Positions 1-64,000 are shown, counted from the stretch's first letter. The stretch: DNA of 64,000 nt from an uncultured Pseudomonadota bacterium (GCA_963727035.1 CAVSEY010000001.1:9362-73361), one strand, 5' to 3'. Notes: generated by a model not told the origin, from the letters alone. Numbers and translations are program-made.

Positions 1-843
1 CGACCGCGCCAGGTCCATATGGAACTGGGTCAAGGGCTCCTTGTCGGGCTGCCTTGCCTTCGCCTTGAACAGGTCGGCGAATTTCTCGTTGGTCATGGTC
101 AGGCCGGTGCAATAATTGAAAAAAGACTGGTCGAGCCAGAAACTGCCGTCGTCTCCGACGCTGACGATATTGTCGAGAATGAGCTGCTTGTATTTGGGCT
201 CGCCATAGGGGGCGAGGCCCATCACCTTGTATTCCCCGGAATTGACCTTGAAGCCGGCAAAATAGGTGAAAGCCGAGTACAACAGGCCGAGCGAATGCGG
301 AAAAAGGATTTCCTTTTCGAGGGTGAGTTCGCGGCCGCGGCCGATCCCCGCCGTCGTCGTCGCCCATTCGCCGACGCCGTCCAGGGTGAGCACCACCGCT
401 TCCTCGAATGGCGAGGGATAGAAGGCTGAAGCCGCATGCGACAGGTGATGCTCGGAGAATTTGAGCCGGCCGTCGTCGTGGAAGGCCGGGTCGAGTTTGC
501 GGAACTCGCGGATCAGCATGTCCTTCTGGAACAGCTTTTCGCGCAGCCAGACGGGAATCGCGCTGGCGAACGAGGCGATGCCTTTCGGCGCGAAGGCGAG
601 ATAGGTTTCAAGCAGCCGTTCGAATTTCAGAAACGGCTTTTCGTAAAAGACGATGTGATCGACATCGTTGATTCCGAGACCCGCCTCGCTCAGGCAATAA
701 TCGACGGCATGGCGCGGAAAAGCGGCGTCGTGCTTCTTGCGCGTGAACCGCTCCTCCTGGGCGGCGGCGACGATCTCGCCGTCGCGCACCAGGCTGGCGC
801 TGGCGTCGTGATAAAAAGCCGATATGCCGAGGATGGAGACCAT
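1..843 (-). CDS. carbamoyltransferase (NodU/CmcH family), N-terminal 281 codons; 3' part lies outside the window
   Basis: My own minus-strand translation from the ATG at 843 reads MVSILGISAFYHDASASLVRDGEIVAAAQEERFTRKKHDAAFP...GEYKVMGLAPYGEP and stays open to position 1. It is absent from the ORF track because there is no stop in the window. Plus-strand ORFs 19..429 and 436..894 are its antisense shadows. Confidence 0.85.
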   Translation of the reverse strand, partial: MVSILGISAFYHDASASLVRDGEIVAAAQEERFTRKKHDAAFPRHAVDYCLSEAGLGINDVDHIVFYEKPFLKFERLLETYLAFAPKGIASFASAIPVWLREKLFQKDMLIREFRKLDPAFHDDGRLKFSEHHLSHAASAFYPSPFEEAVVLTLDGVGEWATTTAGIGRGRELTLEKEILFPHSLGLLYSAFTYFAGFKVNSGEYKVMGLAPYGEPKYKQLILDNIVSVGDDGSFWLDQSFFNYCTGLTMTNEKFADLFKAKARQPDKEPLTQFHMDLARS

Positions 844-940
844 AAGCCTGAACTTTCCGCAACCAGATGTGAATCAGCGTCGGCCCGGCTCTGACCTGCG
901 TTTCGGGCCGTTCCGGCATGAGCCGGTCAAAGGCGTTTTG

Positions 941-1361
941 CTAGAATTGATTGCGCATGCTCGAAGGATGTTCCGGATCGTGGCTTCTTTGGCTCCAGAA
1001 GCTGTCCTTGCGTTTCGCTGCGGGGCCGATCTTGAGCACGTCATGGCCAATCGCCCGCAGGAACGACAGCAAACGGCGTCACGACGACGAAAAAAAAGAA
1101 GCCCATGATCAGCGGGGACACGATCTTGTTCAGCATCTGGCCGAGTTGAAACCACAGGCGGTTCAGCGGCGCGAGCCAGGCGGGCGCGACCAGCGCAATG
1201 GCCAGAAAGACGGCGGCGACCGGAAGGGCCCACCAGCGTATCGCGCCATGGCCGCGCAGGGCGGGCAACAGGCCGACCAGCGTGAAAAACGCAGCGAAGA
1301 CAAGGCCGAAATTGCGCTCTGAGCCTGCCTCCACGTGATGATGGGACTTGTGTTCGGACAT
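941..1361 (-). pseudogene. SxtJ-family small membrane protein, apparently frameshifted near the 3' end (as-read ORF is 1041..1361)
   Basis: ATG at 1361 with an AAGGAG RBS 6 nt upstream. The product starts MSEHKSHHHVEAGSERNFGLVFAAFFTLVGLLP... with hydrophobic helices, and the gene sits next to a carbamoyltransferase as sxtJ-like genes often do. After ...FFFFVVVTP the conserved-looking tail LLSFLRAIGHDVLKIGPAAKRKDSFWSQRSHDPEHPSSMRNQF* continues in another frame, ending at 941. Confidence 0.5.
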
Positions 1362-1817
1362 GATGCGCTCCTTGCAAGGCGGTCGGACAATCAGGGCGAC
1401 GTCCGGTTCCAATCGCGCCTCCGCCGCTGCGCCGCAAGCGAGGATGCATCGGCAACAATAGGTCATCCTTCAGGACGGAGCGATGATATAGCGCGGCGAT
1501 GGCCTGAATGAAAGCCAACCCGACGATGGCAGGCGCCGCGGCGTCAGCCGGCATCAAGCCCGACAGCAATGGCGCCCGATCTGACATTTGTTTCACCGAT
1601 CGCCCTCATGGCGCATCGATGCCGCCGCGGGGCCCACTCCATGCCCATGTTCCGCCATTGTCGCAGGCGTGTCGGCGTGGGGCGCGGAAAATTAAGATTT
1701 CGTATCACGCGCCCGTGACACAATTCATATTGCGTCCCCTTAACTCCTTTAAGAGCTAGAATTTCCACTTCCCGAGAACTTCGTCTATGCTGTTCCTCGT
1801 TGAAGAGGGAGGAACCG

Positions 1818-2210
1818 ATGAAAGCGAGAATTTTCGCGCTGACGCTCGCCGCTGCTGCGGGCGTAGGTCTGTCCGGATGCGCGACGGGCAGCTATTGCGA
1901 TCCAGTCCTCGGCTGTGGCTATGGCACCGGCTATAGCTATGGCTATGGCGGCTATCCCGCCTATTATTACGCACCCGGTACTTATTATGGCGGCTATGGC
2001 TGGGGCGGCGGCTATGGCGGCGGCTATGGCTATGGCGGCCGCTGGGCTCGCGGCGGCTGGGGTCGTGGTGGTTGGGCTCATGGCGGCTACGGCGGACGCG
2101 TCGTTGGCCTGCGCGGCGGCGGTTTTGGCCGCGGCGGTTTCGCGCGCGGCGGTGTCGCCCACGGCGGTTTTGGCCGCGGCGGCGTCGGTCGCGGCGGCTT
2201 CCATCGTTAA
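1818..2210 (+). CDS. Gly/Tyr/Arg-rich low-complexity lipoprotein
   Basis: ATG at 1818 is preceded by GGGAGG. The signal peptide ends in the lipobox LSGC (MKARIFALTLAAAAGVGLSGC). The mature part is GYG/YGG repeats followed by RGG/GRGGF repeats. The track ORF begins at an upstream TTG at 1800. Confidence 0.75.
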   Translation: MKARIFALTLAAAAGVGLSGCATGSYCDPVLGCGYGTGYSYGYGGYPAYYYAPGTYYGGYGWGGGYGGGYGYGGRWARGGWGRGGWAHGGYGGRVVGLRGGGFGRGGFARGGVAHGGFGRGGVGRGGFHR

Positions 2211-2388
2211 GCTCGCGGGAACGGGGCGGTTCGCGCCGCCCCGTCGCCGCGCCGCAGTTTTATAGCGCGCTCTTCGCGCATCACGACAATTTTGTGCTTA
2301 TGGGCTGACGGGGATGCCGCTTCGGGGCGGCGTCCACCCCATCATTGTTTTCGCTCGGCCCGTTCCTGTCGCCGTAACGAAGATTTGA

Positions 2389-3576
2389 TCAGATCTTGCC
2401 CGCTTTGTGCAAGACGCCATAGACCTGTTCCAGCAGCGCGCCATTGCGGTTTTGTTTCTCGTCGGGCTGGCTGTTGAGGCCGACGACGATGACCGCGCCG
2501 CTGGTGGGGAAATAGCCATAAAGCACGCGGTAGCCTAGCGTCATGCCCTGGTAGAACCAATAGGCGCCGAGCGCCGGCCGGTAGCCCGCGCCGACGCCAA
2601 GCCCGAACGCGCCCGGATTCTTTTCGGAAGGGCCGGCGATGGCCTCGCCGGTCTTGTCGGAGACGACCGTCATCAGTTCGCGGCGCTGTTTTTCCGCCAG
2701 CAGCGGCCCTTCATAGAGCGCGCGCGCCCAGCGCGCGACGTCGTCCATCGACGAGACGATGCCGCCCGCGCCCTGCATCCAGGAGACGCTGTCGTTCTTG
2801 ACGTCGCGGCCGAGGAGCGGGGCGAGCAGCTTGTTGTCGGGATCGTGGCTGAAAAAGTAGCCGGAGACCATGCGATCCGTGATCGACGCCGGATAGAGGT
2901 TTGTTTCGTAATAAGTATTCTTCAACCCGACCTGTTCAGCCAGATCGCGCGCCACGTCGGCGTAGGGTTTGCCGCCGGCCTTTTCGATGATCATCTGGGC
3001 CAGGATGTAATTGGTGTTCGAATAGGTCCAACCGCTGACGGGCTTGGGCTCGCCATCGTGCGGATAGGCCGCCGCGACCAGTTCCAGCGGCGTGAACGTG
3101 TGGCTGGGGTCGTCGCCCATGACCTTGGCGATGGACGGCTGATTGTCGTAGCCGGGAATGGGGCTGGTCATATCGAGCAACTGGCGGATCGTGACCTCCT
3201 TCCAGGCGGGATATTGCGGCAGCCATTGGCCGAGCTTGTCCTCGATCGTCAGTTTTTTCGCGGCTTCAAGCCGCAGGATCGCGACGGAGGTGAACGACTT
3301 GGTGATGCTGCCGATCTCGAACAGGTCGGCCGGCGTGACTCTTGCGCCCGCGTCCGGATATTTGGTCGAACCCGCCGCGAGATTGATGTTTTCGCCGGCG
3401 CCCTTCAGGCTGATGCTCAAAGACGCGGCGGAAATGTGCTCCGGCTCCCGGCGCGTCGCCACGAAATTGTCGAGCGCCTGCTGCAGGGCGGGCCGAAGCT
3501 CCGCATCGCGCGATTGGGCGGCGGCGGGCGACCACGCGCTCAGCGCGATCAGGAGGACGACAAGCGTTCGAACCAT
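2389..3576 (-). CDS. serine hydrolase, beta-lactamase/D-Ala-D-Ala carboxypeptidase (class C-like) family, secreted
   Basis: 395-aa ORF with signal peptide MVRTLVVLLIALSAWSPAAAQS, an SxxK motif (SITKSF) and a YxN motif (YSNTNY). Confidence 0.85.
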   Translation of the reverse strand: MVRTLVVLLIALSAWSPAAAQSRDAELRPALQQALDNFVATRREPEHISAASLSISLKGAGENINLAAGSTKYPDAGARVTPADLFEIGSITKSFTSVAILRLEAAKKLTIEDKLGQWLPQYPAWKEVTIRQLLDMTSPIPGYDNQPSIAKVMGDDPSHTFTPLELVAAAYPHDGEPKPVSGWTYSNTNYILAQMIIEKAGGKPYADVARDLAEQVGLKNTYYETNLYPASITDRMVSGYFFSHDPDNKLLAPLLGRDVKNDSVSWMQGAGGIVSSMDDVARWARALYEGPLLAEKQRRELMTVVSDKTGEAIAGPSEKNPGAFGLGVGAGYRPALGAYWFYQGMTLGYRVLYGYFPTSGAVIVVGLNSQPDEKQNRNGALLEQVYGVLHKAGKI

Positions 3577-3591
3577 GGGCGCCTCGCAGGG
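3536..3591. repeat. 56-bp exact direct repeat, copy 1 (first codons plus upstream leader of the serine-hydrolase gene)
   Basis: gcgctcagcgcgatcaggaggacgacaagcgttcgaaccatgggcgcctcgcaggg is identical to 5249..5304. Confidence 0.95.
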
Positions 3592-3662
3592 GTTGGACTA
3601 ACGCATTATGGCCGCGCGCCGCGCCGTTGGCTCGCAATGACGAACGGAGCGCCACACTACCG

Positions 3663-3697
3663 CAAAAGATCGGCGGCGCCACGGCCGCCGATTTATG
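3663..3697 (-). terminator. intrinsic (bidirectional-looking) terminator downstream of the AlkB-like gene
   Basis: Perfect 9-bp stem ATCGGCGGC / GCCGCCGAT with a 6-nt loop, flanked by CAAAAG on the plus strand (T-tract on the minus strand) and by TTTAT. It is part of an imperfect 80-95 bp module repeated at 5911..6004. Confidence 0.55.
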
Positions 3698-3819
3698 CCA
3701 TAGGTATCATGGCGCCGGGGTTACGGCGCCAGAGCACATTATTGACGCTCGTCGCGCTTGCCGTCAGCAATTCACAGGCCACGTGAGATCAAATTAGCGC
3801 CCTGTCACGGGAACCCGGT

Positions 3820-5025
3820 TCAATCCGCGGGGATGGGTTCGGCGTGAGGGATGTTGTTGGCGCGCATGTAATCAAGTTCCGCGGGCGTCGCGAAATTCCG
3901 GTCCCAATTGTCGAGATACGGTTGAATCACCCTTCGGTAGAGCGGAGGGATGAGCGAGATCAGGATGAGCGCGAAATAGGTATAGGGCAGGTTCGGAGAT
4001 TTCACCGAGATTTTCAGTTCGCTGCTCTGGCGCAGCGGATGGAGGTGGTGGTCGCTGTGGCGAGAGATATTATACAGCATCGCGCAGGTGACGGTGAGAT
4101 AGACATCCCAGCTGAGGCGCTCGTCGATGCGTTCGTTTTCGAGGCGGATTAGGCCATAATGCTGAATATAGCCGATGCTTTCGAGGATGACGCGCGTGAC
4201 AGACGCCGCTGCGAGAAAGGCGAGGGCCGACGGGACGCCGCCGATGACGAAGCAAACCGCGACATAGAAGAGCGGGATCGCCCAGGCCGTGAGAAACCTG
4301 TTATTGAGCGAAAACAAGGGCAGGCCGAGGCGCTTCAGGCGCGCGGCTTCGAATTTCGCGGCGTAACGGGTGCTTCCGGAAATGGAGCGCCGCATGAAGG
4401 CGTAAAGGCTTTCGCCGCGCCTTGCCGTGCCGGGGTCGGTGGCGAGGCCCACCTGGCGATGATGGCAGTAGGGATGCTGGAGGGAAAAGACGGGATCGAA
4501 AGCCAGCGCGCTCATCCATTGGGAAATGATATGGTCCGATCTTGAATTGAGGCGGTGAGACAATTCGTGCGCGGTGCTTTGCCCGACGCCCCACAGGAAA
4601 CCATTGGCGAGGATGGCGACCAATTTGTCGACAGTGGAACTTGCCGCGCGCGCGGCGTTCAGGTCCACGCCAACGTGTCGCAAGCCGGCGACGAGGTGAA
4701 GCGGATCGCCCTCGGTGAAGTAATGCGCGAGCAGCACCCCATTCGTGAGCATCAGGGGCAAGCCCATGCGCGCAAGGAAATCATGCAAAGCCTGCGGGGG
4801 ATTTTCCGGCTCGGTCAGGTCATAGGGAGATCTGACGTTCCCGATGAGGACGATCGCGATGACGATCAGAAAGTTGAACCAGATCCACGGTCCGCCGAGC
4901 AGCAGTCCGGCGAGGACGAGAAGGAAGGCGACGTTCTGAAAGGCAAAGCGCGAATGGGAGATCGCGGCCATAAAAGGCGACGAAAAGCGGATGCGTTTCG
5001 CCGTCAATACTTGTGCCTGCGTCAT
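3820..5025 (-). CDS. AlkB-like integral-membrane non-heme di-iron hydroxylase (alkane 1-monooxygenase / fatty-acid desaturase superfamily)
   Basis: Histidine boxes occur in canonical order: HELSHR, QHPYCHHRQV, IQHYGL, RHSDHHLH. Several hydrophobic helices are present. I chose the start at ATG 5025 (MTQAQVL...); the track ORF extends to 5082. Confidence 0.75.
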   Translation of the reverse strand: MTQAQVLTAKRIRFSSPFMAAISHSRFAFQNVAFLLVLAGLLLGGPWIWFNFLIVIAIVLIGNVRSPYDLTEPENPPQALHDFLARMGLPLMLTNGVLLAHYFTEGDPLHLVAGLRHVGVDLNAARAASSTVDKLVAILANGFLWGVGQSTAHELSHRLNSRSDHIISQWMSALAFDPVFSLQHPYCHHRQVGLATDPGTARRGESLYAFMRRSISGSTRYAAKFEAARLKRLGLPLFSLNNRFLTAWAIPLFYVAVCFVIGGVPSALAFLAAASVTRVILESIGYIQHYGLIRLENERIDERLSWDVYLTVTCAMLYNISRHSDHHLHPLRQSSELKISVKSPNLPYTYFALILISLIPPLYRRVIQPYLDNWDRNFATPAELDYMRANNIPHAEPIPAD

Positions 5026-5248
5026 GTATCCGTCGTGCATTTCAGTGGGACATTTGAGCGGCCTCAGGCGCGGAGGCCCCAACTTATTCGCTTCATGTTA
5101 TGCGCCCCGCGCGCGATGGCGCAAGCGGCGGTTTCGGTTACGGTGACAGTGAACTTAATCGTTCTTGCTCGCTCTGTTCGTTGACCTTCGGCTTGGGGCG
5201 GCACTGGACGTCAATAAAGTGCACTGTCACCGTAACCGGGGCGACGCC

Positions 5249-5304
5249 GCGCTCAGCGCGATCAGGAGGACGACAAGCGTTCGAACCATGGGCGCCTCGC
5301 AGGG
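5249..5304. repeat. 56-bp exact direct repeat, copy 2 (orphan duplicate of the hydrolase gene start)
   Basis: Identical to 3536..3591. On the minus strand it encodes only MVRTLVVLLIALSAASPRLR* before a stop, so it is a gene-start remnant. Confidence 0.95.
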
Positions 5305-5410
5305 ACTGCGCACTTTAATTGACGCAAGGGCGCCCAACGTTGCCCTTCGCGAGCGGTTTCATGGACTGTTCCCGCACCGCAACGGCGAGCGCCGTCATCG
5401 CGCGGAGCGT

Positions 5411-5464
5411 CCGCGACGAAGCGATCCACCTTGCGGGCGGGTCGCCATTTGGATCGCTTCGCGG
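5411..5464. repeat. REP/MITE-like imperfect palindrome
   Basis: Arms ccgcga(cga)agcgatcca ... tggatcgcttcgcgg around a loop of about 21 nt. A degenerate relative lies at about 5860..5905, and the motif gctcgc[ag]atga recurs at 3630, 5503 and 5910. Confidence 0.5.
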
Positions 5465-5516
5465 AACCCGTCATCGGAACGGCTGAAAGCCGGATCCGTT
5501 GGCTCGCGATGACGGC

Positions 5517-5747
5517 CTAAAATTTGAAGTTTTTCTTGAGAATGTCGGCGAGTTGCCGCGCGGAGGCCTCATCCAGCTGAAAAGTCTGGCTCTTTTTTCC
5601 AGGAAATTCGCGCGAAGAGCGTCCGTAACTATCGAATTGAATGAAACGACGGCCATCGCGTTCAAAAAAGGAAAAGGTTGCCTCGGCTTCGTCATGGATC
5701 GAATTCCGCTCCATGCTATTTTCGATAAAGGATTTTATCAGAGCCAT
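5517..5747 (-). CDS. hypothetical small protein (76 aa), low-GC
   Basis: ORF MALIKSFIENSMERNSIHDEAEATFSFFERDGRRFIQFDSYGRSSREFPGKKSQTFQLDEASARQLADILKKNFKF. Its composition is protein-like and unlike the surrounding GC-shadow ORFs. I could assign no family with confidence. Confidence 0.5.
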   Translation of the reverse strand: MALIKSFIENSMERNSIHDEAEATFSFFERDGRRFIQFDSYGRSSREFPGKKSQTFQLDEASARQLADILKKNFKF

Positions 5748-5956
5748 CAGAAACGCTCCCGAACCCCACGAATCAAATCAATCTCTATTCTGCAAATCTC
5801 CGATCGCACTTTCAAGCAGCGCTTTTGCCTTTCCGTTCGCGGACGCCGTTATTGCGACGAGCGCCGGGGACGAAGCAATCCACGCCGCGGGCCGCCAGCG
5901 ACATGGATCACCTCGGTGCGCTCGCGATGAAGGTTGGAGCCCGAAACACACGACCA

Positions 5957-5988
5957 GGAAAATCGGCGGCGCGATGGCCGCCGATTTA
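5957..5988 (-). terminator. intrinsic terminator downstream of the split islet gene
   Basis: It has the same 9-bp stem ATCGGCGGC / GCCGCCGAT as the terminator at 3669..3692. The minus-strand reading is followed by TTTTCC. It lies about 220 nt past the stop at 6208. Confidence 0.5.
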
Positions 5989-6207
5989 TGCAATTGGTAT
6001 CATGTCCCCGTAATTCGTAATTCGGGCTTTCTGCCGGTCGCGAAACCGCCGCGTCGCCAGCGTGGCGGAAGGCAAGGATTGCGAAAGTCGATACGTGAGT
6101 TGATGACGTCGGGGGTGGAATATCCCTTGCCGACGGGGACTTGGCCGAGGCGGCGGCGAAAATGGCCCACCTGCAGTAGTGGCGCCCGATCACGTAGCCC
6201 CGCCGAT

Positions 6208-7279
6208 TTATCGCCATCTTTTCGCCTTTTTGCTTCGACGATCGTCCTTTCCGATCTGTCGCACCAACTCGTCCGAGTTTAGACTTAAGCCGAGGCTTGC
6301 AATTGCGTTCTTTGCAGCACTTAAAATGGCTAGGCGGTCTTTGGATTCAGATTGGCTCCAGTATACACGCCACATCAGGTGCGTGGCGATGTTCATTTGG
6401 AAAAAATATGATTTTGGCAGTGACCGCAGGGCAATGGATAAAGCTTTCTCGCCTGCTTCTGAGTCGATATCTATCAGCCAAATGCATTTTATAACATTCG
6501 CTAGCTTGCCATCAACCCTTGTATTCTGAAGCGTTCTAGAAAGAACCTTGTGATGCGCCAATTCGCACAATTGCGCCGAGATGAATCGATACGGCCAGCT
6601 AAACGTCGAGAATTCCAGTATCTCAACTAGTGTCGTGATAAGGCGTTTCGTGTCTTCCGCCCCGGCATTGTCATCTTTATTGGTTAGCCTTTCGATTAGT
6701 TCGGTGTCGTTTACGACCTTTTCTTTAATTTCGTCAAAATTAAAAGCCAGCATCTGCGCGGTCAAATGATGAAGCAAGTGCGAAGCGAGTGTGGCTATTC
6801 GAGTGGCCAAATCAATCTTTACATCCTTGACAAGGTGTTCTGAGCCAGAGCCTAGGAGTATTAGGGCAAGGTACCAATCGCCTATGGCAGAGCTAAGGTC
6901 CTTAATGTCCTTGAAGTTATCAGTTACGCGCTTTTTAATGTCGTCTCCGGTTTTTCCGACCTTTTCGCGTACTTCATCAGCAGCATCGAGCAGTCTTTGT
7001 TTCTTTTTCGCGCCGCCTCTTCCGCTATGAACCTCGTCGATCGCATTTTCCAACCGCTTTTCAAGCGCGGCCAGGCGGGCAGGTTGCCTTAGCCACGCAG
7101 GACGGACTTCGTCGGTCATGAGAATGTTTTTGGTATCGTCAACCGCGTATTGGGCGATTGCGAGGTCTAACCGCTTGCGCAAGCGATTGACGATTTCGAG
7201 ATCTGGCCCAATTTCACAGTATAGGTCAAACGTTGAGTCATCGAATTCGCCATCTGTCACCTGAAAATATGCTTTTGCT
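6208..7279 (-). pseudogene. C-terminal fragment (about 353 aa) of the IS-interrupted PNP-domain fusion protein
   Basis: Track ORF 6208..7296. From ...KAYFQVTDGEFDD onward it continues the frame of the upstream fragment once the IS is removed. It is helical and charged, with no recognisable motif, and is low-GC. Confidence 0.8.
7271..7279. repeat. 9-bp target-site duplication (left copy) of the IS4-family element
   Basis: GCTTTTGCT lies directly outside the left inverted repeat. An identical copy is at 8545..8553. Confidence 0.85.
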
Positions 7280-8544
7280 CTCAGCGTTCCCCTCATTTTC
7301 AGATGATGCCAAAAGCCTCGGAAAACACGCGATTTTCGCGTAGGAGTTGCTGATATCGCTCAATGAGGGGCTTGAGTCTTTCGTCCGGCATGTTGGGGAT
7401 GAGTTCGTAAAGCAGGCATCCCTGGCGAAACAGGGAATGAACGCGTCGCTTGGCGGTGCTGGTTCTCAACTGCCGGTCCATTCCGAGGCTTTCGCCAGCG
7501 GCGCCCAATACCGTCAGCAGCATGATGGCGAAAGCGTTGAGCAGCAACAGGCGATCTCGGCGCTGCGGGTCATCGATCCTCAGCGTGCTCATGCCCATTC
7601 CAAAGCGAAGGTCCTTGCTGTCCCGGAAGCTGGGCTCGATGGTCCACCTTTTCGAGTACAGATTGACGATCTGCGCCGCAGAGAGCGCGCCATCGCTGGC
7701 GGCAAGATGCCAGGCTTCCTTCATGCCCGAGGCTTTCACGCATACGACCGCCCCGACCTTCTGGCGGGCGGCGGAGATTTCGGCGTCGCGCAATTTCCGC
7801 GCTCGTCCGCCCTTGCCGACCCAATCGCCGGCTTCGCGCGTTTCGCCATCGGCGGCCCTGACATGGGTGCTGGAGCGAAAGCGGATGACATATTGAAAGC
7901 CAAGGGCGTCGAGGAATTCGAACAGCTTGACGTCGCCAAAGCCGCGGTCGGCCAGAATGGTCGCGGTCACCCCCTCGGGCAGCAGCGCCTTTAATCGGGC
8001 CAGGCACAAATCCTCGAAATCGTTGCGCTGGTCCTTCAATTCGTCCTTGTCGACGGTCAGCCAAAGCAGCGGCGTCGCCCTGCCGTGGTTCGTGACGAGA
8101 TGCAGCGCAAGCGTGCACTGGTTGTCGCGATCGAAATCCGTCCAATCCATCGCCACGACGATCTCGCGGCGCTCTCCGACGACCTCGGCGATCCAAGACC
8201 CGAACAAGTCCCAAGGCGCCACGCCCGAGTTGCTGAGCAACCGGTCGACCTGTTTGATCGCCGACTTGGCGATCAAGCCACGCGCTGTGGCCAGAGCCTG
8301 TCCAATCAAGGAAACAGCGAGCGCCGCTCCGGTCATCACCCCGAGCGTGCCGTTGGCCAGCGACAGGATGCGCTTGGCATGCAGATCGTCGCCGAACACG
8401 CGCTTCAAAAATTCCTGAATGAAATCAAATCGCTCCTTCGACGCGCGCATGGCTCCCCCTGCCGGCTGATTCTCCGTCCTACAGCTCGGGGATAACGAAA
8501 ATTTAGGCTTTTCCAAGTCGCGCAAAAATGGGGGGATTCATGAG
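7280..8544 (-). mobile_element. IS4-family insertion sequence (1265 bp)
   Basis: Terminal inverted repeats ctcagcgttcccctcatttt (7280..7299) and the reverse complement of 8525..8544, ctcatgaatccccccatttt, match at 15 of 20 positions. It carries one DDE transposase and is flanked by a 9-bp direct repeat. Confidence 0.85.
7299..8450 (-). CDS. IS4-family DDE transposase
   Basis: Start MRASKERFDFIQEFL... with RBS AGGGGGA. DDE-type landmarks are DWTDF, ADRGF and YSKRWTIEPSFRDSK. The stop lies inside the left inverted repeat. Confidence 0.85.
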   Translation of the reverse strand: MRASKERFDFIQEFLKRVFGDDLHAKRILSLANGTLGVMTGAALAVSLIGQALATARGLIAKSAIKQVDRLLSNSGVAPWDLFGSWIAEVVGERREIVVAMDWTDFDRDNQCTLALHLVTNHGRATPLLWLTVDKDELKDQRNDFEDLCLARLKALLPEGVTATILADRGFGDVKLFEFLDALGFQYVIRFRSSTHVRAADGETREAGDWVGKGGRARKLRDAEISAARQKVGAVVCVKASGMKEAWHLAASDGALSAAQIVNLYSKRWTIEPSFRDSKDLRFGMGMSTLRIDDPQRRDRLLLLNAFAIMLLTVLGAAGESLGMDRQLRTSTAKRRVHSLFRQGCLLYELIPNMPDERLKPLIERYQQLLRENRVFSEAFGII

Positions 8545-8553
8545 GCTTTTGCT
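8545..8553. repeat. 9-bp target-site duplication (right copy) of the IS4-family element
   Basis: GCTTTTGCT, identical to 7271..7279. Confidence 0.85.
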
Positions 8554-10574
8554 AGCTCATTTTCTTTCGAAAGGGCGGTAGCTAGCAAATATTTTTCGAT
8601 GAACGGCAAGGCAAAGCGAACTCTATCGTTTGCAAATGTCAATATGCCTTTCGCGACGAAATCGTTTACGAACAAAAGCGGGTCTATATCAAAGTCGTAA
8701 ATGTCAGCAAAATTTCGAGTGTAATCAATAAGTTCTGATTGCGTAAATGATGCTTTTTCTACATTGAGCTTAACCGTTAACTTTCGCAAAAAGGTGGTCC
8801 TAGTCGTTCTATTCAATTGAACTTTAGCGGTATCACCTGCGACAACGAAGCTTAAAAATCCATCGGTCGCCAGTTGGATTAATTCTGACCGGCGATTCGC
8901 TTGTAAAAGCTTTTGCAGACTGTCTTTTGATATCCCTGCGAAGTAGGTGGGGTGAGCAGAGAGATTAAAACGTTCAAACGTTTTGCTAAGTTTTAATGAA
9001 ATTACCTCCGATTCCATCTCCGTCATATCAAAATTTAATCTCACAAAATTTGTTAATTGCATAAATGAGACATTGGTAATCTCAAATGCTTCAGCTCCGG
9101 TGCTGACTAAAAAATCGCCTTCGGTTATGAGGTCACCTTGATTTTTGGTTATGAACACAAATCGCGCATCCACATTTTCGCGGAATTGTTTGATAAGAAA
9201 TTCTTTCTTGGTCTGGTTTGCAAGTGGTATGCCGTCGATCACGAAAACCGGCTGTATTCCGGACTGGGTTGTGATGCCGTCGACACTGGTTTGAGCGCTA
9301 TGCGTCAACGTGTGCTTTGGCGGCCTGATGTCGTCGCCGTTGACGACAATTGGCACGAGTTGTTTCTGGTTTACGACGACTGTTAGAAGTTCATTTGCGA
9401 TTACCCATGGTAAGCTATCGTCGGGATAATTTCTATCTAGACTAAAAAGTGTAACACGATGACTTATTATCGCGTCAACGATTTCAACCGGAGTTTGCGC
9501 GGTTGGCTTGTTGCCGATCAAACCGTGCTTGAAATGTCTAGCTCTAGGAAGGGGTAATTTATATCCCTTGTTTATCAATCGATAAGCGTGCGATAGCTCG
9601 CGGAGCTTTGCGTCGATTTCGTTATTGATGTTGTCAATGATCGTGACGAGTGATGGCTGAACTGACGGGACCGCTGTTTGTTGCGGAAGGGTGAGCTGCG
9701 GTTGTTCATATTGTCTTCTGCCGAGGATGAATTCTTTGACATGCGGATTCAGTAGTTGCGCCTTCAGAAAAGATGACGCGTTTTGCGCTGCCATTTTTCT
9801 TGTAATGCCGCCCGTCGTCTTTTCAAGTTCAGCTTTACCGACGGCTAAATCGGATATTCCTCGTATGGCAATCGCCGGGATTCGCCGAGTTTTAGCCTCA
9901 TCAAAGACGCCTCCTGACTCGGTTTCAATTGCGAGCACCTTTCGGCTCGCGTCTTTGAGGCTTGCGTTGTAATCGCTGCTTTCTGAGACGGCGCCGCAGG
10001 CGATCGTACCGCCCATGCTTTTCGGTTCGGCCAGCACGCTAATTATGTCGCGGCCCTTCGATTGCGGAAGCTTTGCAATTTCCGATTGCAGCGCGATTTT
10101 TTGTTTTGCTTGCCATTCCTGATGGATATTTTCGATATTCGGGCGCGTTCGCAAGAAGTTAAATGCCGCGGTTAGCGTATTGGGCGTCTCATAATATTTT
10201 GGAAAAAACTTCAGCGTAGCTTTGTCGTCTCCGTCGGATGCTTTCGCATTATCGAGAACGTCCAGAATTTCTCCCGTATAGCACACGTCACAAAGGGAAA
10301 GGTCTTTGGATAGCGCTCCAGCAATACCAAGGCATACAACGATCCCAACATCAAATTCATCCGTAATTGTTCGGAGCGCCTTTTCCGAAGATGGTCGGCC
10401 CATTTCGAAGGCTTGAACTGCGATGATACGGAGATCAGGATCGGGGGAATCCATTTCGTACCGCCAATATAGAGGCGTACTATAATCTTTTCTCCACGGG
10501 AATTGCGATCTAAATTCCTTGAGCTCTTCCTCTAGCGGAATAACGATAGCTATATCAAAATACTCGCGCGACAT
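8545..10574 (-). pseudogene. N-terminal fragment (677 aa) of the IS-interrupted protein: PNP_UDP/MTA-nucleosidase-like domain plus a degenerate STAND-like region
   Basis: Track ORF 8538..10574. The last Ser codon and the stop are supplied by the IS end. The N-terminal 285 aa carry DIAIVIPLEEE, GIAGAL, LAIETESGGV and IAIRGISDLA (nucleoside phosphorylase/nucleosidase fold). Further on there are VFVIDGIP and FVFITKN but no Walker A motif. The fragment is low-GC. Confidence 0.8.
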
Positions 10575-10782
10575 TTATTCGGTGCCCCGTGTTTTGTCAG
10601 TGTGCCGAAGCGCTTCACTTGTGAAGGGTCGTCAAATGAGCGTCCCGTGGTCGTGGATGGTTCCATAAATAAGAAAAAGGCATTTAACGTGTGTCTGCCT
10701 AATTCCCGGAGGATTACAGCCAAAGGCGAGAGTAACGACTTTTTTGTAGACGGGCACATCGTTGCCGCCTTAGTTTTCTGCC

Positions 10783-13700
10783 TCAACTACACCCCGTCGT
10801 CGCCCCACAGGTATCGCACTTCAAACACGTCCCATTGCGCACCAGCGTAAAATTCGCGCACTCAGGACACGCCTCGCCGATATAGCCTTTCATCCGCGCT
10901 TCGGCCCTTTTGTCGAGGGCTTCGTCGGGGAGTTTGGTTGGCGGGGTCCAGGTCAGGGTGTCGAGCAGGCTGGCGGCGTCGGGCTCGACCAGGGCGCCGG
11001 GTTTCAGCGCCGTGGCGCCGAGGCTGACCACTGCGACCGTCGGCGTTTTGGTCGGCTCGGGCGTGTTGGACTGGACCAGCATCAGCTTGTCGGCTTTCGA
11101 GCGCACAAAACCGCGCGAGACGAAGCGCGAGGTCGGCGAGGGCTGGCCCGAAGACGGCGCGCGGCCCTGGTCGTCGCCTTTGCCCATCGCCGCATGGCCG
11201 ATGTCGGACGGGTCGACATGGGCGAGGTCGTTGCGGCCGAGATAGGAAATCGCCAGTTCGCGGAACACATAATCAAGGATCGAGGTCGCGTTCTTGATCG
11301 CGTCATTGCCCTGCACGAAACCCGCCGGCTCGAAGCGGGTGAAGGTGAAGGCGTCGACATATTCCTCCAGCGGCACGCCATATTGCAGGCCGACCGAAAT
11401 GGCGATGGCGAAATTGTTCATCAGGCTGCGGAAGGCGGCGCCTTCCTTGTGCATGTCGATGAAAATCTCGCCGATGCGGCCGTCCTGATATTCGCCGGTG
11501 CGCAAATAGACCTTGTGGCCGCCGACCACGGCTTTCTGGGTATAGCCTTTTCTGCGGTCGGGCAGCTTTTCGCGCTCGCGCCTGCGCTCGACGCGCTCGA
11601 TCACCCGCTCGACGATGCGCTCGGCGATCTGGGTCGTGCGCGCCGGATGGTTCTGGGCCATGAAAGCGTCGAAAGCGTCCTCGTCCTCCGCCTCGTCATC
11701 GGCGATGAGCTGGGAATTGAGCGGCTGCGACAGTTTGGAGCCGTCGCGATAAAGCGCATTGGCCTTGATCGCGAGGCGCCAGGACAACAGATAGGCCGCC
11801 TTGCAATCCTCGACCGAGGCGTCGTTGGGCATGTTGATGGTTTTCGAGATCGCGCCCGAGATGAAAGGCTGCGACGCCGCCATCATGCGGATGTGGCTCT
11901 CGACCGAGAGATAGCGTTTTCCGGTGCGCCCGCAGGGATTGGCGCAGTCGAAAACGGGCAGATGTTCGATTTTAAGATGCGGCGCGCCTTCAAGCGTCAT
12001 CGCGCCGCAGACATGGATATTGGCGGCGTCGATCTCTGCCCTGGTGAAGCCGAGGAAGGAGAGCAGTTCGAAACTCGGATCGTCGAGCTTTTCGGCCGGG
12101 ACTTTCAGCTCGTTGACCAAATAAGTCGGAGCCGAGGCCGAATTTGTTGAAGACGAATTTGATATCAAAAGTTCCCGGCAGGGCCTGGGCGATCTCCGCC
12201 AGTTTTTCCGCCGAAAAACCTTTTGACGCGAGAGTCGTCTCGTTGACGCCCGGCGCCTGTTTCAGACTGCCGTGGCCAACCGCGAAAGCCTCGATCTCGG
12301 CGATCTGGGCTTCGCCATAGCCGAGCGCCCGCAGGCCTTCCGGCACGGCGCGGTTGATGATCTTGAAATAGCCGCCGCCCGCGAGTTTCTTGAATTTCAC
12401 CAGCGCGAAATCGGGCTCGATGCCGGTGGTGTCGCAATCCATCACCAGGCCGATGGTGCCGGTCGGGGCGACCACACTGACCTGGGCGTTGCGATAGCCG
12501 TGCTTTTCGCCAAGCTCCAAAGCCTTGTCCCAGGCCGCGCGGGCGTGGACGATCAGGTCCTGATCGGGGCAGGAGGCGGCGTCGAGCGCGACCGGCGTCA
12601 CCGCGAGGCCTTCATAGCCATCGCTCTGGCTATGGGCGGCGCGGCGGTGGTTGCGGATGACCCGCAGCATGGCGCCGGAATTTTCCGCATAGCGCGCGAA
12701 GGCGCCGCGCTCTTTCGCCATTTCCGCCGAGGTCGCATAGCACACGCCGGTCATGATCGCCGACAGCGCGCCGCACAGGCTGCGGCCTTCGGGCAAGTCA
12801 TAGGCAAGGCCCGAGGACATCAGCAAGCCGCCGATATTGGCGAAGCCGAGGCCGAGCGTGCGGTAGTCGTAAGAAAGCTGGGCGATGGCGCGCGAGGGGA
12901 ATTGCGCCATCAGCACCGAGATTTCCAGCACGACGGTCCACAGCCGCACCGCATGTTCATAAGCCGCGACGTCGAACTTTTTGGTCTGCGGATCGCGGAA
13001 CTGCAACAGGTTCAGCGAGGCGAGATTGCAGGCGGTGTCGTCCAGGAACATATATTCGGAGCACGGATTGGAGGCGCGGATTTCGCCGCCCGCCGGGCAG
13101 GTGTGCCAGTCGTTGATCGTGGTGTGGAATTGCAGGCCGGGATCGGCCGAGGCCCAGGCGGCATAGCCGATCTTTTCCCACAGTTCGCGGGCGGCAAGAG
13201 TCTTGGCGGCCTTGCCGTCGGTGCGGCGGATCAGGCTCCACGGCCCATCCTGCTCGACCGCGCGCAGAAAACCGTCGGTGACGCGCACCGAATTGTTGGA
13301 GTTCTGGCCGGAGACGGTCAGATAGGCTTCCGACTGCCAGTCGGTGTCATATTCGGGCAGGTCGAATTCGCGGAAACCCTGTTTGGCATATTGGATCACG
13401 CGCTTGATGAAACTGTCCGGGCACTGGGCGCGGCGGGCGAGCTTGATCTCGCGTTTCAGGGCGGGGTTCTTTTCCGGGTTGAAGCAATCGTCGCCCGAGC
13501 CCTCGCAATTCACCGCGGCCTTGAACACCGCCTTCATGTGCTTGCGCATGATTTTCGAGCCGGCGACCAGAGCCGCGACTTTTTCTTCCTCGCGCACCTT
13601 CCAGTCGATGAAGGATTCGATGTCGGGGTGGTCGACGTCCACCACCACCATCTTGGCGGCGCGCCGCGTGGTGCCGCCGGACTTGATCGCGCCCGCCGCG

Positions 13701-14491
13701 CGGTCGCCGATCTTCAGGAAAGACATCAGGCCGGAGGATTTTCCGCCGCCGGAGAGCTTTTCGTTTTCCGAGCGCAGCGACGAGAAATTGGCGCCGGTGC
13801 CGGAGCCATATTTGAACAGGCGCGCCTCGCGCACCCACAGGTCCATGATGCCGCCCTCGTTGACGAGGTCGTCCTTGACCGACTGGATGAAACAGGCGTG
13901 GGGCTGCGGGTGCTCATAGGCGGATTCGGAGGCCTTGAGCACGCCGGTGTCGTAGTCGACGAAGAAATGGCCCTGGCCGGGGCCGTCGATGCCATAGGCC
14001 CAGTGCAGGCCGGTGTTGAACCATTGCGGCGAATTGGGCGCGGCGATCTGGCGCGCCAGCATGAAGCACATCTCGTCGAAAAAGGCCTGGGCGTCTTCTT
14101 CCGTGTTGAAATAGCCGCCCTTGAAGCCCCAATAGGTCCAGGCGCCGGCGAGGCGGTCGAACACCTGCTTGGCCGAAATCTCGCCGCCGAAGCGCTCCTT
14201 TTCGGGGAGCCGGGCCAGAGCCTCCTCGTCGGGGACCGAGCGCCACAGGAAGGAGGGGATGGAATTTTCCTCGACGCGCTTGAGCCGGGCGGGGACCCCG
14301 GCCTTGCGGAAATATTTTTGCGCCAGCACGTCGCAGGCGACCTGGCTCCAGGCGGCGGGAACCTCGATGCCGTTCTGGGAAAAGACGGTCGAGCCGTCCG
14401 GGTTGCGGATTTCGCTCTTGGTCTCCCGGAACTCGATGGTTTGATAGGGAGACTGTCCCGCCTTGGTGTAGAGCCGCTCGATCCGCATCAT
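10783..14491 (-). pseudogene. nrdJ: class II (adenosylcobalamin-dependent) ribonucleotide reductase NrdJ, split by an apparent 1-nt frameshift near 12117..12124
   Basis: Track ORFs 11990..14629 and 10783..12168 overlap in different frames. The N-part starts MMRIERLYTKAGQSPYQTIEFR... (ATG 14491, RBS GGGGGA) and contains NPCSEY. The C-part carries [14 protein letters not shown]...[42 protein letters not shown] and a C-terminal Cys cluster. The junction reads ...[11 protein letters not shown] / [11 protein letters not shown]. Confidence 0.85.
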
Positions 14492-14800
14492 TTCCCCCGA
14501 TTTGCGTCTGCCGCGACGCTTTTCAATAAGCTTGCCCGAATTCGTGAACCAACGCGCGAGAGCGAAGGCGCCGCATGAATCGCCGTTCCAGGGAAAGCCC
14601 CGGCCGGACGAGACGAACGCCTTGGTCACGCGACATGATTTGAAAGCTGCACGCGAACGCGGCTTTGGGGCGCGCGTTCGTCACTCCCCGGCGGGCCGTT
14701 GGGCCGCGCGCCCCTCGTCGAAATCGGGCTAAAGCCCTGCAACTTCGAGGCGGCCGGCGACGGCGCCGGGATGTCATGATTTAAATCCAGCTCGCGCGAA

Positions 14801-14848
14801 ACGTCAAGATATTGCGTCAGTTTTCCACTCAACCACTACAATTTGAGG
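14801..14848 (-). promoter_or_regulatory. putative tandem NrdR boxes upstream of nrdJ
   Basis: cgtcaagatattgcgt (14802..14817, core CAAGATATTG) and ccactacaatttgagg (14833..14848) match the 16-bp NrdR palindrome acaCwAtATaTwGtgt at about 11/16 and 10/16 positions. Their centres are 31 bp apart. Confidence 0.4.
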
Positions 14849-14929
14849 ATTGCGGGGACAATTTCAACGGAATCTTAAGAAAGAATTTGCAATCGCCCCC
14901 CTGTTGGCGCAGCCACAAATTCGCCCCAT

Positions 14930-15664
14930 TCACAAACCGAGCAAAGGTTTGAGAAGCGGAAGAATTATGCTGGTGAGGGCGCCGTTGAGGCCCATGGCGA
15001 TTCCCGCGAAAGCCCCCGCGGTCGAATCAATCTGGAAGGCGCGGGCGGCGCCGATTCCATGCGAGGCGAGCCCCGCGGCCATGCCGATGGCGGACGGATC
15101 GGTGATTCGCAGCGCGCGCATCAGCGGCGTCAGGATGATGGCGCCGAACACGCCGGTCGCGATCACCAGGGCGGCGGTAAGGAAAGGCGCGCCGCCGAGT
15201 TTTTCGGCAAGCCCCATGGCGATGGGCGAGGTGACCGATTTCGGCGCCAGCGACGCCATGATTTCATGCGGCGCGCCGAGAAGCCAAGCGATTCCCACCG
15301 CGCTGACGATGGCGACGAGCGAGCCGACGCAAAGCGAAGCCGCGATCGGAAGCGCCGTGGCGCGCACCCGTTCGAGATTGCGGTAGAGCGGCACGGCCAA
15401 AGCGACGGTCGCCGGGCCGAGCAGGAAATGGATGAACTGGGCGCCGGCGAAATAAGTCTCGTAGCTGGTTCCGGTCGCTTTCAGCGCCACGATGATGAAA
15501 ATCGCCGCCATGGCGACGAGATTGGCCGCCGGATGGCGGTTGCAGGCGATCGAGATCCGGTCGGCGACGAGATAAGCCACGAGAGTCAGCGTCAGCCAGG
15601 ACAGCGGGCTGGCGGCGAGATAGACCCAGACTTCGGGGTGGGGCTTGAGCAGCGTGGGGATCAT
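14930..15664 (-). CDS. lrgB: LrgB-family membrane protein
   Basis: Starts MIPTLLKPHPEVWVYLAASPLSW... and continues ...PKSVTSPIAMGLAEKLGG, polytopic. I chose the start at 15664, which overlaps the lrgA stop (ATGA). The upstream part of the track ORF is an Arg-rich shadow. Confidence 0.8.
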   Translation of the reverse strand: MIPTLLKPHPEVWVYLAASPLSWLTLTLVAYLVADRISIACNRHPAANLVAMAAIFIIVALKATGTSYETYFAGAQFIHFLLGPATVALAVPLYRNLERVRATALPIAASLCVGSLVAIVSAVGIAWLLGAPHEIMASLAPKSVTSPIAMGLAEKLGGAPFLTAALVIATGVFGAIILTPLMRALRITDPSAIGMAAGLASHGIGAARAFQIDSTAGAFAGIAMGLNGALTSIILPLLKPLLGL

Positions 15665-16017
15665 CGCTCGCTCCGCGCGAGCAGGCGGAAGGTGAGGGCG
15701 GTCGCGGCCTGGGCGAGTGCGGTGGACAGGGTCACCGCGAGAATCAGCGTCACCGCGTTGGCGGCGAGGACGTCGAAATAGCGCATCAGCCCGACCGAGG
15801 CCGGCACGAACAAGAGGGAGAGATGGCCGAGCAGGCCGTCGGCGGCGGCGCCGAGCTGTGGCGGCGCGGCGCGCGCGCCCTTGCCGCCGCGCAGAAGCAG
15901 AAAGGCGAACAGCAGGAACATGCCGAGCACCGGGCCGGGCAGCGGCAAGGCGAAGGCGTGGACCAGGAATTCCCCGGCCAGTTGGCAGGCCAGGATGGCG
16001 GCGAAGGCGGCGACCAT
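15661..16017 (-). CDS. lrgA: CidA/LrgA-family holin-like protein
   Basis: MVAAFAAILACQLAGEFLVHAFALPLPGPVLGMFLLF..., four hydrophobic segments. ATG at 16017 with a GGAGAA RBS. Confidence 0.75.
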   Translation of the reverse strand: MVAAFAAILACQLAGEFLVHAFALPLPGPVLGMFLLFAFLLLRGGKGARAAPPQLGAAADGLLGHLSLLFVPASVGLMRYFDVLAANAVTLILAVTLSTALAQAATALTFRLLARSER

Positions 16018-16159
16018 TCGTGTTCTCCATTGGGCCGGCATCGGCGCGCGGCCCCGGCCCGGCGGCACGATAGAACAAGGTACGACTGGACAGAAGGTCA
16101 CGACGCGGCCATATTCCGCGCCACTTATCGTCGGCGGGGCGAAAACGGGATCAAGCGCG

Positions 16160-16567
16160 ATGAAATGGCTCGTCCAATTTTTCACCTGGTGGAACGGGCA
16201 GACGCTCAACACCCGGCTCTATACCTGGCTTTATGGCGAGCGCGTCGGCGAGGACCAGTTCGGCAATATCTATTACCGCTTCCACAATGGCGAGATCGAC
16301 AAGGCGCTTGGCTTCAACCGCCGCTGGGTGATCTTCAACGGCGAGAGCGAGGGCTCCAAAGTGCCGCCCGGCTGGTATGGCTGGCTCCACCACATGACCG
16401 ACGAACTCCCCACCGAGACGAATTACACGCCGCGCGAATGGGAAAAGCCCTATGTCCCCAACCAGACCGGCACGCCCAACGCCTGGCGTCCGCAGGGTTC
16501 GACCCTCGCCTCCGGGACCCGGCCGCGGGCCACGGGCGATTATCAGCCCTGGTCGCCCGAAGCGTGA
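16160..16567 (+). CDS. NADH:ubiquinone oxidoreductase subunit NDUFA12-family protein
   Basis: MKWLVQFFTWWNGQTLNTRLYTWLYGERVGEDQFGNIYY...RRWVIFNGESEGSKVPPGWYGWLHH. Internal ATG of track ORF 15881..16567. Confidence 0.8.
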   Translation: MKWLVQFFTWWNGQTLNTRLYTWLYGERVGEDQFGNIYYRFHNGEIDKALGFNRRWVIFNGESEGSKVPPGWYGWLHHMTDELPTETNYTPREWEKPYVPNQTGTPNAWRPQGSTLASGTRPRATGDYQPWSPEA

Positions 16568-16609
16568 CGCGCCGGTTGTGACGCGCTGACGCCGGGGTTC
16601 GATCGCGAC

Positions 16610-17563
16610 ATGAGGTTTTCCCGCTCCTTCATCCCGGTTCTGGCCGCCATTCCGGTTTTGGCGGGCGTGGGCGCCTTGGCCGCGCCGGCGCGCGCCGACG
16701 AGATCCGCAATCCGACCGCGATTTTCGCCGGCATCGACAAGATCACCGGCCGCATCACCACTTTCGACGTCGCCATCGACGAGACGGTGCAGTTCGGCAC
16801 GTTGCAGGTCACGCCGCGCGTCTGCCTCACCCGTCCTCAGACCGAGGCTCCGCTGACCGAAGGCTTCGTCCAGATCGACGATGCCGAAAACGGCAAGATG
16901 AAGCGGATTTTTTCCGGCTGGATGTTCGCGGCGAGCCCCGGCCTCCACGGCGTGGAACATCCCGTTTTCGACGTCTGGCTGAAGGATTGCGTCGGCGGCA
17001 AGGAGGTCACGCCCGCGCCGGCGAACGCCGCGCCCGAGGTCAATCGCGCGCCGCCGTCCAACGCCGCGCCGGAGCCGGCCGAAGGAGCGCCCGCCGGCAA
17101 GGCGAGCCGCACCATCAAGCCGCAGGAGCCGGTCGAGCCGTCGATGGAAAGCCTGCCGCCAAGCCCGGCCGATGTCGATTCGCCCGAACTTCAGAACCCC
17201 GGCGCGCAACCGCCCGACGAGACATCGCCCGGGATGGAGCCGCCCGCGGCGCAAACACCCGAGACCCAGGCGCCGCCGGCCCCCGCGCCGGGCGCGCGCG
17301 GAAAACGGCGCCCCCTGCCGTCGGATCAGCTCGAAAACCCGGACAACAGCCTGGGCCCCCCGGTCGAGGTCGGGCCGGCGCCGGGCATGCAGCCGGAAGG
17401 CGAGCCCATCGCGCCGCCCAAGCCCGCGCGGCGTTCGAAGCACAAGCGCCAGCCGGCGCCAAATCCTGACGCCGCGCCGGTTCCGCCAGCCGACATCCCG
17501 GCGCCCGCGCCGCAGCCTTCCGGCCCGCAGAACCTGCTGAAAAACCTGCCCTTCATGCATTGA
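16610..17563 (+). CDS. DUF2155-domain periplasmic protein with a long Pro/Ala-rich C-terminal tail
   Basis: Signal peptide, then AIFAGIDKITGRITTFDVAIDETVQFGTLQVTPRVCLTRPQTEAP...GWMFAASPGL. The last 190 aa or so are a low-complexity proline-rich region. Confidence 0.75.
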   Translation: MRFSRSFIPVLAAIPVLAGVGALAAPARADEIRNPTAIFAGIDKITGRITTFDVAIDETVQFGTLQVTPRVCLTRPQTEAPLTEGFVQIDDAENGKMKRIFSGWMFAASPGLHGVEHPVFDVWLKDCVGGKEVTPAPANAAPEVNRAPPSNAAPEPAEGAPAGKASRTIKPQEPVEPSMESLPPSPADVDSPELQNPGAQPPDETSPGMEPPAAQTPETQAPPAPAPGARGKRRPLPSDQLENPDNSLGPPVEVGPAPGMQPEGEPIAPPKPARRSKHKRQPAPNPDAAPVPPADIPAPAPQPSGPQNLLKNLPFMH

Positions 17564-17570
17564 GAAAACG

Positions 17571-18239
17571 TCAGCGTCCGCGCGCGAGGCCCAGAACGGT
17601 CTCGGGCGCGGCCCTGGCGTCGAGGGCGTGAAAGTCGCCCTGGATCGCCAGCGCCGCATCGAGCCTGCGGTGATATTCGGCGCGGCTGATTTCAATCGCG
17701 CCGAGGCTTTCGAGATGCGGCGTGACGAATTGCGTGTCGAGCAGGGAAAAGCCGCCGAAGCGCAGCCGCGCCACGAGAAAGGTCAGGCAGACTTTTGACG
17801 CGTCGGTGGCGCGGTGGAACATGCTCTCGCCGAAAAAGGCGCCTCCCAGCGCCAGGCCATAGAGACCGCCGGCCAGCTCGCCGTCGCGCCAGGCCTCGAC
17901 GGTGTGGACGACGCCCATTTCGAACAATTCGCGGAACAGGACGGCGATGGTCGTGTTGATCCAGGTCTTTTCGCGCCCCGGCCGGCTTTCGGCGCAGCCC
18001 GCGAGCACGGCGTCGAAATTCGTGTCGATGCGGATGTCGAATTTTTGCGTTCTTATCGCCTTGGCGAGGCTTTTCGCGACGACCAACCCGTCGAGCGGGA
18101 AAATCCCGCGCTCGCGCGGGTCGAACCAGTGCAGATATTGGGCCTCCGCGTCCTCGGCCATCGGGAACAGGCCGGCGGCATAGGCGCGCAGCAGAATGCG
18201 CGGCGTGATCGCTTCAGGCTTGGGCGGAGGCGGGCTCAT
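17571..18239 (-). CDS. aat: leucyl/phenylalanyl-tRNA--protein transferase
   Basis: ILLRAYAAGLFPMAE...WFDPRERGIFPLD...GGLYGLALGGAFFGESMFH. Confidence 0.85.
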   Translation of the reverse strand: MSPPPPKPEAITPRILLRAYAAGLFPMAEDAEAQYLHWFDPRERGIFPLDGLVVAKSLAKAIRTQKFDIRIDTNFDAVLAGCAESRPGREKTWINTTIAVLFRELFEMGVVHTVEAWRDGELAGGLYGLALGGAFFGESMFHRATDASKVCLTFLVARLRFGGFSLLDTQFVTPHLESLGAIEISRAEYHRRLDAALAIQGDFHALDARAAPETVLGLARGR

Positions 18240-18289
18240 GGTCTATTGTCGCCCCCGGCCGAGGCCGCGACAAGGTTGAATTGCGCGAG

Positions 18290-19663
18290 ATGTCCACAAT
18301 GCCCCGAGCCGAGCCGCTCGTTCCCCCGACCCTTCCGGTTCACCCGAGGCGCCTGCCGCCCCTGGTCGCCCTGTGGATGGGCGTGCGCAACAATCTGTCG
18401 ACCTGGCCGCGCCAGGCTTTCGAGGAGCGGTTCTGGCGCTCGCGCTTTTTCGGCGCCGATATTCTGGTGGTCAGCGATCCCGCCGGCGCGCGCCATGTGC
18501 TGAACGAGGCGGCGGAAAAATATCGCCGCCCGGTGATGGCGGCGCGGGCCTTGCGCCCGATCGGCGGCTTTGGGGTTTTCCTGGCCGAGGGCGCGGACTG
18601 GCGCCGCCAGCGCAAGACGCTCTCGCCTTTGTTCACGCCGGCGAGCGTCGGCCTGCTGGCGCCCCATTTCCATGCGGCGGCGGAGCATCTGCTGCGCCGG
18701 CTCGACGGCGCCGAAAAAAGCAATCTGTCGCGCGATTTCCAGGACGCGGCGCTGGAGGCCGTGTTCCGGGCCCTGTTTTCGCTGCCCGAAGCCGACCGCC
18801 GCGAGAAGCTGGGCGCGCTGGCGCGTCTTTATCTCGAAGGCGCCGGGCGGCCGAACGTTTTCGACATTTTCGCGCGGGAGGAGGAGAGTTTTCCCTTCAT
18901 CCTGCGCCAGCGCAGAAAATTCCAGGCGCAATGGCGGGCGGCGATCGACGGCCTGATCGCCGAGCGGCGTTCGGGCGCGAAGGAGAGCGCGGGGCGCGAC
19001 CTGCTCGACCTGCTGCTGGCCGTGCGCGACAGCGAAACCGCCGCCGGGCTTTCGACGGAAGAAATCCGCGACCAATGCGCGACCATGCTGGTGGCGGGTT
19101 TCGAGACCACGGCGCGGCTGATGTTCTGGCTATGCTATCTGCTCGCGCTCGACCCGGCCGAGCAGGGCCGGATTCGCGCCGAACTCGCCGCCTTTCCGCC
19201 GGAACGCGCGCAAGGCCTGGATGATCTCGCCCATTGGCCGCGCCTGCGCTGCGCGATGTTCGAGGCCTTGCGCCTCTATCCGCCGGCGCCCCATGTGCTG
19301 CGCGAGGCGATCGAGGAAGACGTGGTGTGCGGCCAGAAGGTCTGGCCGGGAACGCAGCTCTGGTTTTCCGCCTGGGTCATCCATCGCCATCGCCTGTTTT
19401 GGGACCATCCAGACGCATTCATGCCGGAGCGTTTCGCCGGAAAGCTCGCGCCCTGGAGTTCCGGCCCGCCCTTCATGCCCTTTGGCGCCGGCCCCCGCAT
19501 CTGCATCGGCGCCGGATTCGCGCTGGCCGAGGCGCAGATCGTGCTCGGCCATTTCCTGTCGCGCTTTTCGATATCGCTCGCCGACAATAAGCCGGTCCTG
19601 CCGGTGGGGGCCGTGACGATCCGCCCGAGCCGCGAGCCGATGTTTCGGCTGGAGCGGGTTTAG
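18290..19663 (+). CDS. cytochrome P450
   Basis: Heme-binding loop FMPFGAGPRICIGAGFA, an ExxR motif (EALR) and AGFETT in the I-helix. ATG at 18290; the track start at 18281 is a TTG. Confidence 0.85.
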   Translation: MSTMPRAEPLVPPTLPVHPRRLPPLVALWMGVRNNLSTWPRQAFEERFWRSRFFGADILVVSDPAGARHVLNEAAEKYRRPVMAARALRPIGGFGVFLAEGADWRRQRKTLSPLFTPASVGLLAPHFHAAAEHLLRRLDGAEKSNLSRDFQDAALEAVFRALFSLPEADRREKLGALARLYLEGAGRPNVFDIFAREEESFPFILRQRRKFQAQWRAAIDGLIAERRSGAKESAGRDLLDLLLAVRDSETAAGLSTEEIRDQCATMLVAGFETTARLMFWLCYLLALDPAEQGRIRAELAAFPPERAQGLDDLAHWPRLRCAMFEALRLYPPAPHVLREAIEEDVVCGQKVWPGTQLWFSAWVIHRHRLFWDHPDAFMPERFAGKLAPWSSGPPFMPFGAGPRICIGAGFALAEAQIVLGHFLSRFSISLADNKPVLPVGAVTIRPSREPMFRLERV

Positions 19664-19757
19664 ACCGGTACTCATTGATGAGAACTGGTCGGGAGCGAAG
19701 CGACGCCGAGCCGTTGCGAGGGGTTCACTGGTCGCGATGAGTCGCGATCAGTGAAAA

Positions 19758-20183
19758 TTAATATGAGGCGCCTGTCGCCAAATCCGTCGCCGCGAAGCCC
19801 TCGTCGGTGGTCAGGATCGGAGCGCGCCGGGATTTGGTGCTGGCGTAATGAAAACAATCGGCCAGATTGAGGCCCTTGTTGCGGTCGGCGGGGCCGGGAA
19901 AGCGGTGGCGCCCATAGGCTGCGAAGGCGTCCAGCGCGAGGCCCAACTCGCCTGGCGATACAGGCAGCACAGAAATTCCCGCCGCCTCGATGAACTCGTC
20001 GACGCAGGCTTGCGCGGCCGACATATCGAGGTTCAGCTTGCGGCATAGCGCCGCGGCGGTTTCCCAGATGGCGATGACATTGGTGAAGGGCGAGACGTCG
20101 GAGTCGATCGCCCGCGCGAGGCGCTCGCCCGCGGTTTCCTGCAACAGGATCGCAACCATGGCCGAGGCGTCGATGAAACTCAT
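19758..20183 (-). CDS. vapC: type II toxin VapC (PIN-domain ribonuclease)
   Basis: MSFIDASAMVAILLQE...LADCFHYASTK...ILTTDEGF (PIN acidic residues). Its start overlaps the stop of the upstream antitoxin by 4 nt. Confidence 0.8.
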   Translation of the reverse strand: MSFIDASAMVAILLQETAGERLARAIDSDVSPFTNVIAIWETAAALCRKLNLDMSAAQACVDEFIEAAGISVLPVSPGELGLALDAFAAYGRHRFPGPADRNKGLNLADCFHYASTKSRRAPILTTDEGFAATDLATGASY

Positions 20184-20416
20184 TCGCCGCTCAATTCGTC
20201 GAAAAAAGCCTTGTCGATGACGAGTCCGCTGTCGGGCCGGGCGGCGATCCTTTCGCGCAAAGGCCTTATGCGTTCCCAAAGCGGCAGTTTTTCATGGGCG
20301 CGCGCTAATTCGCTTTTCAGTGCGTCTTTCACGGCTTGTGTTTTGGTGGTCTTTTTCAGCGCCGCAACCTGGGCGGCGAGCCGGTCCACCTCCGGGTCCC
20401 TGATATTGAGAGGCAT
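20180..20416 (-). CDS. vapB: type II antitoxin VapB-family (Rv0623-like)
   Basis: 78 aa: MPLNIRDPEVDRLAAQVAALKKTTKTQAVKDALKSELAR.... It sits immediately upstream of the PIN toxin and is translationally coupled to it. Confidence 0.75.
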   Translation of the reverse strand: MPLNIRDPEVDRLAAQVAALKKTTKTQAVKDALKSELARAHEKLPLWERIRPLRERIAARPDSGLVIDKAFFDELSGE

Positions 20417-20552
20417 GTGCGCTCCTGTTGTGTAGGCAGGAATATAATCTCGTCTACACGCGGGAGCAAGAGGACAAAGCGGATGCGCCGCCGCGCTCCC
20501 TTTTTCAGTTGCGCGGCAACTCCTATATTGGGCGCAAGCCGAGAGGAGTCGC

Positions 20553-21956
20553 ATGATCCGCAAATTTGTCGCCGCCATCGTTCTGGCCTCCATTACCGCG
20601 CCGCTTCACGCCGAGACGGTGCGGCAGCCTCCCGCTTCGGAAGCGCAGGTGACCTTGAGTTTCGCGCCGGTGGTCAAAAAGGCCGCGCCGGCGGTGGTCA
20701 ATGTCTATGCCCAACGCATCGAGCGGACGCCGCGCCGCAATCCCCTGTTCGACGATCCGATTTTCCGGCGCTTTTTCGGCGAGGGCCGGGGGCCGGGCGG
20801 GGCGACCGCGCAATCGCTGGGCTCGGGCGTGATCGTCGATCCCTCCGGCCTTGTCGTGACCAACAACCACGTCGTCGCGGACATGACCGAAGTGAAGGTG
20901 GCGCTTTCCGACCGGCGCGAACTCCCGGCCGAAATATTATTGCGCGATACGCGCAGCGATCTCGCCATATTGCGCATCAAGGGCCCCAAGGGCGCGACTT
21001 TTCCGGTGCTGCAGATGGGCGATTCCGACGCCATCCAGGTCGGCGACCTCGCTTTGGCGATCGGCGATCCCTTCGGCGTCGGCCAGACCGTGACCCAGGG
21101 CATCATTTCGGCCATGGCGCGCACCGAGATCGGCATTTCCGACTATGGCTTCTTCATCCAGACCGACGCCGCGATCAATCCCGGCAATTCCGGCGGCGCC
21201 CTGGTGGACATGAATGGGAGGCTGATCGGGATCAATGCGGCCATCGTGTCGCAATCGGGCGGCTCGGTCGGCATCGGCTTCGCCATTCCGGTCAATATGG
21301 TCAAGGGCGTGCTGGCGACGGCGGAGGCCGGCGGCAAGGAGGTTCACCGGCCCTGGCTCGGCGCGACCTTGCAGAATCTGAACCGCGACATCGCCGATTC
21401 CCTGGGGCTCGACCGGCAGGCCGGCGCGCTGGTGGCGGATGTCGATCCGCGCGGCCCGGCGGCGGAAGGCGGATTGAAGCAGGGCGACGTCATTACCGCC
21501 GTGGACGGCAAGGACGTCTATGATTCAGGCAGCGTCGGCTATCGCCTCGGCGCCAGGCCGATCGGCGGCGTCGCCTCGCTTTCGGTCCTGCGCAACGGCA
21601 AGAGTCAGATCGTGCCGCTGAAACTGGTCGCCTCGCCGGAGCGCCCGGCGCGCGACCAGCTCATCATCGGCGGCTCATCGCCCTTCGCCGGGGCGACCGT
21701 GGTCAATATCTCGCCCGCGACGATCGAGGAATTTTCGATCGAACACGCCAGCGACGGCGTCGCGGTGATCGCCGTCCAGGACGACAGCCCGGCGGCGTTG
21801 GTCGGCCTCCAGAAGGGCGACATCGCGCTTTCGCTCAATGGCGAGAAAATCCACACCACCCGCGACCTCCAGCGCGCGGCGGGAGAAAGCCCCTATGTCT
21901 GGAGGCTCCAGATCAACCGCGGCGGCCAGGTGATCACCAGCGTGATCGGAGGGTGA
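20553..21956 (+). CDS. Do/DegQ/HtrA-family periplasmic serine endoprotease with two PDZ domains
   Basis: Signal peptide, TNNHVV (His), DLAIL (Asp) and GNSGGALV (Ser), followed by two PDZ-like segments. Confidence 0.9.
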   Translation: MIRKFVAAIVLASITAPLHAETVRQPPASEAQVTLSFAPVVKKAAPAVVNVYAQRIERTPRRNPLFDDPIFRRFFGEGRGPGGATAQSLGSGVIVDPSGLVVTNNHVVADMTEVKVALSDRRELPAEILLRDTRSDLAILRIKGPKGATFPVLQMGDSDAIQVGDLALAIGDPFGVGQTVTQGIISAMARTEIGISDYGFFIQTDAAINPGNSGGALVDMNGRLIGINAAIVSQSGGSVGIGFAIPVNMVKGVLATAEAGGKEVHRPWLGATLQNLNRDIADSLGLDRQAGALVADVDPRGPAAEGGLKQGDVITAVDGKDVYDSGSVGYRLGARPIGGVASLSVLRNGKSQIVPLKLVASPERPARDQLIIGGSSPFAGATVVNISPATIEEFSIEHASDGVAVIAVQDDSPAALVGLQKGDIALSLNGEKIHTTRDLQRAAGESPYVWRLQINRGGQVITSVIGG

Positions 21957-21998
21957 CCTTGGCGCGGCGGTCGCGTCAGCTCGCGCGACCGGGTCGGC

Positions 21999-22716
21999 TC
22001 AGCCCTTTGGCTTGGTGGTGTCCGCGGTCTGGCCGAACAGGACCTTTTTCTCGTCATCCTTCATCGGCGTCGGCGGGCGGACGCGGTCGCCCGCCTCATA
22101 GGCGCGCTGGACGGCCGGGCGGGCGCGGAGCGCCTCGAACCAGCGGCGCAGGTCGGGGAAATCGTCGAGAGTTCTGGCCCTGGTTCTTCCACGGGACGAT
22201 CCAGGGATAGGAAGCCATGTCGGCGATGGAATATTCGCCGGCGATGAAGCCGCCGCTTTCGCGGGATTTGGCGAGCTGGCGGTCGAGCACCCCGTAAAGG
22301 CGATTGGTTTCCTTGCGATAGCGGTCGATGGCGTAGGGGATTTTTTCCGGCGCATAGACCGCGAAATGCGCATTCTGCCCGGCCATCGGGCCCAAGCCGC
22401 CCATCTGCCAGTGCAGCCATTGCAGCACATGATATTTTTCCCGCGTCGTTTGGGGCAGGAATTTTCCGGTCTTTTCGGCCAGATATTCGAGAATGGCGCC
22501 GGATTCGAACAACGAGATCGGCGCCCCGCCGTCGGCCGGCGCATGGTCGATGATCGCCGGCATGCGGTTATTGGGCGCGATTTTCAGGAAATCGGGCTTG
22601 AACTGGTCGCCGGCGCCGATGTTGACCGGGCGGATTTCATAGCGCAGCCCGGATTCCTCAAGAAAGACCGTGATTTTATGGCCATTGGGCGTCGGCCAGT
22701 AAAAGAGTTCGATCAT
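21999..22716 (-). pseudogene. Nu-class (YfcG/YghU-like) glutathione S-transferase with an apparent 1-nt frameshift near 22166..22176
   Basis: Track ORF 22096..22716 starts MIELFYWPTPNGHKITVFLEE...SPNNRMPAIIDH...ESGAILEYLAEKTG and turns into an Arg/Pro shadow after ...YPWIVPWKNQGQ. The conserved-looking continuation TLDDFPDLRRWFEALRARPAVQRAYEAG...KKVLFGQ is in the frame of ORF 21999..22544. Confidence 0.75.
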
Positions 22717-22787
22717 GGTCGCCTTTCCTGCTTTTTGGCGTTAGCCTGTTTCGAGAAACATTGTTGGAAATCCCGGCGGGCTTGGCA

Positions 22788-23897
22788 ATGCCGAAAATCT
22801 TTCGCGCCATCGGCGCCATGACCGGGACGTCGATGGACGGCGTCGATCTTGCTTATCTGGAGACCGACGGCAGGCAGGCGCTGAAATTCGGCCCCACCGC
22901 CTCTTTTCCCTTTTCGGACGAGGAGCGCGCGCTGCTGCGCGCCGCCATGGACGCCGCAAAATATCTGGGCCGCCGCGACGAGCGGCCGGGCGCGCTCGAG
23001 GCCGCCGAGGACCTGATCACCCGCCGCCACGTCGAGGCGATCGGCGATTTTCTGGCCAGGGCGCAGATCAAGCCGGAAGCGGTCGATGTCGTCGGCTTTC
23101 ATGGCCAGACCGTGCTGCACCGGCCCGAGCGCGGCCTGACCGTCCAGATCGGCGACGGCGCGGCGCTCGCCCGCGCGGTCGGCATCGACGTGGTCCATGA
23201 CCTGCGCGCCGCCGATATGGCGGCGGGCGGGCAGGGAGCGCCGCTGGTTCCGGTCTATCACCGCGCGCTCGCCGAAGCCTCGGGCGCGGCTCTGCCCTTG
23301 CTTTTGGTCAATATTGGCGGGGTCGCCAATCTCACCTATGTCGCCGAGGGCCGCGACCCGATCGCCTGTGACGCCGGACCGGGCAACGCCCTGCTCGACG
23401 ACCTGATGTTTTTACGCACCGGCGCGGCCATGGATGCTGATGGGGCCTGCGCCTTGTCGGGCCGGGTGGACGAGTCGGCGCTGGCGGCGCTGACATCTCA
23501 TTCCTTTTTCACACAAAGTCCGCCCAAGTCACTGGACAGAAATGCATTTTCGTCTGAACCGGTGTCGAAGCTCGCCACGCCAGACGCCGCCGCGACGCTC
23601 GCCGCCTTCACCGCCTCCGGCATACTTGCCCATCTGAAATTCCTGCCCGAGGCGCCGCGCATGATCGTTCTGTGCGGCGGCGGCGCGCGCAATCCGGCCG
23701 TTGTCGCGGCCCTGGCGCGGCGCGCCCCCTGCCCGGTGCGCCGCGCCGAGGATTTCGGCTGGGATTCGCAGGCGATCGAGGCCCAGGCTTTCGCTTTTCT
23801 CGCCGTGCGCTCGGTCAAGGGCCTGCCGCTGACCTTCCCGACCACGACCGGCGTGCGCGAACCGGTCAGCGGCGGCGTGCTGGCCTGGGCGGGTTAG
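22788..23897 (+). CDS. anmK: anhydro-N-acetylmuramic acid kinase
   Basis: MPKIFRAIGAMTGTSMDGVDLAYLETDG...CGGGARN. Start at internal ATG 22788. Confidence 0.85.
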   Translation: MPKIFRAIGAMTGTSMDGVDLAYLETDGRQALKFGPTASFPFSDEERALLRAAMDAAKYLGRRDERPGALEAAEDLITRRHVEAIGDFLARAQIKPEAVDVVGFHGQTVLHRPERGLTVQIGDGAALARAVGIDVVHDLRAADMAAGGQGAPLVPVYHRALAEASGAALPLLLVNIGGVANLTYVAEGRDPIACDAGPGNALLDDLMFLRTGAAMDADGACALSGRVDESALAALTSHSFFTQSPPKSLDRNAFSSEPVSKLATPDAAATLAAFTASGILAHLKFLPEAPRMIVLCGGGARNPAVVAALARRAPCPVRRAEDFGWDSQAIEAQAFAFLAVRSVKGLPLTFPTTTGVREPVSGGVLAWAG

Positions 23898-23984
23898 CAG
23901 ATTGATCAGTCCTTGCCTTGACGAGGTTTTTTCTGTAATTGAAAGGAAATCCCGACAGCGTTCGCATTTCAGGAGTGTGGCCGA

Positions 23985-24368
23985 ATGGCTCGCGTCACCG
24001 TCGAAGACTGTATTGAAAAGGTCGACAACCGCTTCGATCTCGTGCTGCTCGCCAGCCACCGCGCGCGGATGATCTCGTCCGGCGCGCCGATCACCTTGTC
24101 GCGCGACAACGACAAGAATCCGGTCGTCGCCTTGCGCGAAATCGCCGACGGAACCGTCGCGCCGGAGGACCTGAAGGAAGATTTCATCCATTCGCTGCAG
24201 AAGCATGTCGAAGTGGACGAGCCCGAGGCGGAGGTCGTTCCGACCCTGGTTACCCCGGTCGGCGAAACGGACGGCGACGTCCAGTTCGACCGCATGACCG
24301 AGGAAGACCTGCTGCGCGGGCTGGAAGGCCTGGTTCCGCCGGCCGACACCGACGACGATTCCGAGTAA
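23985..24368 (+). CDS. rpoZ: DNA-directed RNA polymerase subunit omega
   Basis: [35 protein letters not shown]...[13 protein letters not shown]. Confidence 0.9.
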
Positions 24369-24529
24369 GGCCGGCGCCAGCCGCGCATATGGCCTCCCGC
24401 GCCTCCCGCGCGGGAGGCTTTGTCGTTTCGGCGCTTTTTTCGCCACGCCGACGAAAACCATGCTTGCCCCGAACCTTCGCCGGGCCGATATTAGAAAGCG
24501 AATCCGGGGCCAAGGAGATTTTCGTCGGC

Positions 24530-26716
24530 ATGATGCGGCAATACGAACTCGTCGATCGCGTTCGCAGATATAACCCGCAAACCGACGAAGATCTTCTCAA
24601 CCGCGCCTATGTCTACGCCATGCGGGCGCATGGCCAGCAGAAGCGGGCCTCCGGCGATCCCTATTTCACCCATCCGCTCGAAGTCGCCGCGATCCTCACC
24701 GAATTGCGGCTCGACGACGCCACCATCGTCGCCGCCGTCCTGCACGACACGATCGAGGACACCGGCGCGACCAAGGCCGAGATCGATTCCCTGTTCGGGC
24801 CCGAGATCGGCAGCCTGGTCGATGGCCTGACCAAGCTGAAAAAGCTCGATCTCGTCTCCAAGCGAGCGGCGCAGGCCGAGAATTTCCGCAAGCTGCTGCT
24901 CGCCATTTCCGAGGACGTGCGGGTGCTTCTGGTGAAGCTCGCCGACCGGCTGCACAATATGCGCACCCTGCATTACGTCTCGCCGGAGAAGCGCGCCCGC
25001 ATTGCCGAAGAGACGCTCGACATCTATGCGCCGCTCGCCGGGCGCATGGGCATGCAGAACCTGCGCGACGAGCTGGAAAATCTCTCGTTCAAATATCTGA
25101 TGCCCGAGGCCTTCGCCATGGTCTCGACGCGGCTGGAGGATTTGCGCGAGACCAATCGCGAGCTGATCCGGACCATCGAAAAGGAGCTGACCGAGGAACT
25201 GGCCCTGCGCGGCATAGAGGCGGAAGTGCGCGGGCGCCAGAAACAGCCCTATTCGGTGTGGTCGAAAATGGAGCGCAAGTCGCTCGCTTTCGAGCAATTG
25301 TCGGATATTTTCGGCTTCCGCGTCGTCGTCGGCGACACGGACGAGTGCTACCGGGTGATCGGCGTCGTCCACACCAAATGGCCGATGGTGCCGGGCCGGT
25401 TCAAGGATTACATCTCGACGCCCAAGCAGAACGATTACCGCTCGATCCACACCACGGTGGTCGGGCCGGGACGCCAGCGCGTCGAGCTTCAGGTGCGCAA
25501 CCGCGACATGCACGACATCGCCTGTTTCGGCATCGCCGCCCATGCGCTGTACAAGGACGGCCGCGACGCGGCGGCGCCGGCGCTCTCGCACGAGAGCAAC
25601 GCCTATCGCTGGCTCAAGCGCACCATCGACATGCTGGCCGAGGGGTCGAGCCCGGAGGAATTCCTGGAGCACACCAGGCTGGAGCTGTTCCACGACCAGG
25701 TGTTCTGCTTCACCCCCAAGGGCCGGCTGATCGCGCTGCCCCGAGGGGCGACGCCGGTCGATTTTGCTTACGCCGTCCACACCAGCGTCGGCAATTCGGC
25801 GGTGGGCGCCAAGATCAACGGGCGGCTCGCGCCTTTGCTGGCGCCGCTGGTCAATGGCGACGAAGTCGAGATCGTGCGCGCCGAGGGCCAGACCCCGCCG
25901 GCCGCCTGGGAGTCGATCGCGGTGACAGGCAAGGCCCGCGCGGCGATCCGGCGCGCCACCCGCGACGCCGTGCGCGCCCAATATGCCGGCCTGGGGCGCC
26001 AGATCGTGATGCGCGCCTTCGAGCGGGCGGGCAAGAAATTCTCCGAGGACAAATTGCGCCCGGTCCTCCCGCGTCTCGCGCGCTCCAGCATCGAGGACGT
26101 TCTCGCGGCGGTCGGGCGCGGGGAAATGTTTTCGGGCGACGTGGTCAAGGCCGTCTATCCCGAATTCAAGGAGGAGCGGAAGTCGCCTGTCCCCGACCGC
26201 ACCGAGCCCGGCTGGTTCCGGATGCAGAAGGCGCAAGGGGTGGAGTTCAAGTCGCCGGGCTCGGCGGACGCGGCTCTGCCGATCCGCGGCCTCCAGGGCG
26301 ACCTGCCGGTGAGCTTTGCGCCCAATGGCGCGGTGCCGGGCGACCGTATTGTCGGCATCATGGCGCCGGGCAAGGGGATCACGGTCTATCCGATCCAGTC
26401 GCCGGCGCTGGCCGCCTTCGACGACCAGCCGGAGCGCTGGCTCGACGTGCGCTGGGACGTCGAGGATTCCCAGGCCTTGTTCCCCGCCCGGATCATCGTG
26501 GCGGCGATCAACGAACCGGGCAGCCTCGGCGTGGTGGCGATGCTGGTCGGCGAGCAGGGCGCCAATATCGACGACGTGACCTTCAACAAGAAATCCCCGG
26601 ATTTCCGCGAGATGATCTTCGACATTCAGGTCTTCGACCTGAAACATCTCAACGATATTCTCTCGCGCCTGCGGCTCCTGCCCATGGTCCACAGCGTCGA
26701 GCGCGTGGTCGGCTGA
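24530..26716 (+). CDS. spoT: bifunctional (p)ppGpp synthetase/guanosine-3',5'-bis(diphosphate) 3'-pyrophosphohydrolase (RelA/SpoT homologue)
   Basis: HD domain ([16 protein letters not shown]), synthetase domain (YRSIHTTV), and TGS and ACT regions. ATG at 24530 begins [14 protein letters not shown]. Confidence 0.9.
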
Positions 26717-26736
26717 ACGTCTCCGAAAGGCCCACA

Positions 26737-27552
26737 ATGAGTTTCGCCAGAAAAATCCGCCTCGGCGTCAATGTCGATCATGTCGCCACCTTGCGCAATG
26801 CGCGCGGCGGCCTGCTTCCCGATCCGGTGCGGGCCGCGCAGATGGCGCTGGCGGCGGGGGCGGACGGGATCACCGCCCATCTGCGCGAGGACCGCCGCCA
26901 TATCCAGGACGAGGACATGAAGCGCCTGCGCGACTTGCCGGCGCCGCTCAATTTCGAAATGGCCGCGACCGAGCAGATGCTCGACATCGCCCTGAAGATC
27001 AGGCCGCACGCCTGCTGTCTGGTGCCGGAGAAGCGCACCGAGCGCACCACGGAAGGCGGCCTCGACGTGGTCGGCGCCCTCGACCGCCTGAAGCCCTTCG
27101 TCGCCGAACTTTCGCGCGCCGGAATTCGCGTGTCGCTGTTCATCGAGCCTTCGCCGGAGGCGCTCGCCGCCGCGAAGGAAATCAAGGCGCCCGTGGTCGA
27201 ACTGCACACGGGCGCCTGGTGCCACGCGCTTGAAACGGACGAAACGGAGAAAGCCGCGGCCGAATTCGCCCGGCTGCGCGCGGCGGCGGCGGAAACCGAG
27301 AAGCTCGGCATCGAATGTCACGCCGGGCACGGGCTCGATTTCGACACGGCGCGAAAGATCGCCGCCTTTCCCCAGATCGTCGAACTGAACATCGGCCATT
27401 TCCTCGTCGCCGAAGCGGTCTTCATCGGGCTTGAGGCGTCGGTGAAGCAGATGATCTCCGCGATCGCCGAAGGACGCGGCGAAACATCGCCGGTATTGTC
27501 CCAAGGACGCGGCGAAACATCGCCGCTGTTGTCTCAAGGACGCGGCGCATGA
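26737..27552 (+). CDS. pdxJ: pyridoxine 5'-phosphate synthase
   Basis: [25 protein letters not shown]...[12 protein letters not shown]...[14 protein letters not shown]...HAGHGL...ELNIGH. This is the last 271 codons of the artificially long track ORF 25258..27552. Confidence 0.9.
27472..27549 (+). repeat. 33-bp tandem repeat (2.4 copies) inside the 3' end of pdxJ
   Basis: ggacgcggcgaaacatcgccggtattgtcccaa / ggacgcggcgaaacatcgccgctgttgtctcaa / ggacgcggcgca. It encodes [26 protein letters not shown] and abuts the ATGA overlap with acpS. Confidence 0.9.
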
Positions 27553-27950
27553 TCATCGGCCTCGGCGTCGATCTTTGCGACATCCGCCGCGTCGAGAAAG
27601 TGCTTGAAAAATATGGCGAGCGCTTCACCCGCCGCTGCTTCACCCCGGTCGAACGCGCCAAGGCCGACGGCAGGAAAGCCCGCGCCGCCACCTACGCCAA
27701 GAGATTCGCCGCCAAGGAAGCCTGCGCCAAGGCGCTGGGAACCGGGCTGGGGCAAGGCGTGACCTGGCTCGACATGGGCGTGGTCAACGATTCCTTCGGC
27801 CGGCCGTCATTGGAGCTGAAAGGCGCCGCCGCCGCCCGCCTCGCCAGCCTCACCCCGCCGGGCCATGAGGCGCGCGTGCACCTCACCCTGACCGACGAAT
27901 ATCCGCTCGCCCAGGCGCAAGTGATGATCGAGGCGATCGCGAGGATTTGA
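27549..27950 (+). CDS. acpS: holo-[acyl-carrier-protein] synthase
   Basis: [35 protein letters not shown]...[14 protein letters not shown]. Confidence 0.9.
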
Positions 27951-27997
27951 ATGAGGAGGATTGGCGGCGTAGCGCGATTTTCTGCGCGAAATCCCCG

Positions 27998-28663
27998 TCA
28001 ATCCATTCGCCGGTTCAGCGCCTTGACGGCGAGTTCCGTCCGGCTGCGGGCGTTGAGCTTTTCGAGGATGCGGCTGACGTAGTTTTTCACCGTGCCTTCG
28101 GCGAGGCGAAGCTGGGCGGCGATTTCCTTGTTGCCCTTGCCCTCGACGATCAACTGGAGAATCTCGCTCTCGCGATCGGTCAGCGGCTCTTCCGGGCCGC
28201 CCGCGTCGCCGAGCCGCGGCGCGCGGCGGACGCGGCGAAACTCGTCGAGCAATTTGCGCGCGACATTGGGGGCGAGGCGCGACTGGCCACACGAAACGGC
28301 GCGGATGGTGTCGAGGAGTTCGCTCTCCTCGGCGTCCTTGAGCAGATAGGCCTGGGCGCCCGCGCAGATCGAATCGAAGATCAGGTCGTCGGTGTCATAG
28401 GTGGTGAGGATGATCACCTGCGCGTCCGGACAGTCGCGCACGATCTGCCGGGTCGCGGCTATGCCGTTGAGGCGGGGCATCTGGATGTCGAGCAGCACGA
28501 CATCCGGCAGATAGCGGCGCGCCGCCTGCACGGCCTCGATCCCGTCGGCCGCCTGGGCGACGATTTCGAAATCTGGCTCGAGCGCGAGCATTGACGCGAA
28601 GGCCCGCCGGATCAATGGCTGATCTTCGGCGATCAGGATGCGAATGGGTTTTTCGGGCGGCAA
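27998..28663 (-). CDS. NarL/FixJ-family response regulator (REC plus LuxR-type HTH)
   Basis: IRILIAEDQPLIR...VVLLDIQMPRLNG...LTDRESEILQLIVEGKGNKEIAAQL. There is no in-frame ATG near the REC domain. I propose the TTG at 28663, which has a GGAGGA RBS 6 nt upstream. Confidence 0.75.
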   Translation of the reverse strand: MPPEKPIRILIAEDQPLIRRAFASMLALEPDFEIVAQAADGIEAVQAARRYLPDVVLLDIQMPRLNGIAATRQIVRDCPDAQVIILTTYDTDDLIFDSICAGAQAYLLKDAEESELLDTIRAVSCGQSRLAPNVARKLLDEFRRVRRAPRLGDAGGPEEPLTDRESEILQLIVEGKGNKEIAAQLRLAEGTVKNYVSRILEKLNARSRTELAVKALNRRMD

Positions 28664-29087
28664 TGCATTTCCTCCGCCGCGACAGACGGCGACGATCGAT
28701 CGTCCAATTCCAGAAGTCGAAACCGGCTTTGCGCAAAAAAAATGGCCGCTCGCTTCGACGGCATCGTTGGCGTTCGGCAAAAAGGCGCCGCGGACGTTCC
28801 TGGTGAAAACCTCAAATCGGACGATGCGCGGGGGCGATGACCTCGCCCCGCAGGCGCTCGTCGCGATCAGAGGGCTGAAACGGGGCAAACCAATCCGCGC
28901 TGCGCGCCAAAGCGCCAGCCAGACGATCTGCTGTTTTCTACGGCAAGTTGTAAAGGCTTTTCTCGAAAATTGCAATTTTCTTTAAAAACAACTACTTACT
29001 AGAGAATGGGATTTTCTTTGCTTGTTCTAGACGAATTGCGGCGGCCGGTTGGTCCGCAACCATCATCGCTAATAACAACAGTTTTCG

Positions 29088-30527
29088 TCAAGACTTGGCG
29101 CGAAAAGTGGAATGAGGTTCCGGGGATACGACGACATCGATTCGGACGCCGCCGCCTTTGCGGGCGCGCAGATCGAAGGACGCGCCGATCAATTCGGCCT
29201 GTTCGCGCATGCCCATCAATCCGAAATGACCCGCCGCGACTTCGGCGGTGTCGAAACCGTGCCCGTCGTCGGCGACGGTCATGGCCAAGGCGCCTGAAAA
29301 GTCGGCCGCAAGCCGCAGGCTCACACTGCGCGCATTGGCGTGCAACTCGACATTGCGCAGCGCCTCCTCGGCGATCCGGTAGAGCGTGGCGGCCTCGGCG
29401 CCGCTCGCGGGGCGGGCCCGCTCGTCGATTTCGGCCAGCGCATGAACGCCGGTGCGCTCCGCAAAACGCGTCGCGAGCGCCGCGAGCGCCGCGCCAAGAC
29501 CCTGGGCTTCGATGGTTTGCCCGCGCAAATCGCCAAGCGCGGCGCGGGCGCGCGCCAGGCCCTCGCGCACGGCCGAATCGGCGTGGGTCAACTCCTCCAG
29601 CAGCCGCGGCGAGGCGTCGGGCCCGGCGACCTTGCGGATCAGCCGCAACTGCGGCGCGAGCGCCACCAGCGACTGGACCAGCGTGTCATGCAGGTCATGG
29701 GCGATGCGCAGGCGCTCGCGCATGACGGCGGCGCGGCGGGCCTCGTCTGCGCCGCGCGCCGCCTCGGCGCGCAGCCGGCGCAGATCGGTGACGTCGCGGC
29801 CCAGCGCCTGGAATTCGCCCGGGCCGGTCCTGTCGCCGACCCAATGAACGCTCCACCAGATCCACACCGGGCCGCCGTCCGGAAGCCTCAGCTCCTGCTC
29901 GAACGAGGCGTCGCCGCGCGCCGCCAGCCGGGCGCGCCAGCCGTCCTCGGCGGCCGGCGCGCGCAGCACGTCGTCGATCGCGCGGCCAAGCAGCAGGCGC
30001 TCGTCCTCGCGCAGCAGGGCGCAGGCGTAGGCGTTGACGAATGTGATCCGCAGATCGGCCGAGAGCCGGAACACCAGGTCGTTGGCGCTCTCGACGATGT
30101 CGCAATAAAGCGCCGCCTGTTCCTGGATCAGGCGCCCGGCGGCGGCGGCCTGTTCGGCGATCAGCCGCGCCTCCCGCCTTTCGCGGGCGAACTGGCGCTC
30201 GATGTCGAGCGCGCCGCGGTCGGAGCTGGCGAACAGCAGGAAGCGGTCCGCGGCGGGGTCATGCAGAACCGAAACCGAGAGGGGCGAGGCGTCGTCGGGC
30301 GACAGGCGCAGGCCGGGCAGGTCGAACACCGCGCGACGGCCCTCGCGCAGAGCGTCGAACTCCGGCTCCATGGCGAAGAAAACCGGAGACTCGGTGACCG
30401 GCGCGCCGGGCGAGGGGACCCAGTCCATCAGCGGGCCGACGCGCTCGATGACGCGCAGGGCGGCGTCGAGCCGGGCGTAGCCGAAGTTCCGGCGGGACAA
30501 GGCAAGGGTCAGGATGGAGTCGGACAT
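29088..30527 (-). CDS. cytoplasmic PAS-containing sensor histidine kinase (HisKA_3 / NarL-partner type)
   Basis: H-box RIAHDLHDTLVQSL, ATPase motifs EALRNVELHA, DDGHGF and GLMGMRE, and a PAS-like segment. No transmembrane helices are evident. Confidence 0.8.
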   Translation of the reverse strand: MSDSILTLALSRRNFGYARLDAALRVIERVGPLMDWVPSPGAPVTESPVFFAMEPEFDALREGRRAVFDLPGLRLSPDDASPLSVSVLHDPAADRFLLFASSDRGALDIERQFARERREARLIAEQAAAAGRLIQEQAALYCDIVESANDLVFRLSADLRITFVNAYACALLREDERLLLGRAIDDVLRAPAAEDGWRARLAARGDASFEQELRLPDGGPVWIWWSVHWVGDRTGPGEFQALGRDVTDLRRLRAEAARGADEARRAAVMRERLRIAHDLHDTLVQSLVALAPQLRLIRKVAGPDASPRLLEELTHADSAVREGLARARAALGDLRGQTIEAQGLGAALAALATRFAERTGVHALAEIDERARPASGAEAATLYRIAEEALRNVELHANARSVSLRLAADFSGALAMTVADDGHGFDTAEVAAGHFGLMGMREQAELIGASFDLRARKGGGVRIDVVVSPEPHSTFRAKS

Positions 30528-30580
30528 GAAGCGAACTTAATGATTCCGAACGGCTTTGTCCTTCACCTTGTTACGCGGCG

Positions 30581-32884
<2,304 letters not shown>

Positions 32885-33022
32885 GGCGACCCCTCCGGTA
32901 TGGTCGGCAAAACGCGCGACCTGGAGCGCGCTCGCAAATCATCGAGTCGAACGCGCTCTGTTAACTCATTGTTTTGGCGCATATTCTGATCCGAAAAGGC
33001 CAACAACTTTTCGGGAATATGC

Positions 33023-34306
33023 TTAGAGCTTGGTTCCGGCCGCCGGCTTGGCGGGCTTTTCAGGGGCGGGCGAGCCGGTGACGTCCAGCCGGTTCAGGAA
33101 GTCCGTCGGGTTTTCGATATGCACGAATTCGCTCATCTTCAGCGGCGCCCCCTTGCCCTTGATGGTGAGGGTCAGCACCCTGGGATCGGCGACGAAATGC
33201 TCCAGCTCCTTGGCGACGACGGCGATCGCCGGCGCGCTGGAAAACAACAGCGGCGCCTGGGCGATGATGGCGCGCCAGTCCTCCTTGACCGAGGCGGGCG
33301 TCTTGCCCTGGCTGAGCGAGGCGAAGGCGACGACCTTGTCGAACAGGCCGGCGTCGGCCACCTCGATCCGCGCCCAGTCGAGCGTGGCGTCGAGCACCGC
33401 CTTTTCGCGCGCTTCCTTGTCGCCGAGGAAGGCCGTCGCGTTCAAGCCCGAGATCTGGGCGCTGATCGCGATGCGGCCGATCTTTTTCAGGTCGATCGTG
33501 TAATTCTTGAGCTGGTAGGTCTTGGTTGCGGGGTCATAGACGCCGCCGACCGTCAAATCGGCGTCGATTTCCGGATAGCCATAAGCGTTGAGAACGGCGC
33601 CCAGGCGCGATTGCGGCGGCATTTTCAGCGACAGGCCGGTCAAGGAAGCGGCGGCGTCGAGCGGCGCGCCCTGGGCGTCGAAATTCTGATCGATCCTGGC
33701 CGGCCCGATGTGCAGAGTGATGTGATTGCCGCCGGACGCGCCGGCGGGCGTGCCCTTGTCGACAGCGGTGAGTTCGCCGCCGTCCCAGGCCAGATGGGAA
33801 AAACGCAGGGCGGCGCGCGTGGGATCGCCCGCGCGCAGGGCGCCGGCAAGGTCAGCCAGGGAGACGCGGTCGATCCGCAAAGTCCCGAAATGAAGGGTCG
33901 AGTCGCCGGCGTCGTCGGGAACCACGCCTTCGGTCGAGGCGATCGTCAGATTTTGCGCGCCGCCGTCGGCGATCTTTTCGGCGACAATGTCCTTGACCGT
34001 CAGTCGGTCGCCCGCGCCGGTCTCCAGGTCGGCCTCGCCGATGCGGGCCTCGTCCGCGATCATGCGCTGGAAGGTCGCGGCGGCGTCCTCGCGACTCAGC
34101 CCGCCCGAGAAAAGCTTGGTCGCTTCGTCCTGGGTCAGGTTGCAATTCTTCAGCGTGATGTTCTTGAAGGTGACCTTCTCGCCATGGCCAGTATCGAGCG
34201 TGGCCTGGGGAATGGCGAGATCGGCGGCGTCGGAAGGCGCGGCCGACAGGCCCGATCCGAAGCTCAAGCCAAGGACAAGGAAGGCGGCGCGAAAAAATTG
34301 CGGCAT
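33023..34306 (-). CDS. hypothetical exported protein
   Basis: ATG at 34306 gives MPQFFRAAFLVLGLSFGSGLSAAPSDAA (signal peptide). I recognised no family. Confidence 0.6.
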   Translation of the reverse strand: MPQFFRAAFLVLGLSFGSGLSAAPSDAADLAIPQATLDTGHGEKVTFKNITLKNCNLTQDEATKLFSGGLSREDAAATFQRMIADEARIGEADLETGAGDRLTVKDIVAEKIADGGAQNLTIASTEGVVPDDAGDSTLHFGTLRIDRVSLADLAGALRAGDPTRAALRFSHLAWDGGELTAVDKGTPAGASGGNHITLHIGPARIDQNFDAQGAPLDAAASLTGLSLKMPPQSRLGAVLNAYGYPEIDADLTVGGVYDPATKTYQLKNYTIDLKKIGRIAISAQISGLNATAFLGDKEAREKAVLDATLDWARIEVADAGLFDKVVAFASLSQGKTPASVKEDWRAIIAQAPLLFSSAPAIAVVAKELEHFVADPRVLTLTIKGKGAPLKMSEFVHIENPTDFLNRLDVTGSPAPEKPAKPAAGTKL

Positions 34307-34492
34307 GTCGTGTCTCATCCATGCAGTTTCGTTGGATTCGCCGGTTTTGCCAAGGTCCGGACGGCTCGGCCGGGCGCGGTCGCCGCCCGGCCCCTTCATA
34401 GGCGCATCGCGTGTCGAATGTCTGGCGAGAAGTTGGAAATCGCGACGCCGATCACTATTTTAGCCGGCGAATCGGGATGTTGGAGCTGCTGA

Positions 34493-34990
34493 ATGGTGGA
34501 CGTGGTCACACGCGAGGAGGTGAAGGCGGGGCTGGCGGACGATTCGATCGCTCTGGTTGATGTGCGTGAGCCGCATGAATTTGCGGCGGGACATATTCCG
34601 GGTTCGACGAGCTTGCCGCTGTCGCGCTTCGACCCTTCGAAACTGCCGGAAGGCAAGCGGGTCGTGTTCGTGTGCCGCTCCGGCCGGCGCACGCTCATGG
34701 CGATCGAAATGTCGCGGCTGTTCGGCCGCGGCGACGCTTGCGCCCATTACGCCGGCTCGATGCTGGATTGGGCCGGCGCCGGCGAGCCGCTGGAATATCT
34801 AGCTCAAGCCTCGACCGCGGCTTTTTCCGGGAGCGCCGGCTCGGGCGGGTCCATGGGGCGGGGCAAGGTCAGCGGCGCGACCGGGGCGCGCTCGTGTTCG
34901 AGCAGGCTCCAATGGATCAATTCGAGCCTTCCGTCGAAATGCTCGGCGATCGCCGTGCAGGATTCGACGAAATCGCCGGTGTTCACATAG
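34493..34990 (+). CDS. single-domain rhodanese (sulfurtransferase); 3' end uncertain
   Basis: VDVREPHEFAAGHIPGS...VVFVCRSGRRT (active-site loop CRSGRR) ...DWAGAGEPLE completes the domain at about 34800. The ORF then runs 187 nt further into the convergent gene as low-complexity sequence. Confidence 0.65.
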   Translation: MVDVVTREEVKAGLADDSIALVDVREPHEFAAGHIPGSTSLPLSRFDPSKLPEGKRVVFVCRSGRRTLMAIEMSRLFGRGDACAHYAGSMLDWAGAGEPLEYLAQASTAAFSGSAGSGGSMGRGKVSGATGARSCSSRLQWINSSLPSKCSAIAVQDSTKSPVFT

Positions 34991-35712
34991 GTCACGCCGT
35001 CGATGTCGCGGATCGTCGCATGGTGGATATGGCCGCAGATCACGCCGTCCGCGCCGCGCTTGCGCGCCTCGGCGGCCAGGGTGCGCTCGAAGTCGCCGAT
35101 GAAATTCACCGCTTTCTTGACCTTGAGCTTGGCCCATTTGGAAAAGGACCAGTAGGGCAGGCCGAGCTTGCGGCGGCCGCGATTGAACCAGCTGTTGATC
35201 CAAATCGCGAAATCATAGGCCCAGTCGCCGAGATGGGCGAGCCAGCGGGCGTGACTGACGACAATGTCGAACTGGTCGCCATGAATCACCAGCAATTTTT
35301 TGCCGTCGGCGGTCTCGTGGACGACATGGTCGATCACTTCGACGCCGCCGAATTCGAGGCCGAGAAAATCGCGGGCGAATTCGTCGTGGTTGCCGGGAAC
35401 GAACACCACGCGCACGCCCTTGCGCACCTTGCGCAGCAGTTTCTGGACCACGTCATTGTGGGCCTGCGGCCAGTGCCAGGACTGTTTGAGACGCCAGCCG
35501 TCGATGATGTCGCCGACCAGGAACAATTCTTCGGATTCGTTGTATTTCAGAAAATCCAGCAGCAGATCCGCCTGGCAGCCGCGCGTGCCGAGATGAACGT
35601 CCGAAATGAACAGGGCGCGGTATTGATGGGTCGCGTGCGGCTCGGCCAGTACATCGCTACCAACGTCGGCTTCGGCGTTCATGGGCATGCCTGCTGATAC
35701 GTTCATGTCCAA
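34804..35712 (-). CDS. LpxH-like UDP-2,3-diacylglucosamine diphosphatase / calcineurin-type metallophosphoesterase
   Basis: ALFISDVHLGTRGCQADLLLDFL...LFLVGDIIDGW...VPGNHDEF...ICGHIHHA. Confidence 0.7.
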   Translation of the reverse strand: MDMNVSAGMPMNAEADVGSDVLAEPHATHQYRALFISDVHLGTRGCQADLLLDFLKYNESEELFLVGDIIDGWRLKQSWHWPQAHNDVVQKLLRKVRKGVRVVFVPGNHDEFARDFLGLEFGGVEVIDHVVHETADGKKLLVIHGDQFDIVVSHARWLAHLGDWAYDFAIWINSWFNRGRRKLGLPYWSFSKWAKLKVKKAVNFIGDFERTLAAEARKRGADGVICGHIHHATIRDIDGVTYVNTGDFVESCTAIAEHFDGRLELIHWSLLEHERAPVAPLTLPRPMDPPEPALPEKAAVEA

Positions 35713-35766
35713 CGTGCTGCCATCTTATTGTTGCGCCACGATGACATTGTTGCTCTTAGTCGGGAA

Positions 35767-36693
35767 ATGACGCCGGGAATCCCGCTCAAGATCCTTTCGA
35801 CGCTCGCCTTTACCGTGATGGCGGTGGGCGTGCGCGCGGCCGCGCCGCGCATCCCGCTCGCTGAAATCGTGTTTTTCCGCTCGGCCGTGGCGCTGGTTCT
35901 GCTGTTCCTGTGGCTGGCGGCGATCGGCGAGTTTCCCCGGGCGCTGGCGACCCGGCGCCCGCTCGGCCATCTCGGGCGGGGCTTGACCGGCGCGGCGGGC
36001 ATGTTCGCCAATTTCGGCAGCCTCGCGCTTCTGCCGCTCGCCGACGCCACCGCCTATTTCTACGCCTCGCCGATCTTCGTCACCTTGATCGCGGCCCTGG
36101 GCCTGCGCGAAAAAGTCCATTTCAGCCGCTGGATGGCGGTGCTGATCGGTTTTGGCGGCGTGCTCGCCATGCTCGCCGAACACGTTGGCTTGGGCGGTTT
36201 CACCCGGACTCTCGGCGCCCAGGGGCTGGGCGCGGGCGTGGCGCTGGCGGGGGCGGCTTTCGCGGCTCTGTCGATGATCCAGACCCGGCGGCTGGCGCTC
36301 TCCGAACATACCGCGGCCATCGTGTTCTATTTCACCACTCTCACCACTTTCGCCGGGGCCGCCGTGCTCGCTCTGGCCCAGGCCGCGCCCGCGCTCCTGC
36401 CGTCGCAGGCCTTTGTCGCGCCGCAGCCGCGCGATCTCGCGGCGTTGATCGGCGCCGGGCTGATGGGCGGCGCCGCCCAGATTTTCGTCACCACCTCCTA
36501 TCGCTACGCCGACGCTTCGCTGCTCGCTTCCTATGATTATTTCGCCATGCTCTGGGCCGTGCTCGCCAGCGTGATCTTCTTCGGCCAATGGCCTTCAACC
36601 ATGGTGTTTTTCGGCGCGGTGGCCATCGCCGGCTCCGGCCTGCTGGCGCTGCTCGGCGAGCGGCTTTTCGTCTCCATCGCCACGGTCGAATGA
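35767..36693 (+). CDS. DMT-superfamily (EamA-like) transporter
   Basis: About 10 hydrophobic helices and duplicated EamA-like halves. Start chosen at ATG 35767; the track start at 35728 is a TTG. Confidence 0.75.
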   Translation: MTPGIPLKILSTLAFTVMAVGVRAAAPRIPLAEIVFFRSAVALVLLFLWLAAIGEFPRALATRRPLGHLGRGLTGAAGMFANFGSLALLPLADATAYFYASPIFVTLIAALGLREKVHFSRWMAVLIGFGGVLAMLAEHVGLGGFTRTLGAQGLGAGVALAGAAFAALSMIQTRRLALSEHTAAIVFYFTTLTTFAGAAVLALAQAAPALLPSQAFVAPQPRDLAALIGAGLMGGAAQIFVTTSYRYADASLLASYDYFAMLWAVLASVIFFGQWPSTMVFFGAVAIAGSGLLALLGERLFVSIATVE

Positions 36694-36869
36694 ACCGGGG
36701 CGAGCCGGAGAGCGCGCACGATGGCGGCGGACAAGGCGGCAAGAGACGAACGCCTGGCGCCGTTGTCATTTCCTGCGGCAATGATGTCGTTCGGCGGTTT
36801 GCGGACCGTCACGAGCGGCGCCAGCAAGGGCAGGATCGCGCCAGAAGCGGGAGTTCGGCATTGGATGAG

Positions 36870-38329
36870 CTAGGAGCGTGTCCGAGTAGTCGTGGCATTT
36901 TTCGAGCGAATGTGATTCCTTGCTCGGCATGAGCAAGACATTTCGACCCTGGAAGATTGATCAGACGCAACTGCTGCCGCCGGCAGTTTCCGATTACGTG
37001 CCCGCCGACCACCTTTCGCATTTCGTGGTCGCCTTGGCGCGCGAGAGCCTCGATCTGTCGGAGATCGTCGGCGTCTACAAGAGCGCCCTCGGGCAGCCGC
37101 CGTTCGACCCGGGCTTGATGACCGCGCTTTTGCTCTACGCCTATTGTTCGGGGCTTTATTCCTCGCGTCGCATCGCCAAGGCCTGCGCCGAGCGCGTCGA
37201 TTTCATGATGATCGTGGCGCATGACGCGCCCGATTTCCGCACGATCGCCGACTTCAGGAGGCGCCATCTGGCGGCGCTGGCGACACTGTTCTTGCAAGTG
37301 CTGAAGCTGGCGGAGAAGGCCGGGCTGGCCAAGCTCGGGCATGTCGCGCTCGACGGCACGAAGATCAAGGCGAACGCCTCCAAACACAAGGCGATGAGCT
37401 ACGAGCGCATGAAGACGCGCGAGGCGGAGTTGCAAGCCGAGGTCGATCGCTGGCTTGAAGCCGCCGAAGCGGCGGACGCGCAGGAAGACAAGCTCCACGG
37501 CGCGACCCGTCGCGGTGACGAGATGCCCGACTGGATCGCCAATAAGCAGAAGCGACTGGCCAAAATCAAAGAGGCCAAACAAGCGTTGGAAGCAGAGGCC
37601 GCAGCCGCCGCGGCGGCGAAGGCCGAGGCCGAGCGCGCGGCCGAGGAAAAGCGCAAAGCCGAGAACCGCAAGCGCCCGGGGCGCTGTCCTCCTGCGCCCT
37701 CGGATCACCCCGATCCCAAGGCGCAACGCAATTTCACTGATCCCGACAGTCGCGTGCTGCTGACCAAGGACGGCTTCATCCAGGGCTACAACGCCCAGGC
37801 GGCGGTCGATGGCGGCTGCCAGATCATCGTGGCGCACGGGCTGACGCAAAGCATGAGCGATTGCCCGCAACTTCTTCCCATGGTCGACCGTATTCGCGCC
37901 AATCTCGGTCGAAAGCCGAAGGAAGTTTCGGCGGACGCGGGTTATTGCCGTGAGGACAACCTCAAGGCTCTCGCGAACCGGAAGATCGAAGCCTATGTCG
38001 CCACCGGACGGGCGAAACGCCCGGCCGAGATCACGCGCAAGATCGGCGGCGAGCTAACCCAGAAAATGCGGCAGAAGCTCAAGCGCGCCGGCCATCGCAG
38101 CCGCTATCGATTGAGAAAGCAAATCGTCGAGCCGGTGTTCGGGCAAATCAAGCAGGCGAGAGGATTTCGACAATTCCTGCTGCGCGGCCTCGAAGCAGTG
38201 CAGGCCGAATGGGCGCTGATCTGCACCGCCCACAACATCACCAAGCTCGCAAAGGCCGTCTGAGCGAGAAAAACTCACCCCACCAGACTCTTTCAAACGC
38301 TATCTGGACGGGCTCCTAGATGTGAAGAA
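36870..38329 (+). mobile_element. IS1182-family insertion sequence (about 1.46 kb)
   Basis: Imperfect terminal inverted repeats: ctaggagcgtgtccgagtag at the left end, and the reverse complement of the right end, ctaggagcccgtccagatag. It carries a single transposase gene. I could not define the target duplication. Confidence 0.65.
36929..38263 (+). CDS. IS1182-family transposase
   Basis: MSKTFRPWKIDQTQLLPPAVSDYVPADHLSHFV...GHVALDGTKIKANASKHKAMSY..., a Glu/Ala-rich linker, then ...DPDSRVLLTKDGFIQGYNAQAAVD...IVEPVFGQIKQARGFRQFLLRG. Confidence 0.85.
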   Translation: MSKTFRPWKIDQTQLLPPAVSDYVPADHLSHFVVALARESLDLSEIVGVYKSALGQPPFDPGLMTALLLYAYCSGLYSSRRIAKACAERVDFMMIVAHDAPDFRTIADFRRRHLAALATLFLQVLKLAEKAGLAKLGHVALDGTKIKANASKHKAMSYERMKTREAELQAEVDRWLEAAEAADAQEDKLHGATRRGDEMPDWIANKQKRLAKIKEAKQALEAEAAAAAAAKAEAERAAEEKRKAENRKRPGRCPPAPSDHPDPKAQRNFTDPDSRVLLTKDGFIQGYNAQAAVDGGCQIIVAHGLTQSMSDCPQLLPMVDRIRANLGRKPKEVSADAGYCREDNLKALANRKIEAYVATGRAKRPAEITRKIGGELTQKMRQKLKRAGHRSRYRLRKQIVEPVFGQIKQARGFRQFLLRGLEAVQAEWALICTAHNITKLAKAV

Positions 38330-38428
38330 TGACAGTGGACAGTCTGAGTCTCAGCTGTAAACTCCGTCACGACCATCGGTCGGCCGAAAGCGGCGTGTTT
38401 TCGACCTTTATCAGGGGAGAACAGCAAA

Positions 38429-40150
38429 ATGCGATTTGGCAAAACCTTACCAAAGACCTGGCGCGCAGGCGCGCTCGGCTCATTGTTTGCGCTTCCGATG
38501 ATGGCGTCGGCCGCCCAGGCCGCAGACGAAAAGAAGCCCAACATTCTCTTCATCATGGGCGACGACATCGGCTTCATGCAGCCGCGCATCTACCATCGCG
38601 GCCTGATGGTGGGCGAGACGCCCAACATCGACCGCATCGGGCAGGAGGGCGCGATCTTCATGGATTATGTCGCCATGCAGAGCTGCACCTCCGGCCGCAA
38701 TGCCTTCTTCACCGGCATGTATCCGCTGCGCACGGGCATGATTCCTCCGCAATTGCCGGGCAGCCCGAGCTATCTAAGGCCCGGTACGCCGGCGCTCGCC
38801 AAGTTCCTGCATGATCTCGGCTATTCCACCGGCGAGTTCGGCAAGAACCACCTCGGCGACCACACCGCCGCTTTGCCGACCGCGCATGGTTTCGAAGAAT
38901 ATTGGGGCTATCTCTACCACCTCGACGCCATGCAGCAGGTCAGCTTCCCCGATATCAACAAGTCGCCGACCGAACAGACTGTCGCGCCGCCTTGCAAGAA
39001 CACGCCGATCCCCGGCGTGCCAGAAGTCCCCGGCGCCGTCGACCCGATGACGACAACCTGCCTGACGCCGCCCCGCAATGTCCTGTGGTGCCACTCCTCT
39101 GACGGCACGCAGGCAAACCAGTCCTGCAAGGACGAAGGCCCGCTGACGCTGAAACGGTCCGAAACCGTGGACGAGGAGATCTCGTCGCACGTGATCGACT
39201 TCCTCGACCGCAACGACCCCAGGAAGACCAGCAGGCCATTCTTCGTCTGGTACAACCCGGCGCGCATGCACGTCACCACCGTCCTGCCGCCGAAATATAT
39301 GGATATGGTCGGCGAAAAAGGCGGCAAGGACTGGGGCGTCAATGAAGCCGGCATGAAGCAGTTGGACGACAACATCGGCTATGTGCTGAAAAAGCTTGAA
39401 GACATGGGGCAACTCGACAACACCATCGTCGTCTTCACCACCGACAACGGTGCCGAGGCCATCACCTTCCCGGATGGCGGCGTGACGCCGTTCAAGGGCC
39501 AGAAGGGCGAAGCCTGGGAGGGCGGCTATCGGGCGCCTCAGGTCGTCCGCTGGCCCGGACACATCAAGCCGGGCACGGTCAAGGACCAGTTGTTCGCCGC
39601 GCTCGACTGGCTGCCGACGCTGGTCGATATCGCCGGCGGCGCCAAGGGCGACGATCTGAAAAAGCAGATCGAGCAAGGCGGCTATCCCGGCATCGTCAAG
39701 ACGACGCTCGATGGCTTCGACCAGCGCGACTACCTCGAAGGAAAGTCCGACAAGTCGGCGCGCGACGTCTTCTTCTACTTCTCGGGCGCGACGCCGTCCG
39801 CCGTGCGCTACAAAAACTGGAAGATGTATTACACGATGTCGCAGCCCGGAGCGACCGGCTGGATCCTGCCGCTCACGCCCTTCCACTTCACATTGGTCCA
39901 GAACATCAAGCGCGATCCGTTCGAGCAGGCTGTCGGTGAAAGCCAGAAGACCGTCGCCGGCTTGGGCGGCGCGCTCGGGGGGCCGGTGACCGCCTTTATT
40001 TACGATTGGAACATGCTGCCGATTGGCCAGCTGTTGTGGGAGAAGGAACTCGGATCCTACAAGGAGTTCCCGCCGCTGCAAGCGCCCGAGACCTACAATC
40101 TCACTGGGATTTTGGACGCGATGAAAAAGGGCGGTCACCCATCCGACTGA
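38429..40150 (+). CDS. arylsulfatase (formylglycine-dependent sulfatase family), secreted
   Basis: Signal peptide, PNILFIMGDDIG and SCTSGRNAFFTGMYP (CxxxR FGly motif). Confidence 0.85.
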   Translation: MRFGKTLPKTWRAGALGSLFALPMMASAAQAADEKKPNILFIMGDDIGFMQPRIYHRGLMVGETPNIDRIGQEGAIFMDYVAMQSCTSGRNAFFTGMYPLRTGMIPPQLPGSPSYLRPGTPALAKFLHDLGYSTGEFGKNHLGDHTAALPTAHGFEEYWGYLYHLDAMQQVSFPDINKSPTEQTVAPPCKNTPIPGVPEVPGAVDPMTTTCLTPPRNVLWCHSSDGTQANQSCKDEGPLTLKRSETVDEEISSHVIDFLDRNDPRKTSRPFFVWYNPARMHVTTVLPPKYMDMVGEKGGKDWGVNEAGMKQLDDNIGYVLKKLEDMGQLDNTIVVFTTDNGAEAITFPDGGVTPFKGQKGEAWEGGYRAPQVVRWPGHIKPGTVKDQLFAALDWLPTLVDIAGGAKGDDLKKQIEQGGYPGIVKTTLDGFDQRDYLEGKSDKSARDVFFYFSGATPSAVRYKNWKMYYTMSQPGATGWILPLTPFHFTLVQNIKRDPFEQAVGESQKTVAGLGGALGGPVTAFIYDWNMLPIGQLLWEKELGSYKEFPPLQAPETYNLTGILDAMKKGGHPSD

Positions 40151-40167
40151 TAACGTGAAGCGAGAAG

Positions 40168-40194
40168 CGGGCGGCCCGCAAGGGCCGCCCTTTT
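40168..40194 (+). terminator. rho-independent terminator of the sulfatase gene
   Basis: GGGCGGCCC-gcaa-GGGCCGCCC followed by TTTTT, 18 nt after the stop. Confidence 0.8.
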
Positions 40195-40505
40195 TCAAAA
40201 GCGCTTTTCAAATGTCGCCCTTTCCGCCGCATGGAGGCCTTTGTGCGGCGAGCGGCGAATGTCGCCTATGGGTCAGGTTGACGACTATCGCGGGCCTGTT
40301 CGGGAAGGTCGGCTTCAAGCCGATCTCACCTTTGAGGGCATAGGGCGCTGGCGATCCTCCGGCGCCCGCTCCTGTCCATTCGCTATCGTGACGACGGGCA
40401 GGAAACCGATCGGCGCGAAGGGAACAATCCGTTCGATATTTCAAACGATTTCGGATAATATGCCAAACGCGGCAAGGCGGCGGGGCACAGGGCCGGACGG
40501 GCGGA

Positions 40506-41123
40506 ATGGGCGTCGAGGGCAGGGACAAGCAGAAGGTGCTGGAGGCCGGGGCGATCGCGCTGTCGGGGCAACTCGGCCGGACGGTCCAGCGGCTGCGCAA
40601 GTCTTATAATCTCTCGCTTTCCGAACTCTCCGAACATTCCGGCGTCGCCAAGTCGATCATCAGCCAGATCGAGCGCAACGAGACCAATCCGACGCTCGCC
40701 ACCATCTGGCGGCTGGCCCAGGCGCTCGACGTGCCGATCGAGCGGGTGTTGCAGGACTGCGACGATTCCGCCTTCATCGAAAAGGTTTCGCGCGGCGACA
40801 CGCCGATCCTGGTGTCGGACGACGGCAGGTGCAGGCTCGCCGTCACCGGTTGGGTCAAGACGGTGGAATGGCTGCAATGCTATGATTTCTTCGCCGAGTC
40901 CGGCGGCGCGCTGGAATTGGAGGCCCATCAGCGCGGCGCGGTCGAGAGCCTTTCGGTGATCCAGGGCGAATTGCAGGTCGAGGTCGGCGGCGAAAAGGAG
41001 ATCGTGCGCGCCGGCGAGACCTTGCGCTACCGCGCCGACCGGCGGCACATCATCCGCAACCCGTCTCCGATGCCGGCGCGGGCGGAGATGATCTGCATTC
41101 TGAAGGCGGCGGCGATGGAGTGA
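40506..41123 (+). CDS. XRE-family transcriptional regulator with C-terminal cupin domain
   Basis: HTH region LSLSELSEHSGVAKSIISQIERNETNPTLATIWRLAQAL, then a beta-rich cupin-like C-terminus. Confidence 0.8.
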   Translation: MGVEGRDKQKVLEAGAIALSGQLGRTVQRLRKSYNLSLSELSEHSGVAKSIISQIERNETNPTLATIWRLAQALDVPIERVLQDCDDSAFIEKVSRGDTPILVSDDGRCRLAVTGWVKTVEWLQCYDFFAESGGALELEAHQRGAVESLSVIQGELQVEVGGEKEIVRAGETLRYRADRRHIIRNPSPMPARAEMICILKAAAME

Positions 41124-41165
41124 GGGCCGCGGCTTCGTCCGCGCCCTGGAGGAGGAAAACCATTC

Positions 41166-41579
41166 ATGCAACCATCCGGCCACAGCGAGCAGAAGGCGCT
41201 CCGTCCGGCAGACCTCGCGACCGATCCGAGCAAGCCTCGCCTTTTCAGGGCTTTCGCCGCCTCGGTCGCGGGGCTCGCCAGCGCGATGAAGACGGAGGCC
41301 GCCTTCCGCATGGAAGTCGGGGTCCTGGTCGCCGCCATTCCCGTTTCTTTCGTCCTGACGCCGGATTTTTTTCGCCGCGCCGAACTGGTCGCGTCGCTGC
41401 TGGCGGTCCTGGCGGTCGAACTGCTCAACACGAGCCTCGAGAAATTATGCGACCGCACGACGCCGCATATCGACCCAGCCATCAAGATCATCAAGGACAT
41501 GGGTTCGGCGGCCGTGTTCTGCGCGCTGCTCATGGCCGGCCTGCTGTGGACCGGCGCCATTCTCGCACGATTTTCATGA
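41166..41579 (+). CDS. dgkA: diacylglycerol kinase (DgkA family)
   Basis: EAAFRMEVGVLV...AVELLNTSLEKLCDR...IKDMGSAAVF, three transmembrane segments. Confidence 0.8.
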   Translation: MQPSGHSEQKALRPADLATDPSKPRLFRAFAASVAGLASAMKTEAAFRMEVGVLVAAIPVSFVLTPDFFRRAELVASLLAVLAVELLNTSLEKLCDRTTPHIDPAIKIIKDMGSAAVFCALLMAGLLWTGAILARFS

Positions 41580-41618
41580 GCCGCGCCGGGTCCCGGCCAT
41601 GACGAAAAAAGCGGAAAA

Positions 41619-42128
41619 ATGGACGAAATCGGCGCCGCCATCAAACAGGGCTACAGGGTGGCCTCCGGTCAGGCCTTCGACGGCCACGACCAGCGTTTCA
41701 ATGAGGATGGCGGGACGATCCGGCTTCAGATTCCGAAATTCAGGGAAATGGGCTTCGACATGGACCTTTATTTCGGCGGCAAGGTCGACGAGGCCTATGT
41801 CGCCGGGACGCTGGGCTGCGATATCAGCCCGCGAAAAATGACCATCCTTCGTCCGGAATATCGTTTCAGATCAGTGCGCTGGACGGACAAGTTCGACCGC
41901 GAGCGCCCCGGCTTCACCGAGGATTTCCACCTCAGCGAAGCCGCGATTTTATTCGCGGGAAAACAGTTCAAGGCGCTGATCTACATTCCCTCGCCGGAAA
42001 CAAAGCCCGCCCATTTCCATCCGCCGACCACCATCGAGGTCATCGCCCAGAACATCGCCGGCATCGGATACGGCGACCGCGTGACGCTGCTTTATTCGCC
42101 GCAAGCGATCCGGATAGAAAACCCGTGA
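41619..42128 (+). CDS. hypothetical protein (169 aa)
   Basis: ORF with protein-like composition (MDEIGAAIKQGYRVASGQAFDGHDQRFNEDGGTIRLQIPKF...). No family recognised. Confidence 0.55.
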   Translation: MDEIGAAIKQGYRVASGQAFDGHDQRFNEDGGTIRLQIPKFREMGFDMDLYFGGKVDEAYVAGTLGCDISPRKMTILRPEYRFRSVRWTDKFDRERPGFTEDFHLSEAAILFAGKQFKALIYIPSPETKPAHFHPPTTIEVIAQNIAGIGYGDRVTLLYSPQAIRIENP

Positions 42129-42189
42129 AGAGGATTTGCGCCCGGCGCGAGGCCGGGCGTTTCGCTCTCGCGCCCCTTTGGCCGAAAAC

Positions 42190-43389
42190 TCAGCCGCCCG
42201 CCGCCACGACCTCGGCCACGACTTCCGGTTCGAGCATTTCCTCGCACAGGCAGGGGGCGTGGAAAAGGTCGCCGGTCCACATGCCGCGCATGGTGTGGGT
42301 GGCGACCGTCAGCCAGATCCCGAGCAGAAGCAGGGCTTCCGCCGTTCCGACGACGCCGAAGAAGGCGAAGCCGGTCAGCCGGTAGAGAATCAGCGTCGCC
42401 GCGGTATAGACGCCGAGCGGGAAGGTGAAGCCCCACCATCCCAGGCTGAAGGTCAGGCCCTGAGAGATATAACGGACGGTCAACACCAGCGCCATCACCA
42501 GCCACCAGAATCCCACACCCCAAAGCATCAACCCGCCGATGATGCCCAGGTCGCGGGCCACGAGGGCCGCCGAGGCCAGCGGCGTGCCGGCGAAGGCCGC
42601 CGGCGCCGCTTGGCCCAGAGTCAGCAGGGCAAGGCTGCCGGTGCCGATCGGCCCGAGAATCAGCCACATGGAGGCGGCCATGCCCTTTTGCGGCAGCTTG
42701 TGCAGCGCCAGGCGCAGGAACACGATGGTGATGATGCTGAAGGCGAGCGGCACGGAAACCGCCCACAGCACATAGCCCGTCGCGACCACAAGTTGCGCGG
42801 CGCCGCCGCTCAGATGAGGAGCCAGCAGGCCGCCCGAGGCGGCGGTGACCTCCGGTCCCACGATCGGCAGCAGCCAGACCGGGGTGATATGTTCGGCGGC
42901 GTGAATCTGGTGGGTGAACATGAAGAACGGCACCAGCCAGGCCACGCCGACCGCCAGACCGGCGTCAAACCACCACAGGATGTGGGACAAGAGAACCGCC
43001 CGCTCCGGGCCGAACAGATCCGGGCCGAAGGTCAGATTGGCGTTGATGATCGGGATCAGCCCCATCGGTATGGCGCCGAGAAACATCGACTGCACCGGGT
43101 GGCGCATGAGCGGCGCAATCGTTTCCGGGTAGAAAACGATCCGGGCGATCAGCAAGCCGAGGAACATCAGGTAGAAGCCCGTGTCGGACACCCACAGAAC
43201 CTCGGCGACCTGGCGCTGATAGGGAAGCTGAACCGGCGACATCAGCATGATGATAAAGAGAATGCCGGTGCCCATGGTGGTGGCGAACCAGTTGGGCGTG
43301 AACTGACGCGCCATTTCGACCGGCGATTTGATCCCCGACAGCGGCTTCCGCCAGCTGCTAATGCCCTCTTGCTCGATCTTGGCCGTCAT
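42190..43389 (-). CDS. TDT-family (TehA/Mae1/SSU1-like) anion transporter
   Basis: MTAKIEQEG...MARQFTPNWFATTMGTGILFI..., about 10 transmembrane helices. Start chosen at ATG 43389 with an upstream GGGGGA. Confidence 0.75.
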   Translation of the reverse strand: MTAKIEQEGISSWRKPLSGIKSPVEMARQFTPNWFATTMGTGILFIIMLMSPVQLPYQRQVAEVLWVSDTGFYLMFLGLLIARIVFYPETIAPLMRHPVQSMFLGAIPMGLIPIINANLTFGPDLFGPERAVLLSHILWWFDAGLAVGVAWLVPFFMFTHQIHAAEHITPVWLLPIVGPEVTAASGGLLAPHLSGGAAQLVVATGYVLWAVSVPLAFSIITIVFLRLALHKLPQKGMAASMWLILGPIGTGSLALLTLGQAAPAAFAGTPLASAALVARDLGIIGGLMLWGVGFWWLVMALVLTVRYISQGLTFSLGWWGFTFPLGVYTAATLILYRLTGFAFFGVVGTAEALLLLGIWLTVATHTMRGMWTGDLFHAPCLCEEMLEPEVVAEVVAAGG

Positions 43390-43799
43390 TCCCGTTTTCC
43401 CCCTGTCCGGTCGCGGGTCGTTGAACGCGCCAACCGCAGGACCAGACATATCCCTGGCCACATTGCCTGTTCGAGCGGCCGATCCGCCCCTGGTCGCCGC
43501 CTCATTAACTCTTTTCCGGCCTCGTTGGAAGGCGGCGCGATGTCTCGCCCGCGCCGGGTGGGTCTGGTCATCGCCTTGAACCGGATTGCAAAGGGGCTGG
43601 AAAACGGCATGGCCACCGACGGCCGCCACCTTCGCGCCCTTTTCCAGGACTTTTCGCGGATCGCGGCCGCCGACCGTACGGCGTGACCCGTGCGCCGTGG
43701 AGCCGCACCCCGGCATTCACCTTCAATAATAATAGCCATCCGCCGTCAAGAAATCACCCCGGCGCCAAAAAAATGCCGGCGCCAAGAGCGCGGAGGCGG

Positions 43800-44471
43800 T
43801 CAGCCGAAAAGATGCACCGTCCACTCGGTCATCGGATAGCCGACGCCAAAGCCCAGGACCGCGCCGGCGAGCACGTCGCTTGGGTAATGATGGGCGGTCG
43901 CCACGCGCGACCAGGCCATGCCGAAGCCCATGAGGACGGCGGAAGCGGTCGCCGCCGGCCAGAGCATCACCAGCGGCGTCAATACGCCGACCATGGTCAT
44001 CGTGTGGCCGCTGGGGAAGGAATGCGTGTCCAGAGTGGCGAGAAGGTTCGGCAGTTCGGGGGCGTCCTGGAACGGGCGGCGCCGGCTGCACCAGTCCTTG
44101 AGATAGGGATAGACGCTGTGGAGCAGGATCGCGCTGATCGCCGCCGGGGCGATGATGCGCAGGCCGGACAGCCGCCATTTCACCAATATGGCCACGGCGA
44201 GCAGGGGGTAGATCCAGCCGTTGCCGAGCTTGGACAAAGCGATCGCCAGAATTTTCAGCGGCGCGGGCCGCGCGCTGCGCGAGGCCGTGCGGACCGCGCG
44301 CATGTCCGCCGCCTCGAAGCACTGTAGAATGCGGGAGACGGCCGCGGAACATTTGACGTGAATGGGCTTCGCCGTGGAAACGGAGGGGGGCTGATCGCCG
44401 GATAACGGGGCGCCGGCGGGGAAAGCCTCAAGTCCGCCCCGTTGTGAGCCCGCGTGAGCTTCCATCGCCAT
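43800..44471 (-). CDS. PAP2-family phosphatase (membrane)
   Basis: KDWCSRRRP...SFPSGHT...SRVATAHHYPSDV (PAP2 motifs C1-C3). The start is uncertain; alternatives are 44465 and 44303. Confidence 0.65.
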   Translation of the reverse strand: MAMEAHAGSQRGGLEAFPAGAPLSGDQPPSVSTAKPIHVKCSAAVSRILQCFEAADMRAVRTASRSARPAPLKILAIALSKLGNGWIYPLLAVAILVKWRLSGLRIIAPAAISAILLHSVYPYLKDWCSRRRPFQDAPELPNLLATLDTHSFPSGHTMTMVGVLTPLVMLWPAATASAVLMGFGMAWSRVATAHHYPSDVLAGAVLGFGVGYPMTEWTVHLFG

Positions 44472-44769
44472 CCCGTTCGCCTTTCCGGGCAAGCAGCCCG
44501 GTCTGAAGGAAATCTTAATTTTCAATGCCTCTTGGCCGAAGCCGCGAACAACTCGTTGCACGGCCCCATACCAACATCTGGGCCAAAATCCCGTCGGAAT
44601 AGTGGCGCGCCCGGAAGCCAACATAAATTAGAAATTTTACACCTTTTTGTCACGCGGACTCGAAAGGGCGCTTTCAGGGAGAAGGCCAGGCCGATGAGTC
44701 CTGCGCCTGACGCAGCCGCGCGGCGACGCAGTTGAGAAGAACCGCGCGCCAGAAACGCAGGGCGCCGGG

Positions 44770-45354
44770 TCATGACGGGGTCGCGCCGTCGCCCGATCGG
44801 CTTTTCGCCCGCCGGCCCCAGGTATGCGGCGGCCAGATGAAGAGGAGAAGACTCACGGCGCCCGCGACGAACAGCAGGATGAGCAGCGTGGATCGCTCCA
44901 CCCAGGCCATAGCCGGGACGGCGGCTGCGAGCAAGAGCCCGACCAGCCCGATCCGCCACGAGCCGATCAGATTCCCCGAGGTGAAGAGCCCCAGCGCAAG
45001 GACCGTCAGCAGAACCAGCGGCGCGGCGTCGGCGCCGAGCAGATCGAAAATCTGGGGCAGCATGAGCAGCCGCATGGCCGCGAAAACCGCGAGCCAATGC
45101 AGCGCGTCCTGTCGGATCGCCTTGATCCGCTCCGCCCGGTCGCGATATTCGCCACGCGCGAAAAAGCTGGCGCCGGCAAAAATGGGCACGACGATTTCCC
45201 AATAGGGAATGGTCAGGTTCCGCGCCAGACTCGAGATGGCGACCCCGATCAGCGCCAACAGCAACATGATCAGGAATGGCCAGTTGGGGGCGAGAAAGCG
45301 CCGCGCCCATCCCGCTTTTTCGGCTGGCGCGTCGGGCTGATCGTTCTGTGTCAT
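44770..45354 (-). CDS. hypothetical integral membrane protein
   Basis: 194 aa with 5-6 hydrophobic helices. No family recognised. Confidence 0.6.
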   Translation of the reverse strand: MTQNDQPDAPAEKAGWARRFLAPNWPFLIMLLLALIGVAISSLARNLTIPYWEIVVPIFAGASFFARGEYRDRAERIKAIRQDALHWLAVFAAMRLLMLPQIFDLLGADAAPLVLLTVLALGLFTSGNLIGSWRIGLVGLLLAAAVPAMAWVERSTLLILLFVAGAVSLLLFIWPPHTWGRRAKSRSGDGATPS

Positions 45355-45508
45355 CGCTGGCCTCGCTTCGGTTTCGTCGACATTGGGAAGTTTGAAGGAT
45401 CCAACCTATTATATCATTGGCCGTTGTTTCCGGCTCATCGGAAACAAGGGCGCCCGCCGACGTCAGCCGGCGCCATCGCCCCTCATCGCGACACTACAGG
45501 AGAGCCAG

Positions 45509-45856
45509 ATGAATTTCCCTCGCCTCGTCGCGCTTTCGATCTTTCTTGTTGCGGGTTTCTCGAGTCTCGCGACGACTGGCGCGGCATGGGCGCAGACGCC
45601 GGAAGCGCCGGCAGTCCCCCAGGCGCAAGCCTATGTGATGTTCTGGCGACAGGTCGGCGGAACCTGGTGGAGGGGCCCCTTTGCCACGCAGACGGCGACC
45701 TGTGTGCACGCGAGCCCACTGGCTGTCTGCAACGGTCAGAATTTCAAGGGCGTCTATCTCGACGGGCAATATACCCTGTTCTGGATCAATGGGTGCGCTC
45801 AGCCGCCCATCACGCTGAAATGCGAGGTGCGTCCGGCGCCGGCTTCGGCCAAATGA
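45509..45856 (+). CDS. small secreted Cys-containing hypothetical protein
   Basis: ATG at 45509 after a CAGGAGAG RBS. Signal peptide MNFPRLVALSIFLVAGFSSLATTGAAWA. The mature part has 4 Cys. Confidence 0.6.
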   Translation: MNFPRLVALSIFLVAGFSSLATTGAAWAQTPEAPAVPQAQAYVMFWRQVGGTWWRGPFATQTATCVHASPLAVCNGQNFKGVYLDGQYTLFWINGCAQPPITLKCEVRPAPASAK

Positions 45857-45870
45857 CGCGGCTCTGCCCA

Positions 45871-46866
45871 TCACCCCCATAGCGCGGGTTCGGGCGGAAA
45901 AACGGTCGAACCGTCGTAGCGCAGGCCATCGGCGCGGTCCTGGGCCAGCAGCAGCGGGCCGTCGAGATCGACGAAACGGGCGCGCCCAGTGAGCAACAGG
46001 GCCGGGGCCATGGCGAGCGAGGAGGCCACCATGCAGCCGACGAAGAGACCGAAGCCGAGCCTTTCGGCCTCGGCCGCGAGCGCCAGCGCCTCGGTCAGGC
46101 CGCCGGTCTTGTCGAGCTTGATATTGACGAGGTCATAGCGGTCGCGCAGGGCGCCCAGCCCCTTGCGGTCGTGGACGCTTTCGTCGGCGCAAATTGCGAC
46201 CGGCCATTTATTCCGCGCCAGCGCCGAATCATCGTCCGCCGGCAGGGGCTGCTCGACCAGAGCGACGCCGGCCGCCGCGCAGGCGGCGAAATTTTCTTCG
46301 AGATTTTCCGGCCGCCAGGCTTCGTTGGCGTCGACGATCAGTTCGGCCTCGGGCGCCGCGGCGCGCACGGCGGCGAGGCGTTCGGCGTCGCCCGCGCCCG
46401 CAAGCTTCACTTTCAGCACCGGCCGGCCGGCGGCGGCTTTGGCCGCCCGCGCCATCTCGTCCGGCGTCGCGACCGACAGGGTATAGGCGGTGACGCAGGG
46501 CGCTATTGCGTGCAATCCGGCGAGCTGGAAAGCCGGGACGCCGGAAATCTTGGCGTCGAGGTCCCAAAGCGCGCAGTCCAGCGCATTGCGCGCGGCGCCG
46601 GCGGGCAAAAGCCTTTGCAGTTCGGCGCGACCGGCGCCCGATTCGATCGCGGCGCGGCAGGATTCGATCGCCGCCGCCACGCTCTCGACGCTCTCGCCAT
46701 AGCGCGCATAAGGCGTGCATTCGCCGCGTCCGGCCGCCTGACCTTGAATAATCGTCGCGACGACGGTCACCGCCTCGGTCTTGGCCCCGCGCGAGATGAC
46801 GAACGGGGTTTTCAGCGGAAAGCGCGCGATTTCTAGGGAGAGCCGGCGAGTTTCGGACAAGGCCAT
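45871..46866 (-). CDS. dipeptide (L-Ala-D/L-Glu-type) epimerase, enolase superfamily
   Basis: KVKLAG...LIVDANEAW...LVEQPLP...ICADES...NIKLDKTGG (metal ligands and catalytic Lys pattern). Start at ATG 46866. Confidence 0.75.
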   Translation of the reverse strand: MALSETRRLSLEIARFPLKTPFVISRGAKTEAVTVVATIIQGQAAGRGECTPYARYGESVESVAAAIESCRAAIESGAGRAELQRLLPAGAARNALDCALWDLDAKISGVPAFQLAGLHAIAPCVTAYTLSVATPDEMARAAKAAAGRPVLKVKLAGAGDAERLAAVRAAAPEAELIVDANEAWRPENLEENFAACAAAGVALVEQPLPADDDSALARNKWPVAICADESVHDRKGLGALRDRYDLVNIKLDKTGGLTEALALAAEAERLGFGLFVGCMVASSLAMAPALLLTGRARFVDLDGPLLLAQDRADGLRYDGSTVFPPEPALWG

Positions 46867-47009
46867 GGTGTTGCGCCCATGCAAGCTTCTTTCCGGACGA
46901 GCGGGTCGCCCGCAATTGGCTTTTGCGTAAACGGCTTGCGGATTGTATTCAAGAGCTGGGACCGTCCTCGTTCCCCGGCCCTGGCCGTCAGACAGCGGAT
47001 ACGCGCCGA

Positions 47010-48155
47010 ATGTCGAATTCAATGCCCGTCGAGCCGGCCTTTTCGGTCGAAAGGGACGGCGAGACCCTTCGCCTCGTCCTCAGCGGGGCGTGGACGATTT
47101 CGGCGTCGCGAGCGCTGGAAAGCGCGGCCGACGCGCTCGGCGCGGCGGGGCGCGGCGCGGCGCGGGTCGCGATCGATTTCGCCGGCGTGGCGCGGCTCGA
47201 CACCGCCGGCGCCTGGCTGATCGACAAGGCGCGGACGCAAATGGCGGCTGGCGGCGCCGCGACGGAATATCAAAGCCTCGATTCGGACCAGACCATTTTG
47301 CTGCGCGAGGCGGCTTACGCGCCTTCGACGCCCGAGGTGAAGCGCAAGACCAACCCGGTCGTCGACTTCCTGGTCCGGTTCGGCAAATGGAGCGCGATGA
47401 TCGCCGACAATGTGGCGACCGGCGTGTCCTTTTTCGGCGAACTGGCCGCCGCGGCCTTGCGGGTGATATTCAATCCGGCGCTCTCCCGCCCGACGTCGAT
47501 GATCTACCATATGGAAAATTTCGCCCTGCGCGCGGTGCCGATCGTCGTCACCATCAATTTTCTGGTCGGCAGCATTGTCGAGCAGCAGGGGCTCTATCAA
47601 TTGCGGCGCTTCGGCGCTTCGTCCTTTGCGATCGAGCTGATCGGCCTTCTGGTCCTGCGCGAACTCGGCGTGCTGCTGACCTCGATCATGGTCGCCGGCC
47701 GCTCGGGCTCCGCGATCACCGCCGAACTCGGCTCGATGAAGATGCGCGAAGAGGTCGACGCCCTTCGGGTGATGGGGATGTCGCCGATGGAGGTGCTGGT
47801 CCTGCCGCGCGTCCTGGCGCTGATCTTCTCCCTGCCGTTACTCACCTTCCTCGCCGACATGGCGGGGCTCGGCGGCGGCATGATCACCGCCTATGTCTAT
47901 GAAGGCATCAGTTTCCAGTCCTTCCTGGTGCGGGTGCAGGATTATATCGGCCTCAACACTTTTCTGGTCGGACTGATCAAGGCGCCCTTCATGGCGCTGG
48001 TCGTCGGGCTGATCGCCTGCGTCGAGGGGTTCCGGGTCCAGGGCTCGGCCGAATCGCTTGGCCGTCAGGTCACGACTTCGGTGGTCAATGCGATTTTCAT
48101 GGTGATTTTCGTCGATGGCTTGTTCGCGATCTTTTTCGCCGGCATCCATTATTGA
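47010..48155 (+). CDS. mlaE: MlaE-family ABC permease with N-terminal STAS (MlaB-like) domain
   Basis: N-terminal LRLVLSGAWTISASRALES...IDFAGVARLDTAGAWLI, then an MlaE core (REL-GVLLTSIMVAGRSGSAITAELGSMKMREEVDAL). Confidence 0.8.
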   Translation: MSNSMPVEPAFSVERDGETLRLVLSGAWTISASRALESAADALGAAGRGAARVAIDFAGVARLDTAGAWLIDKARTQMAAGGAATEYQSLDSDQTILLREAAYAPSTPEVKRKTNPVVDFLVRFGKWSAMIADNVATGVSFFGELAAAALRVIFNPALSRPTSMIYHMENFALRAVPIVVTINFLVGSIVEQQGLYQLRRFGASSFAIELIGLLVLRELGVLLTSIMVAGRSGSAITAELGSMKMREEVDALRVMGMSPMEVLVLPRVLALIFSLPLLTFLADMAGLGGGMITAYVYEGISFQSFLVRVQDYIGLNTFLVGLIKAPFMALVVGLIACVEGFRVQGSAESLGRQVTTSVVNAIFMVIFVDGLFAIFFAGIHY

Positions 48156-48163
48156 GGGAACAG

Positions 48164-48964
48164 ATGGGGCCGAGGTCGCAAGAACCGATCATCAAGGTGC
48201 GCGGGCTGAACGTCGGCTTCGGGACCAAACTGGTCCTGAAGGGCCTCGATCTCGACGTTCCGCCGGGCCAGGTGACAGGTTTCGTCGGCGGTTCCGGGCA
48301 GGGAAAATCCGTCCTGACCCGCGCGATTCTCGGCCTGCTCCCCAAACAGTCCGGGACCATCGAAGTCCTTGACGAGAATATCGACCGGCTGTCGCCCTCG
48401 CAGCGCCGCGCGCTGGAGCGCCGCTGGGGCGTGATGTTCCAAGGCGGGGCGCTGTTTTCCGCCCTCACCGTCAAACAGAACATCCAGACCCCGATGCGGG
48501 AATATCTCGACATCAGCCAGCCGGTGATGGACGAACTGGCCATGCTGAAAATCAAGCTGGTCGGCCTGCCGCCGGACGCGGCGGACAAATTTCCGTCAGA
48601 ACTTTCCGGCGGCATGGTCAAGCGCGCGGCGCTCGCCCGCGCGCTGGCGCTCGATCCCGAGTTGCTGTTCCTCGACGAGCCGACCTCGGGGCTCGACCCG
48701 ATCGGCGCCGCCGATTTCGACGATTTGATCGCAACCTTGCGCGCCACCCTCGATCTGAGCGTTTTCATGGTGACCCACGATCTCGACTCCCTCTATTCGA
48801 TATGCGACACCATCGCGGCGCTCGCGGACGGCAAGGTGATCGCCTGCGGTCCGCTTTCGACGATGCTCGCTTCCGATCATCCCTGGCTGCGCACCTATTT
48901 CCACGGCAAGCGCTCGCGGTCGATCGTCGCGCCGGAACACGCCGCCATCGGCGCGCAGAACTAG
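48164..48964 (+). CDS. mlaF: MlaF-like ABC transporter ATP-binding protein
   Basis: Walker A GGSGQGKS, signature LSGGMVKR and Walker B LLFLDEPTSGLD. ATG at 48164 after GAGGGA. Confidence 0.85.
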   Translation: MGPRSQEPIIKVRGLNVGFGTKLVLKGLDLDVPPGQVTGFVGGSGQGKSVLTRAILGLLPKQSGTIEVLDENIDRLSPSQRRALERRWGVMFQGGALFSALTVKQNIQTPMREYLDISQPVMDELAMLKIKLVGLPPDAADKFPSELSGGMVKRAALARALALDPELLFLDEPTSGLDPIGAADFDDLIATLRATLDLSVFMVTHDLDSLYSICDTIAALADGKVIACGPLSTMLASDHPWLRTYFHGKRSRSIVAPEHAAIGAQN

Positions 48965-48977
48965 GAGGAGCAGAAGC

Positions 48978-49895
48978 ATGGAGACGCGCGCCAATTTTGC
49001 GCTGGTCGGCCTGTTCACCCTGGCCGTGATTTTCGGCGCGTTCGGATTCATTTACTGGTTCAAGACCTTCGGCACGGCGACGGCCCAGAAAACCTATTTC
49101 GTTCACTTCGAGACCCCGGTCTCCGGACTGCTGAACGGCGCGGAAGTCGAATTCAACGGGCTCAAGGTCGGCTCGGTCACCGACCTCAGCCTCAACCCGA
49201 ACAATCCCAGGCAGGTGGACGCGCAGATCTCGATCGGCGCCAATACGCCGGTCAAGACGGACACCTCGGCTTCGCTCAAGACCGGCGGGATCACCGGAGT
49301 CTCCTGGGTGGGGCTCGAAGGCGGCAGCACGGAAGCGCCGTTTTTGCCGGCGGGCGGCGTGATCAACGCCACGGGCTCGGACCTTCAGGCCCTGTTGCTG
49401 ACCGCACAGAAACTGACCGCGAAGGCCGACAAGGCGTTCGACCAGCTGGATACGGCCCTGAACCGGGTGAACGACCTTCTGAAAACCGCCAGTCCGGGGA
49501 TCGAGTCCTCGGTGACCAACCTTCAGCAGGTGACTGAAGCCCTCGCGGACAAGAACGGCAATTTCCGCCAGGCGCTCGACAGCATCGATCCGGGCAAGGT
49601 GCGCAACATCATGCGCAACGCCGACGAGGCGTTGGCCAAGATCAACAACCTGCTCGGAGGCGACTCCGGCAAGACGATGATCGCCGATATTTCCAGCGCC
49701 GCGCGATCGATCAAGAAACTGGCGGAGAGCCTGAATCGTTTCGCCAACACCGGACTGCCGGCCTACCAGGGCCTGGCGGTCGACGGGCGCAAAACGCTTC
49801 AGGACGTCGATCACGCGGTCAAGACCCTCGAGCGGGACCCGCAGAGCATTCTTTTCGGCCGAAAACCGGCGCTGCCCGCTTATAACGGGCATTGA
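48978..49895 (+). CDS. mlaD: MlaD/MCE-domain substrate-binding protein
   Basis: METRANFALVGLFTLAVIFGAFGFIYWF (membrane anchor), then the MCE fold VSGLLNGAEVEFNGLKVGSV. Confidence 0.8.
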   Translation: METRANFALVGLFTLAVIFGAFGFIYWFKTFGTATAQKTYFVHFETPVSGLLNGAEVEFNGLKVGSVTDLSLNPNNPRQVDAQISIGANTPVKTDTSASLKTGGITGVSWVGLEGGSTEAPFLPAGGVINATGSDLQALLLTAQKLTAKADKAFDQLDTALNRVNDLLKTASPGIESSVTNLQQVTEALADKNGNFRQALDSIDPGKVRNIMRNADEALAKINNLLGGDSGKTMIADISSAARSIKKLAESLNRFANTGLPAYQGLAVDGRKTLQDVDHAVKTLERDPQSILFGRKPALPAYNGH

Positions 49896-50554
49896 ACAGG
49901 CGGCTGATTCGCGTCGGACCGCAAGGAGAAGCAGGGACCGTGGAGAGGAAAGCAAGCGGAGCGCGCGCGCGGCAGGGGGGGCGGAAACCAGCCCCCCTTT
50001 CGGCGCTCGCCGCCTTTGTCGCCCTCGGCCTTTCCGGCTGCGCCAACCTCGTCGCGCCTCAGCGTTTCGATCTTCAAGCCGCGCCGGCGCGGGCGCGTCC
50101 CTCCAGCGCGACCTTCGTCGTGCCGACGCCGACCGCCTCCGATCCGCTGGACAGCGAGCTGATCGTGGTGCGCGGCGCCGACGGCTCGCTGAGCCGGGTC
50201 CCCGACGTGGAATGGGCCGACCGCGCGCCGGCCCTGCTGCAGGGACGCATTGTCCAGACCTTCGAGAACGCCGGGCTCGCCCGTCAGGTCGCGGTCGCGG
50301 GCGGACACGCGCAATATGCGCTGCGGGTCGAACTGCGGCGCTTCGACATCGACGTCGCCAGCCGCAGCGCAATGGTCGAGATGACCGCGCGGCTGATCGT
50401 GGAAAGCAGCGGTAACACGGTCGCCGCGAAAATCTTTTCGGCGTCCCAACCGGTCGGCGAAATCGTCGGGGCCGCGCCGGCCATGGCGCTCAATCGCGCG
50501 CTCGCCGATGTCCTCTCCCGCATGATCCCCTGGGCCGCTTCCCTCGGACGGTGA
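49892..50554 (+). CDS. ABC-transport auxiliary lipoprotein (DUF330-like)
   Basis: Lipobox LGLSGC, and the gene is the fourth member of the mla-like cluster. The start is non-ATG and uncertain (TTG 49892 or GTG 49940). Confidence 0.65.
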   Translation: MNRRLIRVGPQGEAGTVERKASGARARQGGRKPAPLSALAAFVALGLSGCANLVAPQRFDLQAAPARARPSSATFVVPTPTASDPLDSELIVVRGADGSLSRVPDVEWADRAPALLQGRIVQTFENAGLARQVAVAGGHAQYALRVELRRFDIDVASRSAMVEMTARLIVESSGNTVAAKIFSASQPVGEIVGAAPAMALNRALADVLSRMIPWAASLGR

Positions 50555-50566
50555 ATCGCTCAAGCG

Positions 50567-50597
50567 AAAAAGAACGCCCGGATCGCTCCGGGCGTTC
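50567..50597 (-). terminator. rho-independent terminator of the giant gene
   Basis: 11-bp stem GAACGCCCGGA / TCCGGGCGTTC with loop tcgc. The minus-strand reading is followed by TTTTT. It lies 24 nt after the stop at 50621. Confidence 0.75.
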
Positions 50598-50620
50598 GCA
50601 TTTCCGGCCATTCGGCTCGG

Positions 50621-53600
50621 TCAGCCCAGCCGGCCCGAAGCATGGGCGAGCAGGCTGTAAACCTTGCCGGTTTCAGAGGCCAGATAGGATCGCGTCATCA
50701 GGCCGTCGCGGTCCTGCCGGCCCACGTCGCCGAGCAGACGCTCGAATTCCTGCACATAGCGATCGACCGTCAGGCGGAAGTCGCGATCCTCGCTGTAGCG
50801 ATGACGCACGCCCTCGAAGGTCTTCTGGCCCTGGGCCGTATAGATCCGGCGGCTGAACGCCGACCGGTCTCCGCGGCGGAAGCGATTCCAGGCGTCGATC
50901 AACGCGCCTTCGTCCACCGCCTGGGCGATTTCCGCCGACAGGCTGTCGAGCGCGTCGGCCGGCGTGGCCGCGCGCCGCGGGGCCGGTTCGTCGGCGGAGG
51001 CGCGCGCCAGCAGTTCGCTCATCCAGCCGCCGCGCTCCGCCGGAGCGGCGGCCGCAGGAGCAGGGGCAGGGGCAGGAACTGGGGCAGGAGCAGCCAGCCG
51101 TGGCGGCTGCGGGCGCAGATCGAGCCGCGGCGCCTCCCTGACCGAGGTTTCGGCAGCCGGCTCCCGGCGCGGCGCCGGCTCCGCACGCGCCGGCTCTGGT
51201 CGGGCCGGCTCGGCGGGCTCGACCACATCGTATGTCCGGCCCGAACGGGCGACCAGTTCGGTCAATTCGTTGAGGGCCTTCATTTCGTCGGCGACGATCT
51301 TGCGCATGGTCGCCGCCTGTTCGCCGGTCTCGCGCGGGAGATCGACCATGCCGCGCTTCAACTCCTGGCGGGTCGCTTCCAGCTCGCGCTGGATCTCGCC
51401 GGTCATGGCGCGCAGCTCCTGCGATACGCCGGTGTAGCGTTCGGAGGCCTGCTGGAACAGCTGGTTCATCTGCGCCAGCGTCTGTTCATGGGCGGCGGTC
51501 AGCTCGCCGGCGGTCTTTTCGCGCTCGCGCGCCACTTGGTCGCGCAATTCGTCGTGCTGTTTGGTCAGCACGCCCGCCGTGCCCGCCGCCGCGGAGGCGA
51601 GGAAGGTTCCGACGTCGCGGGCGCGCGCGTCGGCCTGGGACAGCGTGCGCGCGATCATCGCGGCAAAACCGTCGAGGCGCATTTCATATTCGTTCTGCTG
51701 CTTCTCAGCCTCCTCGTGCAGCGCCTGAAGGCTATGCACGCGCGCCTCGAGCGCGGCGTCGATCGCCTCCTGGGCGCTCGACGCGTCGTTCAGGCGAGCC
51801 TTCAAGGCTTCGTCCACCCGGGTCTGGGCGGCGCTCAATTCGCGCAGGCGGGCGTCGAAGGCGCGGCCGATCATCGAATGCGCCACGTTCAGGTCGCGGA
51901 GCGCCTCCTGCAGCGTCTGCGCCTGGCCCTGCACCGCCTGGGCGGCGCCGCCGACGCCGCTTTCGATTTGCCGGGCCGTCGAGTCGAGGCGATCGGCCTC
52001 GCCCTGCAGGGTTGCGACCACCGCAGCGAGCGCGTCAATTCTCGGCGCCAGGGCGCTGTCGACCTGGGCCAGCCCGGCTTCGGCGTTATCGATCGTCGTC
52101 ATCAGGGCGCCGTGGGTTTGCGCCAGATTGCCGGCCAGCCCCTCGATTCCCTGCCTCATGCGCCGGTTCGCCTCGTCGAGGGCGCTGGTCATTTCGGTCT
52201 GACGGCGGCCGAGATGCGTGATCAGATCGTTCGAGCGCGTCGCGAGCGCGCCGACCGCGCTCTCGCTGAAGGCCACGATCTGCGAGACCACCTCGCCGCC
52301 GCGCTCGGTGAGCGTCTCGACCAGTTTCGTCCCTTGCGTTTCGTACCAGTCGCGCAGTTCGGCGGCGCGGGCGCCGAGTTCCTCGGTCAGCGCGCGGCCA
52401 CGGCCATCGACCGTTTCTTCGATATGGGCGATGCGGCGGTCCATATCCTGGCCGGTCGTGACGAGGCGGCCGACGACCTTGGTTTCGAACATGCCGATAC
52501 GTTCGTCCAGATCGGCGACGATCTCGCGGGCGCGCCCGCCGAGGGCGGCGTCGAGTTCGCGGCCCTTGACTTCGAGCCTTTCGCCGGTTTCGGCGAGGCG
52601 GCCGACGACCTTGGTTTCGAACATGCCGATACGTTCGTCCAGATCGGCGACGATCTCGCGGGCGCGCCCGCCGAAGGCTGCGTCGAGTTCGCGGCCCTTG
52701 ACTTCGAGCCTTTCGCCGGTTTCCGCGAGGCGGGCGACGACCTTGTTTTCGAACCGGTCGATATGTTCGTCCAGGTCGGCGACGATCTCGCGGGCGCGCC
52801 CACCGAGGGCGGCGTCGAGTTCGCGGCCCTTGACTTCAAGCTTTTCGCCGGTTTCCACGAGGTGGCCGACGATCTTGTTTTCGAACCGGTCGATATGTTC
52901 GTCCAGATGGAGGGCGATCTCACGGGCGCGGCCGCCGAGAGCGGCGTCGAGTTCGCGGCCCTTGACTTCAAGCTTTTCGCCGGTTTCCACGAGGTGGCCG
53001 ACGATCTTGTTTTCGAACCGGTCGATATGTTCGTCCAGATGGAGGGCGATCTCACGGGCGCGGCCGCCGAGAGCGGCGTCGAGTTCGCGGCCCTTGACTT
53101 CGAGCCTTTGGCCGGTTTCCGCGAGGCGGGCGACGACCTTGTTTTCGAACAGGTCGATATGGTTGTCCAGATGGGCGGCGATCTCATGGGCGCGGCCGCC
53201 GAGCGTGGCGTCGATTTCCATCGCCTTGGCGGATAGCTCCTCGGTGAGCGCGGTCGAACGGGCGAGAATGACGGCGTCCAGCTCCCGCGCCTTGGAGTCC
53301 AGCGCCCGTCCGACTTCGCGTCCGCCTTCGCCGAGCACCTTGGCGATGTCGATGGCGCGGCCCGCCAGAGCGTCGTTGAGATGGCTGGTCCGGGTCGAGA
53401 GGCTGCTCTCCGCCCTCGCGATCAGCTCGTCCATCACCTGCGCCACATCCTGGGCCTTGCCGGCCGTGCTGTCTTCGAAGCGGTCGATCTGCTGCTCCAG
53501 CAGGCGCGCTGTCTCCTCGGCGCGGCGGCCGAGGCGCGTTTCAAGCTGCGCGCCGTGGATGTTGATCGCCATTTCGATCGCCGCGAGGCGCGACGAGATC

Positions 53601-56600
53601 GAGGCAGCGAGGGCTTCGGACTGCGCGCCGATCCGCTCGGAGGCGGCGCCGCCCAGTTCGTTGATGGTCCTGTCGAAGCCCGCCAGCGTGTCGGCGAGCA
53701 TGACGCGCAAAGCCTCGGTCTCCATGCGGATATGATCCGCCGAGCCTTCGCCGCCCGAACGCAGCAGCTGATCGAGCGCCGCAAACTGGCCGATAAAATC
53801 CGCCTTGAGGCGCTCGCCATGGTCGCTGAGGCGCGCCTGGGTCTCGGCGACGCCGGCCGCCATGCGGCTCTCGAAGGCGTCGAGTTGCGAGGCGATCTCC
53901 TGCGCCAGAAAAGCCGCGTGCTGGCCGAGGCTGCCCGAGGCGTCCTCGCCGCCGCGCAGCATCGTCTGTTCGAAGGCGTCGAGACGCTCCGACAGGGTTT
54001 CGGTGACGCGGTCGCCATGGACGCCGATCGCCGCGACCGCTTCCGATGCGACCTGGGCGAAGCGCTTCTGGGCGTCGGTGACGCGCGCGGCGATGGTTTC
54101 GGCGGTCTGGCCAACGGTCTCGGCGAAATTGTGGTCGAGATTCGTGGTCTGCGCGAGCAGGGCGGCGACGGTGGCGTCGGAAGCGTCCTGGAACTGGGCC
54201 TGAGCGGTCGCGACATGCGCGCCGAGGACGTCCGCCACCGACTGGCCGATTTCGGCGAGCGACCGGCGCAGAAGCTCGGTTTGCGCGGCGCTTTGCGCGT
54301 TGATCTGGCCGAATTGCTCCTTGAAGGTTTCGGCGTGGCGCGTGAGAGCCGCGACATGGGCCCCGGAGGCCTCGGCGATGCTCTTTTCCACGCGGCCGCC
54401 CTGCGCCGCGACGGCGTCGATCGCCGTTTGCGCGCTTTGGCCGACGCGCTGCTGGAAGGTCTCGACCTGCGCGGCGAGCGCGGCGAGCGGGGCGTCGGCG
54501 ACGGCGGCGACGCCCTGGTCGAGGCGTTCGACATGGGCGCCGATGGCGTCGAGCGCCGATTGCGTCGCTTCGCCCAAACGCTGCTCCACCGCGTCGGTAT
54601 GGCTGACGAGGGCGGCGATATGCGTTTCGGTGGCGGTGATCACGCCGCGCTCCAGGCGCTCGCTATGCGCCGCTATGGCCTCGGACGCTTGTCGCGCCGT
54701 TTCGCCGAAGCGCTGCTCGAAGTCCTGCGTCTGGCCGACGAAGGCGGCGAACGGGGCCTCGGTCGCGGCAACGACGCTCTTTTCGAGGCGTTCGCCATGG
54801 GCGGCGATGGCCTGTACGGCCTCGCGCGCCAATTCGCCGAAGCGCTGCGCGAGCGTCTCGGCCTGGGCGATCAATTGGGCGACCGGCGCCTCGGCCGCCG
54901 CGGCGACGCTCTTTTCGAGGCGTTCGCTATGCGCCGCTATGGCCTCGGACGCCTGTCGCGCCGTTTCGCCGAAGCGCTGCTCGAAGTCCTGCGTCTGGCC
55001 GACAAACGCGGCGAGGGGCGCTTGGGTCGCCGCAACGACGCTCTTTTCGAGGCGCTCGCCATGGGCGGCGATAGCCTGTTCGGCCTCGCGCGCCGATTTG
55101 CCGAAGCGTTGCGCGAGGGTCTCGGCCTGGGCGATAAATTGGGCGACCGGCGCTTCGGTCGCCGCAACGACGGTCCTTTCGAGGCGCTCGCCATGGGCGG
55201 CAATGGCCTGTTCGGCTTCGCGCGCCGATTTGCCGAAGCGCTGCGCGAGGGTCTCGGCCTGGGCGATAAATTGGGCGACCGGCGCTTCGGTCGCCGCAAC
55301 GACGCTCTTTTCGAGGCGCTCGCCATGGGCGGCGATGGCCTGTTCGGCCTCGCGCGCCGTTTCGCCGAAACGCTGCGCCAGCGTCTCGGCCTTGGCGATC
55401 AATTGGGCGACCGGCGCCTCGGCCGCCGCGACGACGCCCTGGTCCAGGCGCTCAATATGGGCGCCGATGGCGTCGAGGGTCGCCTGGGTCGCTTCGCCGA
55501 GCCGCAGTTCGAGCGTATCGGCCTGGCTGGCGAGGGCGGCGATATGGGTTTCCGTCGCCGAAATGACGCCGCGCTCCAGTCGCTCGCTATGCGCGACGAT
55601 CGCGTCGGTCGCCTGCTGGGCGGTTTCGCCGAAGCGCTGCTCGAAGCCATCGGTATGGCTGGCGAGGGCGGCGAGTCGGGTTTCGGTCGCCAAAGCCACG
55701 TCGCGCTCGAGCCGGTCGGCTTGGGCGACGATGGATTCCACCGTCTGCTGCGCCGTTTCGCCGAACAGCCGCTGGAAGGATTCGGTATGTCCGACCAGCG
55801 AGGACAGCTGGTCCTGGGTCGCGGCCGCGACCAGATGTTCGAGCCGTTCGCCCTGGATGGCGACGGTTTCGATGGCGCTTTGCGCGGTTCGAGCGAATTG
55901 CTCCTGGAACGCCTCGGTCTGCCCGGCCAGCGCGACGAGCGTCTCTCGCATGGCCCCGCCGACATTGTTTTCGAGGCTCTGGACATTATGGGTGAGCGCG
56001 CTTTCGATCCGCCCGGATTCGGTTTCGAACCGTTCGAGCGTGGCGCTGGTCAGCTCGTCGAGCCGATGCCTGATGCTTTCGACCTTTTCGTCGACCGCGG
56101 CGAGATTGGACGTGGTCGCCTGTTCCAGAACGTCGCGCAGGTTGACCGTATGGCCGGCGACCGATTCCACCGCCTCGCCCGCGACCTGCGCGAACTGGGC
56201 GTTGAACGCCTCGGCGTGGCCCGCGAAGGCGGCCAGCGTCTCGTTCGCCGCCTGGCCGAAATTTTCACGCAGGGCGGTCGCGTGACTGCCGACCTCCTCG
56301 GCGGTCCTGGCGCTGACCGTGGCGTAGGCTTCGCCGATCGCTTCGACATTGGCGCCGAAGTCCTCGATCGTCTTTTGCGTCGTTTCGCCGACATGGCGGC
56401 GGAAGGCTTCGGCCCTGAGGGTCATCTGCTCGATCGCGGCGGCGGCGGCGGCGGAGAACTCCTCGACCGTGCGCTGGCGATGGTCGGCCAGGGTCCCGGT
56501 AAAGGCGCCGCTCAGCGCGGCAAGCTGGCTGCGCGCCTCCTCGGACTGCTGGCCGAGGCTCGCGGCGAGGTCGTCGCCGGTCAAGGCCAGCGAATGCTGG

Positions 56601-57760
56601 AACTCCGGTCCCTTGACGGTGATCAGTTCGTCGAAGCGGTCAATCTGGCGGGTCAGGCCGCCCGCCAGTTCCTCGGCGCGCTCCTCGAGCCGCCGCGCGG
56701 TCTGCAGGCTCGCGTCGTGGAAGCGGTCGAGCAGGATTCGGCTCCGCTCGTCGATCTGACGCAGCAAGGTTTCGCCCGATTGCGAAAAGGCCCCTTCGAT
56801 GGCTCCGCCCTTGGCGTCGAGCGCGGAAGCGATGCGGTCGCCGGCCTGCGCCAGCATTTCCGTCATCTGGCGGGTCGACGATTCGAGCTCGCTGGCGACG
56901 GCGGTATGGGCGCTGGAAAGGGCTTCGGAAATCTGGTCGGCGTTGGCGACGATGGATTCGCGCTCGCTCGTCAGTTCATTGAGCAGGACGCGGATGCGGC
57001 GCTCGTTTTCGCTATAGGTGCGCTCAAGTTGGGCCACCTCGGCGCGGACCATGGTTTCCAGCTCGCCGGCGCGCGCCAGCGCCCGTTCGATGCCGTCGCC
57101 CATGGAGGCGACCTCGCGGCGGATCGCCTGGCTCAAGGTCACGACCTGTTCGGTGGCGATGGTTTCGGGCTCGGCGAGACGGATCGCCACCTGGGCCATG
57201 GAGCGGGCGGTGTGGCGCATTTCCTGGGAACGGCGCAGAACGGCGCCCATGGCGAGGAAGAAAATGACCGGCCCGATCAGGGCGAAGGCCGAGATCGCCG
57301 CGCGCGGGGCGAACAGCGGGCCGGAGAAGGCCGCGCCATGGGTGAAGATGAAATTGCCGACCCACAAACCGATCCAGGCGGCCGAGCCGATGATCGCCAC
57401 GGTCATGGCGCTGGAGTCGGGACGGCTTTGCAGCGTCTGCAGGATCTGGCCGACCGAAGGCAGGTCGTCGTTGGCCGGCCGGGGGCTCGACGGCGGGCGC
57501 GCCGGGTCGGGCTGTCTGGAAACGGCGGCCAGTTCGTCCGGCGCGACTTCGGGCATGCGCGGCGCGGGCGCCAGATCGTCAAGGCGCGGTTCCGAGCGCG
57601 GTGTCGGAAGATGGAAGTCCAGCTTGGCGGATTGCTCGGGCGAGTCCGGTTCGGGCGCGGGCGTCGCCGAGGCTTCCGAGTCGAGATTGAGCCGGAGCGC
57701 GTCCTCGATCGCCGACAAAGCGGCGGCCGCGGGATCCTGAGCCTTGCTCGGTGTGGACAT
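50621..57760 (-). CDS. giant (2379 aa) membrane-anchored coiled-coil/apolipoprotein-like repeat protein, GPR/RgsE-like (polar growth scaffold) candidate
   Basis: ATG at 57760 (MSTPSKAQDP...). Pro-rich N-terminus with ANDDLPSVGQILQTLQSRP, two transmembrane helices (MTVAIIGSAAWIGLWVGNFIF, ISAFALIGPVIFFLAMGAVL) and about 1900 aa of helical 44-aa repeats. These are followed by a Pro/Ala-rich linker and a globular C-terminal domain (...IYTAQGQKTFEGVRHRYSEDRDFRLTVDRYVQEFERLL...). Confidence 0.85.
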   Translation of the reverse strand: MSTPSKAQDPAAAALSAIEDALRLNLDSEASATPAPEPDSPEQSAKLDFHLPTPRSEPRLDDLAPAPRMPEVAPDELAAVSRQPDPARPPSSPRPANDDLPSVGQILQTLQSRPDSSAMTVAIIGSAAWIGLWVGNFIFTHGAAFSGPLFAPRAAISAFALIGPVIFFLAMGAVLRRSQEMRHTARSMAQVAIRLAEPETIATEQVVTLSQAIRREVASMGDGIERALARAGELETMVRAEVAQLERTYSENERRIRVLLNELTSERESIVANADQISEALSSAHTAVASELESSTRQMTEMLAQAGDRIASALDAKGGAIEGAFSQSGETLLRQIDERSRILLDRFHDASLQTARRLEERAEELAGGLTRQIDRFDELITVKGPEFQHSLALTGDDLAASLGQQSEEARSQLAALSGAFTGTLADHRQRTVEEFSAAAAAAIEQMTLRAEAFRRHVGETTQKTIEDFGANVEAIGEAYATVSARTAEEVGSHATALRENFGQAANETLAAFAGHAEAFNAQFAQVAGEAVESVAGHTVNLRDVLEQATTSNLAAVDEKVESIRHRLDELTSATLERFETESGRIESALTHNVQSLENNVGGAMRETLVALAGQTEAFQEQFARTAQSAIETVAIQGERLEHLVAAATQDQLSSLVGHTESFQRLFGETAQQTVESIVAQADRLERDVALATETRLAALASHTDGFEQRFGETAQQATDAIVAHSERLERGVISATETHIAALASQADTLELRLGEATQATLDAIGAHIERLDQGVVAAAEAPVAQLIAKAETLAQRFGETAREAEQAIAAHGERLEKSVVAATEAPVAQFIAQAETLAQRFGKSAREAEQAIAAHGERLERTVVAATEAPVAQFIAQAETLAQRFGKSAREAEQAIAAHGERLEKSVVAATQAPLAAFVGQTQDFEQRFGETARQASEAIAAHSERLEKSVAAAAEAPVAQLIAQAETLAQRFGELAREAVQAIAAHGERLEKSVVAATEAPFAAFVGQTQDFEQRFGETARQASEAIAAHSERLERGVITATETHIAALVSHTDAVEQRLGEATQSALDAIGAHVERLDQGVAAVADAPLAALAAQVETFQQRVGQSAQTAIDAVAAQGGRVEKSIAEASGAHVAALTRHAETFKEQFGQINAQSAAQTELLRRSLAEIGQSVADVLGAHVATAQAQFQDASDATVAALLAQTTNLDHNFAETVGQTAETIAARVTDAQKRFAQVASEAVAAIGVHGDRVTETLSERLDAFEQTMLRGGEDASGSLGQHAAFLAQEIASQLDAFESRMAAGVAETQARLSDHGERLKADFIGQFAALDQLLRSGGEGSADHIRMETEALRVMLADTLAGFDRTINELGGAASERIGAQSEALAASISSRLAAIEMAINIHGAQLETRLGRRAEETARLLEQQIDRFEDSTAGKAQDVAQVMDELIARAESSLSTRTSHLNDALAGRAIDIAKVLGEGGREVGRALDSKARELDAVILARSTALTEELSAKAMEIDATLGGRAHEIAAHLDNHIDLFENKVVARLAETGQRLEVKGRELDAALGGRAREIALHLDEHIDRFENKIVGHLVETGEKLEVKGRELDAALGGRAREIALHLDEHIDRFENKIVGHLVETGEKLEVKGRELDAALGGRAREIVADLDEHIDRFENKVVARLAETGERLEVKGRELDAAFGGRAREIVADLDERIGMFETKVVGRLAETGERLEVKGRELDAALGGRAREIVADLDERIGMFETKVVGRLVTTGQDMDRRIAHIEETVDGRGRALTEELGARAAELRDWYETQGTKLVETLTERGGEVVSQIVAFSESAVGALATRSNDLITHLGRRQTEMTSALDEANRRMRQGIEGLAGNLAQTHGALMTTIDNAEAGLAQVDSALAPRIDALAAVVATLQGEADRLDSTARQIESGVGGAAQAVQGQAQTLQEALRDLNVAHSMIGRAFDARLRELSAAQTRVDEALKARLNDASSAQEAIDAALEARVHSLQALHEEAEKQQNEYEMRLDGFAAMIARTLSQADARARDVGTFLASAAAGTAGVLTKQHDELRDQVAREREKTAGELTAAHEQTLAQMNQLFQQASERYTGVSQELRAMTGEIQRELEATRQELKRGMVDLPRETGEQAATMRKIVADEMKALNELTELVARSGRTYDVVEPAEPARPEPARAEPAPRREPAAETSVREAPRLDLRPQPPRLAAPAPVPAPAPAPAAAAPAERGGWMSELLARASADEPAPRRAATPADALDSLSAEIAQAVDEGALIDAWNRFRRGDRSAFSRRIYTAQGQKTFEGVRHRYSEDRDFRLTVDRYVQEFERLLGDVGRQDRDGLMTRSYLASETGKVYSLLAHASGRLG
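52400..53260 (-). repeat. in-frame 132-bp (44-aa) tandem array B inside the giant gene, including two identical units
   Basis: The landmark gagttcgcggcccttgacttc recurs at 52553, 52685, 52817, 52949 and 53081, exactly 132 bp apart. Protein unit: LEVKGRELDAALGGRAREI(A/V)..LDE(H/R)I..FE(N/T)K(I/V)VG(H/R)L.ETGE(K/R). Confidence 0.9.
54250..56000 (-). repeat. in-frame 132-bp (44-aa) tandem array A inside the giant gene (about 14-16 units)
   Basis: ggcgat[ac]aattgggcgaccgg recurs at 54866, 55130, 55262 and 55394 (multiples of 132). Protein unit: QRFG.(T/S)AREAEQAIAAHGERLEKSVVAATEAPVAQFIAQAETLA with graded divergence toward the edges. Confidence 0.85.
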
Positions 57761-58102
57761 ATCGAAATCGCCTTTACAACTGACACGACGGGGCGCGGCG
57801 CAATGGCCAACGACCGGTAAACGGCCGAAATTCCGGCGGTTAACCAAGTCTCACTTTACGCTCGCGCCGATGCGAAGAAAACGGGCGCGCCTCAGGCTTT
57901 TGCGAACGTCGTTAACGGACGATTAGCCATATTTGCCAAAAAACCCGGAACGGCCTGAGGAATAAGGGTTGCGTGAATATACGCGTTCTAGGCTGGCTGC
58001 ACCAGAAAGTTGTGGATTCCCGCAAGATGCAGCTCTGGCATGCGGCCTTGCGCGGCGGATGAGGCCTCCGCTCGCGCCGCCGCCCCGCCGATTGGGGTTG
58101 AA

Positions 58103-58486
58103 ATGAACTTCTCCGCACATCGTCCGTTTGACGGCTCCGCCCCTTCCGGAGATCCGGCGCGCGCCGACACGCCGATCGACCTTGGCCATCTCGCGCGCCA
58201 GACCATGGGCGACCGCGAACTGGAAACCGAATTGCTCGCCTTGTTCGACCGGCAGGCGGCCCAGATCGCGCGCAAGCTGAAAAACCCGGTCGCGGGCGCC
58301 GCCTCGGCCGATCTTGCCCACAAGCTCAAAGGCTCGGCCCGCGCCATCGGCGCGAACGCGGTCGCCATCGCCGCCGACCATTATGAACATGCGGCCCGCG
58401 CCGGCGCGCTCAGCCAGATCGACGCCGACCGGCTCGTCGCGGCGACGGCGGCGGTCCGCGCATTTCTGCGCGCGTTGAAAGCCTAA
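58103..58486 (+). CDS. single-domain Hpt (histidine phosphotransfer) protein
   Basis: MGDRELETELLALFDRQ...LAHKLKGSARAIGANAV (HxxKG phospho-His motif). Start at ATG 58103. Confidence 0.75.
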   Translation: MNFSAHRPFDGSAPSGDPARADTPIDLGHLARQTMGDRELETELLALFDRQAAQIARKLKNPVAGAASADLAHKLKGSARAIGANAVAIAADHYEHAARAGALSQIDADRLVAATAAVRAFLRALKA

Positions 58487-59277
58487 TCCAGAAAGTTCTC
58501 CACTTTCGCCATGAAGCCCTCGGGCGCCTCGACGCAGGAAAGATGCGCCGCCGGCAGACGCGCGATCTGCGATTTGGGCAGGGCGCGGGCCAAAGCCTCT
58601 CCGAGCGCGGGGGGCGTCGAGGCGTCGGACTCGCCGACGATCACCAGGGCCGGACGCGCCGGCGCGGCGCGGATCGCGTCGCGCAGATCGGCGTCGCGCA
58701 GCGCCGCGCAGCAGCCCGCATAGCCGAGCGGCGGCGAAGCGCGCAGCAGGCTTTCCACCTGAGCATATTTTTCGGGATTTCCGGCGCGGAACGCCGGCGT
58801 CAGCCAGCGCTGGACCACCATCGCCGCGAGATCGGCCATTTTGCCGCCGCGCGCGGCGCGTATGCGGGCGTTCCAGCCGTCGGGGCCGGGGAAATGAGCG
58901 GCGGTGTTGGCGAGGACGATTTGATCGAGCCGCTCGGGCGCGTTGATCATCAGCCATTGCCCGACCGCCCCGCTCATCGACAGGCCGATGTAATGCGCGC
59001 GGGCGAGGCCGAGCGCGTCCATCAGGGCGAGGACGTCGCCGCCGAGATCGGCCAGGGCATAGGGGCCGGGCGGAACCTCCGAGCCGCCATGGCCGCGCGC
59101 GTCGAACCGCACGACGAAGAATTTCCTGGCGAGCATCGGCGCGACCGCGTCCCAGACGGAGAGATCCGCGCCGAGCGGATGACCGAGGATCACGGCGGGC
59201 GCTTCGCGCAGGCCTTCGACGACGACATTCAAAGTCAGCGCGCCAGCCTTCACTTTGGTCATCGGATTGGTCCTCAA
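58483..59277 (-). CDS. alpha/beta hydrolase, 3-oxoadipate enol-lactonase (PcaD)-like
   Basis: LGHPLGADLSVWD...FDARGHGGS...GLSMSGAVGQ (nucleophile elbow GxSxG) ...LANTAAHFPGPDGWNARI. Confidence 0.7.
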   Translation of the reverse strand: MRTNPMTKVKAGALTLNVVVEGLREAPAVILGHPLGADLSVWDAVAPMLARKFFVVRFDARGHGGSEVPPGPYALADLGGDVLALMDALGLARAHYIGLSMSGAVGQWLMINAPERLDQIVLANTAAHFPGPDGWNARIRAARGGKMADLAAMVVQRWLTPAFRAGNPEKYAQVESLLRASPPLGYAGCCAALRDADLRDAIRAAPARPALVIVGESDASTPPALGEALARALPKSQIARLPAAHLSCVEAPEGFMAKVENFLD

Positions 59278-59966
59278 ATCAATTTCATCGCGCGCATCGA
59301 GGCATGGCCGTTGCGCCCGACGATGAGGTGGTCGTGCAGCTTGACCCCCAGCGGCTTGGCGAGAGCGGCGATGGTTTCGGTCATGGTCACGTCGGCGGTG
59401 GACGGCGTCGGGTCGCCGGAAGGATGGTTATGGACGAGGATCACTGCGCTGGCGTTCAGCGCCAGCGCGCGGCGGATCACTTCGCGGGGGTAGACCGGCG
59501 CATGGTCCACGGTGCCCTGGCCCATGACCTCGTCGGCGATCAGGCCGTTTTTCTTGTCGAGGAAAAGCACCCGGAATTCTTCGGTTTCCCGGAAGGCCAT
59601 GGCGCCGCGGCAATAGTCCAGCACCTGTGCGAAGGAGCCAAGCTCCAGCCGCTTTTTCATCGACTGTTTCGCCAGCAGCAGGGCGGCCGCCTCGACGATC
59701 TTCAGTTCCGCCACCACCGCGTCGCCGACATAATCCACTTCCTTCAGGCGCGCCGGCGGCGCGGAGATCACGTCCGCGAAGGAGCCGAAGCGCTGGAGCA
59801 GCGTCTTGGCGATGGGTTTGACGTCGCGGCGCGGAATGGCGCGAAACAGCAGCAGTTCCAGCAGTTCGTAATCGTGCAGCCCCGCGGCGCCGCCTTTCAG
59901 GAAGCGCTCGCGCAGGCGCTCGCGATGGCCGGCGTTGAGTGAATCCCTGGTCGTCTGCTGGTCCAC
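59274..59966 (-). CDS. radC: RadC-family JAMM/MPN+ protein
   Basis: ELLELLLFRAIPRRDVKPIAK...ILVHNHPSGDPTPSTADVTMT. Confidence 0.85.
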   Translation of the reverse strand: MDQQTTRDSLNAGHRERLRERFLKGGAAGLHDYELLELLLFRAIPRRDVKPIAKTLLQRFGSFADVISAPPARLKEVDYVGDAVVAELKIVEAAALLLAKQSMKKRLELGSFAQVLDYCRGAMAFRETEEFRVLFLDKKNGLIADEVMGQGTVDHAPVYPREVIRRALALNASAVILVHNHPSGDPTPSTADVTMTETIAALAKPLGVKLHDHLIVGRNGHASMRAMKLI

Positions 59967-59978
59967 GGCGGCGCCCGA

Positions 59979-60809
59979 TCAGGGCGCGGACGCATAGGGC
60001 GGGCAATGCAGCCCGCGCGGCGAAAGCGTGAAGATTTCGCAGCCGTCCGCGGTTACGCCGATCGCATGTTCGAACTGGGCGGAAAGCGAGCGGTCGCGGG
60101 TCACGGCGGTCCAGCCGTCGGAGAGGATCTTCACCTGCGGCTTGCCGAGATTGATCATCGGCTCGATGGTGAAGAACATGCCCTCGCGCAGCGGAATGCC
60201 TTGGCCCTCTTGTCCGTAGTGCAGGATATTGGGCTCGTCGTGGAACAGACGGCCAAGTCCGTGGCCGCAGAATTCGCGCACCACCGAGCAACGCTCCGAT
60301 TCGGCGAAAGCCTGGATGGCGTAGCCGATGTCGCCGGTGGTGGCGCCCGGCTTGACCACGGCGATCCCGCGCATCAAGGCCTCATAGGTCACTTCGCACA
60401 GGCGCTGCGCCCGGCGCGGAACCTCGCCGATATAATACATCCGGCTCGAATCGCCGTGCCAGCCGTCGACGATATAGGTTACGTCGATATTGACGATGTC
60501 GCCCTCGCGCAGCGACCTGGAGTTGGGGATGCCGTGGCAGACGACATGGTTGATCGACGTGCAGATCGACTTGCGATAGCCGCGATAATCCAGCGGCGCC
60601 GGAAGGGCGCCGTGGTCCATGCCGAATTCATAGGCCAGCTTGTCGAGCGCGTCGGTGGTGACGCCGGGCTTGGCGGCCTCGACCATGAGGTCGAGGGCTT
60701 CGGCCGCGACCCGGCCGGCCTTGCGCATGCCTTCGAAGCCCTCCGGGCCGTGGATGCGGATATGGCCGGTCTTGCGGCTTGGCGACGAGTTGGCTTCGAT
60801 CAAAGTCAT
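59979..60809 (-). CDS. map: type I methionyl aminopeptidase
   Basis: ICTSINHVVCHGIP...GDIVNIDVT...GHGLGRLFHDEP...FTIEPM...QFEH. Start at ATG 60809. Confidence 0.9.
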   Translation of the reverse strand: MTLIEANSSPSRKTGHIRIHGPEGFEGMRKAGRVAAEALDLMVEAAKPGVTTDALDKLAYEFGMDHGALPAPLDYRGYRKSICTSINHVVCHGIPNSRSLREGDIVNIDVTYIVDGWHGDSSRMYYIGEVPRRAQRLCEVTYEALMRGIAVVKPGATTGDIGYAIQAFAESERCSVVREFCGHGLGRLFHDEPNILHYGQEGQGIPLREGMFFTIEPMINLGKPQVKILSDGWTAVTRDRSLSAQFEHAIGVTADGCEIFTLSPRGLHCPPYASAP

Positions 60810-61103
60810 TGAGCAATGGCGTCCTGCTGGGGCGGCTTTCCCGCCTTGATCTCCCTGACTCTCAGATTTAGCCCAAACGCGGCGCGGCGCAAGGGCGAGC
60901 TTCGCGTTGAGGGAATTCACCTGAAGCGGTCGGATTCACGATTTGGCGACCGGAAAGGCGCGGAAGGCGATCGCGCCACACTTCGCCTGATTTCCATCGC
61001 CGGTCATAAAATGCGGCCCGCGACTCTTATAATGCAGCCTGTTGCGTTGCGGCGGCGCATGCGCAAGACGGACGGCGTTCCCGTCAGGCGATGGACTTTC
61101 TTG

Positions 61104-61928
61104 TCAGGCGGCGAGTCCCGCCGGGGGCTCCGGTTCAACCACGGCGCGATAGACATGCCAGGTGGCGTGGCCGAGCAGAGGCAGGACGACCGCCAGGCCG
61201 AGCAGCGCCGTCACCAGGCCAAGCGCCAGCAACACAGCGATGGCGCCGGCCCAGGCGAGCATCGGCAGAGGGTTCTTCCTGACCGCCTTGACCGATGAAA
61301 TCATGGCGGTGGCGAAATCGACGTCGCGGTCGAGCAGCAGCGGGTAGGAGACGACGGTGATCGAAAAAATCGCGAAGGCGATCAGGCCGCCGAAAAAATT
61401 CCCGGTGAGGATGAAAAGGATTCCCTGCGATGTGGTCAGCGCGTGCTGGACGAAAGCCACGGGGTCCGGCATCTCCAACCCGTAGAACATCAGATAAAGG
61501 AAGGTGGCGAAATCGACCCAGATGATGAAGGCGAACAGCGACACCAGGCACATCCAGCCGAGATCGCGGCCGCCGCTCGCCTTGACCGAATCAAGCACGG
61601 CGCCCCAGGAGAGATTCTCTCCTTTTTCCAGTCGCCGGCTCACTTCGTAAAGCGCCGCCGCCGAAAAGGGCGTCACCAGCGCGACGCCGGTGAGCAGGGG
61701 ATAGGCGAGGAAATGCAGGCCATAGAGCCGCACCAGCAAAATCGTCAGCCAGCCGACCGCCACGTGCAGGCCGCCGACCGCGAGGCCATAGCGGGGCGCG
61801 GTCTTGAAGTCGTTCCAGCCCGCGGCCAAGGCCTGGTAAATATCGCGGTTTTGCAGTTTGCGAATGACGACGTCGCGCCGACCGTGCGGCGTGACGCCGG
61901 CCTCGGCCGGCTGGACGCTGTCGCTCAT
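61104..61928 (-). CDS. DUF2189-domain integral membrane protein
   Basis: VIRKLQNRDIYQALAAGWNDFKTAPRYGLAVGGLHVAVGW... followed by multiple transmembrane helices. Start at ATG 61928. Confidence 0.7.
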   Translation of the reverse strand: MSDSVQPAEAGVTPHGRRDVVIRKLQNRDIYQALAAGWNDFKTAPRYGLAVGGLHVAVGWLTILLVRLYGLHFLAYPLLTGVALVTPFSAAALYEVSRRLEKGENLSWGAVLDSVKASGGRDLGWMCLVSLFAFIIWVDFATFLYLMFYGLEMPDPVAFVQHALTTSQGILFILTGNFFGGLIAFAIFSITVVSYPLLLDRDVDFATAMISSVKAVRKNPLPMLAWAGAIAVLLALGLVTALLGLAVVLPLLGHATWHVYRAVVEPEPPAGLAA

Positions 61929-62046
61929 GTCTCCGCCCCCTGGCGTTCCGCGCGAGCGCCTGCTCGCGCGGATCATCATTCGTTTGAGATTGATCTGGAT
62001 CAAACGATTCGCAAGAGGCGGAACTCGAAAAGCCCTCGCTTTTCGT

Positions 62047-62445
62047 TTAGCGCGACAGGCCCTTTTCCTTCAGTTCGTCGAGATAGCTCTGCCAGATCGC
62101 GTCCTGGCGGGCGCCGAGGTCGTGGAGATAGACCCAGGTGAAGATGCCGGTGTCGTGCATGTCGTCGAATTGCAGCTTCACCGCGTAATTGCCGATTGGC
62201 TCGACGGCGAGAATCGTCACGTCGCGTTTTCCCGCGACCGTCTTGCGTTCGTCGGGCGAATGGCCCTGGACCTCGGCGCTGGGGCTCTCGACCCGCAAAA
62301 GCTCGGCGGGCAGGGCGAAGGAGTCGCCGCTCTCAAAAGTCACCTTGAGCGTTCTGCCCTTGTCGGCGAGCCGAATCTCGCTCGGCCAATTCGCGTCTAT
62401 CATTGCTTCACTCCCATCCAGCGCGTTAAAGAAACCGTGGCTCAT
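62047..62445 (-). CDS. DUF971 (gamma-butyrobetaine hydroxylase-like N-terminal domain) protein
   Basis: LKVTFESGDSFALPAELLRVESPSAEVQGH...VEPIGNYAVKLQFDDMHDTGIFTWVYL. An alternative start is at 62403. Confidence 0.7.
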   Translation of the reverse strand: MSHGFFNALDGSEAMIDANWPSEIRLADKGRTLKVTFESGDSFALPAELLRVESPSAEVQGHSPDERKTVAGKRDVTILAVEPIGNYAVKLQFDDMHDTGIFTWVYLHDLGARQDAIWQSYLDELKEKGLSR

Positions 62446-62659
62446 ATAGGCGTAACAACCTGATTTACAATCTCGTTATCGGATTTTGAGAAAAATTCCA
62501 AATTTGTCGTCCCGCCCCATTCTCATATTCATAATCCATGTTATCATCAGCGAAAATAATAATGACAGGGTCAGGTCGCGATCTCTCGGCAGGGGAGGTC
62601 CTGCCAATCACGCATGAGCCAACCGGCGGCGCAACTTGCCGCGTCGCGAAGGAGGACGT

Positions 62660-63943
62660 ATGTCACAGGAAGAAGCCAAATCCCAACACGCCACGCCGAT
62701 GCTGGACCAGCTTGAGAGCGGTCCGTGGCCGAGCTTTGTCACCGGCCTGAAGCGTCTGCGCGACAACGCCGGCGCGACTTATGCGCCGATGATGAACGAT
62801 CTTCTCGGCCAGCTTGAGCACTCCTATGAAGAGCGCCGCGGCTACTGGAAGGGCGGCACGGTTTCGGTTGTCGGTTACGGCGGCGGCGTGATTCCGCGCT
62901 TTTCGGAAGTGGGCGCCGAGTATCCGGCTTCGAAGGAATTCCACACCCTGCGCGTCCAGCCCCCGGCCGGCATGCATTATGACACCGACGTTCTGCGCAA
63001 GATGTGCGACGTCTGGGAGAAATATGGTTCGGGTCTGATCGCCTTCCACGGCCAGTCCGGCGACATCATGTTCCAGGGCTGCTCGAGCGAGAACGTCCAG
63101 CCGGCCTTCGACGAACTCAACGAAATGGGCTTCGACCTCGGCGGCGCCGGCCCGGCGCTGCGCACCTCGATGTCCTGCGTCGGTCATGCGCGCTGCGAAA
63201 CCTCCTGCTATGACGAGGTCAAGGCGCACCGCATGGTGATCAACGAGTTCCTGGACGAGATGCATCGTCCGGCGCTGCCCTACAAGTTCAAGTTCAAGTT
63301 CTCGGGCTGCGGCAACGACTGCGTGAACGCCATCCATCGCGCGGATTTCGCGGTGATCGGCACCTGGCGCGACGACATGAAGGTCAACCAGGACGGCGTG
63401 AAGGCCTATGTGGCGCGCGTCGGCCGCAAATATGCGATCGACCATGTGATCGCGATGTGCCCGACCCGCGCTCTGTCGCTGAACGACGACGACACGCTCG
63501 ACGTCGACAACAAGAGCTGCGTGCGTTGCATGCACTGCCTGAACGTCATGGGCGGCAAGGCCTTGCAGCCGGGCGATGACCGCGGCGCCAGCATCCTGGT
63601 CGGCGGCAAGCGCTCACTGAAGGTCGGCGACCTGATGGGCATCAACCTGATCCCGTTCTTCAAGCTGGAGACGGACGAGGACTACCAGAACCTCGTCGAT
63701 CTGGCGCGCCGGATGCTGGAGTTCTTCGCCGACAACGCGCTGGAGCACGAGCGCATCGGCGAGACGATCGACCGCATCGGCCTGCCGGCGTTCCTGGAGG
63801 CGCTGGAGATCAATCCGGACCCGAACATGGTCAGCCATCCGCGCACGTCGTGCTATGTCCGCACCGACGACTTCACCGACGAAGCGGAGAAATATTTCGA
63901 GCGCAAGGCCCGCGAGGCCGGGCTCGACGTCGCCGCCGACTGA
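62660..63943 (+). CDS. dsrA: dissimilatory-type sulfite reductase alpha subunit-like protein (DsrA, oxidative/reverse-type N-terminus)
   Basis: ATG at 62660 after an AAGGAGGA RBS. HATPMLDQLESGPWPSFVTGLKRL, a siroheme/Fe-S Cys pattern (CVGHARC-ETSC and KFKFSGCGNDC) and a ferredoxin insert (CPTRAL...CVRCMHC). Confidence 0.75.
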   Translation: MSQEEAKSQHATPMLDQLESGPWPSFVTGLKRLRDNAGATYAPMMNDLLGQLEHSYEERRGYWKGGTVSVVGYGGGVIPRFSEVGAEYPASKEFHTLRVQPPAGMHYDTDVLRKMCDVWEKYGSGLIAFHGQSGDIMFQGCSSENVQPAFDELNEMGFDLGGAGPALRTSMSCVGHARCETSCYDEVKAHRMVINEFLDEMHRPALPYKFKFKFSGCGNDCVNAIHRADFAVIGTWRDDMKVNQDGVKAYVARVGRKYAIDHVIAMCPTRALSLNDDDTLDVDNKSCVRCMHCLNVMGGKALQPGDDRGASILVGGKRSLKVGDLMGINLIPFFKLETDEDYQNLVDLARRMLEFFADNALEHERIGETIDRIGLPAFLEALEINPDPNMVSHPRTSCYVRTDDFTDEAEKYFERKAREAGLDVAAD

Positions 63944-63961
63944 CGCCGACGCCGAAAACAT

Positions 63962-63996
63962 CAGGCCCCGCCCGCAAGGCGGGGCCTGTTTGCTTT
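63962..63996 (+). terminator. rho-independent terminator immediately after dsrA
   Basis: Perfect 11-bp stem CAGGCCCCGCC / GGCGGGGCCTG with loop cgcaa, then TTTGCTTT. It starts 18 nt after the stop codon. Confidence 0.8.
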
Positions 63997-64000
63997 ATTG

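Follow-up and report, generated by a model that had tools for sequence, protein, structure and literature searches.

The window, the 64,000-nucleotide stretch of DNA analysed here, contains two minus-strand ORFs, 8538..10574 (678 aa) and 6208..7296 (362 aa), separated by an insertion sequence, raising the question of whether they are the halves of one gene and, if so, what this gene does. An earlier note had proposed that the two ORFs join in frame. Excision of the insertion sequence and of one copy of the perfect 9-bp direct repeat flanking it (GCTTTTGCT) restored a 3093-nt ORF of 1030 aa with no internal stops, which reads LSKENELAKAYFQVTDGEFDD across the junction. The junction region aligned without gaps with 109 full-length homologues, and A675, Y678 and F679 were each at least 90% conserved, thus excluding a chance join. 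More than 100 intact homologues aligned with the restored protein over its whole length.

The 1265-bp element displays the features of the IS4 family, namely a DDE transposase (NCBIfam NF033591, E 8e-67; 225.7 bits, cut-off 152), imperfect terminal inverted repeats of ~20 bp that match at 15/20 positions (CTCAGCGTTCCCCTCATTTT / CTCATGAATCCCCCCATTTT) and a target duplication of the 9-bp class. It lies in codon 674, at the C-terminal edge of the WHD and the boundary to the putative sensor, and therefore uncouples the effector and the NOD from the sensor. Consistent with the proposal that an IS had inactivated the gene, this copy was inactivated recently by the element and, once restored, encodes a three-part protein that consists of a nucleosidase, a NOD-like module and a helical C-terminus (Table 1). 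With moderate confidence, we regard the locus as an inactivated copy of an uncharacterised, mobile, single-gene Avs/NLR-like conflict (defence/abortive-infection) system.

Table 1. Features of the disrupted gene and the inserted element, in window coordinates.
Feature	Position	Strand	Basis or remark
Gene 5' part, codons 1-673 plus 2 nt of codon 674	8554..10574	-	PNP domain, linker, NBD, HD, WHD
PNP_UDP_1 / MTAN-like nucleosidase domain (predicted), residues 1-290	9705..10574	-	Pfam, Foldseek, motif mapping
Putative catalytic equivalent E17	10524-10526	-	matches MTAN E12; at least 90% conserved in family
Putative catalytic equivalent E219	9918-9920	-	matches MTAN E174; invariant in family
Putative catalytic equivalent D242	9849-9851	-	matches MTAN D197; invariant in family
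NBD-like alpha/beta domain, residues 341-515	9030..9554	-	AF2 secondary structure; Foldseek
Loop at Walker A position, residues 379-390, LDRNYPDDSLPW	9405..9440	-	
Strand at Walker B position, PVFVID, residues 442-447	9234..9251	-	
Helical domain (HD), residues 516-605	8760..9029	-	
Winged-helix domain (WHD), residues 606-673	8556..8759	-	Pfam nSTAND_NTPase4; AF2
Target-site duplication copy 2, GCTTTTGCT	8545..8553	.	direct repeat
IS4-family insertion sequence, 1265 bp	7280..8544	-	single copy within window
Transposase ORF (DDE, 408 aa)	7299..8525	-	NCBIfam NF033591; Pfam DDE_Tnp_1
Target-site duplication copy 1, GCTTTTGCT	7271..7279	.	direct repeat
Gene 3' part, last nt of codon 674 to stop	6208..7279	-	all-helical C-terminal putative sensor
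C-terminal putative sensor domain, residues 676-1030	6211..7275	-	

A first search returned 146 homologues with 35-43% identity, almost all of ~1020-1045 aa, and a family HMM matched 251 of 1.84 billion representative proteins. The family was found in 51 of 185,579 species-representative genomes and is essentially limited to Alphaproteobacteria. Its architecture is constant: every full-length HMM match carries the same ~300-aa N-terminus, and none showed a swapped effector. As had been noted, the GC content of the window gene is low (46.2%, versus 62.7% in the flanks); homologous genes lie on average 12 points, and at most 30 points, below their flanks. The typical setting is a low-GC single-gene island, often near recombinases, IS elements and restriction or toxin genes. 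Small serine recombinases were located within 300 bp of the gene at six loci. A survey of two genes on either side of the homologues (138 neighbours, raw counts) yielded 10 resolvases and 4 integrases, together with type I R-M (3 related loci), DUF4062/NIR (2), mad5 (2), GT4-conflict-PNP (1) and a phospholipase effector (1) as defence neighbours; MazEF, BrnT, IS elements and plasmid partition genes were also present. Apart from the window copy, the gene was independently disrupted by an IS1595-like insertion (locus L021), by a frameshift in a copy located on an Acetobacter plasmid, by an internal deletion (locus L047) and in further copies, in agreement with the idea that such genes are often inactivated. 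The family moves horizontally and its distribution is patchy.

These surroundings bear on a different reading, which we consider rather unlikely, in which the gene is a conflict gene but not an anti-phage one: a toxin-like module, built on the same sensor-switch-nucleosidase logic, that mobile elements use for addiction or competition (anti-plasmid, anti-ICE or post-segregational stabilisation, for example). The recombinases, integrases, IS elements and plasmid partition genes that adjoin family members are compatible with it, as are the solitary low-GC island, the location of the Acetobacter plasmid copy amid TA modules and the failure to find any homologue in 50,697 phage records. However, most copies are chromosomal, and neither a cognate antitoxin nor any other conserved partner gene was found among the homologue neighbourhoods. 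Moreover, proteins with the tripartite NLR-like architecture that have been characterised sense invader proteins inside the cell (PMC13581612).

The N-terminal domain had been assigned to the PNP/MTA-SAH-nucleosidase fold from four motifs, which we located at residues 7-17 (DIAIVIPLEEE), 83-88 (GIAGAL), 214-223 (LAIETESGGV) and 235-244 (IAIRGISDLA). This assignment held in profile and structure searches. PF01048 (PNP_UDP_1) matched residues 8-271 (38.7 bits versus a cut-off of 25.1, E 9.5e-10), most of residues 1-290 were modelled by AF2 with a pLDDT >90, and each of the top 50 Foldseek matches in the PDB was an MTAN or a futalosine hydrolase (E 4e-11 to 4e-9; TMt 0.69-0.81). The catalytic residues were mapped with a computed S. 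aureus MTAN alignment; one further comparison used a sequence taken to be that of E. coli MTAN. Judged from these alignments and models, the N-terminus is a predicted PNP-fold, MTAN-like nucleosidase that keeps the catalytic Glu/Glu/Asp. PNP/MTAN-fold enzymes are obligate oligomers. Its closest relative found outside the family is a Klebsiella plasmid PNP-TIR fusion, with which it shares the PNP subtype, down to the WQ insert and the motif K247/E251/R259. PADLOC matches were limited to this domain (PDC-M60C, E 2e-7; PN-superfamily CBASS effector, E 3e-6, 24 bits) and one spurious match; housekeeping MtnN of NCBIfam scored higher (40 bits) than the CBASS effector model. By analogy with related effectors, the domain probably depletes nucleotides as a predicted ATP nucleosidase.

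Rather than acting in immunity, the gene product could be a metabolic nucleosidase of MTA/SAH type or for purines, which would work in nucleotide/methionine salvage or quorum signalling under the control of a STAND-like module that senses a signal. Housekeeping MTANs are the best matches of the N-terminus by both HMM and structure, non-immune STANDs are known (MalT is among the Foldseek matches of the NOD), and the gene immediately follows nrdJ in the window as well as in three related genomes, which would then hint at nucleotide metabolism. The nrdJ adjacency is nevertheless seen in a single lineage only (4 of ~52 loci), and the alleles at this shared site in the four genomes are just 38-42% identical, diverging as much as random family members. 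The rarity of the family among both genomes and proteins, its strongly atypical GC relative to its hosts, the frequency of broken copies and the PNP subtype common to the PNP-TIR fusion likewise argue against this explanation, which we regard as quite improbable.

The core had been described as STAND-like with a missing Walker A. Its quoted motifs were located at residues 378-387 (SLDRNYPDDS), 443-450 (VFVIDGIP) and 472-478 (FVFITKN). The AF2 model of the NBD has an ASCE topology (beta1-alpha1-beta2-alpha2-beta3-alpha3-beta4-alpha4-beta5), and Foldseek with a NOD-only model (residues 299-673, pLDDT 88.9) retrieved NOD2 (E 2e-7), NLRC4 (2e-6), NLRP7, NAIP5, MalT and ORC/Cdc6, consistent with the tripartite NBD-HD-WHD fold of STAND NTPases. 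PF24406 (nSTAND_NTPase4, 58 positions) matched the WHD at residues ~593-671 (33.4 bits versus a gathering score of 27) and was the sole STAND profile match, with none to the NACHT, NB-ARC or AAA_16 Pfam families. The HD is the best-conserved region (mean pairwise identity 64%) and contains the motifs HPTYFAGIP, ANRRxE and LSRTTRxxFL. At the positions of Walker B and sensor 1, both assigned from topology, residue 447 is acidic (D/E) in 92/110 members and residue 477 is R/K in 101/110.

A search for GxxxxGK[ST] after beta1 found the motif at the Walker A position in 0 of 110 members. The broader [GA]xxxxGK[ST] occurs nowhere in the restored protein, as had been stated for the canonical form, and in only three of the 110 members, every time at an unrelated position. 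At the Walker A position the family consensus is instead LPRxYPDxSLPW. Thus, as far as the alignment shows, Walker A is swapped for a YPD..S..W motif across the whole family and this is not a quirk of the window copy. A further reading, in which the NOD-like module is no more than an inert scaffold left over from a dead NTPase and the protein is a toxin under constitutive or transcriptional control with no sensor switch, is most improbable: the family-wide loss of Walker A to a loop with neither Gly nor Lys and the lack of any sequence-level match to P-loop Pfam families would suit it, but the replacement loop is near-invariant (Y383 109/110, P384 110/110, D385 105/110, W390 104/110), the HD keeps invariant N560, R561/R562, E564 and R592, and dN/dS is 0.05-0.14 in the NBD and 0.01-0.02 in the HD. 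Codon comparison thus places the NOD-like module under strong purifying selection, and such low values speak against drift and for a specific function that has been conserved. Because the P-loop is missing, canonical STAND switching is not to be taken for granted; with YPD..S..W in its place, the STAND-like switch probably works without NTP binding or hydrolysis, or with another ligand.

The last ~355 residues, which had been described as helical, are all-helical in the AF2 model. Across all domains dN/dS is 0.06-0.09, and the C-terminal domain displayed no diversifying selection at the domain level (omega 0.04-0.12).

We infer a defence role of the family, as an Avs/NLR-like conflict system, from its architecture, mobility and context; the substrate, oligomerisation and trigger given here are putative, and a literature search found no experimental work on family members. 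In the proposed mechanism, the helical C-terminal domain would hold the protein autoinhibited until it met an invader-derived cue. The NBD-HD-WHD (341-675) would then change conformation and oligomerise, drawing together the MTAN-like PNP domains at the N-termini. If Cap17 and DtcC are a guide, the hydrolytic nucleosidase so activated may deplete ATP/dATP and arrest the infected cell. Several observations count against the defence reading: the neighbours in the window are housekeeping genes (FA desaturase, NrdJ, LrgB and Aat) rather than a defence island, the effector is fixed, no diversifying selection was seen in the C-terminal domain at the domain level, the MtnN score exceeds that of the CBASS effector, and there is no P-loop.

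As the earlier note had anticipated, none of the catalogued defence systems in PADLOC-DB v2 and NCBIfam 20.0 was matched, with weak sub-threshold scores only, and the AVAST and NACHT models of PADLOC-DB v2 gave no match. The closest solved structures are those of MtnN/Pfs and futalosine hydrolase (TMt of at most 0.81 and E ~4e-11 in Foldseek), whose GxAG and ExE motifs and catalytic Glu/Glu/Asp triad are kept. Compared with MtnN/Pfs, however, the present domain is 290 rather than ~230 aa long, with a ~45-residue helical insert (about 130-180) containing an invariant W154 and with additional invariant basic residues (R211, K247 and R259); it is fused to ~740 more residues, and its NCBIfam MtnN score is far under the cut-off of 169. 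Cap17 (CBASS) and DtcC (Detocs) share the PNP_UDP_1 fold, the catalytic Asp in an (I/V)SD motif and, by analogy, the expected depletion of an essential nucleotide, and the PN-superfamily CBASS effector model weakly matches the present protein. What switches these effectors on is a cyclic oligonucleotide (SAVED-type domain) or phosphotransfer (receiver domain) rather than a fused NOD and sensor.

Fungal NLRs with PNP_UDP effector domains exist. Another eukaryotic example is the NLR-like coral NLRN (Rousset et al. 2023, 10.1101/2023.01.24.525353). In such proteins, too, a PNP effector is joined to a NOD and to a sensor made of repeats or helices; however, their P-loops are canonical (NACHT or NB-ARC), their sensors are of the ANK, TPR or WD40 type, and no sequence relationship to the present family was detectable. 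DS-8 (NCBIfam NF053861), described in the DefensePredictor preprint (bioRxiv 10.1101/2025.01.08.631726), is a NACHT defence protein with a metallophosphatase effector, in which a predicted ATPase residue is needed for defence. The WHD weakly matches DS-8 positions 608-687 (E 3e-4), but the similarity to DS-8 and PF24406 extends over only ~60-80 residues and the DS-8 score of 18.5 bits is far under the cut-off of 790. No account of nSTAND4 turned up in the literature searched.

Avs/STAND proteins that carry a PNP effector have already been published: Cap17-clade PNP domains are ATP nucleosidases that also occur N-terminally in Avs proteins (Rousset et al., bioRxiv 10.1101/2023.01.24.525353). 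Like PNP-Avs, the present protein unites three parts in one polypeptide, with a PNP-fold effector at the N-terminus, an NBD-HD-WHD in the middle and an alpha-helical domain at the C-terminus, and its gene is accessory and horizontally transferred. The protein differs in that its family is essentially restricted to Alphaproteobacteria, its effector is fixed whereas many Avs families swap theirs, its sensor is just ~355 aa long and, according to Pfam, not of the TPR type, and Walker A is replaced throughout by the conserved YPDxSLPW loop. According to an Extended Data figure legend (PMC13581612, Extended Data Fig. 11), KpAvs8 is an Avs with degenerate Walker A/B motifs, and it provides a precedent for a STAND immune receptor probably devoid of ATPase activity. 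The degeneracy described there concerns one homologue, KpAvs8, beside a canonical EcAvs8. In the present family, by contrast, loss of the P-loop is fixed family-wide and the replacement motif is conserved, and a conserved NOD without a P-loop is its unusual trait.

Both of the minus-strand ORFs described in the earlier note are present, and the element that parts them is an insertion sequence (IS; coordinates are collected in the table below). Its transposase matches the NCBIfam IS4 family model NF033591 (225.7 bits, the cut-off being 152) as well as Pfam DDE_Tnp_1 (2.4e-15), its ends are imperfect inverted repeats of ~20 bp, and a perfect 9-bp direct repeat, GCTTTTGCT, stands on both sides of it. 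When the IS and one copy of the repeat were deleted, the ORFs rejoined as had been claimed, giving 3093 nt that encode 1030 aa with zero internal stops across the junction ...NELAKAYFQV... The restored protein can be aligned over 97-100% of its length to more than 100 proteins (1013-1060 aa, 32-43% identity), with no gaps at the restored junction. An IS with inverted repeats and a 9-bp duplication inside the ORF confirms the inactivation of a 1030-aa gene, and the insertion is considered real and recent because neither half of the gene has decayed. The low GC content noted for the gene also holds (46.2%, versus 62.7% in the flanks); that of the IS is 60.2%. Within the window the IS is single-copy, no second copy being found there, and no near-identical copy occurs in PLSDB plasmids. 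The insertion point is codon 674, at the boundary between the winged helix (WHD) and the putative C-terminal sensor, and the split products comprise the N-terminal PNP nucleosidase domain plus the NBD-HD-WHD (NOD) module in one ORF and the sensor in the other. The copy in the window is a dead gene. The IS contributes, from its terminal inverted repeat (7280..7296), the ATG and the first five codons of the sensor ORF, such that this fragment could in principle be translated alone; the IS-derived ATG is maybe a coincidence.

Features of the locus in the window and domains of the restored protein
Feature	Position	Strand	Size	Remarks
76-aa ORF	5517..5747	-	76 aa	lower-GC tail
C-terminal ORF	6208..7296	-	362 aa	sensor
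Direct repeat, first copy	7271-7279		9 bp
Inserted element	7280..8544		1265 bp	parts the two minus-strand ORFs
DDE transposase ORF	7299..8525			within inserted element
N-terminal ORF	8538..10574	-	678 aa	PNP and NOD
Direct repeat, second copy	8545-8553		9 bp
nrdJ	10783..14629		879 + 461 aa	two overlapping ORFs
PNP_UDP_1 domain	residues 1-290			Pfam score over its cut-off
NOD module	residues ~341-675			structure model and Foldseek
C-terminal region	residues 676-1030			all-helical, long helices; AlphaFold2 model

An AlphaFold2 model of the restored protein, built on 110 sequences, reached a pLDDT of 88.7 and a pTM of 0.85. The PNP/MTA-SAH-nucleosidase (MTAN) fold proposed for the N-terminus was supported by Pfam, Foldseek and motif mapping. 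The best 50 PDB matches of the whole model in Foldseek were solely MTA/SAH nucleosidases or futalosine hydrolases (E 4e-11 to 4e-9, TMt 0.69-0.81), and IPLEEEL, GIAG, AIETESGG and IRGISD map to MTAN catalytic elements in profile and pairwise alignments, one of which used an E. coli MTAN sequence. The catalytic Glu and Asp positions are retained: E17, E219 and D242, the equivalents of MTAN E12, E174 and D197, are at least 90% conserved (E17) or invariant (E219 and D242) in the family. The water-activating Glu is retained, which by established MTAN enzymology argues for a hydrolase over a phosphorylase. Compared with MTAN, the family domain adds a ~45-residue helical insert with an invariant W154 and the invariant basic residues R211, K247 and R259. 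Both additions recur in a PNP-TIR fusion of 631 aa from Klebsiella plasmids, to which the family PNP domain is 25% identical over 282 aligned columns (E 5e-16) and which has a conflict-type architecture. This fusion (L053; Klebsiella quasipneumoniae plasmid NZ_CP080102, 5986..7881) occurs on 15 Klebsiella and Raoultella plasmids. It lies beside genes for a 1059-aa 'ATP-binding protein' and for a response regulator, and may belong to a further, uncharacterised conflict system. PADLOC gave weak matches of the PNP domain to the CBASS 'PN-superfamily' effector and to the defence candidate PDC-M60C.

Residues 299-673 were modelled separately (pLDDT 88.9), since Foldseek with the whole model gave MTAN matches only. 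The STAND-like core postulated earlier was recovered in this model, for which the top PDB match was NOD2 (E 2e-7) and the other best matches were NLRC4, ORC1/Cdc6, archaeal AAA+ ATPases, NLRP7, NAIP5 and MalT. The NBD elements follow the order beta1(374-378)-loop-alpha1(388-396)-beta2-alpha2-beta3(440-447)-alpha3-beta4(471-476)-alpha4-beta5, which is the ASCE P-loop topology, and a helical domain and then a winged helix lie C-terminal of the NBD. In Pfam, the winged helix scores over the threshold of nSTAND_NTPase4, and it weakly matches DS-8, a NACHT defence protein (10.1101/2025.01.08.631726); no description of nSTAND4 was found in the literature searched. The Walker A motif, already reported as missing, is absent both from its expected position, where the window protein reads LDRNYPDDSLPW, and from the rest of the protein. 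Among 110 aligned members, the consensus at this position is LPRxYPDxSLPW, from which Gly and Lys are absent and in which Y383 (109/110), P384 (110/110), D385 (105/110) and W390 (104/110) are conserved. At positions set by topology, 92 of the 110 members have Asp or Glu for Walker B and 101 have Arg or Lys for sensor-1. The helical domain is the best-conserved region (64% mean pairwise identity, versus 34-47% in the other regions), with the motif HPTYFAGIP, invariant N560 and E564, near-invariant R561 and R562, and R589/T591/R592. Pairwise dN/dS values from six closely related pairs, which are approximate given a dS near saturation, were 0.06-0.09 in the four pairs with unsaturated dS; by domain, the NBD gave 0.05-0.14 and the helical domain 0.01-0.02, values that are equally approximate. 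This conservation and the low dN/dS indicate that the P-loop-less module is functional rather than decaying. Canonical ADP/ATP switching appears unlikely in the family, because the loop lacks Gly and Lys and has a conserved Asp, and activation may be nucleotide-independent or proceed via a different ligand. A precedent is KpAvs8, an Avs (NLR-like STAND defence protein) with degenerate Walker motifs (PMC13581612). The C-terminal region is all-helical in the AlphaFold2 model, as anticipated, and has several invariant positions, W941 and W981 among them; no sequence-profile match for it was found in PDB or Pfam.

When 1.84 billion representative proteins were searched exhaustively with an HMM of the NOD, 251 hits were obtained at E<=1e-3, 183 of them at E<=1e-30 and ~68 weaker (E 1e-30 to 1e-3); relatives with a P-loop or with other effectors may be present among the weaker ones. 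The best 150 of the 251 were family members only, and the match started near residue 300 in all full-length hits listed. The architecture appears fixed, with a NOD module that appears to stand apart from the large STAND families in sequence space. Five length variants (P0118, P0120, P0095, P0003 and P0048) were considered for an effector swap and rejected as truncations or mis-called starts. In 185,579 species-representative genomes that were scanned, 51 loci were recovered, virtually all of them from Alphaproteobacteria (Hyphomicrobiales, Sphingomonadales, Rhodobacterales, Rhodospirillales and Acetobacterales); 50,697 phage genomes contained none. Isolate genomes with an intact copy include those of Inquilinus ginsengisoli, Devosia crocina, Sphingomonas oligophenolica and Rhodopseudomonas telluris. 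Copies assigned to Balneola (L027) and Bdellovibrionaceae (L015) were rejected as occurrences outside Alphaproteobacteria: the former contig is 99.97% identical in nucleotides to a Nisaea locus (L045, 10031..13367), and the latter, of 4 kb, is 86-89% identical in amino acids to Rhodobacterales copies. Both short contigs are probably mis-binned MAG contigs.

The GC content of the family gene is on average 12 points lower than that of its flanks, with a deficit that is larger than 5 points at 37 of the 49 loci and greatest, at 30 points, in Inquilinus ginsengisoli. Often the family gene alone makes up the low-GC tract. Clustering of 830 neighbouring ORFs revealed no conserved partner gene. The 76-aa ORF, ~460 bp downstream in the window, has no Pfam match, and its sole similarity (45 aa, 56%, tblastn) lies downstream of the homologue at L050; with this one weak hit only, it was rejected as a partner. 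In the window and at three loci of related genomes (L003, L026 and L050), the family gene lies directly downstream of nrdJ (76-82% identical in nucleotides). The four alleles at this site share 38-42% amino-acid identity without nucleotide similarity, and their downstream flanks differ (~5400-13100 in each of the three loci; 6208..14629 in the window), which points to a lineage-specific replacement hotspot or an ancient polymorphism. The nrdJ of the window (class II, B12-dependent) shifts from frame -1 to -2 near 12047-12093, as located by tblastn with the intact 1301-aa NrdJ of L003; either the gene is a pseudogene or the assembly is wrong at this point. Copies from different orders can be 57-59% identical and those of different Rhodobacterales genera 88%; taken together, these features of GC content, site and identity indicate horizontal transfer.

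Resolvases account for 10 of the 138 neighbours surveyed (two genes on either side), six of them at most 300 bp from the family gene, and a small recombinase-linked mobile cassette is hinted at. The nearby serine recombinases of ~190 aa (L018, L020, L023, L032, L033 and L035) lie 130-300 bp away, on either side and in either orientation. Other neighbours include tyrosine integrases (four), type I restriction-modification (three related loci), plasmid partition genes and DUF4062 (two), now described as the NIR NADase effector (10.64898/2026.09.04.749371). The Devosia homologue adjoins a 944-aa GT4-conflict glycosyltransferase fused to a second PNP_UDP_1 domain (L019, 6783..9617, minus strand). 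Directly downstream of the L007 and L039 copies are mutually homologous ORFs (13258..17094 and 13281..16262; ~1000-1280 aa) without a Pfam match, which could encode a further large protein or be spurious ORFs in ~70% GC DNA. In the window the neighbours are housekeeping genes (fatty-acid desaturase family, beta-lactamase family, class II RNR, LrgB and Leu/Phe-tRNA protein transferase), and neither a tRNA nor an Rfam element was found there to mark a site of integration.

Frequent inactivation, which the earlier note had expected of such genes, was found in several members. The homologue of a Bauldia MAG (L021) is broken near residue 870-890 by a ~2.4-kb insertion (5668..8068), a second, independent mobile-element disruption in the family, whose ORFs we assign, by eye, to an IS1595-like transposase and a VapD-like protein. 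The L047 copy has an internal deletion, L045 and L027 carry split copies, and fragmented copies occur in several nanopore MAGs; in the MAG cases the breaks may be sequencing errors. The Acetobacter oryzifermentans plasmid copy (L052, NZ_CP011122, 8965..12020; GC 32.8%, versus 53.9% in the flanks) sits amid HsdR, BrnT, MazEF and IS elements (IS5, IS66 and IS3). It is annotated as two hypothetical proteins; a natural two-gene form was rejected in favour of a frameshift in the PNP-NOD linker.

We infer that the family gene is a candidate Avs/NLR-type gene for conflict or defence, because it joins a catalytic effector, a NOD and a helical C-terminus in one polypeptide and because it is accessory, mobile, AT-rich, replaced by other alleles at a hotspot and often inactivated. 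Cap17-clade PNP domains are ATP/dATP nucleosidases in CBASS and Detocs and also occur at the N-termini of diverse Avs and in eukaryotic NLR-like proteins (10.1101/2023.01.24.525353), and this activity and these fusions led us to propose nucleotide depletion. A presumed trigger at the sensor would cause oligomerisation and so assemble active PNP oligomers, which would deplete ATP or another nucleotide and result in abortive infection. An addiction function for mobile elements or an anti-plasmid role, which would employ the same sensor-switch-nucleosidase logic, is unlikely. A regulated salvage enzyme is still harder to credit, given the rarity, atypical GC, allele turnover and dispensability of the gene. 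That the NOD is an inert relic is the least probable explanation, being contradicted by both the conservation and the dN/dS data.

For the candidate conflict or defence gene that we favour, the distinctive feature and main interest is the conserved, family-wide replacement of the P-loop in the NOD. Receptors of the NLR/STAND type, bacterial to human, are believed to be turned on by ADP/ATP exchange at the P-loop. A family that has kept the whole NOD fold, under strong purifying selection, with Walker A replaced would let one ask directly whether such receptors can dispense with the nucleotide switch or have it replaced. Tentatively, the family might form a distinct class of NLR-like receptors with a replaced switch, in which the YPD..S..W loop and the ANRR/RTTR arginine cluster of the helical domain form a pocket for another ligand (such as an invader molecule, a nucleoside or a signal derived from nucleotides) or oligomerisation is ligand-free; if so, STAND-type immune activation would not need NTP binding. 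Existing STAND censuses were seeded on P-loop NTPase domains, and the family may have escaped them for this reason. Alphaproteobacteria are under-represented in the discovery of defence systems, and the family would give them a single-gene system of the PNP type that depletes nucleotides. Judged from sequence, the family is best described as a small, new variant of the PNP-STAND/Avs kind, itself already known, that is found in Alphaproteobacteria, and the locus as a dead copy of it.
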